DNA of 62,416 bases, filler included, from Candidatus Woesearchaeota archaeon (GTDB lineage: Archaea; Nanobdellota; Nanobdellia; Woesearchaeales; GCA-2687795), in the NCBI GenBank assembly GCA_030753365.1. It is 9 parts of 9 records of this genome, joined end to end, with 100 filler letters (N's around TTAATTAATTAA, not from the genome) between each part and the next. Parts side by side here need not be neighbours in the genome. Positions count along the whole stretch, not along the records: positions 15,987 to 30,821 come from JASMCJ010000056.1; 8 more parts are not named here. One strand, 5' to 3'. Shown here one piece after another: positions 1 to 62,416 of this stretch (the stretch's first letter is position 1; each line of letters opens with the position of its first letter). The position numbers were made by a program, and so were the translations under genes. The notes beneath the pieces were generated by a model. It was not told the origin of the DNA and ran no database searches. It saw nothing but the letters and a program-made list of their open reading frames with translations.

Positions 1-1
1 T

Positions 2-184
2 AATAGCATTAAGGTTCTTCCTTGTAACTTTTACTCCATCAACCTCCTCCATGCCAAACACTTTCGTCTTCTCAAGAATAGCGAAAATTATTGTAAAAAC
101 TAACAGGAACGGCAAAACCACATCATAAATGCCAATTTCACCAAAAAATATTAACGCCTCTCTAAATGCAGATTCCTGTGCCAT
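2..184 (-). CDS. Membrane protein of unknown function, N-terminal part (runs off window start)
   Basis: Manual translation from ATG at 184: MAQESAFREALIFFGEIGIYDVVLPFLLVFTIIFAILEKTKVFG...; hydrophobic; open to the window edge; not in the ORF track. Confidence 0.7.
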   Translation of the reverse strand, partial: MAQESAFREALIFFGEIGIYDVVLPFLLVFTIIFAILEKTKVFGMEEVDGVKVTRKNLNAI

Positions 185-317
185 AATACTTTTTTTATAA
201 TAAGAATTATATATAAAACTTTCGTTAATCAAAATTATTGGAAAACAGCTTCAAAATGCAAAATAATCCTTAATTAACCAGAAACAATTAAACTTCTATC
301 CTTGAATGAGCTAAAAA

Positions 318-325
318 TTTATAAA
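318..325 (+). promoter_or_regulatory. Putative archaeal TATA box (TTTATAAA) of a leaderless trxB transcript
   Basis: A-rich BRE-like tract then TTTATAAA about 23 nt before ATG 348. Similar spacing recurs before 29271, 35840, 39999 and (minus strand) 60947. Confidence 0.55.
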
Positions 326-347
326 CCCAGCCTATTCTCTTTTTTCT

Positions 348-1259
348 ATGGAAACATTTGACACAATAATCATAGGCACAGGCTGTGCAGGCTTTGGAGC
401 TGCTATTTATTCCGGAAGATTTAACCTGAAAACATTAATTCTTGGAAAAATAATGGGCGGAACAATCAACACAACCCATTCAGTTGAGAACTATCCCGGC
501 TTCACCCAAATTGGTGGAATGGCTTTAGCCAATAAACTAAAAGAACACGCAATGGAATATGACATAACTCTCAAAGAAGAAAAAGTAATTAAAATAAAAA
601 AGCAAGACACATTATTCCATATATCAACAAAAGAAGACAACTACTTAACAAAAACAATCATCTTCTGCACAGGCACAGAAGTAAGAAAGCTAAACATCCC
701 TGGTGAAAAAGAATTCACAGGAAAAGGCGTGCACTACTGCGCTTTATGCGACGGCTATTTCTACAAAAACAAAATCGTAGGGGTTGTAGGCGGCTCAGAC
801 TCAGCAGCAAAAGAAGCTCTCTTACTCTCACAATACGCAAAAAAAGTATATATCATTTACAGAAAAGAAAAAATCCGTGCAGAGCCAATCAACTACAAAA
901 AAGTCATTGAAAACAAAAAGATTGAAATCATCACCAACACAAACATCCTTGAAATCAAAGGCGACAAATTTGTAAATCAAATAATCTTTGACAAGCCATA
1001 CAAAAGAAAGAAAGAATTCAACATAGATGGATTATTCATTGAAATCGGCAGGCTCCCTATCTCAGGCCTGGCAAAAGATTTAGGAATAAAAACCAATGAA
1101 AAAGACGAAATTATTATCGATAGAAAATCAAAAACCAACATCCTTGGATTATTTGCAGCAGGCGACGTTGTAGACACAGCTTTCAAGCAAGCCATAACCG
1201 GTGTTGCTGAAGGGGTCATGGCAGCCCATTCAGCCTACGAACATCTAACCCATAAATAA
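348..1259 (+). CDS. trxB: Thioredoxin-disulfide reductase
   Basis: FAD motif IIGTGCAG, redox CALC, NADPH motif VGGSDSA, C-terminal FAAGD. Confidence 0.92.
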   Translation: METFDTIIIGTGCAGFGAAIYSGRFNLKTLILGKIMGGTINTTHSVENYPGFTQIGGMALANKLKEHAMEYDITLKEEKVIKIKKQDTLFHISTKEDNYLTKTIIFCTGTEVRKLNIPGEKEFTGKGVHYCALCDGYFYKNKIVGVVGGSDSAAKEALLLSQYAKKVYIIYRKEKIRAEPINYKKVIENKKIEIITNTNILEIKGDKFVNQIIFDKPYKRKKEFNIDGLFIEIGRLPISGLAKDLGIKTNEKDEIIIDRKSKTNILGLFAAGDVVDTAFKQAITGVAEGVMAAHSAYEHLTHK

Positions 1260-1264
1260 ATACT

Positions 1265-2002
1265 ATGATTACTACTTTTATGATCCTTGGATTGATTATA
1301 ATCTTCCTGGCAGGTATAACCTCAGGATTAACTGGCTTTGGCTTCGCCCTTATTTCAGTACCTTTAATGATGCTCTTTCTTCCTTTAAAGACAGTCACCC
1401 CAATCATCCTTCTGCTCCAAATACTAATCAATCTATTCCTCTTATTTGAAGCAAGAAAATTTGTTAATCTAAAAAGAATCTGGCCATTAATACTAGTAGG
1501 CATACTAGGAATTCCTCTTGGGACTTATCTCTTACTATTTTTAGACGTTACTATCTTAAAAATCTCTGTTGGCTTAATTATTATCTTATTTGCTATAGCT
1601 TTCTTAACCGGTTTCAAGAAAGAAATAAAAAGAGAAAGATCTGCCTTTGCCATAGTTGGCTTTATCAGTGGAATTTTAAATGGAAGCACAGCAATGAGTG
1701 GTCCTCCAGTTGTACTATTCTTCACAAACCAAAACATAGAAAAGCGAACATTTAGGGCAAACTTAATAGCTTACTTTATTATCCTTAATCTAATCACAAT
1801 CCCTTTCCTTCTGATTGGAAACCTAATAACTCTAGAAACAATCGGCTACACAGCATTATTCCTGCCAGCTTTATTCTTGGGAGGATTAACTGGAACCAGG
1901 CTTATCCACAAGATAAACGAAAAACTATTCAAAAAGATTGTGCTAATAATCATCATTGCTTCAGGTTTACTATCAACCGCTTCCGGCTTAGGAATAATCT
2001 AA
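1265..2002 (+). CDS. TauE/SafE (sulfite exporter-like) membrane protein
   Basis: GLTGFGFAL and SGPPVV motifs, about 8 TM segments, 245 aa. Confidence 0.85.
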   Translation: MITTFMILGLIIIFLAGITSGLTGFGFALISVPLMMLFLPLKTVTPIILLLQILINLFLLFEARKFVNLKRIWPLILVGILGIPLGTYLLLFLDVTILKISVGLIIILFAIAFLTGFKKEIKRERSAFAIVGFISGILNGSTAMSGPPVVLFFTNQNIEKRTFRANLIAYFIILNLITIPFLLIGNLITLETIGYTALFLPALFLGGLTGTRLIHKINEKLFKKIVLIIIIASGLLSTASGLGII

Positions 2003-2014
2003 ACAATAAATTCT

Positions 2015-2920
2015 TTAACGGCCATTCCCCTTAGCCACAAGAACTCTTATCCCACCAGCATGCTCAAACTTAAAGCGGTCATACTTCCCAATGAAATCTC
2101 CATCAACTTCTAACTGGACAGGTGTCGGACTATACACCTTTAGTTTTCTTGTTTTAACATAATGTACTCCTTTATTACCAATATGTGTCCCTTTATAAAC
2201 TACTGGCAAGCTTTGGAATACTGTCCTCAAATTTTCCATAAGACATAAATCCATCTGCCCATCATCATATATAGCATCTGGTGCTATTTTCATATGGTCT
2301 GCATAAAACCTAATATTAGAAACAACTCCAATAAGAACACTTTTCTCAACATCCTCTTTATCAATCTTAAGGTTCATACTCTTAGGAGTATTATACCTAA
2401 AAAGCGCTCTCACAGCACCAGTAACATAAGCAATCTTCCCTCTAAAGAAGCGTCTCTTATTTCTCTCTTCTAATATTGCTGCCCCTAATCCAATACTTGC
2501 AAACCCCAGAAAAGGTTCTTCATTTACTCTCCATCCATCCATCTCTCTTTCAGTTCCTTTAATCAATTTATCACAAACATTATCCAAACTCCCATAACCG
2601 CACTCCTCTGCAATATCATTAGCAGAACCTCCAGGCAATGCAACTAAAATCTTATCTTTCCCATATTTATTCTGCATCAATCCTTTAGAAACAGCATTCA
2701 CTCCTCCATCACCACTAAACACAAAAATAGCTTCATGCATTCTGTCTTTTCTAACCACTTCAATAGTTTCTTCCCTTGTTCTTGGAATCTCTACATCATA
2801 ATCAAAACCTTTCCTTCTAAGAGAATATCCAACTAGTTCCCATCTCTCCTCTGCCCTTCCTTCATTAGCGTTAGGATTCACTATCACTAACGGCTTCTTT
2901 ATTCTATCTAATAGATTCAT
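2015..2920 (-). CDS. Diacylglycerol-kinase-family (YegS/BmrU-like) lipid kinase
   Basis: VNPNA, SGDGG, PGGSAND and VDGD motifs. Confidence 0.85.
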   Translation of the reverse strand: MNLLDRIKKPLVIVNPNANEGRAEERWELVGYSLRRKGFDYDVEIPRTREETIEVVRKDRMHEAIFVFSGDGGVNAVSKGLMQNKYGKDKILVALPGGSANDIAEECGYGSLDNVCDKLIKGTEREMDGWRVNEEPFLGFASIGLGAAILEERNKRRFFRGKIAYVTGAVRALFRYNTPKSMNLKIDKEDVEKSVLIGVVSNIRFYADHMKIAPDAIYDDGQMDLCLMENLRTVFQSLPVVYKGTHIGNKGVHYVKTRKLKVYSPTPVQLEVDGDFIGKYDRFKFEHAGGIRVLVAKGNGR

Positions 2921-2993
2921 TAAAATACAGAAATAGGCACGAGCTTATATTCTTTTTGAAAAAAATAGCCTTTCTTATCTAATTATTTCCAAC

Positions 2994-4391
2994 TCAAGAT
3001 GAAGCAACACTCTTTACAAGCAGGAAATCCTCTTTAGGAATAGAATACCTAAACTCATCATCCTTAAAATCAACCTGTACAACGCTCCCTTCAACAATAC
3101 TATTATTCATCTCAAACTCATAGTTAAGCTCACTAACAACAAACCTATTAAGATTATTATAAACCTCACGCGCTCCAAATTTAGAAGGATTCCCTCTTCT
3201 AATAATTTCTTCTTTAGCCTCATCATTTACATTTATATTATAATATTTAAGCTGCCCATTAGCCTCACCTATATTTTTATTAAGAATCTTATCAAGGGTA
3301 TCCTCATCCAAAGCATTAAAATTGACAAACTCACTTATTCTGCCAAGGAATGGCCTTGAAATTCCTTGTTGCTCAAGTATGGAAATAATTCTATTTTTCT
3401 CAGCCTCATTTTCAGACAAGCCTGAATTAGCTTCAAAACCTATAAGCCTTCCCATACTCTGCTCTGATAATTTATTTCCAGTATTGCTTGTAAAAATGAA
3501 GTATCCTTTGAAATCATACCTCTCTCCTTTTGGAGGTGTTATTAGAAAACCATCCCAAAGAAAACTTGTAAGAGCTTCATACACCTTCGGATGAACCTTA
3601 TCCATCTCATCGAAGAGAAATATAGAATAAGGGTCTCTCCTGATAGCATGAGTCAAAAGACCTCCTGGTTCTTTTTCATCATAACCAACATAACTCACAG
3701 GTGCTCCAAACAAGTTCCTAACAGTATGTCTCTCCTGATACTCTGAACCCTGTAAGTAAAGCAAAGGAACTTCTAAAATTTCAGCAAGTATTTCAGCTAA
3801 GCTAGTCTTTCCTACGCCAGAAGGTCCCGTCAGATAAAGACTGGGAATCCCTTTCTTAGGCATACCTCTATGCTTAGTATTAATCAACGGCTTTAACACT
3901 TGCCTTATTGCATCCTTTTGTCCCATAACTTCTTCCTCATTAAGCCTTTCTTCCAGCTCTCTAAAATCAACCTCAGAAAATCTTTCTTCAAAAGTAATAT
4001 CTTTCTTAGCAGCTCTCCCATCAGGCAGCATTTTTGCAGTTTGTAACTGTGAATTAGTATTCTCTGCATGTGATTCTCCTGAATCAGCTCCAAAGTTAAG
4101 TTTAATATTTATTCCCTTTGAAACACTTTCATATCTAAGCTTAGGATTAACTTCGATAGAAGCTTCATATAACCTAACCATATCCTCATAAGAAAACTCC
4201 CTATTTTTACCACCTCTCCATAAGCAGGTTTCAACAACTTTAGGAACATAATGATTTTTATCAAGAATATCTTCTAAGAGAAATTTCCTGACATTTGCTT
4301 CCATCTGTTCAGGACTAAGCCTTCTAAACATAAGCTTTTCAGGCTTATTATCAATCTGAGTTTCTCTTTCTACAGTATCGAATGCAGGCAT
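2994..4391 (-). CDS. ClpA/ClpB-family AAA+ ATPase with only the D2 module and an unknown N-terminal domain
   Basis: GQKDA, Walker A GPSGVGKT, pore loop GAPVSYVGY, Walker B FDEMDK, TSN, IGF loop, sensor-2 GARE; only one Walker A. Confidence 0.8.
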   Translation of the reverse strand: MPAFDTVERETQIDNKPEKLMFRRLSPEQMEANVRKFLLEDILDKNHYVPKVVETCLWRGGKNREFSYEDMVRLYEASIEVNPKLRYESVSKGINIKLNFGADSGESHAENTNSQLQTAKMLPDGRAAKKDITFEERFSEVDFRELEERLNEEEVMGQKDAIRQVLKPLINTKHRGMPKKGIPSLYLTGPSGVGKTSLAEILAEILEVPLLYLQGSEYQERHTVRNLFGAPVSYVGYDEKEPGGLLTHAIRRDPYSIFLFDEMDKVHPKVYEALTSFLWDGFLITPPKGERYDFKGYFIFTSNTGNKLSEQSMGRLIGFEANSGLSENEAEKNRIISILEQQGISRPFLGRISEFVNFNALDEDTLDKILNKNIGEANGQLKYYNINVNDEAKEEIIRRGNPSKFGAREVYNNLNRFVVSELNYEFEMNNSIVEGSVVQVDFKDDEFRYSIPKEDFLLVKSVASS

Positions 4392-4476
4392 ATATCAAAA
4401 GAATCACACCCTATTATTTAAGTGTTTTTGTTATTTTATGATAGTTACATTAATTTCTATTTAAATCAAGAATTCT

Positions 4477-6186
4477 TTACTCTCTCAGCAAAATCTCAAC
4501 AACATTAGCAAACGCAGGCCTTGTAATAAAAATACCAATACTAACACCAATAATAGTTGTAAGCGCAAACCCTTTCAACAAGCCAGCACCAGCAAAAATA
4601 AGTGGCATCATAGCCACAACAGTAGTAAGATATGCAGCCGTAATAATAAAGAACGCTTTCTTAATCCTCTTCTTCCAATCAAATATCTGTACAGATCTCC
4701 CGCCAATAGTCTCATCAGCAATCACGATCTGATGGTCAACTCCAGTACCAATAGCAATAATAATACCAGCAATCGCCGGCAAATCAATATTCCATCCAAT
4801 AATTGAAGCAACCCCTATAAGCAGAACAACCTCTGAAATTAGGCTAACAGTCATCGGCACAGTAATCTGAATCTTTCTATATCTCAAAGAAACCATTACT
4901 GCAACGCTTATCAAAATCAATAATCCCATAAAAAGTGCATTATTAACAAACTCTTCACCCAAGACAGGAGAAACATTATCAGTCTTAACAATATTAAGTT
5001 TCACAGGAAGCGAACCAGTAATCAACATCGTCTGCAGCTTCTTCATATTCTGTAATGCATTATACACTGCCTCCTGGTTAGTAGCTCCTCCTCCAGTCCC
5101 AGAAATCTGTATATCTGTCACAGCCCTTCCTTTCAAATCAGCGCCAATATTAAGCTGGTCAACCTCCTTATCATCAAGATAAAGATACAACTTCTCGCTA
5201 AGATACTCATCATTATTTTCAACAATAACCTCTAAATCCCTTGTAAGGCTTGCCTGCCTCTCAGCAGCTTCAGGGCTCAACGATATAGAAAATCTAAACC
5301 TGCACACATAACCTCCTCCTGCTGCAACTCCGCAGCCTCTGCCAGGGTCAATACCTGAACAATCAGCGCTTCTGCAAACATAAGTAATATCCTCTCCTCC
5401 TCTAAACACCGTATTATTTCCAACTTTTGCTTCAAACTTGCCCTGCTTTGCAATAAGCTCTTTAACCTCTTCCTCATTAGCTCCTGCAAGCTCAATAAGA
5501 ATATATTGGTTGCCTGACAAATCATTTGAACTCCTAATCACAACATCGCTCAATCCATACACATTAAGCCTTTGGTTAAGGCTTGAAATAAGATCATCAG
5601 TATAAGTCTTTGAAACCTTCTCTTCAGGTTTAAGCAAAACTCTAACCCCTCCTTGTAAATCAAGCCCTTGCTTAATATTAGTCTTAGGAGGATTATACAC
5701 TCTCAATCCAATATCTTCAACACCAAGAACATACACCTCTTTCTTTGGCTCTTCCACAATCCTTGTAACATTCTCTGTCTTATTAGTAGCCTCATCAAAA
5801 ACCTCTTCAGTCACTATCCTCTTTATTGTCTCATTCAGCACAACTTCTTCAGTCTCAGCCCTCATTAATAGCTTATACAATCCTCTATTAGTCTTAACAT
5901 GGACAGTCTGGTTAATCTCCAGCTTTTCTACAACACCATAATATTCTTCCACATCATTAATCACAACATTATTTATAGCCAATATTCTCTCCCTATTCAT
6001 AGGCCTTGCATTAGGAGTCGGGCCTATAATCCCTGCAATAGAAGCTGACGAATTTGCAACAACATTCCTTATAGTAACACCCTTAACATTAAGATTAGGA
6101 GATATAGAAACAACAGCCAGAACTAAGCAAATTATTAAAATGATTATCCTGGGATTCGTAAAAATCTTCTTAATCTTCCTATTCAT
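4477..6186 (-). CDS. secD: Protein translocase subunit SecD
   Basis: GLDLQGG, TGSLP, GTGVDHQIV and KGFA motifs. Start moved to ATG 6186, which overlaps the secF stop. Confidence 0.9.
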   Translation of the reverse strand: MNRKIKKIFTNPRIIILIICLVLAVVSISPNLNVKGVTIRNVVANSSASIAGIIGPTPNARPMNRERILAINNVVINDVEEYYGVVEKLEINQTVHVKTNRGLYKLLMRAETEEVVLNETIKRIVTEEVFDEATNKTENVTRIVEEPKKEVYVLGVEDIGLRVYNPPKTNIKQGLDLQGGVRVLLKPEEKVSKTYTDDLISSLNQRLNVYGLSDVVIRSSNDLSGNQYILIELAGANEEEVKELIAKQGKFEAKVGNNTVFRGGEDITYVCRSADCSGIDPGRGCGVAAGGGYVCRFRFSISLSPEAAERQASLTRDLEVIVENNDEYLSEKLYLYLDDKEVDQLNIGADLKGRAVTDIQISGTGGGATNQEAVYNALQNMKKLQTMLITGSLPVKLNIVKTDNVSPVLGEEFVNNALFMGLLILISVAVMVSLRYRKIQITVPMTVSLISEVVLLIGVASIIGWNIDLPAIAGIIIAIGTGVDHQIVIADETIGGRSVQIFDWKKRIKKAFFIITAAYLTTVVAMMPLIFAGAGLLKGFALTTIIGVSIGIFITRPAFANVVEILLRE

Positions 6187-7126
6187 ATTCTCCCTCAACA
6201 TCATTGCCTGACTTTTCTTCATACGGTTTCTGCTTCCTTTCCACATAAAGCCTTAACAATCCTGCATTCTGTATCCATGTATTAATCAGGTCTATACCAA
6301 GGCCAATAAGCAAGATAATCATAATTTGCCTTATAACTTCAGATTGAGTAAAAATCAAAGCAGTCAATATAGCAACTATAGTTGTCCCGCTCATCATAAG
6401 CCCAGTTCTCATTGCTCCCTTAATCTTCTCAAACACAGTACCTTCAGTCACCTTAAGCACTCTTGTTGACAACAAAATATCAGTATCAACAGAATAACCA
6501 ATCAGCATAAGGAACGCAGCAATGCCTGCAGTTGACAGCTTAATCTCTAACAAATTCACAATAGCCAATGTTTCTATAATATCTGAGAACGCTGACAAAA
6601 TAACAGCAATACTTGGCACAAAGCTCCTAAAATAAATAAACACCACAATACCCATAAACAGAAACGCAATTGAAATCGCAACAATAGTTTCCCTAAAAAA
6701 GCTCTCACCCAATGATGAGCCAATAATCTCAATAGAATAGTCATCCTTCTTTATGCTAAGCTCTCTCTCTACCTTTTCAAGGAAACTACTTAACTCATCC
6801 GTCTCCTCAGGATCAACATCAGCTTCTATAATAATCCCTGAACTCTGCCCAATCCTTGACAACTCTCTAATATTAATATCACGCCCAGGAAAACTGGACA
6901 AAAGGCTCGCGCGAAGCTCTTCTATGTTAACCCCTTTAACCATAGGGATAGTAATAGTAGTCCCTCCTTTCAATGAAATACCCTTCTCAATAAACTCACC
7001 AGTAGTAGAATACTTATAAAAAATAAGCACCAATGCTATGAAAAGCAGCACAAAAGGTATAATTAACAGCTTCTTATACTGCTTATCATAAACCTTCATG
7101 AAAAGCCATTCTTTTTTATCTTCCAT
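6179..7126 (-). CDS. secF: Protein translocase subunit SecF
   Basis: GISLKGG and IGYSVDTDILL motifs; adjacent to secD. Confidence 0.9.
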   Translation of the reverse strand: MEDKKEWLFMKVYDKQYKKLLIIPFVLLFIALVLIFYKYSTTGEFIEKGISLKGGTTITIPMVKGVNIEELRASLLSSFPGRDINIRELSRIGQSSGIIIEADVDPEETDELSSFLEKVERELSIKKDDYSIEIIGSSLGESFFRETIVAISIAFLFMGIVVFIYFRSFVPSIAVILSAFSDIIETLAIVNLLEIKLSTAGIAAFLMLIGYSVDTDILLSTRVLKVTEGTVFEKIKGAMRTGLMMSGTTIVAILTALIFTQSEVIRQIMIILLIGLGIDLINTWIQNAGLLRLYVERKQKPYEEKSGNDVEGEYE

Positions 7127-7182
7127 ACACTCTAGAAAACCGATTTTTTATTTAAATGTTTATGTTTCAAGCATATTAAGCC

Positions 7183-7678
7183 TTATCCACAAAGCTCAAG
7201 CGTAACAGTAACCAACCCTCCAGGAATAGGAATCGGCTGGTCTTTATGTTCTTTTGCGCCAGTGCATTCAGTACCAACAGGAGGTATGCCCACTACAGAG
7301 ATACCTCCTTTTTTAACCGTAAAATAAAAATCCTGCCCCCATTCAACAAACGTTGCTCCAAATATACCATTTGGTGAAACTTCACCATCTCCTATAATCC
7401 TTTTAACATGAGCGCATGAATCTTCTGTGCTACCAGTTCCATCATCACAATTTATTTGAGACACTCCTGCAGTAGCGCAGTCCTGAATCAATTGCGTAAT
7501 TGTAGCCCCTCCAGGACAATCTAAGCTAGTTGTCTTAAGCAATGTATTCAGCATATTAGCAGCCTTCACAGTCTTAGTATAAGCCTGCCTAGCTCCAGAA
7601 GTAGCAGGCTTTAACGCAGTAAACTTAACAGCAAACAAAAGCCCTAGACTAATAAGTATAACAACCAATGCCAAGCCC
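7183..7678 (-). CDS. Membrane-anchored, pilin-like hypothetical protein (5' truncated by contig end)
   Basis: N-terminal hydrophobic helix GLALVVILISLGLLFAV followed by a Cys-containing soluble domain. Confidence 0.55.
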
Positions 7679-7778
7679 NNNNNNNNNNNNNNNNNNNNNN
7701 NNNNNNNNNNNNNNNNNNNNNNTTAATTAATTAANNNNNNNNNNNNNNNNNNNNNNNNNNNNNNNNNNNNNNNNNNNN
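7679..7778. other. Artificial contig linker
   Basis: N run + TTAATTAATTAA (stops in all frames) + N run, 100 bp. Confidence 0.99.
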
Positions 7779-7843
7779 AGAGTTAAAAGACATTCTAAGA
7801 AAGCTGTTGGATGGAGAGAAGCTGGAAGGTTTTGGGAAGATTA

Positions 7844-8173
7844 TTACCTCCAAAAGTTCATAGGGTAAGTAGAAGCTCTTTTGTATGGACATTTAACTCC
7901 TCTTATGTTTCTTCTAACAATTGAGTCTATACTTTTTCTATCTGATTCAGGAACAGATATTACTTTTGAAACTTCCATGCCATGAGAAGTTTGTTTGTAT
8001 TTATATTGTTGAATAATTCCTGGAACAACTACATAATTAGAGTATAACAATACTAATATTTTTTTACTGCCATTCGCAATAATCTGCTCTGAATTAGGTA
8101 TAGAATCCCAATTAGACCAGCCAGGATCTGCTCTAGTATGCGTATGTAGGTATTCCATTTTTAATAAATACAT
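7844..8173 (-). CDS. Small protein with JAMM/MPN+ metal motif
   Basis: HTHTRADPGWSNWD matches HxH-x7-S-x2-D exactly, only 9 residues from the start. Confidence 0.5.
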   Translation of the reverse strand: MYLLKMEYLHTHTRADPGWSNWDSIPNSEQIIANGSKKILVLLYSNYVVVPGIIQQYKYKQTSHGMEVSKVISVPESDRKSIDSIVRRNIRGVKCPYKRASTYPMNFWR

Positions 8174-8224
8174 TATATATAACTAAGATATTATTTAAAA
8201 TATTATATATAAAAGAGAATATAT

Positions 8225-9412
8225 CTACTTAACAAACACTATCACAAAGTTAGCTATTACAAGAAGGAAGAAAAAGATGCTTATGCTCTTCCAGACTTTG
8301 TTCGCTCTCTTTTCTTCTTTGAAGATGCCTTGCAGTGCAACCTGCATCATTCTGCCCCCATCTATCGGGCCTATGGGAATTAGATTAAAGATACCTATGC
8401 CAAGGTTCAGAATGAATAACCATGTAAATAAGCCGAATATCCAGAACAAAACCTTTGGTGTTACACTACCATATTTCTGAGTGAAATCCTCATTGATTTT
8501 TGTGTTTTGCTTGATTAAGACTCCTAAATAAGGCTTATCCTTGTCTTCAGGATTAGATGCAAGAGTTACAAGATATTCTGTTTTGTTTGTTGTAACAGAT
8601 ATTTGATCTCCAGGAGAACTCTTCTCTAACACCTTAGTAAAATTTGCAATTGTATCAATAGGCATGTTCTCCACATTAGTAATCACTTCATTCCCTGACA
8701 TTCCTGCTTTTTCTGCAGGAAATTCACCTGCTGCTAGACCTGTGACTAAAACACCATCATAATCTATGGCAGATGATACTAAAGGTGTTAAGACTGCCCA
8801 TGTAATGAGAAGTATAAGGAAGGCTAATACGATATTAGAGAATGGTCCAGCTGCAAAGATTGAGAGCTGAACTCTTTTCTCTTTTTGTTTTAACATTTCT
8901 TCGTCAGGCTCTACGAAGGCTGCTGGAAGTATAGGCAATAGTATGCCGAAGAAGGCAAACCCGCTTGACTTGATTTCTATATTGTGGCGCCTTGCCATTA
9001 CACCATGAGAGAATTCATGCACTACTGCAATTATGAATACTGAGATTATGAAGTAAAAGAAGGGTACATAGACTGTTCCTTTTACGCCTGCTTTGAATGG
9101 CTGGATTATGCCCACGCCTGAAGGAGCTGAGGGTAGAGTTAATAATTTGTAAATGTTGCTTACTAATGACCAGCCAAGGAAACCCATGCCTATGAAACCG
9201 ATTGCTATGCCAACATAGCCTATATACTTTAAGGGTTTGGAGAATTTTTTTGCTAGTTTATCCATGGCATTTAAGCCTAACTTTGTCCTGTACATTATAA
9301 AGTAGATTAAGGGTGTTAGAACTTTTTGGAATTGTATTTTTTTTCTTTTTGATAAAAGAAATAAAGAGAGAAGAAGGATAAATACTATAGCTAAGATTGA
9401 TTGAATATCCAT
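8225..9412 (-). CDS. Site-2 protease (M50) with PDZ domain
   Basis: HEFSH zinc motif, AAFVEP, AGPFSN, PDZ-like segment, NLIPIGPIDGG. Confidence 0.92.
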   Translation of the reverse strand: MDIQSILAIVFILLLSLFLLSKRKKIQFQKVLTPLIYFIMYRTKLGLNAMDKLAKKFSKPLKYIGYVGIAIGFIGMGFLGWSLVSNIYKLLTLPSAPSGVGIIQPFKAGVKGTVYVPFFYFIISVFIIAVVHEFSHGVMARRHNIEIKSSGFAFFGILLPILPAAFVEPDEEMLKQKEKRVQLSIFAAGPFSNIVLAFLILLITWAVLTPLVSSAIDYDGVLVTGLAAGEFPAEKAGMSGNEVITNVENMPIDTIANFTKVLEKSSPGDQISVTTNKTEYLVTLASNPEDKDKPYLGVLIKQNTKINEDFTQKYGSVTPKVLFWIFGLFTWLFILNLGIGIFNLIPIGPIDGGRMMQVALQGIFKEEKRANKVWKSISIFFFLLVIANFVIVFVK

Positions 9413-9431
9413 TTTATAAAAATAAGTTCAC

Positions 9432-9590
9432 CTATTTTTTTAACGGCCTTAATGCCTTACCGTGGCATTTCTTGCATTTTACTTTGCCCTGTATAACAAG
9501 CATGTTGAATGCTTTTACAACTGTCTTGCACTTTCTACATACAAATTTGTTTTTGAACAGTCTTGCTTGAGCTTCTGGAAATTTTGCCAT
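9432..9590 (-). CDS. rpl40e: 50S ribosomal protein L40e (below ORF-track size cut-off)
   Basis: Manual translation, 52 aa: MAKFPEAQARLFKNKFVCRKCKTVVKAFNMLVIQGKVKCKKCHGKALRPLKK; CxxC...CxxC zinc ribbon. Confidence 0.9.
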   Translation of the reverse strand: MAKFPEAQARLFKNKFVCRKCKTVVKAFNMLVIQGKVKCKKCHGKALRPLKK

Positions 9591-9593
9591 TTA

Positions 9594-9989
9594 TTATTCT
9601 CCTCGTATCTGCTTCATTACTTTGTCGCCTAATATATCCCAATATAAAACCTTGGCTCCTTCTACACAACCTTCTTTTAAGTCTTCAGGAATTTTTAAAT
9701 CGAATGTTTCATAACTTTCAGTATCCATAACGTTTGCTGTGTCTCCTTGAATTGATAATATCTGAGCATTCTTTTTCTCAACTATTGGAACATCAACCTG
9801 ATCATGACCTGGCATGACTACAACTCTTTTCTTTCCATCTATCAAGCCCACTGCGCTCATTCTTACTTTTGCGTGTCCATGTTTTCCAGGCCTTGAAGTT
9901 TGGGTGTCTGCTACTCTGCAGGCATGGCCATCTACTATAACATAAGAACCTTTTTGTAATGAGCCCACTGAAGCTTTTTTTGTTGCCAT
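9594..9989 (-). CDS. eif5a: Translation factor aIF5A
   Basis: Hypusine loop SRPGKHGHAK, 131 aa. Confidence 0.95.
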   Translation of the reverse strand: MATKKASVGSLQKGSYVIVDGHACRVADTQTSRPGKHGHAKVRMSAVGLIDGKKRVVVMPGHDQVDVPIVEKKNAQILSIQGDTANVMDTESYETFDLKIPEDLKEGCVEGAKVLYWDILGDKVMKQIRGE

Positions 9990-10021
9990 GACTTTTAAAA
10001 AAGCGGGATTGTTTATAAAGA

Positions 10022-10744
10022 TTATGATTTTTTGAGGGGATTAGAATGAATTTGGTTACAATGGTTTCTTAAGAAACATTCTTCGCATTTGAGGTTTTTC
10101 TTGCAGTATTCCTTCCCAAACTGGACTAAGAGTGCATGATATTCATTGAATAGTTTAACATCTTTAGGTAAAGATAAGGTAAACATTTTTTGGAGTTCAT
10201 CATAACTAACATTCTCATCACAGTAGCCCAGCTTATGCATGATTCTCTTAGTATATGCATCAACCACAAACATTGGCTTCTGGGCAGCATAAAGTATTAT
10301 TGAATCTGCTGTCTCAGGACCAATGCCTTTTATTGATAAAAGTTCTTCTCTTAACTCTTTTATTGGCTTTTTGAAGAATAAATCAAAACTTGAATCATAA
10401 TTTCTTTCTAAATACTCACAGAACACTTTCAGCTTAACAGCCTTTTGATTGAAATAGCCTGCACTTCTTATTAAGCCTGCCAGTTCTTCCTGATTCACCT
10501 TATTTATCTTCCTTATATCTATCAACTTCTCTTTGTTAAGATTAATAATAGCTTTCTCAACATTCTTCCAGTTAGTATTCTGCGTAAGAATTGCCCCAAA
10601 ACATATCTCAAGCTTTTGAGTTTCTGTTAGTAGCTCTTTATTATGGTAAGAAGGTTTTATGCTGCCTTTCTTTGCCACAGGCCACCAGCCCTGAGCCCCG
10701 AATTTGTCATAGAACTTGGAGTATAATTGCATTAAATTGTTCAT
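10022..10744 (-). CDS. HhH-GPD / endonuclease III-like DNA glycosylase
   Basis: GAILTQNTNW, KGIGPETAD, VVDAY and a C-terminal Cys cluster. Confidence 0.88.
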   Translation of the reverse strand: MNNLMQLYSKFYDKFGAQGWWPVAKKGSIKPSYHNKELLTETQKLEICFGAILTQNTNWKNVEKAIINLNKEKLIDIRKINKVNQEELAGLIRSAGYFNQKAVKLKVFCEYLERNYDSSFDLFFKKPIKELREELLSIKGIGPETADSIILYAAQKPMFVVDAYTKRIMHKLGYCDENVSYDELQKMFTLSLPKDVKLFNEYHALLVQFGKEYCKKNLKCEECFLRNHCNQIHSNPLKKS

Positions 10745-10781
10745 GAGATTAATAATTTAAACTGAGAATAAAAAGCTTTCT

Positions 10782-12182
10782 TTATCCTGCCTTTAATGCT
10801 TCCAACCAGGCAATGAGAACTTTTTGATTAGGAATTTTTTTTCTATTTCTTACTTTAGAAATAACCCCTTCTATCCCTCCAGAGCTGTATTTATGAATAG
10901 TTTTTGCATAATCTCTCCATAATATCTTTGGAACTTTTAGACCAAAAGGTATTCTTACTTCAAAAAGGGTTTTTTTCCTTGTTCTGTCGTCTAGTACTTT
11001 TTGCGGCTCAAATAGATAACTAAATGGATGATTAGGAGTGGTATCTGAGTCAAATATTCTGACTTCCTGATTTGGGAGTTTTCTTCTTAGAGTAGTTATT
11101 GGCGGGAATTTTTCATTGAAAAGTATTCTTCTTATATAAGGCCCTCTTTCATAGCTTAAGGAAACAGTTTGATACTCTGTATCCTTAAATTCTATACAAT
11201 GGCCTTTCAGCCTATAACCTTTCTTTCCTAAGATAGATTTCAGGCTATGAGATAATGAGTCAAAAGGGTCTGTGTTTTTAGGATCAGTATTTCTCTTAGC
11301 ATTTCTTTGGACTAAAACATCATAAAATACTTTTTCTTCTTTGATAAGGTCTGTTAATTTAGGAGTATATATTTCTGGATTTTTTAATATACGCTGGCTT
11401 ATCTCAGAGAAGTTAGTGGTGTTAAAAAGATGGTCTATTAATATGTCTATATGAAGATTTGAATCATTAAAATTAAAAGGGAGGAAAACTTCAGAATCTT
11501 TAGCTTTGCCTGTGTTTAAGTAGTTCCTTATATCTTTAGGGCTTTCTTTTGCAAAGTCCATTAGGGCTGCAATATGGGTGCATACTGTGTTTATGTTTGT
11601 GTATCCTTCTTTAGTACTGTTCCATCTGAAATCCTGACAGCCACAGTAGAGGTCTGTTAGGCTTAATTCTTTGCCTTTGATGAAAGGGCCTGTTATGCTT
11701 GTAAACCAGTATTTTGACACCTCACCTTTGACGGCGTTGTCCATGGATTTTATGTTTGCAGTCATAACAACTGTGCCTGTGTAAGGGTGGTCAGTTTCTT
11801 TAGTTGGAGATATGACACCACTGCCTCCAACATTCCAGAGATTATAGCTGCCTAATTCAAAACGCATTTTTTGCTTTAGGGCAAATAACAATTCAGAAGG
11901 TTTTAATGATAAAATATCTTTTTTTATTTTTTTATTTTTTCCTTTTGGAGTTTTCTCATTAAGGGATATTTGATATTCGCCTTTTAATTCACAGAAGGAG
12001 TCTTTGCTTTCTCTTCTTGATTCCTGCCATGATTTGAGAGATGCATATTTATCTGGTTGGGTCATTTTGAAGAAACTACCTATGGCGAATGATTCTGGTG
12101 GCAGAATTATCCTTGTAGTAGGACTAGCATAATAAGTTGGGGCATACCTTCTTGCAGAGAGTTCAAGTGTTTCCTGAGGCAT
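10782..12182 (-). CDS. Hypothetical protein with SWIM-type zinc finger
   Basis: YCGCQDF...VCTHIAA fits CxC-xn-CxH. Start moved to ATG 12182 (MPQETLE) to reduce the overlap with the upstream gene. Confidence 0.6.
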   Translation of the reverse strand: MPQETLELSARRYAPTYYASPTTRIILPPESFAIGSFFKMTQPDKYASLKSWQESRRESKDSFCELKGEYQISLNEKTPKGKNKKIKKDILSLKPSELLFALKQKMRFELGSYNLWNVGGSGVISPTKETDHPYTGTVVMTANIKSMDNAVKGEVSKYWFTSITGPFIKGKELSLTDLYCGCQDFRWNSTKEGYTNINTVCTHIAALMDFAKESPKDIRNYLNTGKAKDSEVFLPFNFNDSNLHIDILIDHLFNTTNFSEISQRILKNPEIYTPKLTDLIKEEKVFYDVLVQRNAKRNTDPKNTDPFDSLSHSLKSILGKKGYRLKGHCIEFKDTEYQTVSLSYERGPYIRRILFNEKFPPITTLRRKLPNQEVRIFDSDTTPNHPFSYLFEPQKVLDDRTRKKTLFEVRIPFGLKVPKILWRDYAKTIHKYSSGGIEGVISKVRNRKKIPNQKVLIAWLEALKAG

Positions 12183-12738
12183 TTTTTTTATATGTTTTTT
12201 TAATAAAATTAAAGTTACTGGTTTTATATAATCTCTCATACTTAACATCCTCGAATCCATAACCATAATCTTCTTCAAGAGAACCAACATAATTCTTCCT
12301 AAATGAATCTATAAACTGTTGTTTAACTTTTTCGTCAAGTGAGAATAATCTTCTTTTTTGGCTTATGTCCTTATCATGATGAGGGGTATATGAAGTATCA
12401 GCATCTCTATATGTTCTTGCTCCTACTGACCTCCTATATACAACTTTATTCATTTCAGGGATAATGATTTCAAAGAATTCTTCCTTAAGGGCTTCAAAAA
12501 GCTCAGGCATCTTTTTTATTACATATCCTCCCTGAAAGATAACTGTTATCTCAGGAGCATCTAAACTTTGCATCATTTCATGAGGCATGAATATATTATG
12601 ATAACCAAAATATATTTCTCGTGATTGTCTATAATTAAACGAATCCAAATCCTTCTTCAATATGCCATAATTTTTTAGAGTGTTCAATCTAGATATTTCT
12701 TTTGGTAAGTTTCTAAATAGTTCTAATTGCTCTGCCAT
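12163..12738 (-). CDS. Hypothetical protein
   Basis: 191-aa ORF with a TATA-like box upstream; overlaps the SWIM gene by 20 nt. Confidence 0.6.
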   Translation of the reverse strand: MAEQLELFRNLPKEISRLNTLKNYGILKKDLDSFNYRQSREIYFGYHNIFMPHEMMQSLDAPEITVIFQGGYVIKKMPELFEALKEEFFEIIIPEMNKVVYRRSVGARTYRDADTSYTPHHDKDISQKRRLFSLDEKVKQQFIDSFRKNYVGSLEEDYGYGFEDVKYERLYKTSNFNFIKKTYKKNASGNT

Positions 12739-12830
12739 AACAGAGAAAAACCAAACATTATATTTAAAGGTAGCGTCTGAAAAGTGGTTATATAGGAATT
12801 TTTATTAAGTTAGTCACTTTACTACTAAAG

Positions 12831-13655
12831 ATGAAGTTTGCAATCATTGTTTCAAAGAAGGATCCTGCAGGATTAAACATCAAAAATTCCTTAATCAACC
12901 TATTCAATTTTAAAGAATTAGACGAAAAATTCGAGGAAAGTAGCATTTACGAGTTAAACAACATTAAGCTTTACACAGTAAACAAAGAATCAATCTATTG
13001 CGAAAACATTGATAAGGAAATAAATGCAGATATATTTGTATTTGCAACAAAACATCAGAGCGTAAAAGGTGTTCATTCCTTAAGTTGTCATGCGCCAGGA
13101 AACTGGAATAAAGCTGAGTTTGGAGGGGTTGATGGGAAGTTGTGTGTTGCTCCTGCTTCCTACCTTAAAGAAGCCTTCTTGATAATGAACAGACTAGGAA
13201 AAGATTTAGGGCATGAGATTACAATGGAATGCACGCATCATGGACCTTTTCTCTCTAAGCCTGCCATGTTCATAGAGATTGGCAGTCATGAAGAACAATG
13301 GATAAACAAAAAAGCCGGAGACATCATTGCAAAGACTATTGTTGAGCTTTTAGAGAAGCCTGTTAAAAAGTATAAAACTGTCACAGTCTTAGGAGGAGGG
13401 CATTATAATCATACTGCTAATAAGATTATGTTAAACTCAAACTACGCAGTAGGACACATTTGCCCTAAGTATATGTTAGAGGTTCTTAATGAAAATCTGT
13501 TGAGACAAGCTATAGAAAGGACTACACCTAAAGCTGAATTGGTTGTGCTTGATTGGAAAGGTTTGGGAGAATATAAGCAGAAAGTTGTTGGACTGATTGA
13601 AGAAATAGATACAAAATATAAGAAAGTTAAAGAGATTTTGAGCAAACCTTTATAA
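12831..13655 (+). CDS. dtdA: Archaeal D-aminoacyl-tRNA deacylase (DTD2/GEK1 family)
   Basis: SKKDPAG, SCHAPGN, ECTHHGP, FIEIGS and GGGHY motifs. Confidence 0.9.
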   Translation: MKFAIIVSKKDPAGLNIKNSLINLFNFKELDEKFEESSIYELNNIKLYTVNKESIYCENIDKEINADIFVFATKHQSVKGVHSLSCHAPGNWNKAEFGGVDGKLCVAPASYLKEAFLIMNRLGKDLGHEITMECTHHGPFLSKPAMFIEIGSHEEQWINKKAGDIIAKTIVELLEKPVKKYKTVTVLGGGHYNHTANKIMLNSNYAVGHICPKYMLEVLNENLLRQAIERTTPKAELVVLDWKGLGEYKQKVVGLIEEIDTKYKKVKEILSKPL

Positions 13656-13784
13656 ATAAAAAAGGATTTTATTCTTATATGAACTCAAGATATCATTATG
13701 TATATTCAAGTTTTAATCTGAGAGTATTATAGAGATATTTCTAGCATTTTTTAATATTATTTAAATTTATTTTGGAGGTCTAAA

Positions 13785-14738
13785 ATGGCACTTGTTAATG
13801 ACTTTAAATGGAAAAAAGGTATGAGCGTTAAAGAGCTTGTAAGTAGTTATGGGAATATTGGATTTCAAAGCATTGAACTAAAGAAAGCAAGCGATGTTAT
13901 TGTTAAAATGAAGAAAAACAATGCTAAGATATTTCTTACTTTTACTTCTAATATGGTCACTTCAGGGTTAAGAGGTTTTTTTGCGCAGGTTATCAAACTT
14001 AAAATGGCTAATGTGATTGTGACAACTGTAGGAGGCATTGAAGAAGATATTATGAAAGCAAAAGGAGAAAAATTTTCTATTGGCAGCTTTGAAAATGACG
14101 ATATTGAGCTGCATGAGAAAGGTATAAATCGTATTGGTAACCTTCTTATTAACAATGAAAGCTATATGAACTTTGAGGATTCTATCATGCCTATTCTTGA
14201 CAAACTATATGCAAAGCAAAAGCAATGGACCGTATCAGGAATGCTCAGAGAAATAGGATTAATGCTAAATGATGATAATTCTATTCTTTATCAAGCCGCT
14301 AAGAACAATGTTCCTATCTTTTGCCCTGCGGTTACTGATGGAGCGTTTGGGTTTCATCTTTATCTATTCCAGGAGAAGCATAAGGATTTTATTGTTGATG
14401 TTGTGAAGGATTTTGGAAATATTCTTTTATGTACATCACATGATGAAAAGAAGGCGGTGATTGCCTTAGGAGGAGGTGTTTCTAAGCATCATGCTATCCT
14501 TAGCACCCTTCTTAATGGAGGGGCTGAGTATGCTGTGTATATGACTACTGCGCATAAGAGTTCAGGTTCTATGAGCGGAGCTACTACTGAAGAGGCTAAG
14601 TCCTGGGGAAAGGTTAAGGATGAGAGTGATGTTGCTACTGTTATCGGTGATGTTACTATTATGTTTCCTTTGGCGATGATTAATGCGCTAGAAGAATTGG
14701 ACGAAGATGGAATTTTGAAGGAGAAAAGGGGAAAATAA
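13785..14738 (+). CDS. dys: Deoxyhypusine synthase family protein
   Basis: GFQ, FTSNMVTSGLR, TTVGGIEED, GGGVSKH, SGA and catalytic EAKSWGK. Confidence 0.92.
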   Translation: MALVNDFKWKKGMSVKELVSSYGNIGFQSIELKKASDVIVKMKKNNAKIFLTFTSNMVTSGLRGFFAQVIKLKMANVIVTTVGGIEEDIMKAKGEKFSIGSFENDDIELHEKGINRIGNLLINNESYMNFEDSIMPILDKLYAKQKQWTVSGMLREIGLMLNDDNSILYQAAKNNVPIFCPAVTDGAFGFHLYLFQEKHKDFIVDVVKDFGNILLCTSHDEKKAVIALGGGVSKHHAILSTLLNGGAEYAVYMTTAHKSSGSMSGATTEEAKSWGKVKDESDVATVIGDVTIMFPLAMINALEELDEDGILKEKRGK

Positions 14739-15772
14739 TGGAAAGACCAAAGTTTGTTTTGTCAAAGAGCAAAGCATTAGAACAATATAAGATAATTAAA
14801 AAAACCGCTGACATTATTTCTTATAGCTCAAAAACTAACCCTATTGTTACAAGCATATTAGAAGAGAACACTAATTCATTGTTTAGCATACACATAACAA
14901 ATGAGTTAAAACGTATCAAAGACAAATCAAGAGTAATATTTTTAGCACAGACTTGGAACACTGAACTTATTGACAAGCTTATCAAACAAGGGATTTCCAA
15001 ATTCATTGTTGATAATGAGAACGACCTTGATATCTTGCTTAATTACCTAAAAGAAAAGGACACTAAAATAGAACTTATGCTTAGGGTTAAGCTCAAAGAG
15101 AACTCAATCAGAACTGAGAAGTATTTTGTGTTTGGAATGCCAAGTGAAATAGTTAGCAAAAAGATAAAAGAATTAAAAGGAAATCCAAACATAACTTCAT
15201 TAGGGATACATTTTCATAGGAAAACACAGAACATGGCAGAATGGAACTTAACTTATGAAGTTTCAAACATGTTTGACAAAGACACATTAGAAAACATTAA
15301 TGTATTAAACATAGGAGGAGGACTTCCTTCTACCTATGCAAACACAAATGTTGATGTTTTTAACTCCATTTTCAAAAGAATTAATGAATTAAAGGATTTC
15401 CTTAATAAGAACAACACAAAGCTAATGATTGAACCGGGAAGGTTTATTGCTGCTCCAGCCATCAAGCTCATCACATATATCAAAGGTATCTATGAAAATA
15501 ATATTATTGTAAATGCTTCTATTTACAACTCTAACCTAGATGCATTGATTGTGCCTGTCAAATTAATTGTTGAAGGAGAACTTTCTAAAGAAAAAGGAAA
15601 GCCTTATGTTATCAAAGGAGAAACACCTTGCTCAATGGATTTGTTCAGATACAGAGTTTACCTTAACAACCCAAAGGTAGGAGATGGCATAATATTTCTT
15701 AATGCAGGAGCCTATAATTTTGCTTCTGAGTTTTGTGATTTGGAGAAGATAGAAACTGAAATAATAATATAA
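14738..15772 (+). CDS. Fold-type III PLP-dependent basic amino acid decarboxylase (Orn/Arg/Lys/DAP family)
   Basis: YSSKTN (PLP Lys), HFH, NIGGG, EPGR, CSMD, GAY; TAATG overlap with dys. Confidence 0.85.
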   Translation: MERPKFVLSKSKALEQYKIIKKTADIISYSSKTNPIVTSILEENTNSLFSIHITNELKRIKDKSRVIFLAQTWNTELIDKLIKQGISKFIVDNENDLDILLNYLKEKDTKIELMLRVKLKENSIRTEKYFVFGMPSEIVSKKIKELKGNPNITSLGIHFHRKTQNMAEWNLTYEVSNMFDKDTLENINVLNIGGGLPSTYANTNVDVFNSIFKRINELKDFLNKNNTKLMIEPGRFIAAPAIKLITYIKGIYENNIIVNASIYNSNLDALIVPVKLIVEGELSKEKGKPYVIKGETPCSMDLFRYRVYLNNPKVGDGIIFLNAGAYNFASEFCDLEKIETEIII

Positions 15773-15787
15773 GAAGGTTTGTTGAGC

Positions 15788-15886
15788 CAATAAAAAATCC
15801 CAATCGCAGCAAGCTGCGGGGTATTTTTAGTATTTAGTTTGCGTATTAAGCCGATGCAAGCATCGGGGTATAAAACCCAAACTAAA
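15788..15886 (+). repeat. 99-bp double-hairpin repeat, copy 1 (IS200/IS605-end-like non-autonomous element)
   Basis: Exact reverse complement of 28356-28454; hairpins CGCAGC-AA-GCTGCG and CCGATGC-AA-GCATCGG, each followed by GGTAT; the contig ends here. Confidence 0.85.
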
Positions 15887-15986
15887 NNNNNNNNNNNNNN
15901 NNNNNNNNNNNNNNNNNNNNNNNNNNNNNNTTAATTAATTAANNNNNNNNNNNNNNNNNNNNNNNNNNNNNNNNNNNNNNNNNNNN
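15887..15986. other. Artificial contig linker
   Basis: N/TTAATTAATTAA/N. Confidence 0.99.
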
Positions 15987-15987
15987 A

Positions 15988-16248
15988 TATTTAAGAGATA
16001 AATATAAATCTCAATTTATTAAGAAGAATAATTTTGATAGATACAATAATTTAAAAAAGAATTACAAAAAACTAACTAAAACTATTGATTCTAAAGATAA
16101 AAAGCTTATAGATTTTCTTTTAAAACAAAAATACTTGTTTAATAAGATAACAGGAATAACTAAGTTAAGTAAAAAAGAAGAAGTTTATTCTGTAAAGGTT
16201 GAAAGCAAATCTCATTCTTTTATTGCGAATGGATTTATTAACCATAAT
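15988..16248 (+). mobile_element. C-terminal part of an intein in GyrA
   Basis: Block F/G-like [22 protein letters not shown] ending His-Asn, followed by +1 Thr of TEARL; lower GC than the extein. Confidence 0.9.
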
Positions 16249-18387
16249 ACTGAAGCAAGGCTTAGCAGGATGGCGGAAGAGCTTCTTGAAGATATTAATA
16301 AAGAGACTGTTAAGTTTGTTCCTAATTATGATAATAGCAAGAATGAGCCTTCTGTGCTTCCTTCAAAGCTGCCTAATCTGCTTATTAATGGATCTTCTGG
16401 AATTGCTGTTGGAATGGCAACGAATATTCCACCTCATAATTTAAGGGAAGTGGCTGAGGGTACTATAAAAGTAATAGATAATCCTGATATAAGCCTTAAT
16501 GAGCTGAACCAAATAATTAAAGGACCTGATTTTCCTACTGGGGGAGTTATTTGCGGTAGGCATGGAATTTTTAATGCATATCTTAAAGGGAAAGGCAAGT
16601 TGCTTGTGAGAGCGAAGACTTCAGTTGAGGATGTTAAAGGCAGGAAGGCGATTATTGTTAATGAAATTCCTTATCAAGTTAATAAGTCGCAGATGATAGA
16701 ACATATTGCTGAACTTGTTAAGGATAAAAAGGTTGAAGGGATTTATGATTTAAGGGATGAGTCAGATAGAACAGGGATGAGAATTGTTATTGAGCTTAAG
16801 CAGGATGCTAATGAGGATATTGTACTTAACCAGTTGTTTAAACATAGTAGAATGCAGACTACTTTTGGAGTTAATACTCTTGCATTGGTTGATAATGCTC
16901 CTAGAATACTTAATCTAAAAGAAATGATTAGTTATTTTATAAAACATAGGCAGAAGGTTGTAAGGAAGAGAACAGAGTTTGATTTGAGGAAGGCAGAAGA
17001 TAGAGCGCATATTCTTGAAGGATTGCTTATTGCATTGGAGAGTATAGATACTATTATAGCTTCTATAAAGAAAAGTAAATCTGTTCTGGATGCAAAGGAA
17101 ATGCTGATGGAGGAGTATGAACTTTCTGAGAAACAGTCTTTGGCAATACTTGATTTGAGGCTGCAGAAATTAACTTCACTTGAACAGGAGAAGATTAAGA
17201 CTGAGCATAAAGAATTGTTAAAAGTGATTGCTGGATTGAAAGAGATTCTTGCTTCTGAGCAGAAGATACTTGATATTATTAAAGAGGAACTTTTGTATTT
17301 GAAACAGAAGTATGGCGATGAAAGAAGGACTGATATTGTTGATATGGAAGAGGAGCTTGAGATTGAAGATCTTATTGAGAGAGAGGATATGGTTGTGACA
17401 ATTACAAGGGATGGCTATATCAAAAGATTGCCTATTGATACTTATAAGCAGCAGAGAAGAGGAGGGAAAGGTATTCTTGCGACTGCTACGAAGGAGGAAG
17501 ATATTGTTGAAGATTTGTTTGTTGCTAATACACTTTCATATATATTGTTCTTTACGAATAAGGGCAGGGCGCATTGGTTAAAAGTTTATGTGATTCCTGA
17601 AGCGAGCAGGCAGGCGAGAGGTAAGGCTATTGTTAATATGCTTAATGTGGATAAGGATGAGAAGGTTACTGCTTATATCCCTGTTGAGAGTTTTGAGAAA
17701 GGGTTTATTATTATGGGCACAAAGAAAGGCACTGTTAAGAAGACTGCTCTTGAGAATTTTTCAAGGCCGAGAAAGGGAGGTATTATAGCAATAAATCTTG
17801 AAGAGAGTGACGAACTTATTAATGTGGTTCTTACAGAAGGTAACCAGCAGATATTGCTTGCTACTAAGAATGGGATGGCTGTTAAGTTTGATGAAAAGAA
17901 TGTCAGGCCTACTGGAAGAAGTTCAATGGGTGTTAGAGGTATTAGGTTGAAAGATAAGGATGAAGTTATTGGGATGGTGAAGAGTGAGGATGAAGGTACT
18001 TTGTTGACGCTTACTGAGAATGGTTATGGGAAGAGAACCAAAGTTTCCGAATATAGATTGATTAACAGGGGCGGTTCAGGAGTGAAGAATATTGTATGCT
18101 CTGAAAGAAATGGCAAGGTTATTTCCATTAAGTCTGTTACTGATGATGATGAAATTTTTATTATTAGCAGGAAGGGTGTTATTATTAGAACTTCTGCTAA
18201 AGGTATTTCTGTTATTGGAAGGAACACTCAGGGTGTGAGACTTATGAGGATGGGTAAGGATGATAAGGTTGTTGGCGCTGCTAAGGTTTTGAAAGAGGAA
18301 GAGAGTGATGATGAAGAGGAATTTGATAAAGAGATTAAAGAGGAGAGCAACGGAGAGACGTTAGAGGTTGTTGAGGGGGAAGAGTAA
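15988..18387 (+). CDS. gyrA: DNA gyrase subunit A (5' truncated, intein-containing)
   Basis: [30 protein letters not shown], GyrA-box QRRGGKG, beta-pinwheel repeats, acidic tail; the frame is open back to the contig start. Confidence 0.95.
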
Positions 18388-18431
18388 GCTTACTGCTTTT
18401 AAATTCAAAATTTAAATAGATAATAAAAATT

Positions 18432-18869
18432 CTAGTTTGTTAAAGCTCCTAGCATGTCACTATTATCTCTGCAAGCTTTGTTAATTCTAATTAGAGCTTT
18501 TTTAACTTCTGATTCATCTTCTTTTATATTAGGAAAATCAGCTTTTTCTGCAAGGAGATCTATGTTATATATATGTTGTAGTAGAGTCTTTAGTCTTGTG
18601 AAGTCAATAGTAATGTCTGTTAATAAGTTGGATAAGTTATGAGTTATCATTAAAATTTTGTGTAAATCTTTTACTTCTCGTTTATTAAATTGCTCTACTT
18701 CTCCTTTTTTTTCTAGAATTTGTAATTCTTTTAGAAAACGTTTTGCTTGCCTTTCTCCCGTTATAGCTTTTCTTAATTCTCTTTTTTCTCCCATGAACCT
18801 AAAGGCTTTAAGATTAGAAACTACCTGCCCTTTTTGCAGGTTTATAGAACCGCCAATGAATTCACCCAT
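18432..18869 (-). CDS. Hypothetical helical protein
   Basis: 145-aa ORF with GGTGA RBS-like sequence upstream; no recognised motif. Confidence 0.55.
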   Translation of the reverse strand: MGEFIGGSINLQKGQVVSNLKAFRFMGEKRELRKAITGERQAKRFLKELQILEKKGEVEQFNKREVKDLHKILMITHNLSNLLTDITIDFTRLKTLLQHIYNIDLLAEKADFPNIKEDESEVKKALIRINKACRDNSDMLGALTN

Positions 18870-18940
18870 TTTGCTATCACCTGTTTGTTTAAGATAATAG
18901 TATATCTTTAGTGTGTCTGTTATTTAAATCTTACTACTCT

Positions 18941-19606
18941 TTATTCTTTTATTATCCCATACCATATCCAGATTACTTTGTCTGCTGCCTTGACGATGTC
19001 TTCTCCCCTGCCCTGAATGATTAGGCAGTTGCCGTCCATGGTTATCTTATTTTCATCATCTTCTTTGATGTAGATGACTGATATGTTGTTATATTGCGTG
19101 CTTTCGCATGTTACAATTGGCCTTGTGGAGCAGGCGTATGATTCGTTGTTTGAGCAGGCAGCTATAGGATTAGTTCCGAATGCCCTTGAAAGGCTTAGGG
19201 CTAGTTCTGTGCTTGCTAAGGCTACGTATGCTTTGTTTTCGCCTGGATCGAAGGTGATGTAAGTGTCTGCTGAAGGGTTGATGTCTGTGTTTTCGTTGAT
19301 ATATACAGGTACGTCTTCTGACTCTTTTGGACCAAACCTTAAGTGAATTTTGTATAGTTCGTCTCCTGACTGCCAGTCTGTGTGCCATAAGCCTGCAATT
19401 TTTATGAATGAGAATCCGTTGTAGGTATATTCTGGATATTTTTCTTCTCCTAGGAGAATTCTTAATGAGAATAGGATTGCAAGGATAGTTATTATTGCAA
19501 CGATTGCAATGAGAAAAGCTTTGTTTTGTTTTTTTTCTGTTTTTTTATCTATTATTTCTTCATCAGGCGTTTCTTTTTCTTTGCTGTTTTCCTGTTCGTT
19601 GTCCAT
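18941..19606 (-). CDS. Single-TM extracellular hypothetical protein
   Basis: N-terminal TM, YTYNGFSF, ITFDP, Cys-containing C-terminal domain; resembles the neighbouring ORF. Confidence 0.7.
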   Translation of the reverse strand: MDNEQENSKEKETPDEEIIDKKTEKKQNKAFLIAIVAIITILAILFSLRILLGEEKYPEYTYNGFSFIKIAGLWHTDWQSGDELYKIHLRFGPKESEDVPVYINENTDINPSADTYITFDPGENKAYVALASTELALSLSRAFGTNPIAACSNNESYACSTRPIVTCESTQYNNISVIYIKEDDENKITMDGNCLIIQGRGEDIVKAADKVIWIWYGIIKE

Positions 19607-19607
19607 T

Positions 19608-20198
19608 TTATTCTATTATGTTAAACATTCCATATAGGATTCTGTCAGAGATTTTTAAGAATTCATTGCCTTTACTGGCTTCAGCGATTATGCAATTATC
19701 TTCCAAGTAAACTCTGGTTGTGTTTGATTCTTTGAAGTAAAGCACTGGTACGTTCTTGGTTGATTGTGAGCAGTCTATGATTGGAATATTATAACTGTTG
19801 TTTGCTGTGAAACCTTTCCTTATGTAAATGTTGAAGAAGTCTGCTAAGATTGGTTCTATGTTGTATTGTATGAGAGCGATTTGCTGGGAGTATTTGTTGT
19901 CAAGGTCATATGTCATATCAACCTCAGCTGTATTTTTTATTCTGGTTATTGCTTCCCTGTCTATGTCAAGCTCTTCGACATCTGAAGGAAAGTAAGAGAA
20001 GGGCACCTGTTTTTTGTTGATTTGTGTTGTAAAGCCGTTGTTTATTCTTGTGAATACTGTGCCTTTGTAGTCTAGTTTTTCTTCAGGGCTTGTGAAGCCG
20101 TAGAACATTACACCAAAGACTGAGCTTATCATGATAAAGCCTATGAAGGCTGCCCAGATTATTTTTGCTTTATTGTTTTCCCTTCTCATTTTGTACAA
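19608..20198 (-). CDS. Single-TM extracellular hypothetical protein (paralogue-like of neighbour)
   Basis: N-terminal TM; PIIDC...VLYFKE...NCII mirrors PIVTC...VIYIKE...NCLI of 18941-19606. Confidence 0.7.
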   Translation of the reverse strand: MYKMRRENNKAKIIWAAFIGFIMISSVFGVMFYGFTSPEEKLDYKGTVFTRINNGFTTQINKKQVPFSYFPSDVEELDIDREAITRIKNTAEVDMTYDLDNKYSQQIALIQYNIEPILADFFNIYIRKGFTANNSYNIPIIDCSQSTKNVPVLYFKESNTTRVYLEDNCIIAEASKGNEFLKISDRILYGMFNIIE

Positions 20199-20376
20199 TG
20201 GTTTATGCTGAGGTTTTTATATCTTTTTATATTATCACCTTGTAGAATCCCTTTCTCGGTAAATAAATGGAGGTAAGATTCCATAGGGCCCAAATCAGAA
20301 AAATTAGAGATATGAACACTAACAAATAAGAAACATTAAATATAAACAGTTAAAACCAAACAAAAAGGGTATTGTT

Positions 20377-21663
20377 ATGGACATAAATCAACAGGCAGAA
20401 GAACTGAATAATATAATAAAACAAGACAATCCAGTGATTTACAGTCTTTTATCTGAAAAAGGTAAAGCTATCTTCTTTCCAAAACAGGGAATCGTAGCTC
20501 AAGCAATAGAAGCAAAAGGAAAAAAAATAAATGCAACAGTTGGAACAGCAATTGAAGATGATGGAACTCCTATGCGCCTGAATTCAATAGCAAAAAACAT
20601 TCTTCTGGATTCAAAAGAAACCTTCCCCTATGCCCCAAGCTATGGGAAACCTGAATTAAGACAAGCCTGGCTAGAGCAAATAAAAAAGAAAAACCCTTCA
20701 CTAACTGCAAAAACATCCCTTCCAATTGTTACGAATGCATTGACCCATGGTCTAAGCATGGTTGGGTATCTATTCATAAGCCCGGAAGACAAAATTATCT
20801 TACCTGATAAATTCTGGGGGAATTATAAACTAGTCTTCGAAAATGCTTATAATGGAATCTTAGATACGTTCAACACTTTCAAAGACAACCAACTGGACCT
20901 GGGAAGTTTCAAAGAAAAATTAACAGAAAAAGGAAAAAAGATCATCCTTCTAAACTTTCCCAACAATCCAACAGGATACACCCCAACAGGAAGTGAAACA
21001 GAAGAAATAATTAATATAATAAAAGAATCAGCAGAACAGGGAAATCAAACATTAGTGATATGTGATGACGCTTACTTTGGATTAGTATATGAAGAGAACA
21101 TCTATAAAGAATCCATATTCTCAAAACTGGCAAGCCTGCATGAAAATGTTCTGGCAATAAAAGTTGATGGCGCAACAAAAGAAGATTATGTATGGGGATT
21201 CAGGGTTGGCTTCATAACTTATGCATCAAAAGGAATAACAGAACAAACATGCGCAGCCTTAGAAGATAAAACAACAGGAGCAATAAGAGGCAATATTTCA
21301 AACACCTCCCACCTTTCCCAAAGCTTGGTGCTAAAAGCGCTTGCATCAGAAACTTACGGAACAGAAAAACAGGAAAAATACGCTCTGTTAGAATCAAGAT
21401 ATGAAAAAGTAAAACAAACATTAAAAAATAACAAATATTCTGAATTTTTCACACCCTTGCCTTACAACTCAGGATATTTTATGTGCATCCAGCTAAAAAA
21501 CTTAGATGCTGAAAAAATAAGAAAAACACTATTAGAAAAATATGATACAGGAGTCATTGCAATAAAGAACCTACTAAGGATAGCGTTCTCAGCAACACCA
21601 GAAAGAGATATTCCTGAATTATTCGAAAATATTTACAATGCATGTAAAGAACAGGTGCCTTAA
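20377..21663 (+). CDS. Class I/II PLP aminotransferase
   Basis: NFPNNPTG, DDAY, DGATKEDYVWGFRVGF. Confidence 0.9.
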   Translation: MDINQQAEELNNIIKQDNPVIYSLLSEKGKAIFFPKQGIVAQAIEAKGKKINATVGTAIEDDGTPMRLNSIAKNILLDSKETFPYAPSYGKPELRQAWLEQIKKKNPSLTAKTSLPIVTNALTHGLSMVGYLFISPEDKIILPDKFWGNYKLVFENAYNGILDTFNTFKDNQLDLGSFKEKLTEKGKKIILLNFPNNPTGYTPTGSETEEIINIIKESAEQGNQTLVICDDAYFGLVYEENIYKESIFSKLASLHENVLAIKVDGATKEDYVWGFRVGFITYASKGITEQTCAALEDKTTGAIRGNISNTSHLSQSLVLKALASETYGTEKQEKYALLESRYEKVKQTLKNNKYSEFFTPLPYNSGYFMCIQLKNLDAEKIRKTLLEKYDTGVIAIKNLLRIAFSATPERDIPELFENIYNACKEQVP

Positions 21664-21664
21664 A

Positions 21665-23452
21665 ATGGAAAAATCAAACTTTTCTTTCTATGATAAACAG
21701 GTAATAATTAAGAGTAATGGTAAGATTTGTAAAAATTCAGAGGACCTAACTAAAACTGAATTATTCAAAAATGTGGTTCATAGATTCTTAGATTATCTTA
21801 GGGAAAGAGATTCTCCTCTTTTGGAAGTGTTCTCGCAGAGAATGTCTAAAGACGAACAAGAGAAAACTATAATTAATCTTTTGCAAAAACTTTCAGAACC
21901 GTCTAAAGAAGAAATAATTAAAACAACTCCGGAATTTACAGATTTTTTTAAAGATAATTATTTACTTCTCCAATTTGTTGAAAACTTATATAATTATTGG
22001 CGTAATTTTGAGAGGTTTTTTGTACGTTATCCAATAGATAATGAAGAAACAAATCTATATAAGAAACCGTATAGAATGTTTAATAGAACAATAGGATCTC
22101 TTAATCACCTTGTTCGTAAAGTTTACAGAGATATTTGTGAAGGGATTACTAATGATCATCCTCGCATATATCGTCAGATACCTGCAGGATGTCAAGTAGG
22201 ACTTATTGTGAATAAAGAAAATTGGTTATGTCCTCCTGCTCCTTATGATAAATTAAAAGATATTCATTTCATTAAGCAGGTTCTTATCGAACCTCCTTTA
22301 ATTATTGACCCTCTTATGAACAAAAGAACTGGTCAATTTAGAAAAGTTGATGTGAATCCACTTGATGACGTACAGTTTAACTGTGAAGATTGGCTGTGTT
22401 ATCCTGCAAAAGTTGGTGACCTGATTATTCATCTTTTTTTCCATAATAAATTTATTGGACTAGGGACTGCTCTTGCGAACTTGTTTGATTTAGCAGATGA
22501 TAATGACCTTAAAAGAAAACCTGATGCTGTATATGCATATGGAGTTCCAGAAGAATCGCTTAAAAAATTTGGAAATCTTCCAACAGTATTTTTTGATGAT
22601 GAAAAAAATAACATACTTGTAGCTGCTGTTCCAGGATCAGATGATTTTGGTTACTTTGGTTATATTAAGAAAATGATGCTTACTTTGCATAATATTATAA
22701 TGATGAAAAGAAGCAGGTTGCCAGTTCATGGAGCTATGGTAAAAATCAGTCTTAAAAATGGAAAATCTGCTAATGTTGTTATTCTAGGAGACACGGGTAC
22801 AGGCAAGTCAGAATCATTAGAAGCATTTCGTGCTCTTGGAGAGAAATACATCCGTGATATGACTATAATATTTGATGACATGGGTTCATTAGAACTTTCA
22901 AAAGATGGCATAATAAAAGCTTATGGGACTGAAACTGGGGCATTTGTCAGATTAGACGATCTTCAGCCAGGATTCGCTTTTGGGAATATTGACAGATCAA
23001 TAATCATGAGTCCTCAAAAGATTAATGCCAGAGCTTTGTTGCCTGTTACAACTCTTAAAGAAGTTCTTCAAGGTTATCCTGTTGATTTCTTGTTATATGC
23101 AAACAATTATGAAGAAGTGGATAATGACCATCCATTTTTTGATGAATTTCATTCTATGGATGATGCACTTGAAGTATTTCGAGAAGGAGCTAGGATGGCT
23201 AAAGGAACAACTACTGAAAAAGGCATAGTTCATTCTTATTTTGCAAATATATTTGGACCTATTCAATATAAAGACCTTCATGAAAAATTAGCAAAAAAAT
23301 ATTTTAAAGCATTATTTGAATCTGGAGTTAAAGTAGCGCAATTGCGAACGCGGCTTGGAATTCCAGGATTTGAAACAAAAGGTCCAAAAAGTGCAGCAGA
23401 AGCGCTCTTTGAGGTTATATCAAAATGTCAGAATTTAACCTCCAGTCTCTGA
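21665..23452 (+). CDS. PEP carboxykinase-like P-loop protein
   Basis: GYIKK, PVHGAM, GDTGTGKSE, IFDDMG, GTETGAFVR and NAR motifs. Start moved to ATG 21665. Confidence 0.75.
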   Translation: MEKSNFSFYDKQVIIKSNGKICKNSEDLTKTELFKNVVHRFLDYLRERDSPLLEVFSQRMSKDEQEKTIINLLQKLSEPSKEEIIKTTPEFTDFFKDNYLLLQFVENLYNYWRNFERFFVRYPIDNEETNLYKKPYRMFNRTIGSLNHLVRKVYRDICEGITNDHPRIYRQIPAGCQVGLIVNKENWLCPPAPYDKLKDIHFIKQVLIEPPLIIDPLMNKRTGQFRKVDVNPLDDVQFNCEDWLCYPAKVGDLIIHLFFHNKFIGLGTALANLFDLADDNDLKRKPDAVYAYGVPEESLKKFGNLPTVFFDDEKNNILVAAVPGSDDFGYFGYIKKMMLTLHNIIMMKRSRLPVHGAMVKISLKNGKSANVVILGDTGTGKSESLEAFRALGEKYIRDMTIIFDDMGSLELSKDGIIKAYGTETGAFVRLDDLQPGFAFGNIDRSIIMSPQKINARALLPVTTLKEVLQGYPVDFLLYANNYEEVDNDHPFFDEFHSMDDALEVFREGARMAKGTTTEKGIVHSYFANIFGPIQYKDLHEKLAKKYFKALFESGVKVAQLRTRLGIPGFETKGPKSAAEALFEVISKCQNLTSSL

Positions 23453-23702
23453 CTGGTGGCAAGCTTTGCTTACTTTCGTTTCCAGAAAGCTGGAAAATTC
23501 TGAGCATGAACTGAGAAATTTGCCTTGCAAACTTCTGGTTTGTTAAAAATCCGAAGGATTTTAAACACTCAAGAACCACCTAGATGGATGGGATGGTAAT
23601 TCGTAGGAATTGTCACATTCCACCCATCTCATGAAATTCAAAGAATTTCCAAGTTCACCAGAAATATTCGATTTCTGCGTGTTTGACCAGCGGTTCTTGA
23701 CA
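23426..23702. repeat. TGTCA...TGACA modular hairpin element, copy 1 (277 bp)
   Basis: TG-TCAGAATTT..AAATTCTGA-GCATG[hairpins]C-TCAAGAACC..GGTTCTTGA-CA, with at least eight short internal hairpins. Confidence 0.8.
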
Positions 23703-23704
23703 AA

Positions 23705-23920
23705 TTAAAATAAACGCTTTTTTAAAATTGAAAATATTAATAAAGCCTTCAATAGAGCTGCCATCAAACCATGTTCCCTTTTCAAGTTCTCTTTCAGCTT
23801 CTCTATGGGGATTGTTACTGATTTTATGATTCCATGGATGTCTGTGAACTGAAGCTGAACTAATTTTATATTATCAGCTTTTGCTTTCTCCAAGGTTTTG
23901 TTTATATTTTCTTCAGTCAT
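23705..23920 (-). pseudogene. glnA: Glutamine synthetase type I N-terminal remnant, frameshifted
   Basis: IKLVQLQFTDIHGIIKSVTIP in one frame, then KGTWFDGSSIEGF in a shifted frame; similarity ends at about residue 60. Confidence 0.85.
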
Positions 23921-25025
23921 TTAGATTCATCATACTCTCAACAGCATCCATAACCTCTTCTACTGTTATCATTTTCATACATAGATTGTCTTTGCATTTT
24001 ATGTGTTTTCCTTTGTAGATTTTTATGCAGGGACTGCATTCTATGCCTTTGAAGATTGAGAGTGTGTGCTTTCCGAATGGGCCGAAGATGACAGGCGTTT
24101 CAGGACCGAAGAGGCCTATGGTTTTGATGTTTTGTGTTGCTGCGATGTGCATTGGACCGGTATCGTTTGAGATGAATAGGTTACAGCTGTTTATTAGCTC
24201 TATTAGATTTGAGAGCCTTGCGCCGCAGAATATTACTGGGTTGTGATTCATTTTGTTTCTTATGTCTAATAGTATTTCTCTTTCATCTTCAGAGCCTGTG
24301 AGAATGATTTTTGCGTTATGGTTTTCTATTAGATTGTCTGCTAAGGATGCGAATTTGTCTTTTGGCCATCTTCTTGATATTACGGTTGGGCCTGAGCCTG
24401 GACAGATGCCTACTATGAAATCGTGTTCTGAGATTTTGTTCTTTTTTAGGAAAGTGATTATGGATGCTTTGTCGCTGTCTGAGACTGTTATCTTTTCACT
24501 TGTTGGTTCTGGATGGATGCCTAATGGCTTTAATAGGTTCATGTTGTTATAGACTGAATGGATTTCTTTGTTGAATTCTATTTTGTCGTTGTATAAGATG
24601 GCTCTTAGCTTGTTTACAAAGCCGATTCTTCTTTTTCCAGCTGTGTAAGCGATTATTGCTGAGATGTTGAGCCAGTGTTCGTAGTCTATTACAAGATCAT
24701 ACTTGTTTCTTATTTGAGATAGTTGTTTTATTAGTCCGAAAAGGCTTAGGTCAACGAAGATTTTGTTGTCTATGTTTCTGTTTTTATAGAATAAATCTTT
24801 GTTCTTTTCAGGAGCTAGGATTGTTATTTCTGCATTAGGATATTTTTCTTTTAATGCCTTGATGCAGGGCAGTACATAGATGTTAGAGCCAATGCCCCAG
24901 AACATTATTATTAGGATTTTTTCTATCTTTTTTGATGGTTTTTTGAATAGTTTGAATAACCATAGGACTAAGATTAAAGGTGTTCCTAGGAATCTGTCAA
25001 TGAATTTTACTAATGAATGGTCCAT
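23913..25025 (-). CDS. Glycosyltransferase family 9 (heptosyltransferase-like)
   Basis: WGIGS, ICPGSG..RRWP, ISNDTGPMHIA, LFGPE motifs. Confidence 0.88.
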   Translation of the reverse strand: MDHSLVKFIDRFLGTPLILVLWLFKLFKKPSKKIEKILIIMFWGIGSNIYVLPCIKALKEKYPNAEITILAPEKNKDLFYKNRNIDNKIFVDLSLFGLIKQLSQIRNKYDLVIDYEHWLNISAIIAYTAGKRRIGFVNKLRAILYNDKIEFNKEIHSVYNNMNLLKPLGIHPEPTSEKITVSDSDKASIITFLKKNKISEHDFIVGICPGSGPTVISRRWPKDKFASLADNLIENHNAKIILTGSEDEREILLDIRNKMNHNPVIFCGARLSNLIELINSCNLFISNDTGPMHIAATQNIKTIGLFGPETPVIFGPFGKHTLSIFKGIECSPCIKIYKGKHIKCKDNLCMKMITVEEVMDAVESMMNLND

Positions 25026-25066
25026 AAATGCATAGAATTCTTCATCATTAATAAATCTTATTCAAG

Positions 25067-25405
25067 TTACTTGAGTTTTTTTTCTATTTTCTTTAATCTT
25101 TCAATGATTTCTCTCATATAAGGATCTTTTGCAGATTGGGCTCTTCTCTCTTCCCTGTGAAAGCCTGCCTTGTCTTCTATGTAGCCGAATAAGACCATTA
25201 GGAAAAGTACTCCTATGAAGATGGGAATGTACCATTTGGTTATATGAATGAGAATGCCATATTCTTGTAGTTTTGAAAGTACAAGAAATAATATCATACC
25301 ACTGTTGAGGATTGCTACCCAGGACATTGTTCTCTGAGCCCAGACTTTGCTGTAGACTAAGAGTTCTCTGAATTTGAAGAATATTGATAATATGATGTTT
25401 GGCAT
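25067..25405 (-). CDS. Small two-TM membrane protein
   Basis: Two hydrophobic helices and a C-terminal coiled coil; ATG at 25405 preferred. Confidence 0.6.
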   Translation of the reverse strand: MPNIILSIFFKFRELLVYSKVWAQRTMSWVAILNSGMILFLVLSKLQEYGILIHITKWYIPIFIGVLFLMVLFGYIEDKAGFHREERRAQSAKDPYMREIIERLKKIEKKLK

Positions 25406-25491
25406 AAGCTGTTTATGGGAGAAGAGGTATATAAAGGCTTTGATATACAAAATCTATTTAAATGAAGCCTGATTTAATGTATATATTATAT

Positions 25492-25613
25492 GCCTCCGTA
25501 GCATAGTAGCCATTGCGGCAGTAATTTTATGTCGAAACTTGTAGCTCTATGCAAGCCATCTGCAGGTCCAAAAGACCGGATTGAGGTCGAGGGTGCAAGT
25601 CCCTCCGGAGGCT
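25492..25613 (+). tRNA. tRNA-Thr(UGU) with three BHB introns (30/31: 25522-25536; 37/38: 25544-25557; 43/44: 25564-25583)
   Basis: Removing the three segments gives a 73-nt cloverleaf: GCCTCCG/CGGAGGC acceptor, GCAGA/TCTGC anticodon stem, CT-TGT-AA loop, GAGGG/CCCTC T-stem, U73. Each junction forms a bulge-helix-bulge; TATA-like box upstream and oligo-T downstream. Confidence 0.88.
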
Positions 25614-25669
25614 TTTTTTCTTCTAAATACCATAATATTTTAAATATCATCTTCTCTTTTCTGTATATT

Positions 25670-28360
25670 ATGCAGGATTTTAACAAGATTGCAAAGAAAT
25701 GGCAGAAGAAATGGGCTGAGGCTGGGATTTTTGAAGTAGAAGAAAAGCCTGGCAAAAAGAAGTTTTACTGTCTTGAAATGTATCCTTATCCTTCAAACCA
25801 GCTACATGTTGGGCATTTGAGGAATTATTCTATTGGAGATTCATTGGCAAGGTTCAAGAGGATGAAAGGGTTTAATGTTCTTTATCCTATGGGTTATGAT
25901 AGTTTTGGTTTGCCAGCAGAGAATGCTGCTATTAAACAGAAGGTTGATCCTGGTGAATGGACACTGAAGAATATTGAGCATATACAGAAGCAGCAGATGT
26001 CAATGGGATTGAGCTATGACTGGAGGAGAAAGGTTTCTTCTATGGATACTGATTATTATAAGTGGAATCAATGGATTTTTCTTAAATTGTATGAGAAAGG
26101 GCTTGCATACAAAAAGACGTCTGCAGTGAATTGGTGCCCTGGATGCAACACTGTGCTTGCTAATGAGCAGGTTGAACAGGGCAAGTGTTGGAGATGCTCT
26201 TCAGAGGTTGAGCAGAAAGAGCTTGAGCAATGGTTCTTTAAGATTACTAAGTATGCAGAGGAGCTGCTTAAGGATATTGATAAATTGGAGAACTGGCCTG
26301 AGAAGGTTAAGATTATGCAAAGGAACTGGATTGGGAAGAGTGAAGGTGTGGATATACTCTTTAAAGTTGAAAATACTGATAGTGTTTTGTCTACTTTTAC
26401 TACAAGGTGCGATACAATTCATAGCGTTACTTTTGTTGTTATGGCTCCTGAACATCCACTTGCAAAGGAGTTTGTTAAGGGCACAAAATATGAGACTGAA
26501 TTTAATAAAGCTTATAAGATAATCCAAAAGCAGTCAACTATCGAGAGAACAACGCCAGAAGGAAAGGATAAGATTGGCTGTTTTCTTGGTAAGTATGCAA
26601 TAAATCCTGTTACTAATGAGAGAATTCCTATCTATATTGCGAATTTTGCTTTGATGGAATATGGCACAGGAATTGTTATGGCTGATGCGCATGACCAGAG
26701 AGATTTTGAGTTTGCAAGGAAGTATAATATTCCTCTAAAATTTGTTATATCAGAAGATGGAGATGCTATTAATCCAGACAAGGCATCAAGAGCTTTCTTG
26801 AATGATGGAATACTTTTTGATTCTGGGAAGTTTTCAGGGATGCATAACAGAGAAGCGTTGCCTTTAATGGCTGACTGGCTTGAAGAAAACAAGTGGGGAA
26901 AGAAAACTGTTAATTACAAGCTTAGAGATTGGTTGATTTCACGTCAGAGATATTGGGGGACACCGATTCCTATGGTTTATTGTGATAAGTGCGGAGTTGT
27001 TCCTGTGCCTCTTGATGAACTGCCAGTTAAACTTCCTAAGAATGTTAAGTTTACAGGGAAAGGAAATCCTCTGGAAACTTCTGAGAGTTTTGTGAATTGC
27101 AAGTGTCCTAAGTGCAATGGCAAAGCTAGGAGAGAGACGGATACAATGGATACCTTTGTTGACAGTTCATGGTATTTTCTTCGGTACTGTTCGGCTAAGT
27201 TTGAGAAGCTGCCTTTTGATAAGAAAGCTGTTGGATATTGGATGCCGGTTGACCAATATATCGGCGGGATTGAGCATGCAGTGATGCATCTTCTTTATGC
27301 AAGGTTTTTTACTAAAGCGTTGCGTGATTTAGGGTTGCATGATGTTGATGAGCCTTTCTCAAGATTGCTTTGTCAGGGTATGGTTATTAAGGATGGGGCA
27401 AAGATGAGCAAAAGTTTGGGGAATGTTGTTGACCCTGCTGAGATTATTGATAAGTTTGGGCCTGATACTGCTAGATTGTTTATATTGTTTGCAGCATTGC
27501 CTGAGAAGGAGTTGGACTGGAATGACCAAGGGGTTAATGGGGCTTATAGGTTTTTGAACAAAGTGTATAATCTTGTTAATGATAATAAGAAGGAGATATC
27601 GTTTGGGAAGATTAATTCTGCTAAGCTTAATGATAAGGATAAGTTTGTGTTGAGTAGGGTACATGTTACTATTAAAGATGTGACTGCTCATATTGAAAAG
27701 TTTGAATATAGCCTTGCGATTGGGAAAACTATGGAACTTGTTAGTGATTTGTCTAAATATAAAGAGAAGGATAAGGCTGTGTTTGGAGAGGCTGTTAAGA
27801 ATGTTGTATTATTACTTGCGCCGTTTGTTCCGCATGTTGCTGAAGAGCTATATGAGGTTGTAGGTTGTAAAGGGAAGAAGTTTGTTTCTTTAGAAGAATG
27901 GCCTGAGTTTGATAAGAAGCTTATTGATGAGGAAGCGATTGCAAGCATTGGGTTTTCTGAAAATGTTAGAGCTGATATACTTTCAGTGCTTGAGTTGATT
28001 AAGCTGGAAAGCCCTAAGAAGATTAGATTGTTTGTTTCAGAGAAATGGAAGTATAACTTTTTTGATAAATTGAAGAAGGCACTTGAGAAATCTAAGGATT
28101 TTAAGAAAGTGCTTGGAGAGGTTATGGATAAAGAGCATGGAAAGGATATTTCAAAGATGCTGCCTAAGTTTATTAAAGAGCCGTCAAGAGTTCCTCAGTT
28201 TATACTTAGCCAGAAGAAGGAGTATGATATTCTGAAGGATTATGTTTCTAAGCTTGAGAATGAGTTTAAGTGCAGTGTTGAGGTTGTTAAGGCTGAAGAC
28301 AGTGACGAAGGCAAGGCTAAGACTGCAATGCCTGGAAAGGTTGGAGTATTAATTATTTAG
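25670..28360 (+). CDS. leuS: Leucine--tRNA ligase, bacterial-type core
   Basis: HVGH, DWLISRQRYWGTPIP, GGIEHA, KMSKS. Real start is ATG 25670, because the ORF-track extension overlaps the tRNA. Confidence 0.95.
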   Translation: MQDFNKIAKKWQKKWAEAGIFEVEEKPGKKKFYCLEMYPYPSNQLHVGHLRNYSIGDSLARFKRMKGFNVLYPMGYDSFGLPAENAAIKQKVDPGEWTLKNIEHIQKQQMSMGLSYDWRRKVSSMDTDYYKWNQWIFLKLYEKGLAYKKTSAVNWCPGCNTVLANEQVEQGKCWRCSSEVEQKELEQWFFKITKYAEELLKDIDKLENWPEKVKIMQRNWIGKSEGVDILFKVENTDSVLSTFTTRCDTIHSVTFVVMAPEHPLAKEFVKGTKYETEFNKAYKIIQKQSTIERTTPEGKDKIGCFLGKYAINPVTNERIPIYIANFALMEYGTGIVMADAHDQRDFEFARKYNIPLKFVISEDGDAINPDKASRAFLNDGILFDSGKFSGMHNREALPLMADWLEENKWGKKTVNYKLRDWLISRQRYWGTPIPMVYCDKCGVVPVPLDELPVKLPKNVKFTGKGNPLETSESFVNCKCPKCNGKARRETDTMDTFVDSSWYFLRYCSAKFEKLPFDKKAVGYWMPVDQYIGGIEHAVMHLLYARFFTKALRDLGLHDVDEPFSRLLCQGMVIKDGAKMSKSLGNVVDPAEIIDKFGPDTARLFILFAALPEKELDWNDQGVNGAYRFLNKVYNLVNDNKKEISFGKINSAKLNDKDKFVLSRVHVTIKDVTAHIEKFEYSLAIGKTMELVSDLSKYKEKDKAVFGEAVKNVVLLLAPFVPHVAEELYEVVGCKGKKFVSLEEWPEFDKKLIDEEAIASIGFSENVRADILSVLELIKLESPKKIRLFVSEKWKYNFFDKLKKALEKSKDFKKVLGEVMDKEHGKDISKMLPKFIKEPSRVPQFILSQKKEYDILKDYVSKLENEFKCSVEVVKAEDSDEGKAKTAMPGKVGVLII

Positions 28361-28454
28361 TTTGGGTTTTATACCCCGATGCTTGCATCGGCTTAATACG
28401 CAAACTAAATACTAAAAATACCCCGCAGCTTGCTGCGATTGGGATTTTTTATTG
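28356..28454 (-). repeat. 99-bp double-hairpin repeat, copy 2 (overlaps the leuS stop codon)
   Basis: Identical in reverse complement to 15788-15886; lies between convergent leuS and GNAT genes. Confidence 0.85.
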
Positions 28455-28464
28455 AGTGACTTTT

Positions 28465-28899
28465 TTATCTCACTTTGTATTCCATCTCAACATGAGGAAT
28501 TCCATGCATATCAAAAGGCTCGGAAACAGCATTAAACCCACATTTCTCATAGAATTTTTGTGCATGAACCTGGCTATTTAACCAAATTCTTTTTGGCTTA
28601 AGCTTCATAATTTCATTAACCATAAATCCCACAAGCTTTTTAGCAATTCCTTTTCTCCTATATTCCTTCTTGGTTGTCATTCTGCCTATATGAAACTCAC
28701 CTTTCTTTTCTTCTTTGAACCTGGCTGTTGAAACAACCTTGTTATCTGCTAATGCAATAAAATGTTTAGAAATCTTATCATCTTCATCCGGCTCCCAGCC
28801 AGACTCAAACTTTTGCTCTTTAATAAATACGTCTACCCGAAGCCTGATATAATCAATAAATTCATTAATTGTTTCAACTTGTTTGTATCTTATTTCCAT
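28465..28899 (-). CDS. GNAT acetyltransferase (ElaA-like)
   Basis: LRVDVFIKEQ, IGRM, RRKGIA, FYEKCGF, GIPHVEM; start at ATG 28899. Confidence 0.88.
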   Translation of the reverse strand: MEIRYKQVETINEFIDYIRLRVDVFIKEQKFESGWEPDEDDKISKHFIALADNKVVSTARFKEEKKGEFHIGRMTTKKEYRRKGIAKKLVGFMVNEIMKLKPKRIWLNSQVHAQKFYEKCGFNAVSEPFDMHGIPHVEMEYKVR

Positions 28900-28913
28900 T
28901 TTGTAAAAAAAGT

Positions 28914-29187
28914 AGGAAGGCATACCAAGAGATGGACACGAGTTATAACTGCTAGTTGACCTTGAGCTTTCCTAGACTCCGCTACCCTTTAAGCATCATC
29001 TTAATAAGTTATGGCTGCTATGTTCCCATCCTGACCAAGTTCCTTAAAAAGATAATCCAAAAGGACAGAGTTTCATTGTCCAGTCCAAGACTAACGGTTA
29101 AGGCTCATGCCTCTCTCTTGATTTCAGCTCCGTCTGAAGCGTGTCTACGGTAACAGGAGAGCGCTAATCTCCCAGCCTAGCCTTCCC
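28914..29187 (-). ncRNA. ffs: Archaeal SRP (7S) RNA
   Basis: Minus strand begins GGGAAGGCTAGGCTGGGAGATTAGCGCTCTCCTGTTACC (Alu-domain-like). It has a helix-6 GAAA loop, helix-8 GGTCAGGATGGGAACATAGCAGCC, and 5' GGAAGGC pairing with 3' GCCTTCC. Confidence 0.88.
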
Positions 29188-29270
29188 ATAACCCTATAAT
29201 ATAGAGCGTTTTTTAAGGTTTTCTATGGATTTTCGAATAATTTAAATATATCACTCGGATTATATTGGCT

Positions 29271-30821
29271 ATGTTAAGAACTCATACCTGTGGAGAGCTA
29301 AGGAAGAAGGATATTAAGGAGAATATTACTGTTTGCGGCTGGCTGCAGTCTAGCCGTGACCATGGTGGAATTATCTTTATTGACGTTAGAGATAGGTATG
29401 GGTTGACACAGATAGTTTTTGATCCTAAACATAACAAAGAGGCGCATAAGAAGGCTGAAAAGCTTGGAAGAGAGTATGTTTTACAGGTGAAGGGTAAGGT
29501 TAGAGCAAGAGGTAAAGGGCTTGAAAATCCTAAGTTAAATACTGGAGATATTGAGGTTCTAGTTGATGAGCTTAATGTTCTTAATAAAGCAGAGGTTCCT
29601 CCTATAGAAGTTGATGATAATAAGGAAGCAAGTGAAGATTTGAGGTTGAAGTATAGGTTTCTTGACCTTAGAAGGCCTATGATGCAGAAGAGGTTGGATA
29701 TAAGGCATAAGGCTGCTGAAGCTACCAGGAAATATTTAAATTCTCAGAGTTTTATGGAGATTGAGACACCGCTTCTTATAAGGGCAACGCCTGAAGGGGC
29801 AAGGGATTATATTGTACCTTCAAGAACAATGCCAGGCAGGTTTTTTTCATTGCCGCAATCTCCTCAACTTTATAAGCAGATTTTGATGGTTTCTGGATGT
29901 GACAGGTATTACCAACTTGCGCGTTGTTTAAGAGATGAGGATTTGAGAGCGGACAGGCAGCCTGAGTTTACACAGATAGATTTAGAGATGAGCTTTGCTG
30001 ATGAGGATGATATTATGGTTATGTCTGAGGGGCTTGTCAAAGAAATTTTTAAGAAAGGTGTTGGGAAGAATATTAAAGTTCCTTTCCAAAGAATGACGTA
30101 TAAGGAAGTTATGGAGAGGTATGGCTCTGATAAGCCTGACCTTCGGTATGGGTTGGAGCTTACTGATGTTACTTCTCTTGTTCATAAGTCTGACTTTGGA
30201 GTTTTCAAAAATGCTGAACAAGTGAAGTGCATTAACCCTGAGAAGGATTTTTCAAGGAAAGAGCTTGATGAATATATTGATTTCTGTATTAAGAATGGGG
30301 CTAAGGGTATGGCCTGGATGAAGATTACAGATAAAGGCATGGAGTCGAGTGTTACTAAATTCTTTAAGCCTGAGATGCTTAAGAAGATACAGAAGGTTGC
30401 AAATGCTAAAAAAGGTGTTTTGATGTTTATAGCTGACACGCCTAAGCTTGTTGCTGAGGTTTTGGACAGGCTTAGAAGGAAGCTTGCTGATGATCTTGAG
30501 CTTTATGATAAGAAAGAGTTGAGGTTTTGCTGGGTGACAGATTTTCCATTGTTTGAGCATGATGAGGAGTCAGATTCATGGGTGCCAATGCATCATATTT
30601 TTTCAATGCCGCATGATAAGTTTGTAGGCAAAATGGAGAATGATCCTTCTGTTATAACTGGTAAACTGTATGACTGCGTGCTTAACGGTGTTGAGCTTGG
30701 CGGTGGTTCTGTGAGGATTCATAAGAAAGATGTGCAAGAAGAAGCTTTAAAGGTTATAGGTATGAGTTATGAGGAAGCAAAGGAGAGGTTTGGCTTTCTT
30801 TTAGATTCTTTTAGGTATGGA
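29271..30821 (+). CDS. aspS: Aspartate--tRNA ligase, bacterial-type, probably non-discriminating (3' truncated)
   Basis: MLRTHTCGEL, RDHGG (His typical of ND enzymes), TPEGARDY, LPQSPQ, RADRQPEFTQ, GAD insertion. Confidence 0.93.
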
Positions 30822-30921
30822 NNNNNNNNNNNNNNNNNNNNNNNNNNNNNNNNNNNNNNNNNNNNTTAATTAATTAANNNNNNNNNNNNNNNNNNNNNNN
30901 NNNNNNNNNNNNNNNNNNNNN
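30822..30921. other. Artificial contig linker
   Basis: N/TTAATTAATTAA/N. Confidence 0.99.
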
Positions 30922-30922
30922 C

Positions 30923-31195
30923 AGCAAAGAAGGCTTTCTTGTTCTAGCTGAGAAATACATCTTATTCAACACATGGGAAGCTAAAGCAGATAACCAAGAA
31001 AAAGAACTGCTAAGAGCAAACGGAGTAAACACTGCAATCTATGTATCCAACAACAAAGAAGCTATCTTCAGATACAGCTCAGAAACATTTAACAAAGGTT
31101 TGATAATAAGCTTGGTAACACTGTTTATAATACTTCTCTATTTTAGCTACAGCTTCTACAAAAGAAAGATTCGAAATATTCAAAAGAAAACCTAA
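30923..31195 (+). CDS. C-terminal fragment of a YfhO-like membrane glycosylation protein
   Basis: Manual translation: GFLVLAEKY..WEA..LLRANG..FRY...KGLIISLVTLFIILLY then a basic tail. Confidence 0.55.
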   Translation, partial: SKEGFLVLAEKYILFNTWEAKADNQEKELLRANGVNTAIYVSNNKEAIFRYSSETFNKGLIISLVTLFIILLYFSYSFYKRKIRNIQKKT

Positions 31196-32616
31196 GAAAA
31201 AAACACAGCAGTAGAAGCCTTCAGATAAGAAAAGAACTGCTTAGGACTCTTCAACTTCCTAAGCATCTTAAATATATATTTTGGCCTCAAATAATATTCC
31301 CTATAAGCTTTATCTAAAATCTCAGCAAGCTCTTCCTGTGTTATCCCAGGAACCTTCATAATAGTCTTATGGAACATAGTAAAATCTGACCAATCCATTT
31401 CCCTAACAAAACCTTTCTCAGCAAAAAGCTCATACATCTCAGAACCAGGGAAAGGTGTCAAAATTGATATATACATACTCTCAGGATTAAGCTCCTTCGC
31501 AAAATCCACAGTCTTCCTTATAGACTTCCTAATATCCCTCTCAGGCAAAGGAGAGCCAACCATAAAAAAAGCCCTAATCTGTATCCCCTCTTCCTCAGTC
31601 CATCTAAACGCTTTCCTAATCTGCTCCAAACTAGTGCCTCTCCTATAAAACTCCAAAACCTCTGGATCTCCTGACTCAACCCCATAAGAAATAATTTCGC
31701 ATCCTGCCTTCTTCATCTTCTTCAGCATCTCAACATCAACGCAATTAACTCTTCCCAAACAGCTCCAGGTCAAATCAAGCTTATTATCAATAATATAATC
31801 ACAAATCTTCATCAGTCTCTTCCTATCCAAAGTAAAAATATCATCAAAAAACATTATATTCCTAACTCCAAACTTATTATAAAGAGTACTAATCTCCTCA
31901 ATAACCCTCTCAGCAGAATGCAGCCTAGCCTTCTTCCCGCACATTATTTTTGTCTCGCAATAAATGCAGTCAAACGGGCAGCCTCTGCTCGTAAAAATAC
32001 TGATAAAAGGAAGCTTCTGTGAAGGCTGCCCTGCATATGGCCTATACTTCTCAATAGGAAGCAAATCCCATGCAGGCATAGGGAATGAATCAAGATTATC
32101 AGTATAAGCCCTTCTTTCATTAATAACTATTTTTTCATCTTCCTTGTAAGCAAGATTCTTTATCTCTTTAACCTTATCCTTATCATCAATATTCTGCATA
32201 AGCTCAAAAAACGCTTCCTCTCCTTCACCCATTATAACATAATCAATCTCTGAATACTTCAAAACCTCTTTAGGCACAGTAGTAGGATGAACCCCTCCCA
32301 TCACAACTATTGCGTTACATTCCTTAGCAGCCTTTGCAATATCATAAGCAATCTTAAAAGTAGAAGTTGTAACAGTCAATCCAACAACATCAGGCTTCTT
32401 CTCCTCAATAATTCTCTTAATATCTTCAACACTATATCCTAAAGGGTCAGCATCAACCAGGTCAAGCTCAATCCCTTTCTCTCTCAAATACCCTGCTAAA
32501 GAAATCAACCCATGAGGAGGAAAAACTCCATGCGCAACCACTCTCTTTCCGTAAATCTCCTTCAGCCTCCATGGCGGGTTAATCAACAATAACTTCTTAC
32601 TCTCGGCTTCACTCAT
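31192..32616 (-). CDS. B12-binding domain radical SAM protein
   Basis: LINPP/PHGL, GGVHPT, GEGE, SRGCPFDCIYC, GVESG. Confidence 0.9.
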   Translation of the reverse strand: MSEAESKKLLLINPPWRLKEIYGKRVVAHGVFPPHGLISLAGYLREKGIELDLVDADPLGYSVEDIKRIIEEKKPDVVGLTVTTSTFKIAYDIAKAAKECNAIVVMGGVHPTTVPKEVLKYSEIDYVIMGEGEEAFFELMQNIDDKDKVKEIKNLAYKEDEKIVINERRAYTDNLDSFPMPAWDLLPIEKYRPYAGQPSQKLPFISIFTSRGCPFDCIYCETKIMCGKKARLHSAERVIEEISTLYNKFGVRNIMFFDDIFTLDRKRLMKICDYIIDNKLDLTWSCLGRVNCVDVEMLKKMKKAGCEIISYGVESGDPEVLEFYRRGTSLEQIRKAFRWTEEEGIQIRAFFMVGSPLPERDIRKSIRKTVDFAKELNPESMYISILTPFPGSEMYELFAEKGFVREMDWSDFTMFHKTIMKVPGITQEELAEILDKAYREYYLRPKYIFKMLRKLKSPKQFFSYLKASTAVFFS

Positions 32617-34046
32617 GACTTCACCTCAGCCTTCAGCATAGTCTTAACCCCAATAAAAATTCTCTTAACATCATTCATGCTCCTAATTGAAGCCAGTATC
32701 TTAAAAATAGTATAAGGCGAAAAATAAAAGCTCTTGTAAGCCTTCATATGCATCTTCAAAAGCTGAGAAGCTGTCATACCCTTTGGAACATAAACAGGCT
32801 TCTCAAGAAAATTATACTCCGGCAAAACAATCTTATCCCAAAAGTGATCATCAAACTCTCCCTCTTTAAGTGCCTTCTCATACTCCTCTGTCCCAGGATG
32901 AGGAACAAGCAATGTAAATGATGCATAATCAGGCTTAATCATCTTTGCAAACCTAATCGTCTGTTTCATATCATCCATTGTCTCCCCCACAAGGCCAAGC
33001 ATAAAATAAGCCCTTGTTTCAATCCCTACTCTTCTAGTATCATTAATAGCATCCACAACCTGCTGCTTTGTAAATCCTTTATTTATGGACTTTATTACTC
33101 TCTCACTCCCAGATTCTATCCCATAAGAAATAGATTCGCACCCAGCCTGCTTCATCTTCTTCATAAGCTCATAATCAACACAATTAACTCTTGTAGCGCA
33201 ATCCCATGGTATATCCAACCCTCTCTCAATAATCATATCGCAAATATCCACAACCCTCTGCCTATCCAGAGTAAAAGTTTCATCCCATATAGCAATCTGT
33301 TTTGCCCCAAACTCTTTCATCAGCCACTCAATCTCATCAACAACCCTCTTCGCGCTATGCGCTCTAAACCTTTTTCCAAAAATCTTCTTATTGCAAAATG
33401 TACACCCAAACGCGCATCCCCTTGAAGTCATAATAGACAATGCCGGCTGCCTTGCGCTCCTTATCTCACTATTCTTATACTTCTCCATAGGAAACAAATG
33501 CAAAGCCGGATAAGGCAGCTCATCAATATTCTGAAGTAAAGGTCTGCTTCCATTAAAAACCACAACACCTTTTTCATCCCTATAAACCAAGCCAAGTATA
33601 TCCTTAATCTTATGTTTATCCATAAGGTTGTCAACCAACTCTAAAAAAGTATACTCTCCCTCACCAACCACAACATAATCAACATTACTATCCTTAATCA
33701 CCTCAAAAGGAATAGCCGTAGGATGAGGGCCACCCATTATAACCGGAACATCAGAATTCTTTTTAACCTCAGCAGCTGTTTGATGTGATCTTAAAGCAAA
33801 CGCAGTCAAAGAAATAATCCCAATCGCATCAAACCCTATTGTCCTTTTCCCAATCTCTTCCAAACTTATATCCTCTGCTATGCCATCAATAACCTCCACA
33901 CTATGCTCTGCTTTCTCCAGAACCGCAGCCACATAAGCCAAACCCAAAGGAGGCAATATACTTGCAGACTCTTCAGAACCTCTTGCATACAACTCATTCT
34001 TTGACAGAGGCGGGTTAATCAAAAGTACTTTTACCATTTTATCCAA
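32613..34046 (-). CDS. B12-binding domain radical SAM protein
   Basis: LINPP/PLGL, GGPHPT, GEGE, SRGCAFGCTFC, GIESG; ATGA overlap with the paralogue. Confidence 0.9.
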   Translation of the reverse strand: MDKMVKVLLINPPLSKNELYARGSEESASILPPLGLAYVAAVLEKAEHSVEVIDGIAEDISLEEIGKRTIGFDAIGIISLTAFALRSHQTAAEVKKNSDVPVIMGGPHPTAIPFEVIKDSNVDYVVVGEGEYTFLELVDNLMDKHKIKDILGLVYRDEKGVVVFNGSRPLLQNIDELPYPALHLFPMEKYKNSEIRSARQPALSIMTSRGCAFGCTFCNKKIFGKRFRAHSAKRVVDEIEWLMKEFGAKQIAIWDETFTLDRQRVVDICDMIIERGLDIPWDCATRVNCVDYELMKKMKQAGCESISYGIESGSERVIKSINKGFTKQQVVDAINDTRRVGIETRAYFMLGLVGETMDDMKQTIRFAKMIKPDYASFTLLVPHPGTEEYEKALKEGEFDDHFWDKIVLPEYNFLEKPVYVPKGMTASQLLKMHMKAYKSFYFSPYTIFKILASIRSMNDVKRIFIGVKTMLKAEVKS

Positions 34047-34279
34047 ACCATTTTTCCCCTGTAGCTACCTCTTTATAATTCCCATTTCCTTCAAGAATTT
34101 TCTTCGCAACTTTCAGCCCCATATCAACTGAATGGTCCATATTATTATACCTAAATAAAGCATTTCTCCCAAAATATTCTAAACTATCTATACTATCAAG
34201 ATACTCCTTTATTTTATCCAAATGCTCTTTATAATCCAATGCATAGATAGGATAAGAATGCTCCATCCTATATATAAAC
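34039..34279 (-). CDS. C-terminal fragment of an FAD oxidoreductase (UDP-galactopyranose mutase / HemY-like)
   Basis: YPIY and GRNALFRYNNMDHS motifs. Confidence 0.7.
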
Positions 34280-34379
34280 NNNNNNNNNNNNNNNNNNNNN
34301 NNNNNNNNNNNNNNNNNNNNNNNTTAATTAATTAANNNNNNNNNNNNNNNNNNNNNNNNNNNNNNNNNNNNNNNNNNNN
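34280..34379. other. Artificial contig linker
   Basis: N/TTAATTAATTAA/N. Confidence 0.99.
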
Positions 34380-34524
34380 TTTCTATTTCTTTTGCTTTCT
34401 CTGCTTTTTCTTTTATTTTTACTTCTAATTTATCCTTGGATTTATAACCGCAGGAGCAATGCATTACTTTCTTGTTTCCCTCGCTTTTAGGCTTCAGTAA
34501 AGAGCCGCATTTTGGACAAAACAT
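34380..34524 (-). CDS. tfs: Transcription factor S / RpoM-like protein, N-terminal part
   Basis: MFCPKCGSLL...CSCGY zinc ribbon; GGTGA RBS. Confidence 0.75.
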
Positions 34525-34565
34525 TTATTTTCACCTTCTTAAAAGTTATTTACACTTATTTAATA

Positions 34566-34716
34566 TGTCAGAAATATACCGCTAGTTTTTAAAACTAGTG
34601 GAAAAGTCCACCATATTGTTTTGGAATGTGATATATTTCTGAGCATGCTCAAAAACCACTCTGAAGTGAAATGGTTTCAAACATGCTACTCTGCTTTAGC
34701 AGGGTGGTTTTTGACA
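34566..34716. repeat. TGTCA...TGACA modular hairpin element, copy 2 (151 bp, cleanest form)
   Basis: TG-TCAGAAATATA..TATATTTCTGA-GCATGC-TCAAAAACCAC..GTGGTTTTTGA-CA; central 12-bp palindrome TGAGCATGCTCA. Confidence 0.85.
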
Positions 34717-34728
34717 ATCTATCCTTAT

Positions 34729-35328
34729 TTATAATACTATATTAAACAATTTTAATAAATCAACAAACCATATCTTAATATAACCTAACAATGGAATCCT
34801 TATCACTGCATACCCTATTACATTATCTTCATGTATTCTTGATTCAAGATTTGGCATAGATTCTTTGTTATTATCTCCTTTTGTCTGGAAATAATATATT
34901 CCTCCTTCTTCCCATTTCTTGATAACTCTATGTATGATAGGGTCTCTTCTGTTGCCGTTGAAAACAATAACATCTCCTAATTGAATATTCTCTGCGCTTT
35001 TACCTTTTAATATCATTATATCCCCTATATTAAAGCCATTCTTGAACCTATAATTGTCAAAGGCCTGTTTTGTAATACCAAAATCTAAGTAATATCCTTC
35101 TTGCTGCGGCCACCATTCATCAAACCTGTTACCATGCTCCATTGAACCTGATACAACTGCAACAATTGGGTGCGATGTGGCAAGAATTAGGCCAAGCACT
35201 GGGTAAACAATATACTTAATCAGAATAAACGCCAATATAACATTTACAATCCAGCTCCACACACTGTCTTCTTCCCAAATAAAGCGCCAGATTTTTCTGA
35301 ATTGCCTTTTAATTTCATGATTATTCAT
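34729..35328 (-). CDS. sec11: Signal peptidase I (archaeal Sec11-type)
   Basis: VVSGSM (catalytic Ser), IIHRV, TKGDNN. Confidence 0.9.
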   Translation of the reverse strand: MNNHEIKRQFRKIWRFIWEEDSVWSWIVNVILAFILIKYIVYPVLGLILATSHPIVAVVSGSMEHGNRFDEWWPQQEGYYLDFGITKQAFDNYRFKNGFNIGDIMILKGKSAENIQLGDVIVFNGNRRDPIIHRVIKKWEEGGIYYFQTKGDNNKESMPNLESRIHEDNVIGYAVIRIPLLGYIKIWFVDLLKLFNIVL

Positions 35329-35490
35329 TATACTGTTTTTCTTTTTAGTCAGTAAATAAAAACCTTTTGTTTTTAGGGCTTAAAAGAGTAAAATATATAA
35401 AGGATTCTCATTTTTCTATTAAATATAAGATTATAACAGTAACACTATGTACTGCTTATAATACTAAAATATATGTGGAGGAAACACAAA

Positions 35491-35724
35491 ATGTCAGAAG
35501 ACGAAGAAGAAAAACAAGAAGACGAAGAAGAAAAAACTCCTGAAGGAGAAGAAACTACTGAATCAGAAACTACTGAATCAGGAGATGCTGAACCAGAAAA
35601 AGAAGCTGAACCTGAAGGAGATGCAGATGCTGACGCAGATGCTGAACCAGAAAAAGAAGCTGAACTTGAAGGAGATGCAGATGCTGACGCAGATGAAAAA
35701 CCTGAAGGAGAAAGTACAGAATAG
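35491..35724 (+). CDS. Small, extremely acidic low-complexity protein
   Basis: GGAGG RBS before ATG 35491; E/D/A/P/T-rich; T-rich tract downstream. Confidence 0.7.
   Translation: MSEDEEEKQEDEEEKTPEGEETTESETTESGDAEPEKEAEPEGDADADADAEPEKEAELEGDADADADEKPEGESTE
35584..35695 (+). repeat. In-frame 54-bp tandem duplication (DAEPEKEAE[P/L]EGDADADA)
   Basis: Two units differing at one base. Confidence 0.9.
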
Positions 35725-35839
35725 AGAGAGACTTTCTCTCTTATTTCTATTTTTTTCTTAGAATTTGTTTAATTTTGAATCATTAAGAAACTCTAACTCT
35801 TCAAAAAGCTTATAAACAAGGCTTACCATTTCTATTATT

Positions 35840-36277
35840 ATGCCTCAAAACAAGAACCCTCAATACTTCGAAGGAACTCTCCAGTTAAGGAATCATAATG
35901 ATGAAGTTATTAGTTTCATTGCTAATCAAATGAAGAAGAGGGATGATGCTTTCATCGCAAAGCAGGTTAAGGCAAAGAATGGTGTTGACCTTTATTTCTC
36001 CTCAAACAAATTCCTTAAGGCTTTAGGAAAGAAGCTTCAGAACCATTTTGGCGGAGAGCTTAAGACAAGCGCAACCCTTCATACTAGAAGCAGGCAGAGT
36101 TCCAAGAACCTCTACAGGCTTACCGTTTTCTTCAAACTGTCAGAGTTTAAAGTTGGCGACATTATTAAATTCAAAGGAGACAAACTCAAAATTCTAAAGG
36201 CTGGAAAGAAAGTTCTGTGCAAGAATATTGATACTGGAAAGAAGCTAACCTTAAATTATAAAGACCTAAAGAATTAA
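35840..36277 (+). CDS. Short NMD3-related protein
   Basis: YFEGTLQLR, GVDLYFSS, LYRLTV resemble the middle/C-terminal part of archaeal Nmd3; lacks the N-terminal zinc knuckles. Confidence 0.7.
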   Translation: MPQNKNPQYFEGTLQLRNHNDEVISFIANQMKKRDDAFIAKQVKAKNGVDLYFSSNKFLKALGKKLQNHFGGELKTSATLHTRSRQSSKNLYRLTVFFKLSEFKVGDIIKFKGDKLKILKAGKKVLCKNIDTGKKLTLNYKDLKN

Positions 36278-37050
36278 TCTCTTACAAATTCGCCTGTGCC
36301 TTTCTTTTCTTCTATATACTTTAAGGCTTTTTCTTTCGCACTGTCTAACAACTTCTCTGCTGTTTTATATTCTTTTGCAATCACTCTTATTTTATATTTG
36401 CCAGCTCCAACATAACTTATTGAACCTTTATCTTTAACAGCCTCTTCAATCTTTTTTAGTGTTTCTTTCACAATTTCCACACCATCTACTTCATAGCTTT
36501 GCAAGCTTAACATTCCGCTTATCTCAACTTCTGGCGGCTTTATCCTTTGCTTCACAAGCTTGAGCAGTTTGCCTGCCATAGTCTTTTCTATATCAAACTC
36601 ACTAAACGATGTTTTCTTTTCAATAACATCCTGAAAGAAAGCATTTAACGATGAATATTTCTTTGAAATAGCCTTCATTATTTCAGAATACAGCTTTACA
36701 CCATCTTTCTTAATCTCTTTTGAAAAATTTTCTACTATCTTTTCAGCCTTTTGTTCAAGCTTTATATCGCTCAGCTTGTTTCTTTTCTGGCTTTCATTAA
36801 CTCTTCTTAATGATAAGTCTATATGACCCTTCTCAGAATCCACTCTTAATACTTTACATACAACTTTTTTCCCTTCTACAACATAGTCTCTTATGTTTCT
36901 TATTCTTCCAGGGCTGACTTCTGATATATGGATAAGGCCTTTCTTATCATATTCATCAAGTTTTACAAATACAGAATGATGGTATACACTTAGCACTGTG
37001 CATAATACTAACTCTTCTTCTTCCGGAAATCCTTCCTTCTTTAGCAGCAT
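36274..37050 (-). CDS. eif2a: Translation initiation factor 2 alpha subunit
   Basis: S1 domain: GFPEEEELV, HISEVS, KGHIDLSLRRV. Confidence 0.95.
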   Translation of the reverse strand: MLLKKEGFPEEEELVLCTVLSVYHHSVFVKLDEYDKKGLIHISEVSPGRIRNIRDYVVEGKKVVCKVLRVDSEKGHIDLSLRRVNESQKRNKLSDIKLEQKAEKIVENFSKEIKKDGVKLYSEIMKAISKKYSSLNAFFQDVIEKKTSFSEFDIEKTMAGKLLKLVKQRIKPPEVEISGMLSLQSYEVDGVEIVKETLKKIEEAVKDKGSISYVGAGKYKIRVIAKEYKTAEKLLDSAKEKALKYIEEKKGTGEFVRD

Positions 37051-37055
37051 TTTTA

Positions 37056-37244
37056 TTATTCCAACACTTCAAGTATCCTTGCTTTTACCCTTGTCTTTCC
37101 ACCTGTGGCTTCAGCTAGATCTTTCCCACATACAAGACATTTAACTGTTGAAGATGCTTTGCCGAATATGTTTTGCTCATTCTTGCATTTAGGGCATCTT
37201 ACTTTAATGAACTTGCTTGTTGGTTCTTTTATGATATCTGTCAT
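37056..37244 (-). CDS. rps27e: 30S ribosomal protein S27e
   Basis: SKFIKVRCPKCKNEQ...CLVCG...TGGK. Confidence 0.95.
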   Translation of the reverse strand: MTDIIKEPTSKFIKVRCPKCKNEQNIFGKASSTVKCLVCGKDLAEATGGKTRVKARILEVLE

Positions 37245-37335
37245 TGTTATCCTCCTGTAAAGTTATATTATTCATTATCTTATTTATACTCATAAGAATT
37301 TATAGGGGTTTATATAGTTATTGTTAATATTATCA

Positions 37336-39201
37336 TCAACCAACAATCTTCTTCAATATGCTTTCTTTCCCTTTCCATATAAGCACATTCTTTAACACTT
37401 CTGATATATCTTCTACTGATATTATGTTTACTAACTTCAACCTCTGAGGGTTTATTATTATATCTTTCATATTTGCTTTTGGGACTATTACATTCTTCAG
37501 TCCTGCATCAATGGCTGCTTCAACTTTTGAAGATACACCCCCTATAGGAAGCACTTCTCCTCTTACTGATAATGAACCTGTCATTGCAGTGTCCTGCCTG
37601 ACAGGTATCTCTTTCAATGCAGATATCACTGATGTTGCCACTGCTATTGAAGCAGAATCTCCTTCTACTCCTTCATATGTCTGCAGGAACTGTACATATA
37701 TGTCATGCTTTTCCTTTATGTCTTCTCCAAAGTATCTTTTGATGATTGCTGACACATTCTTTATTGCTTCTTTTGCTATCTCTCCCAGCTTGCCTGTTGC
37801 AATTATCTCAGATTCCTTACCTCCCGGTGTTACTTGTGATTCAATTGGTAGAATTATGCCAGAATAAACGTTTGTTGCTTCTGAACCCATTACTGCTAAT
37901 CCATTGACTCTGCCTATTTTGTTGCCTTCAGTGATTATAATCTCATATTCCTTTTTCTTTTCTATGTATTTGTCAGCTATCTGCTGTTCAAGTGTCCTTG
38001 CTATGGTTTTTGCTTCCCTTATATGCTCTTTTGTTACAAGCTCAGCTCCTTTCTCTTTTGCAAGGTCACCGCTTGCTCTTATGATACCACCTAATTCTCT
38101 TAATCTTAAGCTTAAATGGCCTTTCCTATTAGCTCTTTTCTTTGCTTCTTCAATGATTTCTTCGACAGCTTCCCTGTTGAAATGAGGTATCTTTTTATCC
38201 TTGGTAACCTCCTGCGCAACAAACCTAGCTATCTTGTTCCTGTTCTCAGGAGTATCTTTCATGGTTTCCTGCATATAAATTTCATATCCATAGCCTCTTA
38301 TTCTTGACCTTAATGCAGGATGCATATGCTTTATTGTTTCCGTGTTGCCTGCTGCTATTAAGATGAACGCGCATGGCACATCTTCTGTCCTTACCATTGC
38401 CCCAGCAGACCTTTCTGACTGACCTGTTATTGGATACTTTCCTTCCTGTAATGCTGTCAACAAATCCTGTTGCGTTGTTGGTTGTAATGTTGCAATCTCA
38501 TCTATGAACAGAACACCCATATGACTTCTGTGTATTAATCCTGCTACTATCCTTTCATTTGCCGGTGTTCCAAGGCCTCCTGTTTGGAAAGGATCATGAA
38601 GTACATCTCCCAAAAGAGCTCCCGCATGCGCTCCTGTAGCGTCAAAGAACGGCGCCTGCTTTTTCTTATAATTATCAACTATAAGTTTTGGCACATTGCC
38701 TTTTGTCTGCGCCATCCTTTTCCCAAGATTCATGAACATTACAAACGATGCTAAGAATATCATTCCTCCTAAGAAGAATGCTGCGAACATTATGTCTGAG
38801 TTATAATATGACCTTGCCCACCATGGCACAATCATTGCTAATATCATAAGTATGAACATTATTATGTTTTGATTTTTGAACATGCCTGAAGCGCTTAGCC
38901 TTGCCTTCATTACAACGTCTCTTCCCTTGCTTGCAGGAACTGCTCTTATCAATGGCTGGTTTTCATCGTTAGGATTTGCAAACGCAAGAACATCAACAAG
39001 CTTTTCTTTCGGCAATAATTCAGCTAATCCAAGTCCAAGCATTGACTTTCCAGTGCCAGGCTCGCCTATTAATAGAACATGCCTTCTCTGCTCAGCAGCC
39101 TTTTTTATGATATTAACTGCCTCTTCCTGGCCTATTACCTGGTCTATTATTGTTTTAGATACTTTGATATCTTTTGTTGATTCAAACTTAAACTCTGTCA
39201 T
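37336..39201 (-). CDS. lonB: Archaeal membrane-bound ATP-dependent protease LonB
   Basis: [14 protein letters not shown], two TM helices, FIDEI, VEGDSAS (catalytic Ser), IGGVSSK. Confidence 0.95.
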
Positions 39202-39294
39202 AAGCCTCTCAAATCGAATTTCGTTTAAAAATGTTTTGTTAGATTGTCCAAATTACGAAATCTTTTTAAAACAAGAGATTTTCTAAGAGTATAT

Positions 39295-39402
39295 GGGCTC
39301 ATGGTCTAGTGGCTAATGGTTAAATCCATAAATGACAGCACCCTTACAAGCTTTTAAAGTTCAGAAAGGTGTTAATCCCCGGTTCGAGTCCGGGTGGGCC
39401 CA
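39295..39402 (+). tRNA. tRNA-Val(UAC) with two BHB introns (D-loop 20a/21: 39315-39331; 37/38: 39349-39366)
   Basis: Spliced product is 73 nt: GGGCTCA/TGGGCCC acceptor, GCACC/GGTGT stem, CT-TAC-AA loop, CCCGG-TTCGAGT-CCGGG, A73. Confidence 0.9.
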
Positions 39403-39580
39403 TCATAATCTTTAAATATAAGAAGTGTATTTTCATAGTAAAATGATACAATCTACTGTAAGCAAAGTTGTACTTTCTGTGCTTGTGGTAATCTTACTGC
39501 TGTAAAGCAGCTCATTGTTAAAACTTATTCTGGATGTGTTTTCTGATAAAAATAAAGCATCCAGAGAGGAGGCTAAAAAA

Positions 39581-39922
39581 ATGAAATATATGGAAGGTTG
39601 TTTTGAGAGTTGGTTCAGGAAGAATTATAGCCTGATACCATGTGAGAATAAATATAAGAATTTTCACAAGCTTCATCTACCAGGAGGTGTTATTGACTGC
39701 TTTGTCTCAATAGACTTTCCTGATGGTGTTGAGATGCGGTTTAATGGAGAAAGAATTAGTGAGGTAGTAAATACTGTGGATAATAGTCTTTTAGATGCAT
39801 CTGATGTAAATATAATAGTTCATACAAAAGATGATAGAATGAGATACCTGGCTCAAAGAGAATTGAGAGAAATAATTGCTGAGGAGTTATATAATCCTCA
39901 ACTCCTACTATTCCAATCATAA
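39581..39922 (+). CDS. Hypothetical protein
   Basis: GAGGAGG RBS before ATG 39581; no recognised motif. Confidence 0.5.
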   Translation: MKYMEGCFESWFRKNYSLIPCENKYKNFHKLHLPGGVIDCFVSIDFPDGVEMRFNGERISEVVNTVDNSLLDASDVNIIVHTKDDRMRYLAQRELREIIAEELYNPQLLLFQS

Positions 39923-39998
39923 ACCCTTATCAAGGGTTCATTTTTCTTTTTTATCACAACAACATATTTATATAACCTTTTCTTCTACTTCCAATAAA

Positions 39999-41087
39999 AT
40001 GTCTTCTTTATTCAAAGATATGCTAAGCTCAGAAGAAACCCTGTTCAGGGATGATGTAGCCTTATCTTATGATTTCACCCCAAAACTTGTTCCTTATAGA
40101 GAAGCTCAACAAAAATATATTGCTTCCTGCATAAAGCCCTTGCTTCAGGATAAGAACGGCAAGAATCTCCTTATTCTCGGCTCTCCCGGCATTGGCAAGA
40201 CTGTTACCTCTAAAAAGGTTTTTGATGCCTTGAGAGAGGAGGAAATGGATGAAGACTTATACCTTTTCCATATAAATTGCTGGGAACATAATACTACTTT
40301 TAAGATCCTGCTAAAGCTTTGTGAGATTATTGGCTATAAGCTTACCCATAATAAAAGGACAGACGAATTGTTTTCCATTGCAAAAACGTTTATCAACAAG
40401 AAATCAGCTGTTTTTGTGTTTGACGAGGCCGACAAGATTGAAGACCTTGACTTATTGTATATGCTTCTTGAAGAGCTTTACAGGAAAAGCATTTTCCTTA
40501 TAACCAATTTTGAAGACTGGGCTACAGGTCTTGACATGAGGCTTAAGTCTAGGCTTTCTCTTGATCGTTTGGAGTTCAAGCCTTATAACCTTGAAGAGAC
40601 CACAGGAATTCTCAGGCAAAGGTTAAAGTATGCTTTCATACCAAACGTCTGGGATGATACTGCTTTCAACCAGATTGCTAAAAAAACCTTTGAGCTGAGG
40701 GATATTAGACAGGGCCTGTTCCTGTTAAAGGAAACTGGCCTGATTGCTGAGAACAGCAGCAGCAGAAAAATTCTTCCAAAGCATTCTTTAGAAGCTATGG
40801 CCAAGGTGCAGGAGTTTACTATTAAAAATCCTGATAAGCTTAAGACTAACTCAAAGTCTGTGTTAGAATTTATAAAAAAATATTCAGGAAGCAAGATTGG
40901 AGATTTATTCACTAAATACCAAAAAGAAATAAGTGAAATCAGTTATAAAAGCTTTCAGAGAAGGGTTAATGAGCTTGCGAAGGGCAGCTTTATCAGCGTA
41001 AAAAAGGTTGAAGGTGGCAAGGCCGGCAATACAACTATTGTTAATTATAAAGAGGAGGAAAAGAAACTCACCGATTTTGAAGAATGA
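39999..41087 (+). CDS. cdc6: Cdc6/Orc1-family replication initiator
   Basis: PYRE, GSPGIGKT, HINC, FDEAD, RLKSR, FKPY, C-terminal winged helix; start at ATG 39999. Confidence 0.9.
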   Translation: MSSLFKDMLSSEETLFRDDVALSYDFTPKLVPYREAQQKYIASCIKPLLQDKNGKNLLILGSPGIGKTVTSKKVFDALREEEMDEDLYLFHINCWEHNTTFKILLKLCEIIGYKLTHNKRTDELFSIAKTFINKKSAVFVFDEADKIEDLDLLYMLLEELYRKSIFLITNFEDWATGLDMRLKSRLSLDRLEFKPYNLEETTGILRQRLKYAFIPNVWDDTAFNQIAKKTFELRDIRQGLFLLKETGLIAENSSSRKILPKHSLEAMAKVQEFTIKNPDKLKTNSKSVLEFIKKYSGSKIGDLFTKYQKEISEISYKSFQRRVNELAKGSFISVKKVEGGKAGNTTIVNYKEEEKKLTDFEE

Positions 41088-41342
41088 CTTGGCAAAAGAT
41101 TTCTGATACTCATGACCTTATAAGTTATGAAAAGAATAAGGAAGATATGAACATAAGGATAGAAGCCAGATTAAATAAAGATAGAACATGGAGCATTTAC
41201 AAGACTTATTTTGAAGGGGATAATAATAATTTTATTGATGAACATAAGGCCTCAAACATTTCTGATGCAAGGAAGATTGTAGAAAGGCTTCTTGAAGAGA
41301 AGGATCTTAACTTAAAAGAAATTAATGAGATTAAAACAAAGA
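41084..41342 (+). CDS. Hypothetical protein (3' truncated)
   Basis: ATGA overlap with the cdc6 stop; open to the contig end. Confidence 0.6.
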
Positions 41343-41442
41343 NNNNNNNNNNNNNNNNNNNNNNNNNNNNNNNNNNNNNNNNNNNNTTAATTAATTAANN
41401 NNNNNNNNNNNNNNNNNNNNNNNNNNNNNNNNNNNNNNNNNN
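41343..41442. other. Artificial contig linker
   Basis: N/TTAATTAATTAA/N. Confidence 0.99.
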
Positions 41443-41674
41443 ATTAAGCAGAAAAGATAAAATGAAGGTAATCAGAAAATTATTTGGCTATGAAACAAAA
41501 AAAGGAAGCAAAGTATACAAACAAAAAGGCCTATTAGAAGATTTAAATGGAAAAAAACTATCCAAAAACCTAATAGCAATACCTATGGAAAATTCCTTGC
41601 AATTTCAGGAAATCTTAAACTCATTCAAAATAACCCCTAGAATAATAGAATCTTGGATAAATTTCCAGGAATAA
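41443..41674 (+). CDS. C-terminal fragment of a hypothetical protein
   Basis: Frame open from the contig start: RKLFGY...KGLL...IAIP. Confidence 0.5.
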
Positions 41675-41676
41675 TC

Positions 41677-41722
41677 TCACCTGTAAAACTCAGCTTCCTT
41701 TTTGCAAGCTCAAGTAAGCAAC
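41677..41722 (-). repeat. Degenerate direct repeat of the aspS 3' end (42978-43028)
   Basis: TCACCTGTAAAACTCAGCTTCC-TTTTTGCAAGCTCAAG-TAAGCAAC versus TCACCTGCAAAACTCAGCTTCCTTTCCTTTCGCAAGTTCAAGATAAGCAAC. Confidence 0.85.
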
Positions 41723-42906
41723 TCCCATACAGGCTTAACAATAATATTCCCAAGCTTATCTTTTTGATTAAAAGTAATTATTATGCCTTTAACCAAGCCA
41801 AACTTGGACATTGCTTCCTTCAGGCCATTTATCTCCCTCTCTTTATTATCTTCACTCAGCTTATAACAAACTTGGATTGCTTGGCTTACTTTTCCTTTTT
41901 CTCTTATCAAAAAATCACATTCATTATCTCCTTTAAAAAAGAATATATCTTTATACATCCTTCTCAAATACAGGAAAACAAGGTTCTCTAACACTCTGCC
42001 ACTATCTTTTGAGAAAGAGACTGAATTAGCCCTAGACAACCCTATATCTATACTATACACCTTTTTCGGATTAACTAACTGTTTTTTAAAAGAAAAATCA
42101 AACTTTGAAACTGTAAAAAGCAAATAACTCTCTTCATAGAAAGAAACATAAGAAATCACCGTATTTGTAGAGCCAAAGTTAAACAATTTCTTTAGTTTAT
42201 TAAAAGAAAATTCTTTTCCTGCATTGCTTAACAAATAAATTGCAAGATCTTTCACTACTTTTGCATCTCTCAAACCATACCTCACAACTATATCCCTAAA
42301 AATAATATCACTAAAAACCTGCTGAAGAATTGCTTCATTATTATACTTTAAATATTCAGGAAATCCACCTTTATAAAAATAATCTTCAAAAGATGAGAAT
42401 GCTGACTTCTTATTCGTTAATTCTAACATTTCAGAATAAGAAAAAGGAAATAACTCATACATTAAGTGCCTTCCGGTAAGTTTTGTTCCAAGCTCTCTGC
42501 TTAATAAAGATGCATTAGAACCAGTAATTATAAACTTCTTACCCAAATCCTGCATTTTTCTAATAAACCTCTCCCAACCGGAAACAATCTGGATTTCATC
42601 AAAGAAATAGAAATTACTATCACCTTGCAACTCGTGGAACACCTCATCCAATTTCTCAAAATCAGTAATTTCAAAATTTAATGCTCTCTGGTCTTCGAAA
42701 TTAAAGTAATAGAAATTCTTCAATTTCTTCATAATCTGTTTTAATAAAGTGCTTTTTCCGCATCTTCTTATTCCTGATACTATTAATGCATGAGGCGCTT
42801 TCAAATCCAATGAATCAGCTAATCCCCTTGTTATCCCTGCATCTCGCTTTTCAAGTTCAGTTCTTTGGAGTTTTACAATCTCCCTTAAAGTATCTTTTAG
42901 TATCAT
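41710..42906 (-). CDS. AAA_14 / DUF4143 ATPase
   Basis: GIRRCGKST, FFDEIQ, ITGSNA, GGFPE, KVYSIDIG, ENLV, ECDF, IQV. Confidence 0.9.
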   Translation of the reverse strand: MILKDTLREIVKLQRTELEKRDAGITRGLADSLDLKAPHALIVSGIRRCGKSTLLKQIMKKLKNFYYFNFEDQRALNFEITDFEKLDEVFHELQGDSNFYFFDEIQIVSGWERFIRKMQDLGKKFIITGSNASLLSRELGTKLTGRHLMYELFPFSYSEMLELTNKKSAFSSFEDYFYKGGFPEYLKYNNEAILQQVFSDIIFRDIVVRYGLRDAKVVKDLAIYLLSNAGKEFSFNKLKKLFNFGSTNTVISYVSFYEESYLLFTVSKFDFSFKKQLVNPKKVYSIDIGLSRANSVSFSKDSGRVLENLVFLYLRRMYKDIFFFKGDNECDFLIREKGKVSQAIQVCYKLSEDNKEREINGLKEAMSKFGLVKGIIITFNQKDKLGNIIVKPVWELLT

Positions 42907-42977
42907 CCTAAAAAGTGTTCATTACTGATATATAAAGGTTTGCATTACTAATGAACAGAGCCAAGATATTTTAAACT

Positions 42978-44442
42978 TCACCTGCAAAACTCAGCTTCCT
43001 TTCCTTTCGCAAGTTCAAGATAAGCAACAGAACTCATTTTTATAGAAGTAGTATGCGAACCCGCATTAAAATTAACTCCTTTATTCTCTTTAAGTGATTT
43101 ATCAATAAACAAATCAATCCCGAAAATATTTCCAAACGGAGGCACAGACCCAACCCCGCACCCGCTCATCTTTTTAACATCCTCAGGAGCTGCAAGCTCA
43201 AGCCTGCTAACCCTCAAAATCTTCTTCAGTTTGTCAACATCAATCTCTTTATCACCAGGAAGCACAGCCATAATATAACCTTTCTCAGACTTAAGCACTA
43301 AAGCCTTAGCACCCTCTTTAAGGGGAGTACCTCTAACCTCAGCCGCTTGTTTGCAAGTAAATACAGGCTCATGTTCCATCAATTCAAACTCTTTCTTCTC
43401 TTTCAACAGCATCTCTCTTATTTTCTCAAGCACCATATTCTTCTTTTTAATCACATCAGTCTTTATACGAAGCTCCTTCAACTGATTATCATCAACACTA
43501 GAAGGGCAGCCATCCATAGGACACTCAGCATTCTTATTCTTAGGGAACGCAATAACCTCTCTTATATCACTAATCCCACACATTAATGCAACAACCCTGT
43601 CAAATCCAAACGCCAAGCCTCCATGCGGCGGAGCTCCATACCTAAAAGAATCAAGGAGAAAGCCAAACCTCTGCTTTGCCTCTTCATAGCTCATCCCTAT
43701 AACCTTAAGAGCCTCTTCCTGCACATCTTTCTTATGAATCCTCACAGAACCACCACCCAACTCAACACCGTTAAGCACGCAGTCATACAACTTGCCTGTT
43801 ATAACAGAAGGATCAGCCTCCATCTTGCCTACAAACTTATCATGCGGCATTGAAAAAATATGATGCATTGGCACCCATGAGTCTGATTCTTCATCATGCT
43901 CAAACAATGGGAAATCTGTTACCCAGCAAAACCTCAACTCTTTCTTATCATAAAGTTCAAGATCATCAGCAAGCTTCCTTCTAAGCCTATCCAAAACCTC
44001 AGCAACAAGCTTAGGTGTATCAGCTATAAACATAAGAACACCTTTCTTAGCATTTGCAACCTTCTGTATCTTCTTAAGCATCTCAGGCTTAAAGAATTTA
44101 GTAACACTCGATTCCATGCCTTTATCTGTAATCTTCATCCAGGCCATACCCTTAGCTCCGTTCTTAATGCAGAAATCAATATATTCATCAAGCTCTTTCC
44201 TTGAAAAATCCTTCTCAGGATTAATGCACTTCACCTGCTCAGCGTTTTTGAAAACTCCAAAGTCAGACTTATGAACAAGAGAAGTAACATCAGTAAGCTC
44301 CAGCCCATAACGTAAATCTGGCTTATCAGAGCCATACTTATCAATAGCTTCCTTATACGTCATTCTTTGGAAAGGCGTCTTAATATTCTTCCCAACCCCT
44401 TTCTTAAAGACTTCCTTGATAAGCCCCTCAGACACGCTTATA
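42978..44442 (-). CDS. aspS: Aspartate--tRNA ligase (5' truncated) fused to a C-terminal YbaK/ProX-like domain
   Basis: GAPPHGGLAFGFDR and VIAFPKN, then in frame HEPVFTC..AKALVLK..GSVPPFG..FNAG; near-identical to 29271-30821 over the overlap. Confidence 0.92.
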
Positions 44443-44542
44443 NNNNNNNNNNNNNNNNNNNNNNNNNNNNNNNNNNNNNNNNNNNNTTAATTAATTAANN
44501 NNNNNNNNNNNNNNNNNNNNNNNNNNNNNNNNNNNNNNNNNN
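44443..44542. other. Artificial contig linker
   Basis: N/TTAATTAATTAA/N. Confidence 0.99.
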
Positions 44543-46965
44543 TTCTCTTCCTTGTTGATTCTGATTATGTTTTCAACAAAGCTTTCTATTTTGCTTTCAT
44601 GGGAGACTATGATGACTTGCTTTATTTTTAATTGTTCTAAGACTGTTCTTACCTTGTCTAACTGTTCTGAACTGAAGCCGTCAGTAGGCTCGTCAAGGAT
44701 GATTAGATCTTTTGTTTTTATGGTGCTGATTAGATCGTTGATTACTTTGTTTAATGCCAACCTGTAAGCTAAAGCAAGGCTGGTTTTTTCTCCTCCACTG
44801 AGGTTGTTGATACCTATTTCATAGCCGTCCTGTTCTATTATAGGAGTGAATCTGTCATCTAACCTGATGGTTAGGGTTTCGCTTTCCATTAGAGTGTTGA
44901 ACCAGTTTATCAGGAGATCGTTGAATTCCCTGTTGACTCTTAACATTACATGCTTTTCTATTGTGTTCATGAGTTTGATGAAGTATTCTTCTAGCCAGTG
45001 ATGGAGCCTGTTTAGCTTTTTTAAACTGTTTTTGTATGTTAACTTAATGGTTATTTCTTTTTTTAATGAGGTGATTATAGTGGTTATGCCTTGCTTTTCT
45101 TGTTCTAATTCTGCTAGTTTGATTTCTATAGTTTTTTCTTCTAATGTGATTGTTTCATATTCTTTCTTTTGAAGGTTGTAGGTGTCTTCGATATTGGCTT
45201 TTTCTTTTAATTGTTTTTCAATGCTTTCAAGGCTGTTTTTTAGGGATTCTAGGGTTGTTTTTAGTGATTGCTGCTCGTTGGTTAGATTTGTTAGATTGGT
45301 GTTCTTGTCAGTTAGTATGGTGGTTAGGTGTGTTTTTTCTCTTGCGTCTTTTAGCTTTTGTTTTAGTTGGGTGATTTCAGATGATTTTTGGTCAAGGTTG
45401 GTTTTGTTGAGTGTGTCTAAAGAAAGAAGGTGGTGTGTTTCTTCTTGTTTTAGATTTGAGAGTAAGAATTCTTTTTCTGTTAGTGTTTTTAGGCGCAGGG
45501 TTAGGCTGCTTATGGTTTCATCTATACGCTCTAACTCTTTTTCTTTTGTGTGGATGGTGTCTAATTGCTCTTTTATGGCTTGGATTTCTTTAGTGGTTTG
45601 ATTGCTTTTTATGTTTAGAGCAGTTAGTTGAGAGTTTAGCTCTGAGAGCTTTTTGTTTTCATTTGCGCTGATTCTTTCCTTGTGTTCATTAGGAACATCC
45701 TGGTAACAGGTGGGGCATTTTTCTAGCGAGGTTATATTTTGTATTATTTCATTAGAGCCCCATTTTTTTACTTCATATTCTCTTATTTGGGTTTTTAGAC
45801 TTTCTAATGATTTTTCTGTTTCTTCTGATTTTGAAAGGATGTCTTTTTTGCTGTGGACCATGACTGCTAACTGCTTGTGGAGGAAGTCTTTTTCGTTTAG
45901 TTCTGATGTTATGCTTGCTTTTTCTTTGAGCTCTTCAGTTAGTTCTTTTAGCTTGGCTTTTAGGGTGGTGAGCTTTTCTTCGAGCAGTGTCTTGGTTTGG
46001 GTTGTTTCACTTAATTCTTTTTCTTTTAAATTGAGGGTGTTTTCTAAAGATTGTTCGTTGAGGTTAGAGGGGAATTTGTCTAATTTGTTTTTGATTGTGT
46101 TTATGGTGTCTTTTAGTTCTGCAATGTTTTGGATGTTCTTTTTTAGCTGGAGGATTTTCTCGTTTATTTTTGAGTTGGTGATTTCAAGGTCTTTTCTTAA
46201 AGTGTTTAGAAGGGTTATTTCCTGTTCTAACTTAGTGAGAGTTTCTTTTTTTTGGGAGAGTTTGAGTTTTATGGCTTTTATCTTAGGTGATAGAATGGTT
46301 AGTTGGTTTGTTAAGATGTTGAGATGTTGTTCATATTTTGTTTTTTCTGTCTGCTTTGGCTCTAAGTCAATTAATCTTCCTTCCAGTTCTTTCTTTTTTT
46401 CTTTTAGCTGTTTTGTGAATAAAGAAGTGTTGTCTCTTATTCTTCTGTATTTGTCTATTGCAAATACTTTTCTTAGGATGTTTAATCTTTGCTCTTCATC
46501 TTCATGAAGAATTTGCTTCATCTCTTCCTGAGGAGTGTAGACTGTGTACCTGTAGATGAGGCTTTTGCTTTTTGTGAGCAGCTCTTTTGGATATCCTAAG
46601 AGGTCGAAGAGCTTGGATTTTAACTCAATAGCTGTGCCTTCGGTTTTGATGTCGTCTATTATTATGTAGCCGGTGGCTTGCTGGATGTCGGTTTTGCCTC
46701 TTTTGAGGTTTCTTTTTATGGTTATGTTTTTGGTGTCTATGGTGAAATTTAATTCTACTGAGCCAGTTGTTTCCCCAGTTCTTAGTAATAGGGAGCCTGG
46801 GAGACCGGATCTTCTTATGCCAAATAAGGCAAATTCTATGGCTAGAAGTATGCTACTTTTTCCTGAACCTATGTCGCCTGATAAGAGGACTGAGCCTTCA
46901 GGGAATTCTATGGTTTCGCTGATGTATGAGCGGATGTTGGTTAGCTTTAGGGTTTTGAGGAACAT
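44543..46965 (-). CDS. rad50: Rad50/SbcC-like SMC ATPase (last residues truncated)
   Basis: Walker A GDIGSGKSS, Q-loop, central zinc hook CPTC, LSGGE, LDEPT, VSH. Confidence 0.88.
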
Positions 46966-47110
46966 AGAATGAGGTAATGTATGCTGGTTAAAAAGGATTG
47001 TTATGATGGAGTTTATATGAGAAGAGGTTTAACAGAAAGCTTTATAAACTTTGAGCATATATGAAATAGCAGTTATTTAGTATTTTTTCATTGTTAAAAT
47101 AGCGATAAAG

Positions 47111-47272
47111 ATGAGATATGTCAAAAAAGTGATGAAGCAGAGCGGAGGTCTTGTAGTTAGAATTCCGGCGGATATTGTCAAGTTACTTGAACTTTCTGAG
47201 AAAGATTTTGTTGAGATAGATTTGACTAAGATTGATGTTAAGAAAGTTAGGAAGGGGGTACGGAGTATTTAG
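47111..47272 (+). CDS. AbrB/MazE/SpoVT-family DNA-binding protein (below ORF-track cut-off)
   Basis: Manual translation, 53 aa: MRYVKKVMKQSGGLVVRIPADIVKLLELSEKDFVEIDL... Confidence 0.75.
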   Translation: MRYVKKVMKQSGGLVVRIPADIVKLLELSEKDFVEIDLTKIDVKKVRKGVRSI

Positions 47273-47284
47273 CAGAATAATAAA

Positions 47285-50200
47285 ATGATAAAGATGCTTA
47301 AAAAAGGAGAGGGGAATAGCAAGAGAATCTTTGTGGTAGTGTTCCTGCTTTTCCTGATTATTCTTTTCTCAGGCAGCTTTTATACAATTTTTACTGAAAG
47401 GAGTACGGATAAGGGATGTTTTGCAGGGGATGAGGCTGCGGCTAAGATTGATGTTGACCAGATCCTGATTAAGGTACTGATTAAGAGCAAGGAGTTTCTT
47501 AACAGAACTATTAGAGTGATGAATATAGGGGATGATATAAGCAATATAGAAATTATGGTTAAGGGTGTGGAGGATATTGTTAGTGTGTCTGATAATAGCT
47601 TTATATTGAAGTCAGGGCAGACGAAGAGAGTGGATACAACGTTTTCTACGATTAATAGAGAGAAAGGGATTGAGCATAGGCCTGATGTGTATATTGGCAA
47701 ACTGGAGGTTGTGTCTGCAGGGGTTGTTAAGACTGTGCCATTGATTGTGGAGATTGAGTCTAAGAATATTTTGTATGATATGAATCTTAATCCTTTGGCT
47801 AGAGGGAGAGTGATTTATCCTGGAGAGAAGGTGACTATTGAGGTTAAGCTGTTTAATCTTGAAGATCTTAAGCCAGTTAATATTGATATGGAATATTTTG
47901 TGAGGGACCTTGAGGGCAATACTATTATTAGTGAGAGTGAGACGGTGGTTGTGCAGAATCAGGCGTCTTTCTTTAAGACTATTAGCATTCCTAATAATTT
48001 CAGGTCAGAGAATTATGTTTTTATTGCGTTGGCAAAGTATGGGACTTCTACAGGAACTGCGAGTTATTTGTTTGAGGTTAGCGGAGTAAAAGAAGTTGCT
48101 AAGGTGGAAGAAGGAGGGAGAAAGTTCTTTGAGATTTCTAAGTTGTGCAATAATGATCCTTTCTGCTGGATTAGCTTTTATGTGATTATACTCCTATTCC
48201 TTGCTTTAGGCGGTAGCATTTATTTCTTTGTTGGAGGATGGATTTATAATAAGATTAATTCGATTTTTAGCAATAGGTATAGGAAGAAGGTTATTGTTGA
48301 TAAAGAGAATGAGATAACTGAGAGAGAGAGGAAGCAGAAGGAAATTATTGAGCTGAAGAAGTTTGAGATGGAGCTGGAGAGTAAGGAGAAAGAGAGTAAG
48401 AGGAGAAGAGTTAGGGATTTTATGCATACTATAGGAGTGTATAAGACTGAAGAGGAAAGAGAGGAGATTAGAAATGAAAAGGGGAAAGAGAGAGATAGGA
48501 GAAAGAGGGAGAAGAGGCTGAAAAAGAAGGAGAAAGAAGAGGAAAGATTGGGGAGGAAGAAGGAAAGGGAAAGGAGATGGAGAGAGAGAAGACTGGAGAT
48601 GGAGAGAAGGAATGAGGAGAGATTAGAGAGGAAGAAGGAAAGAGAGAAGGAGAAAGAAGATAATTTTAGGGATAGGAGGAGACTGAAGAAAGAGAGAGAA
48701 GAGTTAAAGATTAATGGAGAGAAGAGGAAAGAAAGAGAAAAACGAAGGAGAGAAGAGAGTGCAAGAAAGTATGGGACTACTGATAGTAGGAAGAGGAAGA
48801 GAGTTGAGAGGATACATGGAATTATGCATGCTTTTGGGTTGTATAAGACTAAAGAGGAGTTGAGAGAGGAGAGGAAGAGGAAGAGAGTTAATGATACTGA
48901 AAGGAAGAGGAAGGAGGAAAAGAAGGCAAAAGGAAGGAGAGCGGAAGAAGAGATAAGAAAGAGGAAAGAAAGGAAGAAGAATGAGATAGAGAGAGAAAGG
49001 AAGAGGAAGGAAGAGGAGAAGAAGAGAAAGAGAGAGCTGAAGCTGAAGAAGAAGCTGGGGAAAAGTATTGCATTGTTTAATGTTCTGACTAAGAAGGCTG
49101 ATAAGTTTGTTGGAGAGAGAAAGCTTGGCAGAGTTATTAGCTGTTATTCTAGGATGAAGTATGTGTATGATAAATTGAAGATTGTTCCTCTTGAGAGTGA
49201 AGGGAAGAGAGATGTTTATTCTAAGCTTAGTGATGTTTATGTTTGGATTTGCAATGAGAAGGAGGCTAAAGAGAAGGAAAGAGAGGTTAAGAGAAGAAAG
49301 AAGCTTGGAATGATTAGCAAAAGAGATGAAAGGGAAGAGGAAAAGAGAAAACAAGAAGAGATTAGAAAGCAGGTTGAGGAAGAGAAAAGGATGGAAGAGG
49401 TTAGGAAGAGAGAGGAGGAAAGGAAGAGAAGAGAGGAAGAGAGAAAGGGGCAGGAAGAGGTTAGGGAGAGAAAGATAAGAGAGGTTAGGAATAGAGGGGA
49501 AGAGAAGATAAAGCTGGGAGAGAGGAAGAGATTAGAGGAAGAGAAGAGGAAGAGTATAGAAGAACAAAGGCAGAGGGAAGAGGAACAGAAGAAAAGAGAT
49601 GAGGAGGAAGGCAGGAAGAGAGAGAAGGAAAGAAAAAGACTGGAAGAAGAGAAGAAGAGGCAGGAAGAGATTAAGAAGGATATTGAGAGAAAGAAGACTG
49701 AAGAGGCTGGAGAGAGGAGAGAGGCAAGGAGAAGAAAGAGGAAGAAAGAATTCCGTAATATTTTGCATGGTATTGGGCTTTATGAGACTGAAGAGGAGAA
49801 GAGAAAGAGGTTGAGGGAGATTAAGAGGAAGAAGGAAGAAAGAGAAAGGATTGAAGTTGTGAAGAGGAGAGAGGAAGAGAAAAGGAAGAGACTTGAAGAA
49901 GAAAAAAAGAGGAAGAGAGAGGCTTTGAGGAAAAAAGAGAAAGAAAAGATTAGGAAGGAAGAGATTGAGAGATATATAGAGAAGAAGAAGATTATTGAAG
50001 AGAGACTGAAGAAGAAGAGAGAGAAAAAGAGAAAGGAAGTGGAGAAGAAGTTAAAGAGAAGGAAGGCTTTGAGAAGAAAAGTTGAGATGTTTAATAAGGT
50101 GTTCCTTGAGGTTAAAGATAGGATTAAGAAGGAAGATGTTGATGGTGCTGTTGATTCTTATGAGAGGCTTAAGTTGAAGTATAATGAACTTGTTCTTTCA

Positions 50201-50611
50201 AGTTTTAATAAGGGAAATAAGGCTGGATTGTATAATAAGATTAGAGAAGCTTATGGGCTGCTGGCTGAGGAGAGACAGAGAAAGATTAACGAAGAGATGA
50301 AGGTACAGAGATTGGCATTAACTTCGTTGGAGAAAGAAAAAGAGAAGGGAAGGAAGAGAGGGAAGAGAGAAAAAGGAGAGACAAAGAAGAGTGTTGAGAC
50401 AAGTAGAAAGAAGAAGAAATGGTTGTGGGGAAGAGAAAAGGATCCTAAGACTACTTTGCATAAAGAGCATAGAGAGATTGAAGATGCTCGGACTACTTCC
50501 GGCACCAACTCCGTAGGAGAAGAAGAGATGCTGAGAAGGCAGGAGGCTGAGCTGGAGAAGAAGGAGAAGGAGCAGCTGAAGAAGCTTGAAGAGCTTATGA
50601 AAAATGGTTAA
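47285..50611 (+). CDS. Large membrane protein: beta-rich extracellular domains, TM helix, very long E/R/K-rich charged helical tail
   Basis: N-terminal TM, Ig-like beta region, second TM at about aa 295-320, then about 780 aa dominated by E/K/R. Confidence 0.8.
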   Translation: MIKMLKKGEGNSKRIFVVVFLLFLIILFSGSFYTIFTERSTDKGCFAGDEAAAKIDVDQILIKVLIKSKEFLNRTIRVMNIGDDISNIEIMVKGVEDIVSVSDNSFILKSGQTKRVDTTFSTINREKGIEHRPDVYIGKLEVVSAGVVKTVPLIVEIESKNILYDMNLNPLARGRVIYPGEKVTIEVKLFNLEDLKPVNIDMEYFVRDLEGNTIISESETVVVQNQASFFKTISIPNNFRSENYVFIALAKYGTSTGTASYLFEVSGVKEVAKVEEGGRKFFEISKLCNNDPFCWISFYVIILLFLALGGSIYFFVGGWIYNKINSIFSNRYRKKVIVDKENEITERERKQKEIIELKKFEMELESKEKESKRRRVRDFMHTIGVYKTEEEREEIRNEKGKERDRRKREKRLKKKEKEEERLGRKKERERRWRERRLEMERRNEERLERKKEREKEKEDNFRDRRRLKKEREELKINGEKRKEREKRRREESARKYGTTDSRKRKRVERIHGIMHAFGLYKTKEELREERKRKRVNDTERKRKEEKKAKGRRAEEEIRKRKERKKNEIERERKRKEEEKKRKRELKLKKKLGKSIALFNVLTKKADKFVGERKLGRVISCYSRMKYVYDKLKIVPLESEGKRDVYSKLSDVYVWICNEKEAKEKEREVKRRKKLGMISKRDEREEEKRKQEEIRKQVEEEKRMEEVRKREEERKRREEERKGQEEVRERKIREVRNRGEEKIKLGERKRLEEEKRKSIEEQRQREEEQKKRDEEEGRKREKERKRLEEEKKRQEEIKKDIERKKTEEAGERREARRRKRKKEFRNILHGIGLYETEEEKRKRLREIKRKKEERERIEVVKRREEEKRKRLEEEKKRKREALRKKEKEKIRKEEIERYIEKKKIIEERLKKKREKKRKEVEKKLKRRKALRRKVEMFNKVFLEVKDRIKKEDVDGAVDSYERLKLKYNELVLSSFNKGNKAGLYNKIREAYGLLAEERQRKINEEMKVQRLALTSLEKEKEKGRKRGKREKGETKKSVETSRKKKKWLWGREKDPKTTLHKEHREIEDARTTSGTNSVGEEEMLRRQEAELEKKEKEQLKKLEELMKNG

Positions 50612-53149
50612 GTGCAAATACCTTGTTTGTCAAAAACCACTCATATATAATAGGTGGTTTTCGAGCACACAAAATTCCAAAAGACATATTGTTGTACATC
50701 CAGACCACTTATCACAGAGAAGTGGAATTTTGTTGTTCAGATTTGTGATTATTCTGTTGCTTGTTTCGCTATTGTTAGGTTCTTTGTCATGGGCAAAGAC
50801 TATTAATGGAGATAATAGCAAGCTTGTGTTTAAAGTAGATTATAGCACAATTAGGACTAATATTACTGGTAATAATTCTGTTTTTGTTTATAGTACCAGG
50901 ATTGGTACGCAGCCACAGGTTATTGTGGGAGATATTGCAACGCTTGATTTGATGCCTACTAATAAGCCGCCTACTATTACTGATAGCGGTAACTTATTTA
51001 ATTTTGATGAGCTTACTACAGAGATTGTTTGGCTGCTTTGTCGCTTGTGCTGAATAATTCGTATGGGACCGTGGATTTTGAGAGAATTATTGATGTTAGC
51101 AGAAGGAGTTCTATTGACCTTGATACTTTTGTTAGTATTTCAAGCAATTATATTTCTGTTAATGGGACTACATTGAGCGAGCTTAATAAGAGCGCGATTG
51201 TTACATTAAAGGACCTTAGCTTTTCTAATGTGAGAGTTTTGAAGAATGGAGAGGATTGCCTGGATTGCACTTTGTTGTCTTATTCAGGAGGGGATGTGAA
51301 GTTTAACTTGCAGAGTTTGCCAGGATTTGCTATTTACCAAGCTGCTGACGGCAGCGTTAACCCTGCTATTAGGATTGCTACGAATGTGATTGTTACTAAT
51401 GCTTCTTTGCAGATTAATATTACGACTTACAATAATCTTTCTGATGTTAAGTGAGGTCCTTATAATTTTAGCAATGTGACTGATTCGCAGGGTGTGTTTG
51501 ATATGATTTTGGGTCGTACTTATGAGCTTAATTTGACTCCTGGTGTGAGGTATAACCTTGTGGTTGCTGTAGACCTGAATTCTGCTAATTTTAGCTCTGC
51601 GGATGATATTTATGGAGATAAGAGTCCTACTGCTGATGAGATTATTGTTAATGCAGGGCATCCTGGTGATGCTAGCCAGCTTAGGATGGCTGATAATGTT
51701 ACTTCTGTGCAGACTGAGTTTACTAAGTATGCTAAATTGGATGGGGCTAATTTTACTGGACAGGTGAATATGACAGCTAACCTTTCTTTGGCTGATAGAT
51801 TGACTTTTGGATTTGGAGAGTTTATTGATAATCTTGTTAATAACTAGGTGAAGGTTACTGGCAGTCTAAATTTACTGGTGATATTCATACTCCTGGAGGC
51901 ATTGTGATTGGAGGGGCTCCGGCTGCTGCTATTGCTGGAACACTTAGGTTTACTAACAGTATTTTCCAGAGATATAATGGGAGTGATTGGGTCTCTATCA
52001 GCGCTGGAGCTGGGGCTGTGTCGCCATGGTCTAGTTCAGGAGGAACTGTTTATTATACATCAGGGAATGTAGGGATTGGAGTTTCTACTCCTACTTCTGC
52101 TTTGAATGTTTCTGGGGATGTAGGAGTTTCTGGGAATGTGACTGCTGCTTTCTTTATAGGGAATGGCTCTCAGTTGACTGGAGTGGTTACTTCAGGAGGA
52201 GGGACTGGAGAAGGCATGTGGCTTAATAATACGGCAGGAGTTATCAGGCCTAATGAGAGCTATGGAAGGAATGTTAATATTTCTGGCAATTTGACTATGG
52301 ATCATAGCCTAAATATTACAGGAACGAGTGGAAAGATTGTGACTACAGGGAATGTGACTGCTGCTGTATTCTTGGGTGATGGGTCTTTATTATCTGGGCT
52401 GGAGAATGCTTCTATTAATTATGGAAGTAATGGTTCTGATATTATCCCTTATAAGCTTAATCCGAATGGGGTTTTGCAGATGGAGGTTGTGGCTAATATG
52501 GCTAGTGACCTTATTTGCACTGATTGTATTGGAGCTACGGAGATTTCAGATGCGTATGTGCTGAATACAGGAGATACTGTTAGTGGAGACCTTGTTGTTG
52601 ATGGTAGTCTTAATGTGACTGGTTCTACTAATATTGTTAATGTGAATATTTCAGGTGTTACGTTTAGTTCAGGGAATATTGAAGCTGCTAATGCAATTTT
52701 ACAGGGTTGAATGTGACTGGGACTAGTTATCTTGGGAGTGTTACGCTTAATGCTGATAATATCACTGTTAATAACGTTGTTAGCAAGGATGGCAATCTAA
52801 GCTTCTTCAACTCTTCAGGTAGTGAGAAGATGAGGATTACTGCAGGTGGCAACGTAGGCATAGGGACTACACCTGTAGGATTCCATTCTAGTTATACTGG
52901 TCTGCAAGTTGGGGGTACTGCAACTTGGTTTTCTGATACAACTAGAGCTGCAGGGGTTGCTTCACTATTTACACAAAATGCACATATTGATACTGATGCT
53001 TCCTGGGAATATATAGTTACAGATGAAGCTTCGTATTATGCACAGGTGGGAGGAAAACATACATTCTATACTGCAGTATCTGGGACTGCTGGTAATGATA
53101 TTACATTTGGAGATGCAAAGGTAACAATTCTCAATGGAGGAAATGTAGG
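50604..53149 (+). pseudogene. Fragmented giant surface/adhesin-like protein with GNVGIG tail-fibre-like repeats
   Basis: Five ORFs join into one protein via frameshifts (about 51030, 51872, 52705) and in-frame stops TGA 51452 and TAG 51845 at likely Trp positions; many NxS/T sequons. Confidence 0.75.
50628..50758. repeat. TGTCA-family modular hairpin element, copy 3 (inverted, degenerate), inside an ORF
   Basis: TG-TCAAAAACCAC..GTGGTTTTCGA-GCA[CACAAAATTCC..GGAATTTTGT]TGT-TCAGA..TCTG; the first 13 nt equal the reverse complement of the copy-2 end. Confidence 0.7.
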
Positions 53150-53249
53150 NNNNNNNNNNNNNNNNNNNNNNNNNNNNNNNNNNNNNNNNNNNNTTAATTA
53201 ATTAANNNNNNNNNNNNNNNNNNNNNNNNNNNNNNNNNNNNNNNNNNNN
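53150..53249. other. Artificial contig linker
   Basis: N/TTAATTAATTAA/N. Confidence 0.99.
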
Positions 53250-54387
53250 TCATATCTTCCCATACATTCAAAGGATCTCTTATAAGATACCCATGCACAA
53301 GCAGCACTGGCACTACACATGAGAAATCACAATTATCCCTTCCACAATCAACTCCCTCCTCACCTAAATCCTCATCCTGATAACCATTATCACAGCAATC
53401 CAGATTACAACTTCCACCACAATCAACCCCTTCCTCATCACCATCCCAAATTCCATTCTCACAATGTCTTAAACATTTTCCTTCCCCACAACCATAATCA
53501 CAATCTTCCACTAACTGTTCATCAGTATAAGCAGTGCCATAACAAGCCCCCCTTAAACAGCCCTGCTCTCTGCACTCCCTAGATTTATAAGCATCACCAT
53601 CCTTACAATAATTCCCATCCCAATCATCACAATAGCTATACTCATCATAACACTCAGACTTTTTTTGCTGTGTATCTTCATGTGTACAATAAGAAGAAAC
53701 ACCTCTTGCATCATTACAGGTATAAGTCCTATAATATTGATAAGCATCATCATAAATACAGGAAGAATACCCTACCCATCCATTAGTTCCACAGTCTGAG
53801 TCAGAACTGCAGCTAGAGTCACAAACTCCTTCCTCATCCACACTTCCATCACAATCATTATCATACTCATCGCAAACCTCTGTAGTTGAATAATAAGGTG
53901 CAATATCAGAACTTTGAATATTCTCCTCTCCATTACAATCTGCATCACACTCATCCACATAACCATCAGCATCATTATCAAACCCATCCACACAAAATTC
54001 AACAGGCTCTCCTCCTGGAGAACAAACCTCTCCACCAGGTCCTAACGGAAGTCCCGCGCAATTAGGATCATCACATGTCCCACTGCAATCATCACAATCA
54101 AGTCCACAACTAGGATCATAACAATCAGTCTTACAATCGCAGTCATTATCAATCCCATCATCACATGGTCCGCTTCCATCTCCTAAACACCCATCATAAG
54201 GCCAGCACCCTTCAGGAGATGGAACTCCATTAATATTATTCGGGACGCAAGTGCAGGTATCTGAAACCGTAAGTTCACCTGAAGCAAAATATGGATTAGA
54301 TTCATACTCCTCAAATCCAACAACAAAATTCAACATACCTACAACTAGAAAAAAGTATAGCACACTCACTAACTTTTTAATTGCCAA
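53250..54387 (-). CDS. Secreted Cys/Asp-rich repeat protein leading into an alpha/beta-hydrolase domain (3' truncated)
   Basis: Signal peptide; CDDGIDNDCD, CVDGFDNDADG and CDEYDNDCDGSVDE repeats; two EEGVDCG repeats; then VPVLLVHGY. Confidence 0.75.
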
Positions 54388-54462
54388 TTAAACCCAGTCA
54401 TTCCTAAACTCAGAAATATATAAACTTTACTAACATCAAAACTATATATTCAGAACACACCC

Positions 54463-55272
54463 CTACTCAAAAAACCCCAAAGTTCTATCTCTAATATTCT
54501 TCACAATATCCTTATTCTTATAAAGTATCACATTAATCTTATAATTAGTATTTATCAACTTCTCAAACAAGTTGCTCGGGTCCAAATCGTTAACAGACTC
54601 AGCTTTAGAATAAACCTCATTAAGAATATCAAGAAACTTCTTATCAAAAAAAATATCAACAACAAAATCCTCATATACCTTTTTGCTTGTAATGCTTCCT
54701 GCATTCGCTCCTATCTTCATAACCGCCCCAAACTTCTCCAAAGCATCCTTAGTCCACTTGTCCAATGGTGTATTTCCATAACAAAGAATCTTTAAATCTA
54801 TATTATTTTCCTTAAGCTTCCTTATATATGCAAGCTCCTGCGCAGGTTGTAGTAAATAATTATAACAATGGTGAACCACCCGTATTATTGTAGACTTCTT
54901 ATCCTTACTAAACACAGACATATGTTCATTTTCAACCTTTCTAAGAAAATCATTAAGCTTCTTTATATTCTCAAACTCAAAAACCGAAAAATCACAAGCT
55001 TCATGGCTAAATCCTTTAGTCTCATTAATATGCTCTTTAAGCTTCTCCAAAAAACTTAAATTCTCCATAACCCATTCCTCTGATAAATGATAACCTTCTT
55101 GGCATTTCACAATAACCTTTTCATCAACAAGCTGTTTAACCGCTTTATAAATAGAATGGTATCCAAAAACCTTTTCACTATTCTCTTTAATCTTCTTATT
55201 AAGAGAACTAATATCAAGATACTCTTCAGTCAACAAGGATTCTATCACTATTTCTTTTGCAGTTTTTTTCAT
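54463..55272 (-). CDS. Putative winged-helix transcriptional regulator
   Basis: N-terminal wHTH-like segment YHSIYKAVKQLVDEKVI..GYHLS plus a C-terminal domain. Confidence 0.6.
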   Translation of the reverse strand: MKKTAKEIVIESLLTEEYLDISSLNKKIKENSEKVFGYHSIYKAVKQLVDEKVIVKCQEGYHLSEEWVMENLSFLEKLKEHINETKGFSHEACDFSVFEFENIKKLNDFLRKVENEHMSVFSKDKKSTIIRVVHHCYNYLLQPAQELAYIRKLKENNIDLKILCYGNTPLDKWTKDALEKFGAVMKIGANAGSITSKKVYEDFVVDIFFDKKFLDILNEVYSKAESVNDLDPSNLFEKLINTNYKINVILYKNKDIVKNIRDRTLGFFE

Positions 55273-55496
55273 AGTGTTAAATTATTTAGAAATAGTTTTT
55301 CCTAAATCCTAAATCCTCTTTGAATTTTATTCCATATCATTTTCTCTCTTAGTAAAAAATGTTTTAACAGGTCTTTTTAAACTTATCTATTTTCCCTCCC
55401 CTTGTCAATTAAACCCAAATAAGTTGGCCATAAGCCTGTATTAATACAAGCGACTGGCCAGCTTCCCATTATTTTAAAAAAAGAGGTGTATTATTA

Positions 55497-56216
55497 ATGG
55501 AAATTAGAATACAAAAGAAATCTCTACTATTCATAGCCTTAATCGTATTGTTCCTTTTTTCAAGCAAAGAACTCTATGGTCAAATAACCACAGAAGACAC
55601 AATAGGAAGAAGTGAAAGATCCTCTAACCTATACAACTCTGGAACTTCAGTTTCTCAAATAGGACCTAATTCTGTTACTAGCACTATCTCCGAAAACAGA
55701 AGCAGTGGCAGCCATATAGGTTATGTTGATGCCACTCTAGGTATCAAAGAAGTCTCTTTCAGAGTAAGCAGTGTTGACTTCATCCTCTCATCTGCTCTAA
55801 TCTCTTTCCAGGACGATCGTATACTAAACCTCAAAGATATGGAACTAAACTTAAACCGTTTTACTGGAACGCTCAAACTTGAAGGCACCAAAATCCTTCT
55901 TGAAGGCAGCTTCACAGAACTATCTAATGACAACATTAACTTTGGCGCAAGAAACAATGTAAAAGTTGTAATCTATGAAGGTGACATAACCTCAACCAGC
56001 AACTATATCTCAAGCCTAAGCGTAAATGCAAACGGAGTCTTTGGTATCAACGATGGAGACCTTATATTGAAACTTAAAGAAGAATACCTCTCCATCATAG
56101 GCTTTGATGGCGCCTTTACAATCTCATTAGGCAATCCAAACACTCTAAGCTTATTAGGCTCGCTGGAATCTTTTTCAGTAAACAATGTAGTCTATAAAAT
56201 ATCAGTAAACAAATAA
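55497..56216 (+). CDS. Secreted beta-rich hypothetical protein
   Basis: GAGGTG RBS, N-terminal signal/TM, Ser/Asn-rich beta pattern. Confidence 0.65.
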   Translation: MEIRIQKKSLLFIALIVLFLFSSKELYGQITTEDTIGRSERSSNLYNSGTSVSQIGPNSVTSTISENRSSGSHIGYVDATLGIKEVSFRVSSVDFILSSALISFQDDRILNLKDMELNLNRFTGTLKLEGTKILLEGSFTELSNDNINFGARNNVKVVIYEGDITSTSNYISSLSVNANGVFGINDGDLILKLKEEYLSIIGFDGAFTISLGNPNTLSLLGSLESFSVNNVVYKISVNK

Positions 56217-56244
56217 TCACACAAACAAAAGAGGAAACAAAAAA

Positions 56245-56601
56245 ATGAAAGCAATATATTTGAGCTTATTATTCATCTTGTTATTAGGGATAAGCTCTTT
56301 CGCAATAACAGTAATAAATCCTAATAACCAACAGGAAACCAGTAAAGAACTTAAGTTTGAGTTTGTTTATGCAGCCCCTGAAGGATACAACGTATACAAC
56401 TGTAGATTCTATTATCCCTTAGGCGTGCTCGTTGAGGAAATAGATGCGTCACCTGGAAGCAAGCTTTTGAACGTTACAACAAAACCTTTCAGGTTAGTTA
56501 AAGGAAAAAGCAAGGCAGCCGTCAATTGCACAAACGCCCATGAAACAGACTCTTCCAGTATTCTTTACGAATATGAAGAAGTTGAGTATGCCTCAAAGTG
56601 A
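56245..56601 (+). CDS. Secreted hypothetical protein (Ig-like?)
   Basis: Signal peptide MKAIYLSLLFILLLGISSFA; two Cys. Confidence 0.65.
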   Translation: MKAIYLSLLFILLLGISSFAITVINPNNQQETSKELKFEFVYAAPEGYNVYNCRFYYPLGVLVEEIDASPGSKLLNVTTKPFRLVKGKSKAAVNCTNAHETDSSSILYEYEEVEYASK

Positions 56602-56637
56602 GTTATGTTCCTATAAGGAACATAACCTCTATTTTTT
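56602..56637 (+). terminator. Hairpin plus T-tract terminator-like element
   Basis: GTTATGTTCCT-ATA-AGGAACATAAC (11-bp stem) directly after the stop, followed by T6. Confidence 0.55.
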
Positions 56638-56640
56638 ATG

Positions 56641-56714
56641 TGTCATAAATATACCCTTAGTTTTCAAACCAGTGGACAAAGTCCACTATTGATTTCATAT
56701 GGTAGTTCTTGACA
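56641..56714. repeat. TGTCA...TGACA element, copy 4 (74 bp, internally deleted)
   Basis: TGTCATAAATATACCCTTAGTTTTCAAACCAGTGGACAAAGTCCAC aligns with the copy-2 left arm; ends GTTCTTGACA like copy 1. Confidence 0.8.
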
Positions 56715-56754
56715 ATAGAAAAATATAAAAAAACACTTAGATTCATACTTTCTC

Positions 56755-57609
56755 ATGGGGAGTGAAAACGATAAAAAGCCTACTAGTCCTAACTTCGGAT
56801 ACAAGTTAATCTTTCTTGGAACAGGCACGGGCAAATTTGCCAGAGGCAAACAGCTAAGAGCAACAGGCGGCATAATATTACAATTTGAAGAAAACCAGTT
56901 TCACATAGACCCTGGTCCAGGCGCAGTCGTAAGAGCCATGCAGGCCAACGTAAATCTAAGAGCAAACACGGGAATTCTAATCAGCCATTCCCATATAGGC
57001 CACTGCAATGATGTTAACGCAGTCATAGACGCAATGACCTACTCCGGTCTTGACAAGCAAGGAGTTTTAATCTCAACAAACAATGTAATCAACGGCTCTG
57101 AAAGTCACGCACCTTATCTCACAAAATTCCATAGGGACTGCCTTGAAAAAGTAATCGTAATAGAGCCTGGTCAAAGAGTAGGCGTAAATGAAATAGAAAT
57201 CAAAGCATTATACGCCAAACACACAGAAAGCTCAACAATAGGCTTCAGAATCATGACACCCAACTTTGTTCTTGTATACTCTTCTGACACAGAATACTCT
57301 GCCAAGCTCATTGAAGAATACAAAGGAGCAAACATCCTAATTCTAAACACTCACTCTCCTGGAGAAGAATACACTCCAGGCAACCTAAACACACTGAATG
57401 CAACAAAAATCATAGAAAAAGTAAACCCTAAGCTTGCAATAATCCAGCACTTCAGCAAAAGAATGCTTGAAATGGACCCTATCCAGGAAGCCAGAGAAAT
57501 CCAAAGCAAAACAAAATCCCAAGTACTAGCAGCCAAGGACGGAATGGCGCTTAATCCTTTAATCTATGGCATGAAAACACGGCAGCAGACATTGACAAAA
57601 GACTACTAA
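56755..57609 (+). CDS. Metallo-beta-lactamase fold hydrolase
   Basis: FLGTG, IDPGPG, SHSHIGH (variant of HxHxDH), AKH, YSSDT, IQHF. Confidence 0.85.
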   Translation: MGSENDKKPTSPNFGYKLIFLGTGTGKFARGKQLRATGGIILQFEENQFHIDPGPGAVVRAMQANVNLRANTGILISHSHIGHCNDVNAVIDAMTYSGLDKQGVLISTNNVINGSESHAPYLTKFHRDCLEKVIVIEPGQRVGVNEIEIKALYAKHTESSTIGFRIMTPNFVLVYSSDTEYSAKLIEEYKGANILILNTHSPGEEYTPGNLNTLNATKIIEKVNPKLAIIQHFSKRMLEMDPIQEAREIQSKTKSQVLAAKDGMALNPLIYGMKTRQQTLTKDY

Positions 57610-58253
57610 TAGAAGAACTTAAACAATTTATAATGAAGTGTGCACAATCTCCCAATCTTTGAATAACGAATCAACCCCTCAGCCCTTGTCTTCCTTTTAG
57701 CAATTGCAGTTCTTAGCTCACCATCAAAAATCGTAAAAGCCCTTCCTAGTTCTATCTTAGAATGCGAATCGGAACTACCAGTCATTGCAAGTTTATACTT
57801 CTCTGCAGCATTAAACGCCCTTTTATTCTCAAAAGGAAACACTGATCTGCTGTTAAAAGCTTCCAGGCCATCCACTTTCTCTTTAATCTCATTAAGAGGA
57901 TACCTTAAATTCAATCTTGGGATAATAGTAAAAGGATGCGCAATAACAGAAAATCCTCCTTGCTCTTTAATCTTATCCAAAACTTCAAGAAGATCTTTAG
58001 ACTTAATCTCCTCCTGCAAATAATATCCTAAAACCTCACACTGTTTAGTCTTAATCTCTGAGCCTATAATAACCTCAAAATCTTTATCCTTATTAAGCTT
58101 TGAAGTCACAACCCCTCCTTTAATAGAATTATGGTCAGTAACAGCAATCCCATCAAGCCCTCTTTCCTTAGCAAGTTTAAGAATAACTTTTGGCTTAAGG
58201 CTGCTATCTCTTGAATAAACTGAATGGATATGCAGGTCGTATTTCTTTGGCAT
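57606..58253 (-). CDS. PHP-domain metal-dependent phosphoesterase
   Basis: DLHIHS, AVTDHN, AHP, GSSDSH. Confidence 0.9.
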   Translation of the reverse strand: MPKKYDLHIHSVYSRDSSLKPKVILKLAKERGLDGIAVTDHNSIKGGVVTSKLNKDKDFEVIIGSEIKTKQCEVLGYYLQEEIKSKDLLEVLDKIKEQGGFSVIAHPFTIIPRLNLRYPLNEIKEKVDGLEAFNSRSVFPFENKRAFNAAEKYKLAMTGSSDSHSKIELGRAFTIFDGELRTAIAKRKTRAEGLIRYSKIGRLCTLHYKLFKFFY

Positions 58254-58334
58254 ACAAAATTAATAATCACAATCACTTAAAAGGTTTACTATAAGGCAAA
58301 AGATTTTTAAGATCTATCTAATTCACAATAAAAA

Positions 58335-58472
58335 TGTGCTATCACGTTTTTACTTCGCATAGTATTCTTCACTTTTGGTGAAGAATCATGTATAAACTAA
58401 CTTACGCTAAGAGAATTTGGATAGTAAAGCAACATATGAATGGGATTCCTACTTGTAGGATAGCCTTGAGCC
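58335..58472 (+). mobile_element. Probable left end of an IS481-like element with transposase N-terminus (ATG 58388), cut by contig end
   Basis: Starts TGT; a hairpin TTCTTCAC/GTGAAGAA covers the GGTGA RBS; MYKLTYAKRIWIVKQHMNGIPTCRIALS is HTH-like; the contig breaks here. Confidence 0.55.
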
Positions 58473-58572
58473 NNNNNNNNNNNNNNNNNNNNNNNNNNNN
58501 NNNNNNNNNNNNNNNNTTAATTAATTAANNNNNNNNNNNNNNNNNNNNNNNNNNNNNNNNNNNNNNNNNNNN
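58473..58572. other. Artificial contig linker
   Basis: N/TTAATTAATTAA/N. Confidence 0.99.
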
Positions 58573-58916
58573 TCTTTGTCTGTACATCTTACACCAAATA
58601 TATTTCCCGTAGAAATCTTTTGGCTGGCAATTACGCTTGTTATAGCAGCTTCTTTTATAATGCTGTTCAGGACAAAGATAAATGGAATAGTTATGATAAG
58701 AATAATAGCAATAGTCATAATAAGGGAACTAAGATTCTTTCTCTTAATTTTGTTGTTCAATCCCTTATATATCGGATTAAAGATATAAACTAATAATGCA
58801 GCAATAATTATTGGTGAAACAAGAGGCTTTACAATCTTGTAGGAGAGGTATATTAGTCCTAAGAATAATGATAGGAAGAAATACTTTGAATATGTTACTT
58901 TATTAATCTCAATCAC
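58573..58916 (-). CDS. AI-2E (PerM) family transporter, N-terminal part
   Basis: PLVSPIIIAALLVYIFNPIYKGL pattern. Confidence 0.8.
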
Positions 58917-58960
58917 CTCTATATTATTAACCTCTTTTGAAGATTTAATATATTCTGAGT

Positions 58961-59245
58961 TTATAAATCTTTTTTATTTAATATAACTTTAATCTTTTTA
59001 GCAACCTTTTCCCTGCCTACTTTGCAGCCATTATAATCTGCTTTGCCTTCTATGACTGCTTTTGCAAAGGCCTCGCAGCTTGCATGGCCGCAGGTGCCGC
59101 AGTTTGCTCCAGGCAGTGCGTTGATAACTTCTTTTAATCTTGGGTCTTCCTTGATAGCAAACTTTTTGGATGCATATGAAAGTATTAAGGCGAAGAAAAG
59201 CCCTAACAAGCCCATTACGATTGATGAGAGTAGTATTTTGTTCAT
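58961..59245 (-). CDS. rnfB: Minimal RnfB (TM helix plus one FeS domain)
   Basis: EDPR..LPGANCGTCGHASC..C; stops at 94 aa with no ferredoxin domain. Confidence 0.85.
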   Translation of the reverse strand: MNKILLSSIVMGLLGLFFALILSYASKKFAIKEDPRLKEVINALPGANCGTCGHASCEAFAKAVIEGKADYNGCKVGREKVAKKIKVILNKKDL

Positions 59246-59246
59246 T

Positions 59247-59828
59247 TTAACCAAACCTCAAACTAGTAAACCCTGAAAATGCTAAAGCTAACAATCCTGC
59301 AATTATAAGAGCTATTGGAATATTTCTGAAAGGTTTTGGGACAGGAGCTATTTCTAACTTTTCTCTTATTCCTGCCATGATTATTAAAGCTAAAGTAAAT
59401 CCTGAGCCTGCTCCAATTGAATAAACAAAGCTTTCTGTGAAATTGTACTTGAGTATAGAGTTTAATAATGCTAAACCAAGTATTGCGCAGTTTGTAGTTA
59501 TCAAAGGCAGATAAATCCCAAATGTTTTGTAAATATCTGAATGATACCTCTTTAGATACATCTCAATCAGTTGGACTAAAGATGCTATCACAAGGATAAA
59601 AGCAGGATATTGGAGGAAAGGCAAACCAAACCTGTCAAGGAGATGGTTCTGGATCAACCAAGTTGACACACCTGATATAACCATGACGAATGTGACAGCT
59701 GCTCCCATGCTTAATGCTGACTTAATATGCCTTGAAACGCCTAAGAAAGGGCAGATTCCTAAAAACCTGTAGAATACGAAGTTGTTTATAAACGCTGCAG
59801 CGATAAAGATTGTTATTAAATTGCTCAT
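59247..59828 (-). CDS. rnfA: Rnf complex subunit A
   Basis: NNFV, FLGICPFLGVS, YLPLITTNCAILG. Confidence 0.93.
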   Translation of the reverse strand: MSNLITIFIAAAFINNFVFYRFLGICPFLGVSRHIKSALSMGAAVTFVMVISGVSTWLIQNHLLDRFGLPFLQYPAFILVIASLVQLIEMYLKRYHSDIYKTFGIYLPLITTNCAILGLALLNSILKYNFTESFVYSIGAGSGFTLALIIMAGIREKLEIAPVPKPFRNIPIALIIAGLLALAFSGFTSLRFG

Positions 59829-60433
59829 TGTGCTGTACTCCTTACCTTTTCATTGATTATATTCATCAAGGCTATCATTAAACCTAACGTGATAAAAGCT
59901 CCAGTGGGAAGCTTCATTACAAGCATGCCGGGATACCAACTGCCTAATAATGTTGCTCCGAATAGTGTGCCGAAACCTAAAAGCTCTCTTACTGAGCCAA
60001 GCAGGACAAGAGCCCATGTAAAGCCAAGACCCATGCCAAATGCGTCAGCGATTGAGTTTAATAAAGGATTCTTTGAAGCGAAAGCTTCCATTCTTCCAAG
60101 GATTATACAGTTCACAACTATCAAAGGAATGTATAAGCCTAATACTTTATGAATATCTGTGTAAAATGCTGCAAGGAAATAATCTGCTAAAGTAACAAAG
60201 CTTGCGATAATCACAATGTAACAGGGAATCCTTACTTTGGAAGGTATAAGCCCTTTTATGATTGAGATTATTATTCCTGATGCAACCAACACAAAGAGAG
60301 TTGCAAGCCCCATTGCAAGGCCGTTAACTGCCATATTGGTGACAGCAAGAGTGGGGCACATGCCTAAGATTAGCCTAAACGCCGGGTTCTGTTTCCATAA
60401 TCCTTTCAAAAAATCTTTTGTTGGTTGGAACAT
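59825..60433 (-). CDS. rnfE: Rnf complex subunit E
   Basis: LGMCPTLAVT, VRIP, IPLIVVNCIILGR. Confidence 0.93.
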   Translation of the reverse strand: MFQPTKDFLKGLWKQNPAFRLILGMCPTLAVTNMAVNGLAMGLATLFVLVASGIIISIIKGLIPSKVRIPCYIVIIASFVTLADYFLAAFYTDIHKVLGLYIPLIVVNCIILGRMEAFASKNPLLNSIADAFGMGLGFTWALVLLGSVRELLGFGTLFGATLLGSWYPGMLVMKLPTGAFITLGLMIALMNIINEKVRSTAQ

Positions 60434-60434
60434 T

Positions 60435-60947
60435 TTAGTTAAATTCTATATTTATGCTGCTTATTAATTCTTCAACAGTATCTATAACAGCAGTTGATGA
60501 GATTGTTGCGCCAGTGATAGCGTCTATCTTTTCTGGTTTTCCTATGAATTGATCTAAAAACTCTTCCTCTTCAATTCTTGCTCCAAGACCAGGAGTTTCA
60601 AGATGTTCCATAATCTTAATGCCAGTGATTTCCCTGTCTTTATTGATGCCTGTTAGAATCTTTATATCTCCTCCATAGCCTAATGCTTCTGAAAGAATTG
60701 CGTAGCCAATTATTCTGTTGTCTTTTAAGCCTTTGAAAATATAGATTATACCTTCCGGGTTTGAGATTTCTTTTGCTTCCTCAAAGTTATCTGCTAAAGG
60801 TATAACTTCTTTGAGAGCAGCTTTGAGCCTGATAGCTTTATTTTCTTCAATGATTGGATTCATGTTTTCATATACAAATGATAAAGCAACGGCTGATAGA
60901 ATACAAATTATTGTTAAAGTTAAGGTTAATCTTATGGTTTCGTTCAT
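60435..60947 (-). CDS. rnfG: Rnf complex subunit G (FMN-binding)
   Basis: N-terminal TM, GYGG, ETPGLG, flavinylation motif DAITGATISS. Confidence 0.92.
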   Translation of the reverse strand: MNETIRLTLTLTIICILSAVALSFVYENMNPIIEENKAIRLKAALKEVIPLADNFEEAKEISNPEGIIYIFKGLKDNRIIGYAILSEALGYGGDIKILTGINKDREITGIKIMEHLETPGLGARIEEEEFLDQFIGKPEKIDAITGATISSTAVIDTVEELISSINIEFN

Positions 60948-60988
60948 ATTATGATTCTATTGGATATGTATGCTTTTAAATGTTATGT

Positions 60989-62230
60989 TCAAAAATCTGC
61001 CAAACTCTTCTGGCTTGTATTATAAGTCTTTAATTCTTGCATTGGCTTGTTAGGAGGCACTAACTGCCCATAAATACCTGCGCCGCCAGGGATATAATTG
61101 ATTTTGTCTTCCCTAAAGTATTGGATGTATTCAGCAATTGTTGGGTTTATGGTTTCAAGCTCTTCATACTTTGCGTTGAGCAATATCCTGGTTTCTGAGT
61201 TGAATTTTGTTATAAACTGTTTCCAGATATTCTGTACCTTGTTTGACATGGCGTTCTTTGTGTTCAGGGCAAGAGCAATGATTTCGCTTAAAGGGATAGT
61301 ATGCTTGTATGGTGGCCTATGATTAGGATGAGCGTCCTTGTTAAGGTTAGCTAATTCTTCTATCCTGAAATCAACACCTTTTTTTATTGATTTTCTGCAT
61401 TGAGGACACTTCCAGTTGAGTTTCACTGCTTCCTTTGGTTCAAAGAAGGTTAAGCAGCCAGTGCATCTTGTCTTATGATACTTGCCTTCCAAAGGGTTAA
61501 AGCCTACATTGAGTATAGAACCTCTTCCATCTTCTCTCTTAAGAGCCTTGGCAATTTCGTTGAATGTTACCTCTTTGATTTTGAAAGTGTTAAACTCTCT
61601 GCCCATCTTATTAGACCAGGGTGAATGAGCGTCGCTGTTACTGAGGAATGTAAGGTTATGCAATTCACTGATTCTGTCTGCCATATTTGTATCAGCGGAC
61701 AATCCCAATTCCATAAAATGGATATCCTTCCAATATTTTCCATAACAATCTTTGTAAGAATCAAATTTTGAATATAACCCAAAATAAGGGGTGAAAGCAT
61801 GAGCAAAGCCTAACATACAGCCAGATTCGAGGCAAACCTCTGCAAGCTCTTCGCCATTAAGCCAAATCTTAGGCCTCCCATCTGTATCAAAGTCTTTGCA
61901 TTTGTTCTTGAGCTTCTCTTTGACTTCTTCAACCTTTGAGAATTCAGGGAAAAGGATTATATGATGTACTCTGTTATTGTCTTCAACCTCTGTCTGGAGA
62001 ATGAATTTTGTTTTGTTTTCATGCTCGAGAATTCCGTTTCCAATATCTTTTAGTTGTTTCTTGACAAGCTTAACCCATCTTGCGTTAAGAATATCAGCTG
62101 TGCCAAGAAGGTTAATACCTTTCAAAGGCGCCTGCTCAGCGATAGTCTTTGGAATCATGCTGCTGCTAACAGCTCCTGAATAAAGGCCGTGCAAATGTAA
62201 ATCAGCGTTGCATCTTATGTAATCTGCCAT
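60989..62230 (-). CDS. Endonuclease Q family (PHP-type) DNA repair protein
   Basis: DLHLH, AHAFTP, ELGLSAD, SNSDAHS, GKYH..C..C, CPQC, GGAGIYG; C-terminal PIP-like QKSLADF. Confidence 0.88.
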   Translation of the reverse strand: MADYIRCNADLHLHGLYSGAVSSSMIPKTIAEQAPLKGINLLGTADILNARWVKLVKKQLKDIGNGILEHENKTKFILQTEVEDNNRVHHIILFPEFSKVEEVKEKLKNKCKDFDTDGRPKIWLNGEELAEVCLESGCMLGFAHAFTPYFGLYSKFDSYKDCYGKYWKDIHFMELGLSADTNMADRISELHNLTFLSNSDAHSPWSNKMGREFNTFKIKEVTFNEIAKALKREDGRGSILNVGFNPLEGKYHKTRCTGCLTFFEPKEAVKLNWKCPQCRKSIKKGVDFRIEELANLNKDAHPNHRPPYKHTIPLSEIIALALNTKNAMSNKVQNIWKQFITKFNSETRILLNAKYEELETINPTIAEYIQYFREDKINYIPGGAGIYGQLVPPNKPMQELKTYNTSQKSLADF

Positions 62231-62313
62231 TATAAAAACCTCTTGGAACAGTTTATATTTAAAGATTGTTGTATCAAAACATTTATTAACTTCTTTTATC
62301 CTGAATAGATATT

Positions 62314-62416
62314 ATGAGGAAAAGATTAGTTTTGGCGTTAATGGTAATATTAGTTTCCCTAAGCGCATGTGTTAATAAAAATGCTGGCTCGACCCAATCT
62401 TCTGACGTTTACAAGG
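62314..62416 (+). CDS. Putative lipoprotein, N-terminus only
   Basis: MRKRLVLALMVILVSLSAC: basic N-region, hydrophobic core, LSAC lipobox. Confidence 0.6.
   Translation, partial: MRKRLVLALMVILVSLSACVNKNAGSTQSSDVYK

Follow-up and report, generated by a model that had tools for sequence, protein, structure and literature searches.

The locus described here encodes a tRNA-Thr(UGU) in a Woesearchaeota genome and lies within a 62,416-nt stretch of assembled DNA (the window). Between positions 7679 and 58572 the window consists of several contigs with runs of N between them, of which 15987–30821 alone forms a single contig. Three inserts of 15, 14 and 20 nt, placed between tRNA nucleotides 30/31, 37/38 and 43/44, surround a 73-nt cloverleaf (Table 1), as the preliminary description had proposed. 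The same model was returned by a purpose-written cloverleaf parser, which relies on hand-set weights and a general tRNA consensus, admits insertions free of cost and has no term for bulge-helix-bulge (BHB) motifs; although blind to these motifs, it placed the gene ends, the insert positions and lengths, and the anticodon UGU exactly. The gene scored 57.1 in a set of 531 candidate regions, in which 36 distinct loci of the genome reached 51–87 and the next candidate 29.3. The spliced 73-nt form was identified as tRNA-Thr(tgt) by ARAGORN, whereas the unspliced gene received no call in an ARAGORN scan of the window, was mislabelled tRNA-His with the intron option, and had no match over it to Rfam RF00005 at E ≤ 10. 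The expectation that standard annotation would miss the gene thus held, and the predicted leuS reading frame does extend upstream over it. Genome-wide, ARAGORN with the intron option reported four tRNA genes, one mislabelled, versus at least 36 found by the parser; tRNA counts of such genomes are therefore underestimated. An archaeal SRP RNA is also present in the window; the LeuRS matches PF13603 and the AspRS has a GAD domain, both of which we take to be bacterial-type features.

Table 1 Features of the tRNA-Thr(UGU) locus, in window coordinates
Feature	Position	Strand	Remarks
TATA-like box	25457..25464	+	28–35 nt upstream of G1; from the sequence; putative promoter element
tRNA-Thr(UGU) gene	25492..25613	+	contig C56, 9506–9627, of this genome (G000)
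Exon 1, nt 1–30	25492..25521	+	C25–C28 form the 30/31 central helix
D-arm, nt 10–20	25501..25510	+	complementary to 5' part of 37/38 intron; duplex −12.3 kcal/mol, z −3.4
Intron 30/31, 15 nt	25522..25536	+	position shared by many orthologues
Exon 2, nt 31–37	25537..25543	+	anticodon UGU at 25540–25542 (parser, ARAGORN)
Intron 37/38, 14 nt	25544..25557	+	25544–25552 can pair with D-arm
Intron 37/38, inner segment	25552..25555	+	can pair with C32–G35 (own BHB)
Intron 37/38, 3' end	25555..25557	+	can pair with G45-G46-U47
Exon 3, nt 38–43	25558..25563	+	A38–U41 form the 43/44 central helix
Intron 43/44, 20 nt	25564..25583	+	inner stem of 4 bp (parser, folding)
Exon 4, nt 44–73	25584..25613	+	T-loop G55, discriminator U73, CCA not encoded
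T-run	25613..25619	+	straight after U73; from the sequence; putative terminator
leuS	25670..28360	+	likely true start 25670; Pfam LeuRS matches from residue 10 of this ATG
ORF extending leuS upstream	25529..28360		overlaps the tRNA gene
SRP RNA	28914..29187	−	archaeal
AspRS	29265..30820		GAD domain

The gene carries an NGU anticodon, G1-C72, C2-G71 and U73, which we take to be the tRNA-Thr identity set; orthologues carry the same set, and the exons of intronless orthologues match the spliced form. The search for another Thr(UGU) gene, which had been recommended, found none in this assembly (94.5% complete); an apparent second copy at C47:671-817 was reassigned to Lys(UUU) after BHB motif scoring. 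In long ORFs, Thr is most often encoded by ACA (4833 of 10826). The three introns have no near copies elsewhere in the genome, the gene has no match in a genome of the same genus (G001, 75% complete), and the Thr search pattern had no matches in viral contigs. The gene is covered from end to end and without any difference by contigs from three of four sequencing runs, which belong to three studies; the fourth run has no cover over the introns. No DNA form without introns was found in the reads or contigs of the compared runs, the absence of which contigs cannot prove. The stretch is contained in 20 DNA runs from 14 studies, nearly all marine (one run may be the source), and the host is probably a marine Woesearchaeota. 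The titled loci listed for the D-arm motif of the gene (80/119) are mainly Woesearchaeota or Nanoarchaeota; the remainder includes many with the title 'uncultured Methanosarcinales', which is probably a mislabelling. A18 in place of the usual G18 and G55 in the T-loop, both remarked on previously, are real and typical of the lineage: G55 occurs in 150/150 collected Thr genes, a collection for which one search pattern fixed A18 and the other G55. Among the Thr genes L002–L203, A18 is mostly accompanied by G55, and the Thr(GGU) of this genome (C15:12543-12615) has G18 and U55; A18/G55 may possibly act as a compensating tertiary pair in Thr genes of the order.

Interrupted genes dominate the tRNA set of this genome. 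Introns are present in 31 of the 36 curated genes, 63 in total, and three inserts were parsed in Ser(GGA), the 37th gene, giving at least 37 genes with about 66 introns. Multi-intron tRNAs had been called rare, which does not apply to this lineage; the single-copy tRNA-Thr(UGU) with its three BHB introns is a gene of a known kind, common there. Four introns each were parsed in Ile(GAU) (C28:21033-21201, −), Asn(GUU) (C61:35093-35247, −) and Tyr(GUA) (C47:1381-1564, −), and our parser, whose set is incomplete, detected no gene for Ala(UGC), Pro(UGG) or Leu(UAG). In the accessible part of the tRNAscan-SE 2.0 paper, three introns are the archaeal maximum, and the 71 introns in 46 genes of Pyrobaculum calidifontis, up to three per gene, are the highest load assessed (PMC8450103). 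Most tRNA genes are interrupted in both organisms; they differ in that here, by our own parser and in an incomplete set, three genes carry four introns and the Ser(GGA) gene adds a further case of three.

Several further features of the tRNA genes were recorded. Introns at 59/60 number 16 and mostly end in GAAAG (C13:1937-2176, C15:19821-20012, C3:1314-1462, C28:21033-21201, C58:960-1115); two of 103 nt and two of 40 nt are near copies across different isotypes. Such near-copy introns in different isotypes resemble the intron transposition described for Thermoproteales. The gene at C13:1937-2176 is a tRNA-Ile with anticodon UAU, and only two CAU genes were found. The tRNA-Glu(UUC) (C20:15112-15267, −) has an acceptor-stem intron for which 32- and 52-nt parses both fit, possibly nested. 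The Tyr gene of C47, like L204, L211, L232 and L245, has a 35/36 intron inside the anticodon together with a long 37/38 intron that has a weak BHB; by eye, C/D-box-like words occur in the long 37/38 introns of Tyr, Trp, Met, Phe and Leu(CAA). In other genomes, L056 (G026) and L116 are intronless tRNA-Thr genes with anticodon AGU, to our knowledge unusual in archaea. Orphan copies of the 5' end of the tRNA, resembling insertion scars, lie 90–135 nt upstream of an intact Thr gene in L009 (1366-1500), L120 and L023 (396-487).

Each junction of tRNA-Thr(UGU) has a 4-bp central helix and 3-nt bulges, with the pairs originally described: CGGC/GTCG with bulges AG·T and AA·A at 30/31, CTTG/CAAG with TA·G and CC·A at 37/38, and ATCT/GGAT with GC·A and TG·A, plus an inner stem GGTC/GACC, at 43/44. 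The corresponding forms are h1-H(3 WC+1 GU)-h'1, h1-H(4 WC)-h'1 and h3-H(3 WC+1 GU)-h'4, and the flanks measure just 1 bp at 30/31 and on the inside of 37/38.

The genome encodes the ligase RtcB and, at C7:10325-10924 on the minus strand, a single EndA of 200 aa with no tandem units; no EndA beta gene was matched in the genome, in a search that a very divergent or unassembled one could escape. Tyr136, His146, Lys177 and the acidic VDDEGD of loop L10 align with Methanocaldococcus jannaschii EndA (PDB 1a79) with single-residue gaps only, and the C-terminal strand is part of the same chain. The alignment shows none of the inserts of 2cv8 (10 aa), 3iey_A (6 aa before His) and 4fz2, nor is any of the specificity loops CSL, ASL and L3, positioned after the available portion of PMC3488258, visible in it near the active site; EndA thus lacks the insertions of the enzymes from Sulfolobus, Nanoarchaeum and ARMAN-2. 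All five relatives inspected have one EndA gene, and the three that were aligned share the same build. Classified in this way, EndA appears to be a single, loop-less alpha4-like subunit. The relaxed-specificity endonuclease suggested in the preliminary description finds support in the substrates but not in the protein, which has no visible CSL, ASL or Nanoarchaeum-type insert: a flank or a helix pair is missing from 13 of the 41 non-canonical introns in the genome, so the enzyme can probably cope with relaxed motifs. Kaneta 2018, in the part available (PMC5829648), ties DPANN alpha4 EndAs with an L3 loop to tRNA disruption and expects undetected genes; a single-subunit enzyme and many disrupted tRNA genes are shared, but the EndA described here has no insert, and their Woesearchaeota call may differ. 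In two relatives (L306:2064-3005, L307:2092-2991), an RNase Z-like gene, recognized by eye from its His motif, stands head to head with endA.

Comparative evidence on the 43/44 intron was gathered with search patterns that specify nothing upstream of A38, the matches being parsed afterwards. The intron is present in 48 of 240 distinct genes (18 Thr, 7 Ile, 11 iMet, 7 Asn and 5 Tyr; four from this genome), and every one of the 48, across five isotypes, also has a 37/38 intron. The last base of that 37/38 intron, which is unpaired in its own motif and faces G45, is in every case a pyrimidine and thus capable of pairing with G45 (42 genes with C, 6 with U); among genes that have a 37/38 but no 43/44 intron, a pyrimidine stands there in 36/138 (Thr 18/78, Ile 9/30, iMet 9/30). 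Among Thr(UGU) 37/38 introns ending in YAAG-NN, NN is CC in 18/18 genes with a 43/44 intron versus 1/23 without. The pattern spans 26 genomes and 21 families, the unpublished genome excluded. In genomes that possess a 43/44 gene, other genes without this intron have a 37/38 intron ending in a purine (Ile in G094, G196 and G266; iMet in G295 and G067). The 43/44 intron of Thr(UGU) may have one single origin. In the Thr(UGU) gene L022, a 17-nt tandem duplication has produced an insert near 43/44 that comes with a complementary central helix; this may be an intron birth or an assembly error.

Control loci were available in 30/37 genomes for Ile and 30/51 for iMet, and Tyr genes entered the last-base test only. 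Left out of the counts were L219, L223, L229, L238, L239 and L241 (43/44 intron absent or no tRNA), L243 (no parse), L237 (from the unpublished genome G209), L191 (cut off), L022, L081 and L121 (parse unclear), L005, L023, L026, L029 and L134 (missed by the anchor), and duplicates; the anchor-set genes L209, L220 and L221 were excluded from the register and shuffled-cost analyses. All claims are independent of the unpublished genomes G209 and G132. The genes counted are kin, so Fisher and rank tests overstate the associations.

The preliminary description missed a second complementarity, between the 5' part of the 37/38 intron and the D-arm, which by modelling would favour the 30/31 motif and mask that of 37/38. 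In the predicted fold of the full precursor, nt 10–20 pair with the 37/38 intron over its first nine bases, and the duplex prolongs the outer arm of the 30/31 motif by using the strand that this motif displaces. When duplexes of 37/38 introns with their own nt 8–22 were compared with shuffles (p ≤ 0.05), they were significant in 39/58 genes with a 28/29, 29/30 or 30/31 intron versus 5/123 without. The contrast was 22/22 versus 2/40 in Thr(UGU), 6/9 versus 0/12 in Thr(GGU) and 5/5 versus 0/2 in Asn, and was weak in Ile (3/7 versus 3/30) and iMet (3/15 versus 0/26). The best D-arm partner of a 37/38 intron is that of its own isotype, and the duplex register shifts with the position of the upstream intron, from 5/6 nt for 30/31 (22/22 Thr(UGU)) to mostly 7/8–9 for 28/29. 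An unbiased set collected on exon 1 alone gave 11/14 versus 1/54, and among its Thr genes a 37/38 intron accompanied 14/15 with an upstream intron versus 54/95 without. With the native rather than a shuffled 5' part, the upstream motif is cheaper in 45/55 genes and the 37/38 motif dearer in 44/55. Exceptions exist: in this genome the complementarity is absent from Thr(CGU), Leu(CAA) and Leu(UAA), all with 30/31 and 37/38 introns, and two Thr genes (L006, L112) have a 30/31 intron with no 37/38 intron.

Predicted folding costs agree with removal of the 30/31 and 43/44 introns before 37/38. In the full precursor at 37 °C, with the central helix formed and the bulges free, the computed cost is 1.7 kcal/mol for the 43/44 motif, 2.4 for 30/31 and 10.0 for 37/38, and both outer motifs open jointly at 4.0 kcal/mol. 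The strict 37/38 motif drops in silico from 16.3 kcal/mol to 7.2–7.4 after removal of 30/31, when its outer helix grows from 1 to 5 bp; the final motif still costs 5.8–7.4 kcal/mol. Removal of 37/38 first raises the 43/44 cost from 1.7 to 5.6 kcal/mol. Across the collected genes, the 43/44 motif is cheaper than that of 37/38 in 42/43, the 37/38 motif is the dearest in nearly all, and the outer pair of the 43/44 motif is lost in 43/43 tested genes once 37/38 is removed, the motif not becoming dearer in 7/43. In these calculations the motif of the last intron forms only after the others have been removed, as in nested multi-intron genes. Because the genes are related and nearest-neighbour energies handle BHB bulges poorly, the statistics and energies are a pattern, not proof, of splicing order.

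The most probable reading of these data is that the endonuclease and RtcB splice the three introns in a preferred order in which the 37/38 intron acts as a splint and leaves last. Its 5' end would pair with D-arm nt 10–20, the strand displaced by the 30/31 motif, while its 3' end would pair with G45-G46-U47 and so supply the outer helix of 43/44. Since each of these pairings occupies bases that belong to the 37/38 motif itself, the 43/44 and 30/31 introns would go first. In the full precursor, the two outer motifs would be open together and that of 37/38 hidden; at the two outer sites, whichever is processed first, EndA would cut and RtcB would join. Refolding of the D-arm and anticodon stem would then present the 37/38 motif for the last cut, and CCA would be added. 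If the 37/38 intron were removed first, the 43/44 motif would be left without its outer helix and in competition with the anticodon stem; a 43/44 intron without the outer pair might still be cut by a tolerant enzyme. The preliminary description had already proposed that the outer helix of 43/44 and the canonical BHB are mutually exclusive and that 37/38 is removed last, and the folding costs and the covariation in 48 genes speak for both.

An unlikely alternative is that all three introns are real but that a tolerant endonuclease removes them without a fixed sequence of steps; the D-arm complementarity and the terminal pyrimidine would then be relics of intron origin or shared descent. The relaxed motifs common in this genome, the exceptions to the D-arm pairing, the 30/31 introns that stand alone and the non-independence of kin genes would all suit it. 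It fits poorly with a pattern that recurs in five isotypes with differing intron and D-arm sequences and in so many genomes and families, with the purine-ending 37/38 introns of sister genes within 43/44 genomes, and with a D-arm register that follows the intron position. Quite improbable is an order that is real but dictated by nothing more than the enzyme or motif stability, with 37/38 always last and the middle intron no helper. Such an order is described for Cyanidioschyzon merolae, where, in the accessible text of PMC3728597, RT-PCR shows 37/38 removed last and the order following motif free energy although the motifs fold independently, and a 37/38 motif that is nearly always the dearest agrees with it; it leaves unexplained why bases unpaired in the 37/38 motif, the last base and the 5' part, covary with other introns, and why shuffling the 5' part makes the upstream motif dearer in most genes. 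The 20-nt insert at 43/44 could in principle be a long variable arm, in which case the gene would hold two introns and specify a class II-like tRNA-Thr: the 93-nt form too is called tRNA-Thr by ARAGORN, and the insert contains a 4-bp hairpin. This is very improbable, and on the sequence evidence the insert is an intron: it follows BHB geometry, its 3' end is complementary to nt 38–41 in 47/48 genes with four different exon sequences between them, its second base begins an inner stem of 2 bp or more in 48/48, 29/30 non-Thr genes are fully paired although the search pattern tolerated mismatches, and orthologues with the same exons lack the insert. A pseudogene or assembly artefact is scarcely credible, since, although another copy could be missing from the incomplete assembly, contigs of three other studies hold the identical gene, its stems are intact, 17 other Thr genes show a conserved gene with compensatory changes, and a TATA-like box and a T-run frame it.

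Ordered splicing with the 37/38 intron as splint has partial counterparts in known systems. Nested tRNA genes of Thermoproteales have up to three short BHB introns (Sugahara 2007, 2008; Tocchini-Valentini 2009, as related in the available parts of PMC3728597, PMC8450103 and PMC4033280), and the accessible portions of PMC4090602 and PMC3978253 likewise describe multi-intron tRNAs with stepwise motifs in that group. Multiple short BHB introns, one of which must leave before the next motif forms, are common to both; here, however, the introns removed first appear to depend on the last one, and the enzyme is alpha4-like in another lineage rather than (alpha-beta)2. In C. merolae, 37/38 is likewise the last to leave, a result of RT-PCR there and predicted here from sequence and folding; that organism is a eukaryote whose motifs fold independently, whereas the motifs described here share bases and exclude or support each other. 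The available parts of PMC7714728, PMC12397907, PMC6379350 and PMC3293823 contained nothing further for comparison. Multi-intron genes and stepwise splicing are already known; this gene is set apart by the predicted two-sided dependence of the outer introns on the canonical 37/38 intron, with covariation in five isotypes, and by the loop-less enzyme. In the literature searched, a scope outside which Sugahara 2007 and Tocchini-Valentini 2009 fall, no description of splint-type dependence was found, nor any paper on tRNA intron order in Woesearchaeota or on an intron supporting its neighbours' motifs.

In the accepted view, intron-rich tRNA sets follow from endonucleases that have gained specificity loops. 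Intron loads in the Woesearchaeota lineage are among the highest, no such loop is visible in its enzyme, and its substrates appear to carry their own folding aids. More tentatively, and with slightly less than even confidence, we propose that the Woesearchaeota 37/38 intron serves as a built-in RNA chaperone, which builds the neighbouring splice motifs while hiding its own, enables an alpha4 endonuclease that has no loop to handle densely interrupted tRNAs, and acts as a ratchet by which introns accumulate. If the ratchet is true, a 43/44 intron could persist only next to a 37/38 intron, whose own loss would from then on be barred. The tRNA-Thr(UGU) gene offers a handle, by point mutation, on what determines the order of splicing, and may suggest why tRNA introns persist.
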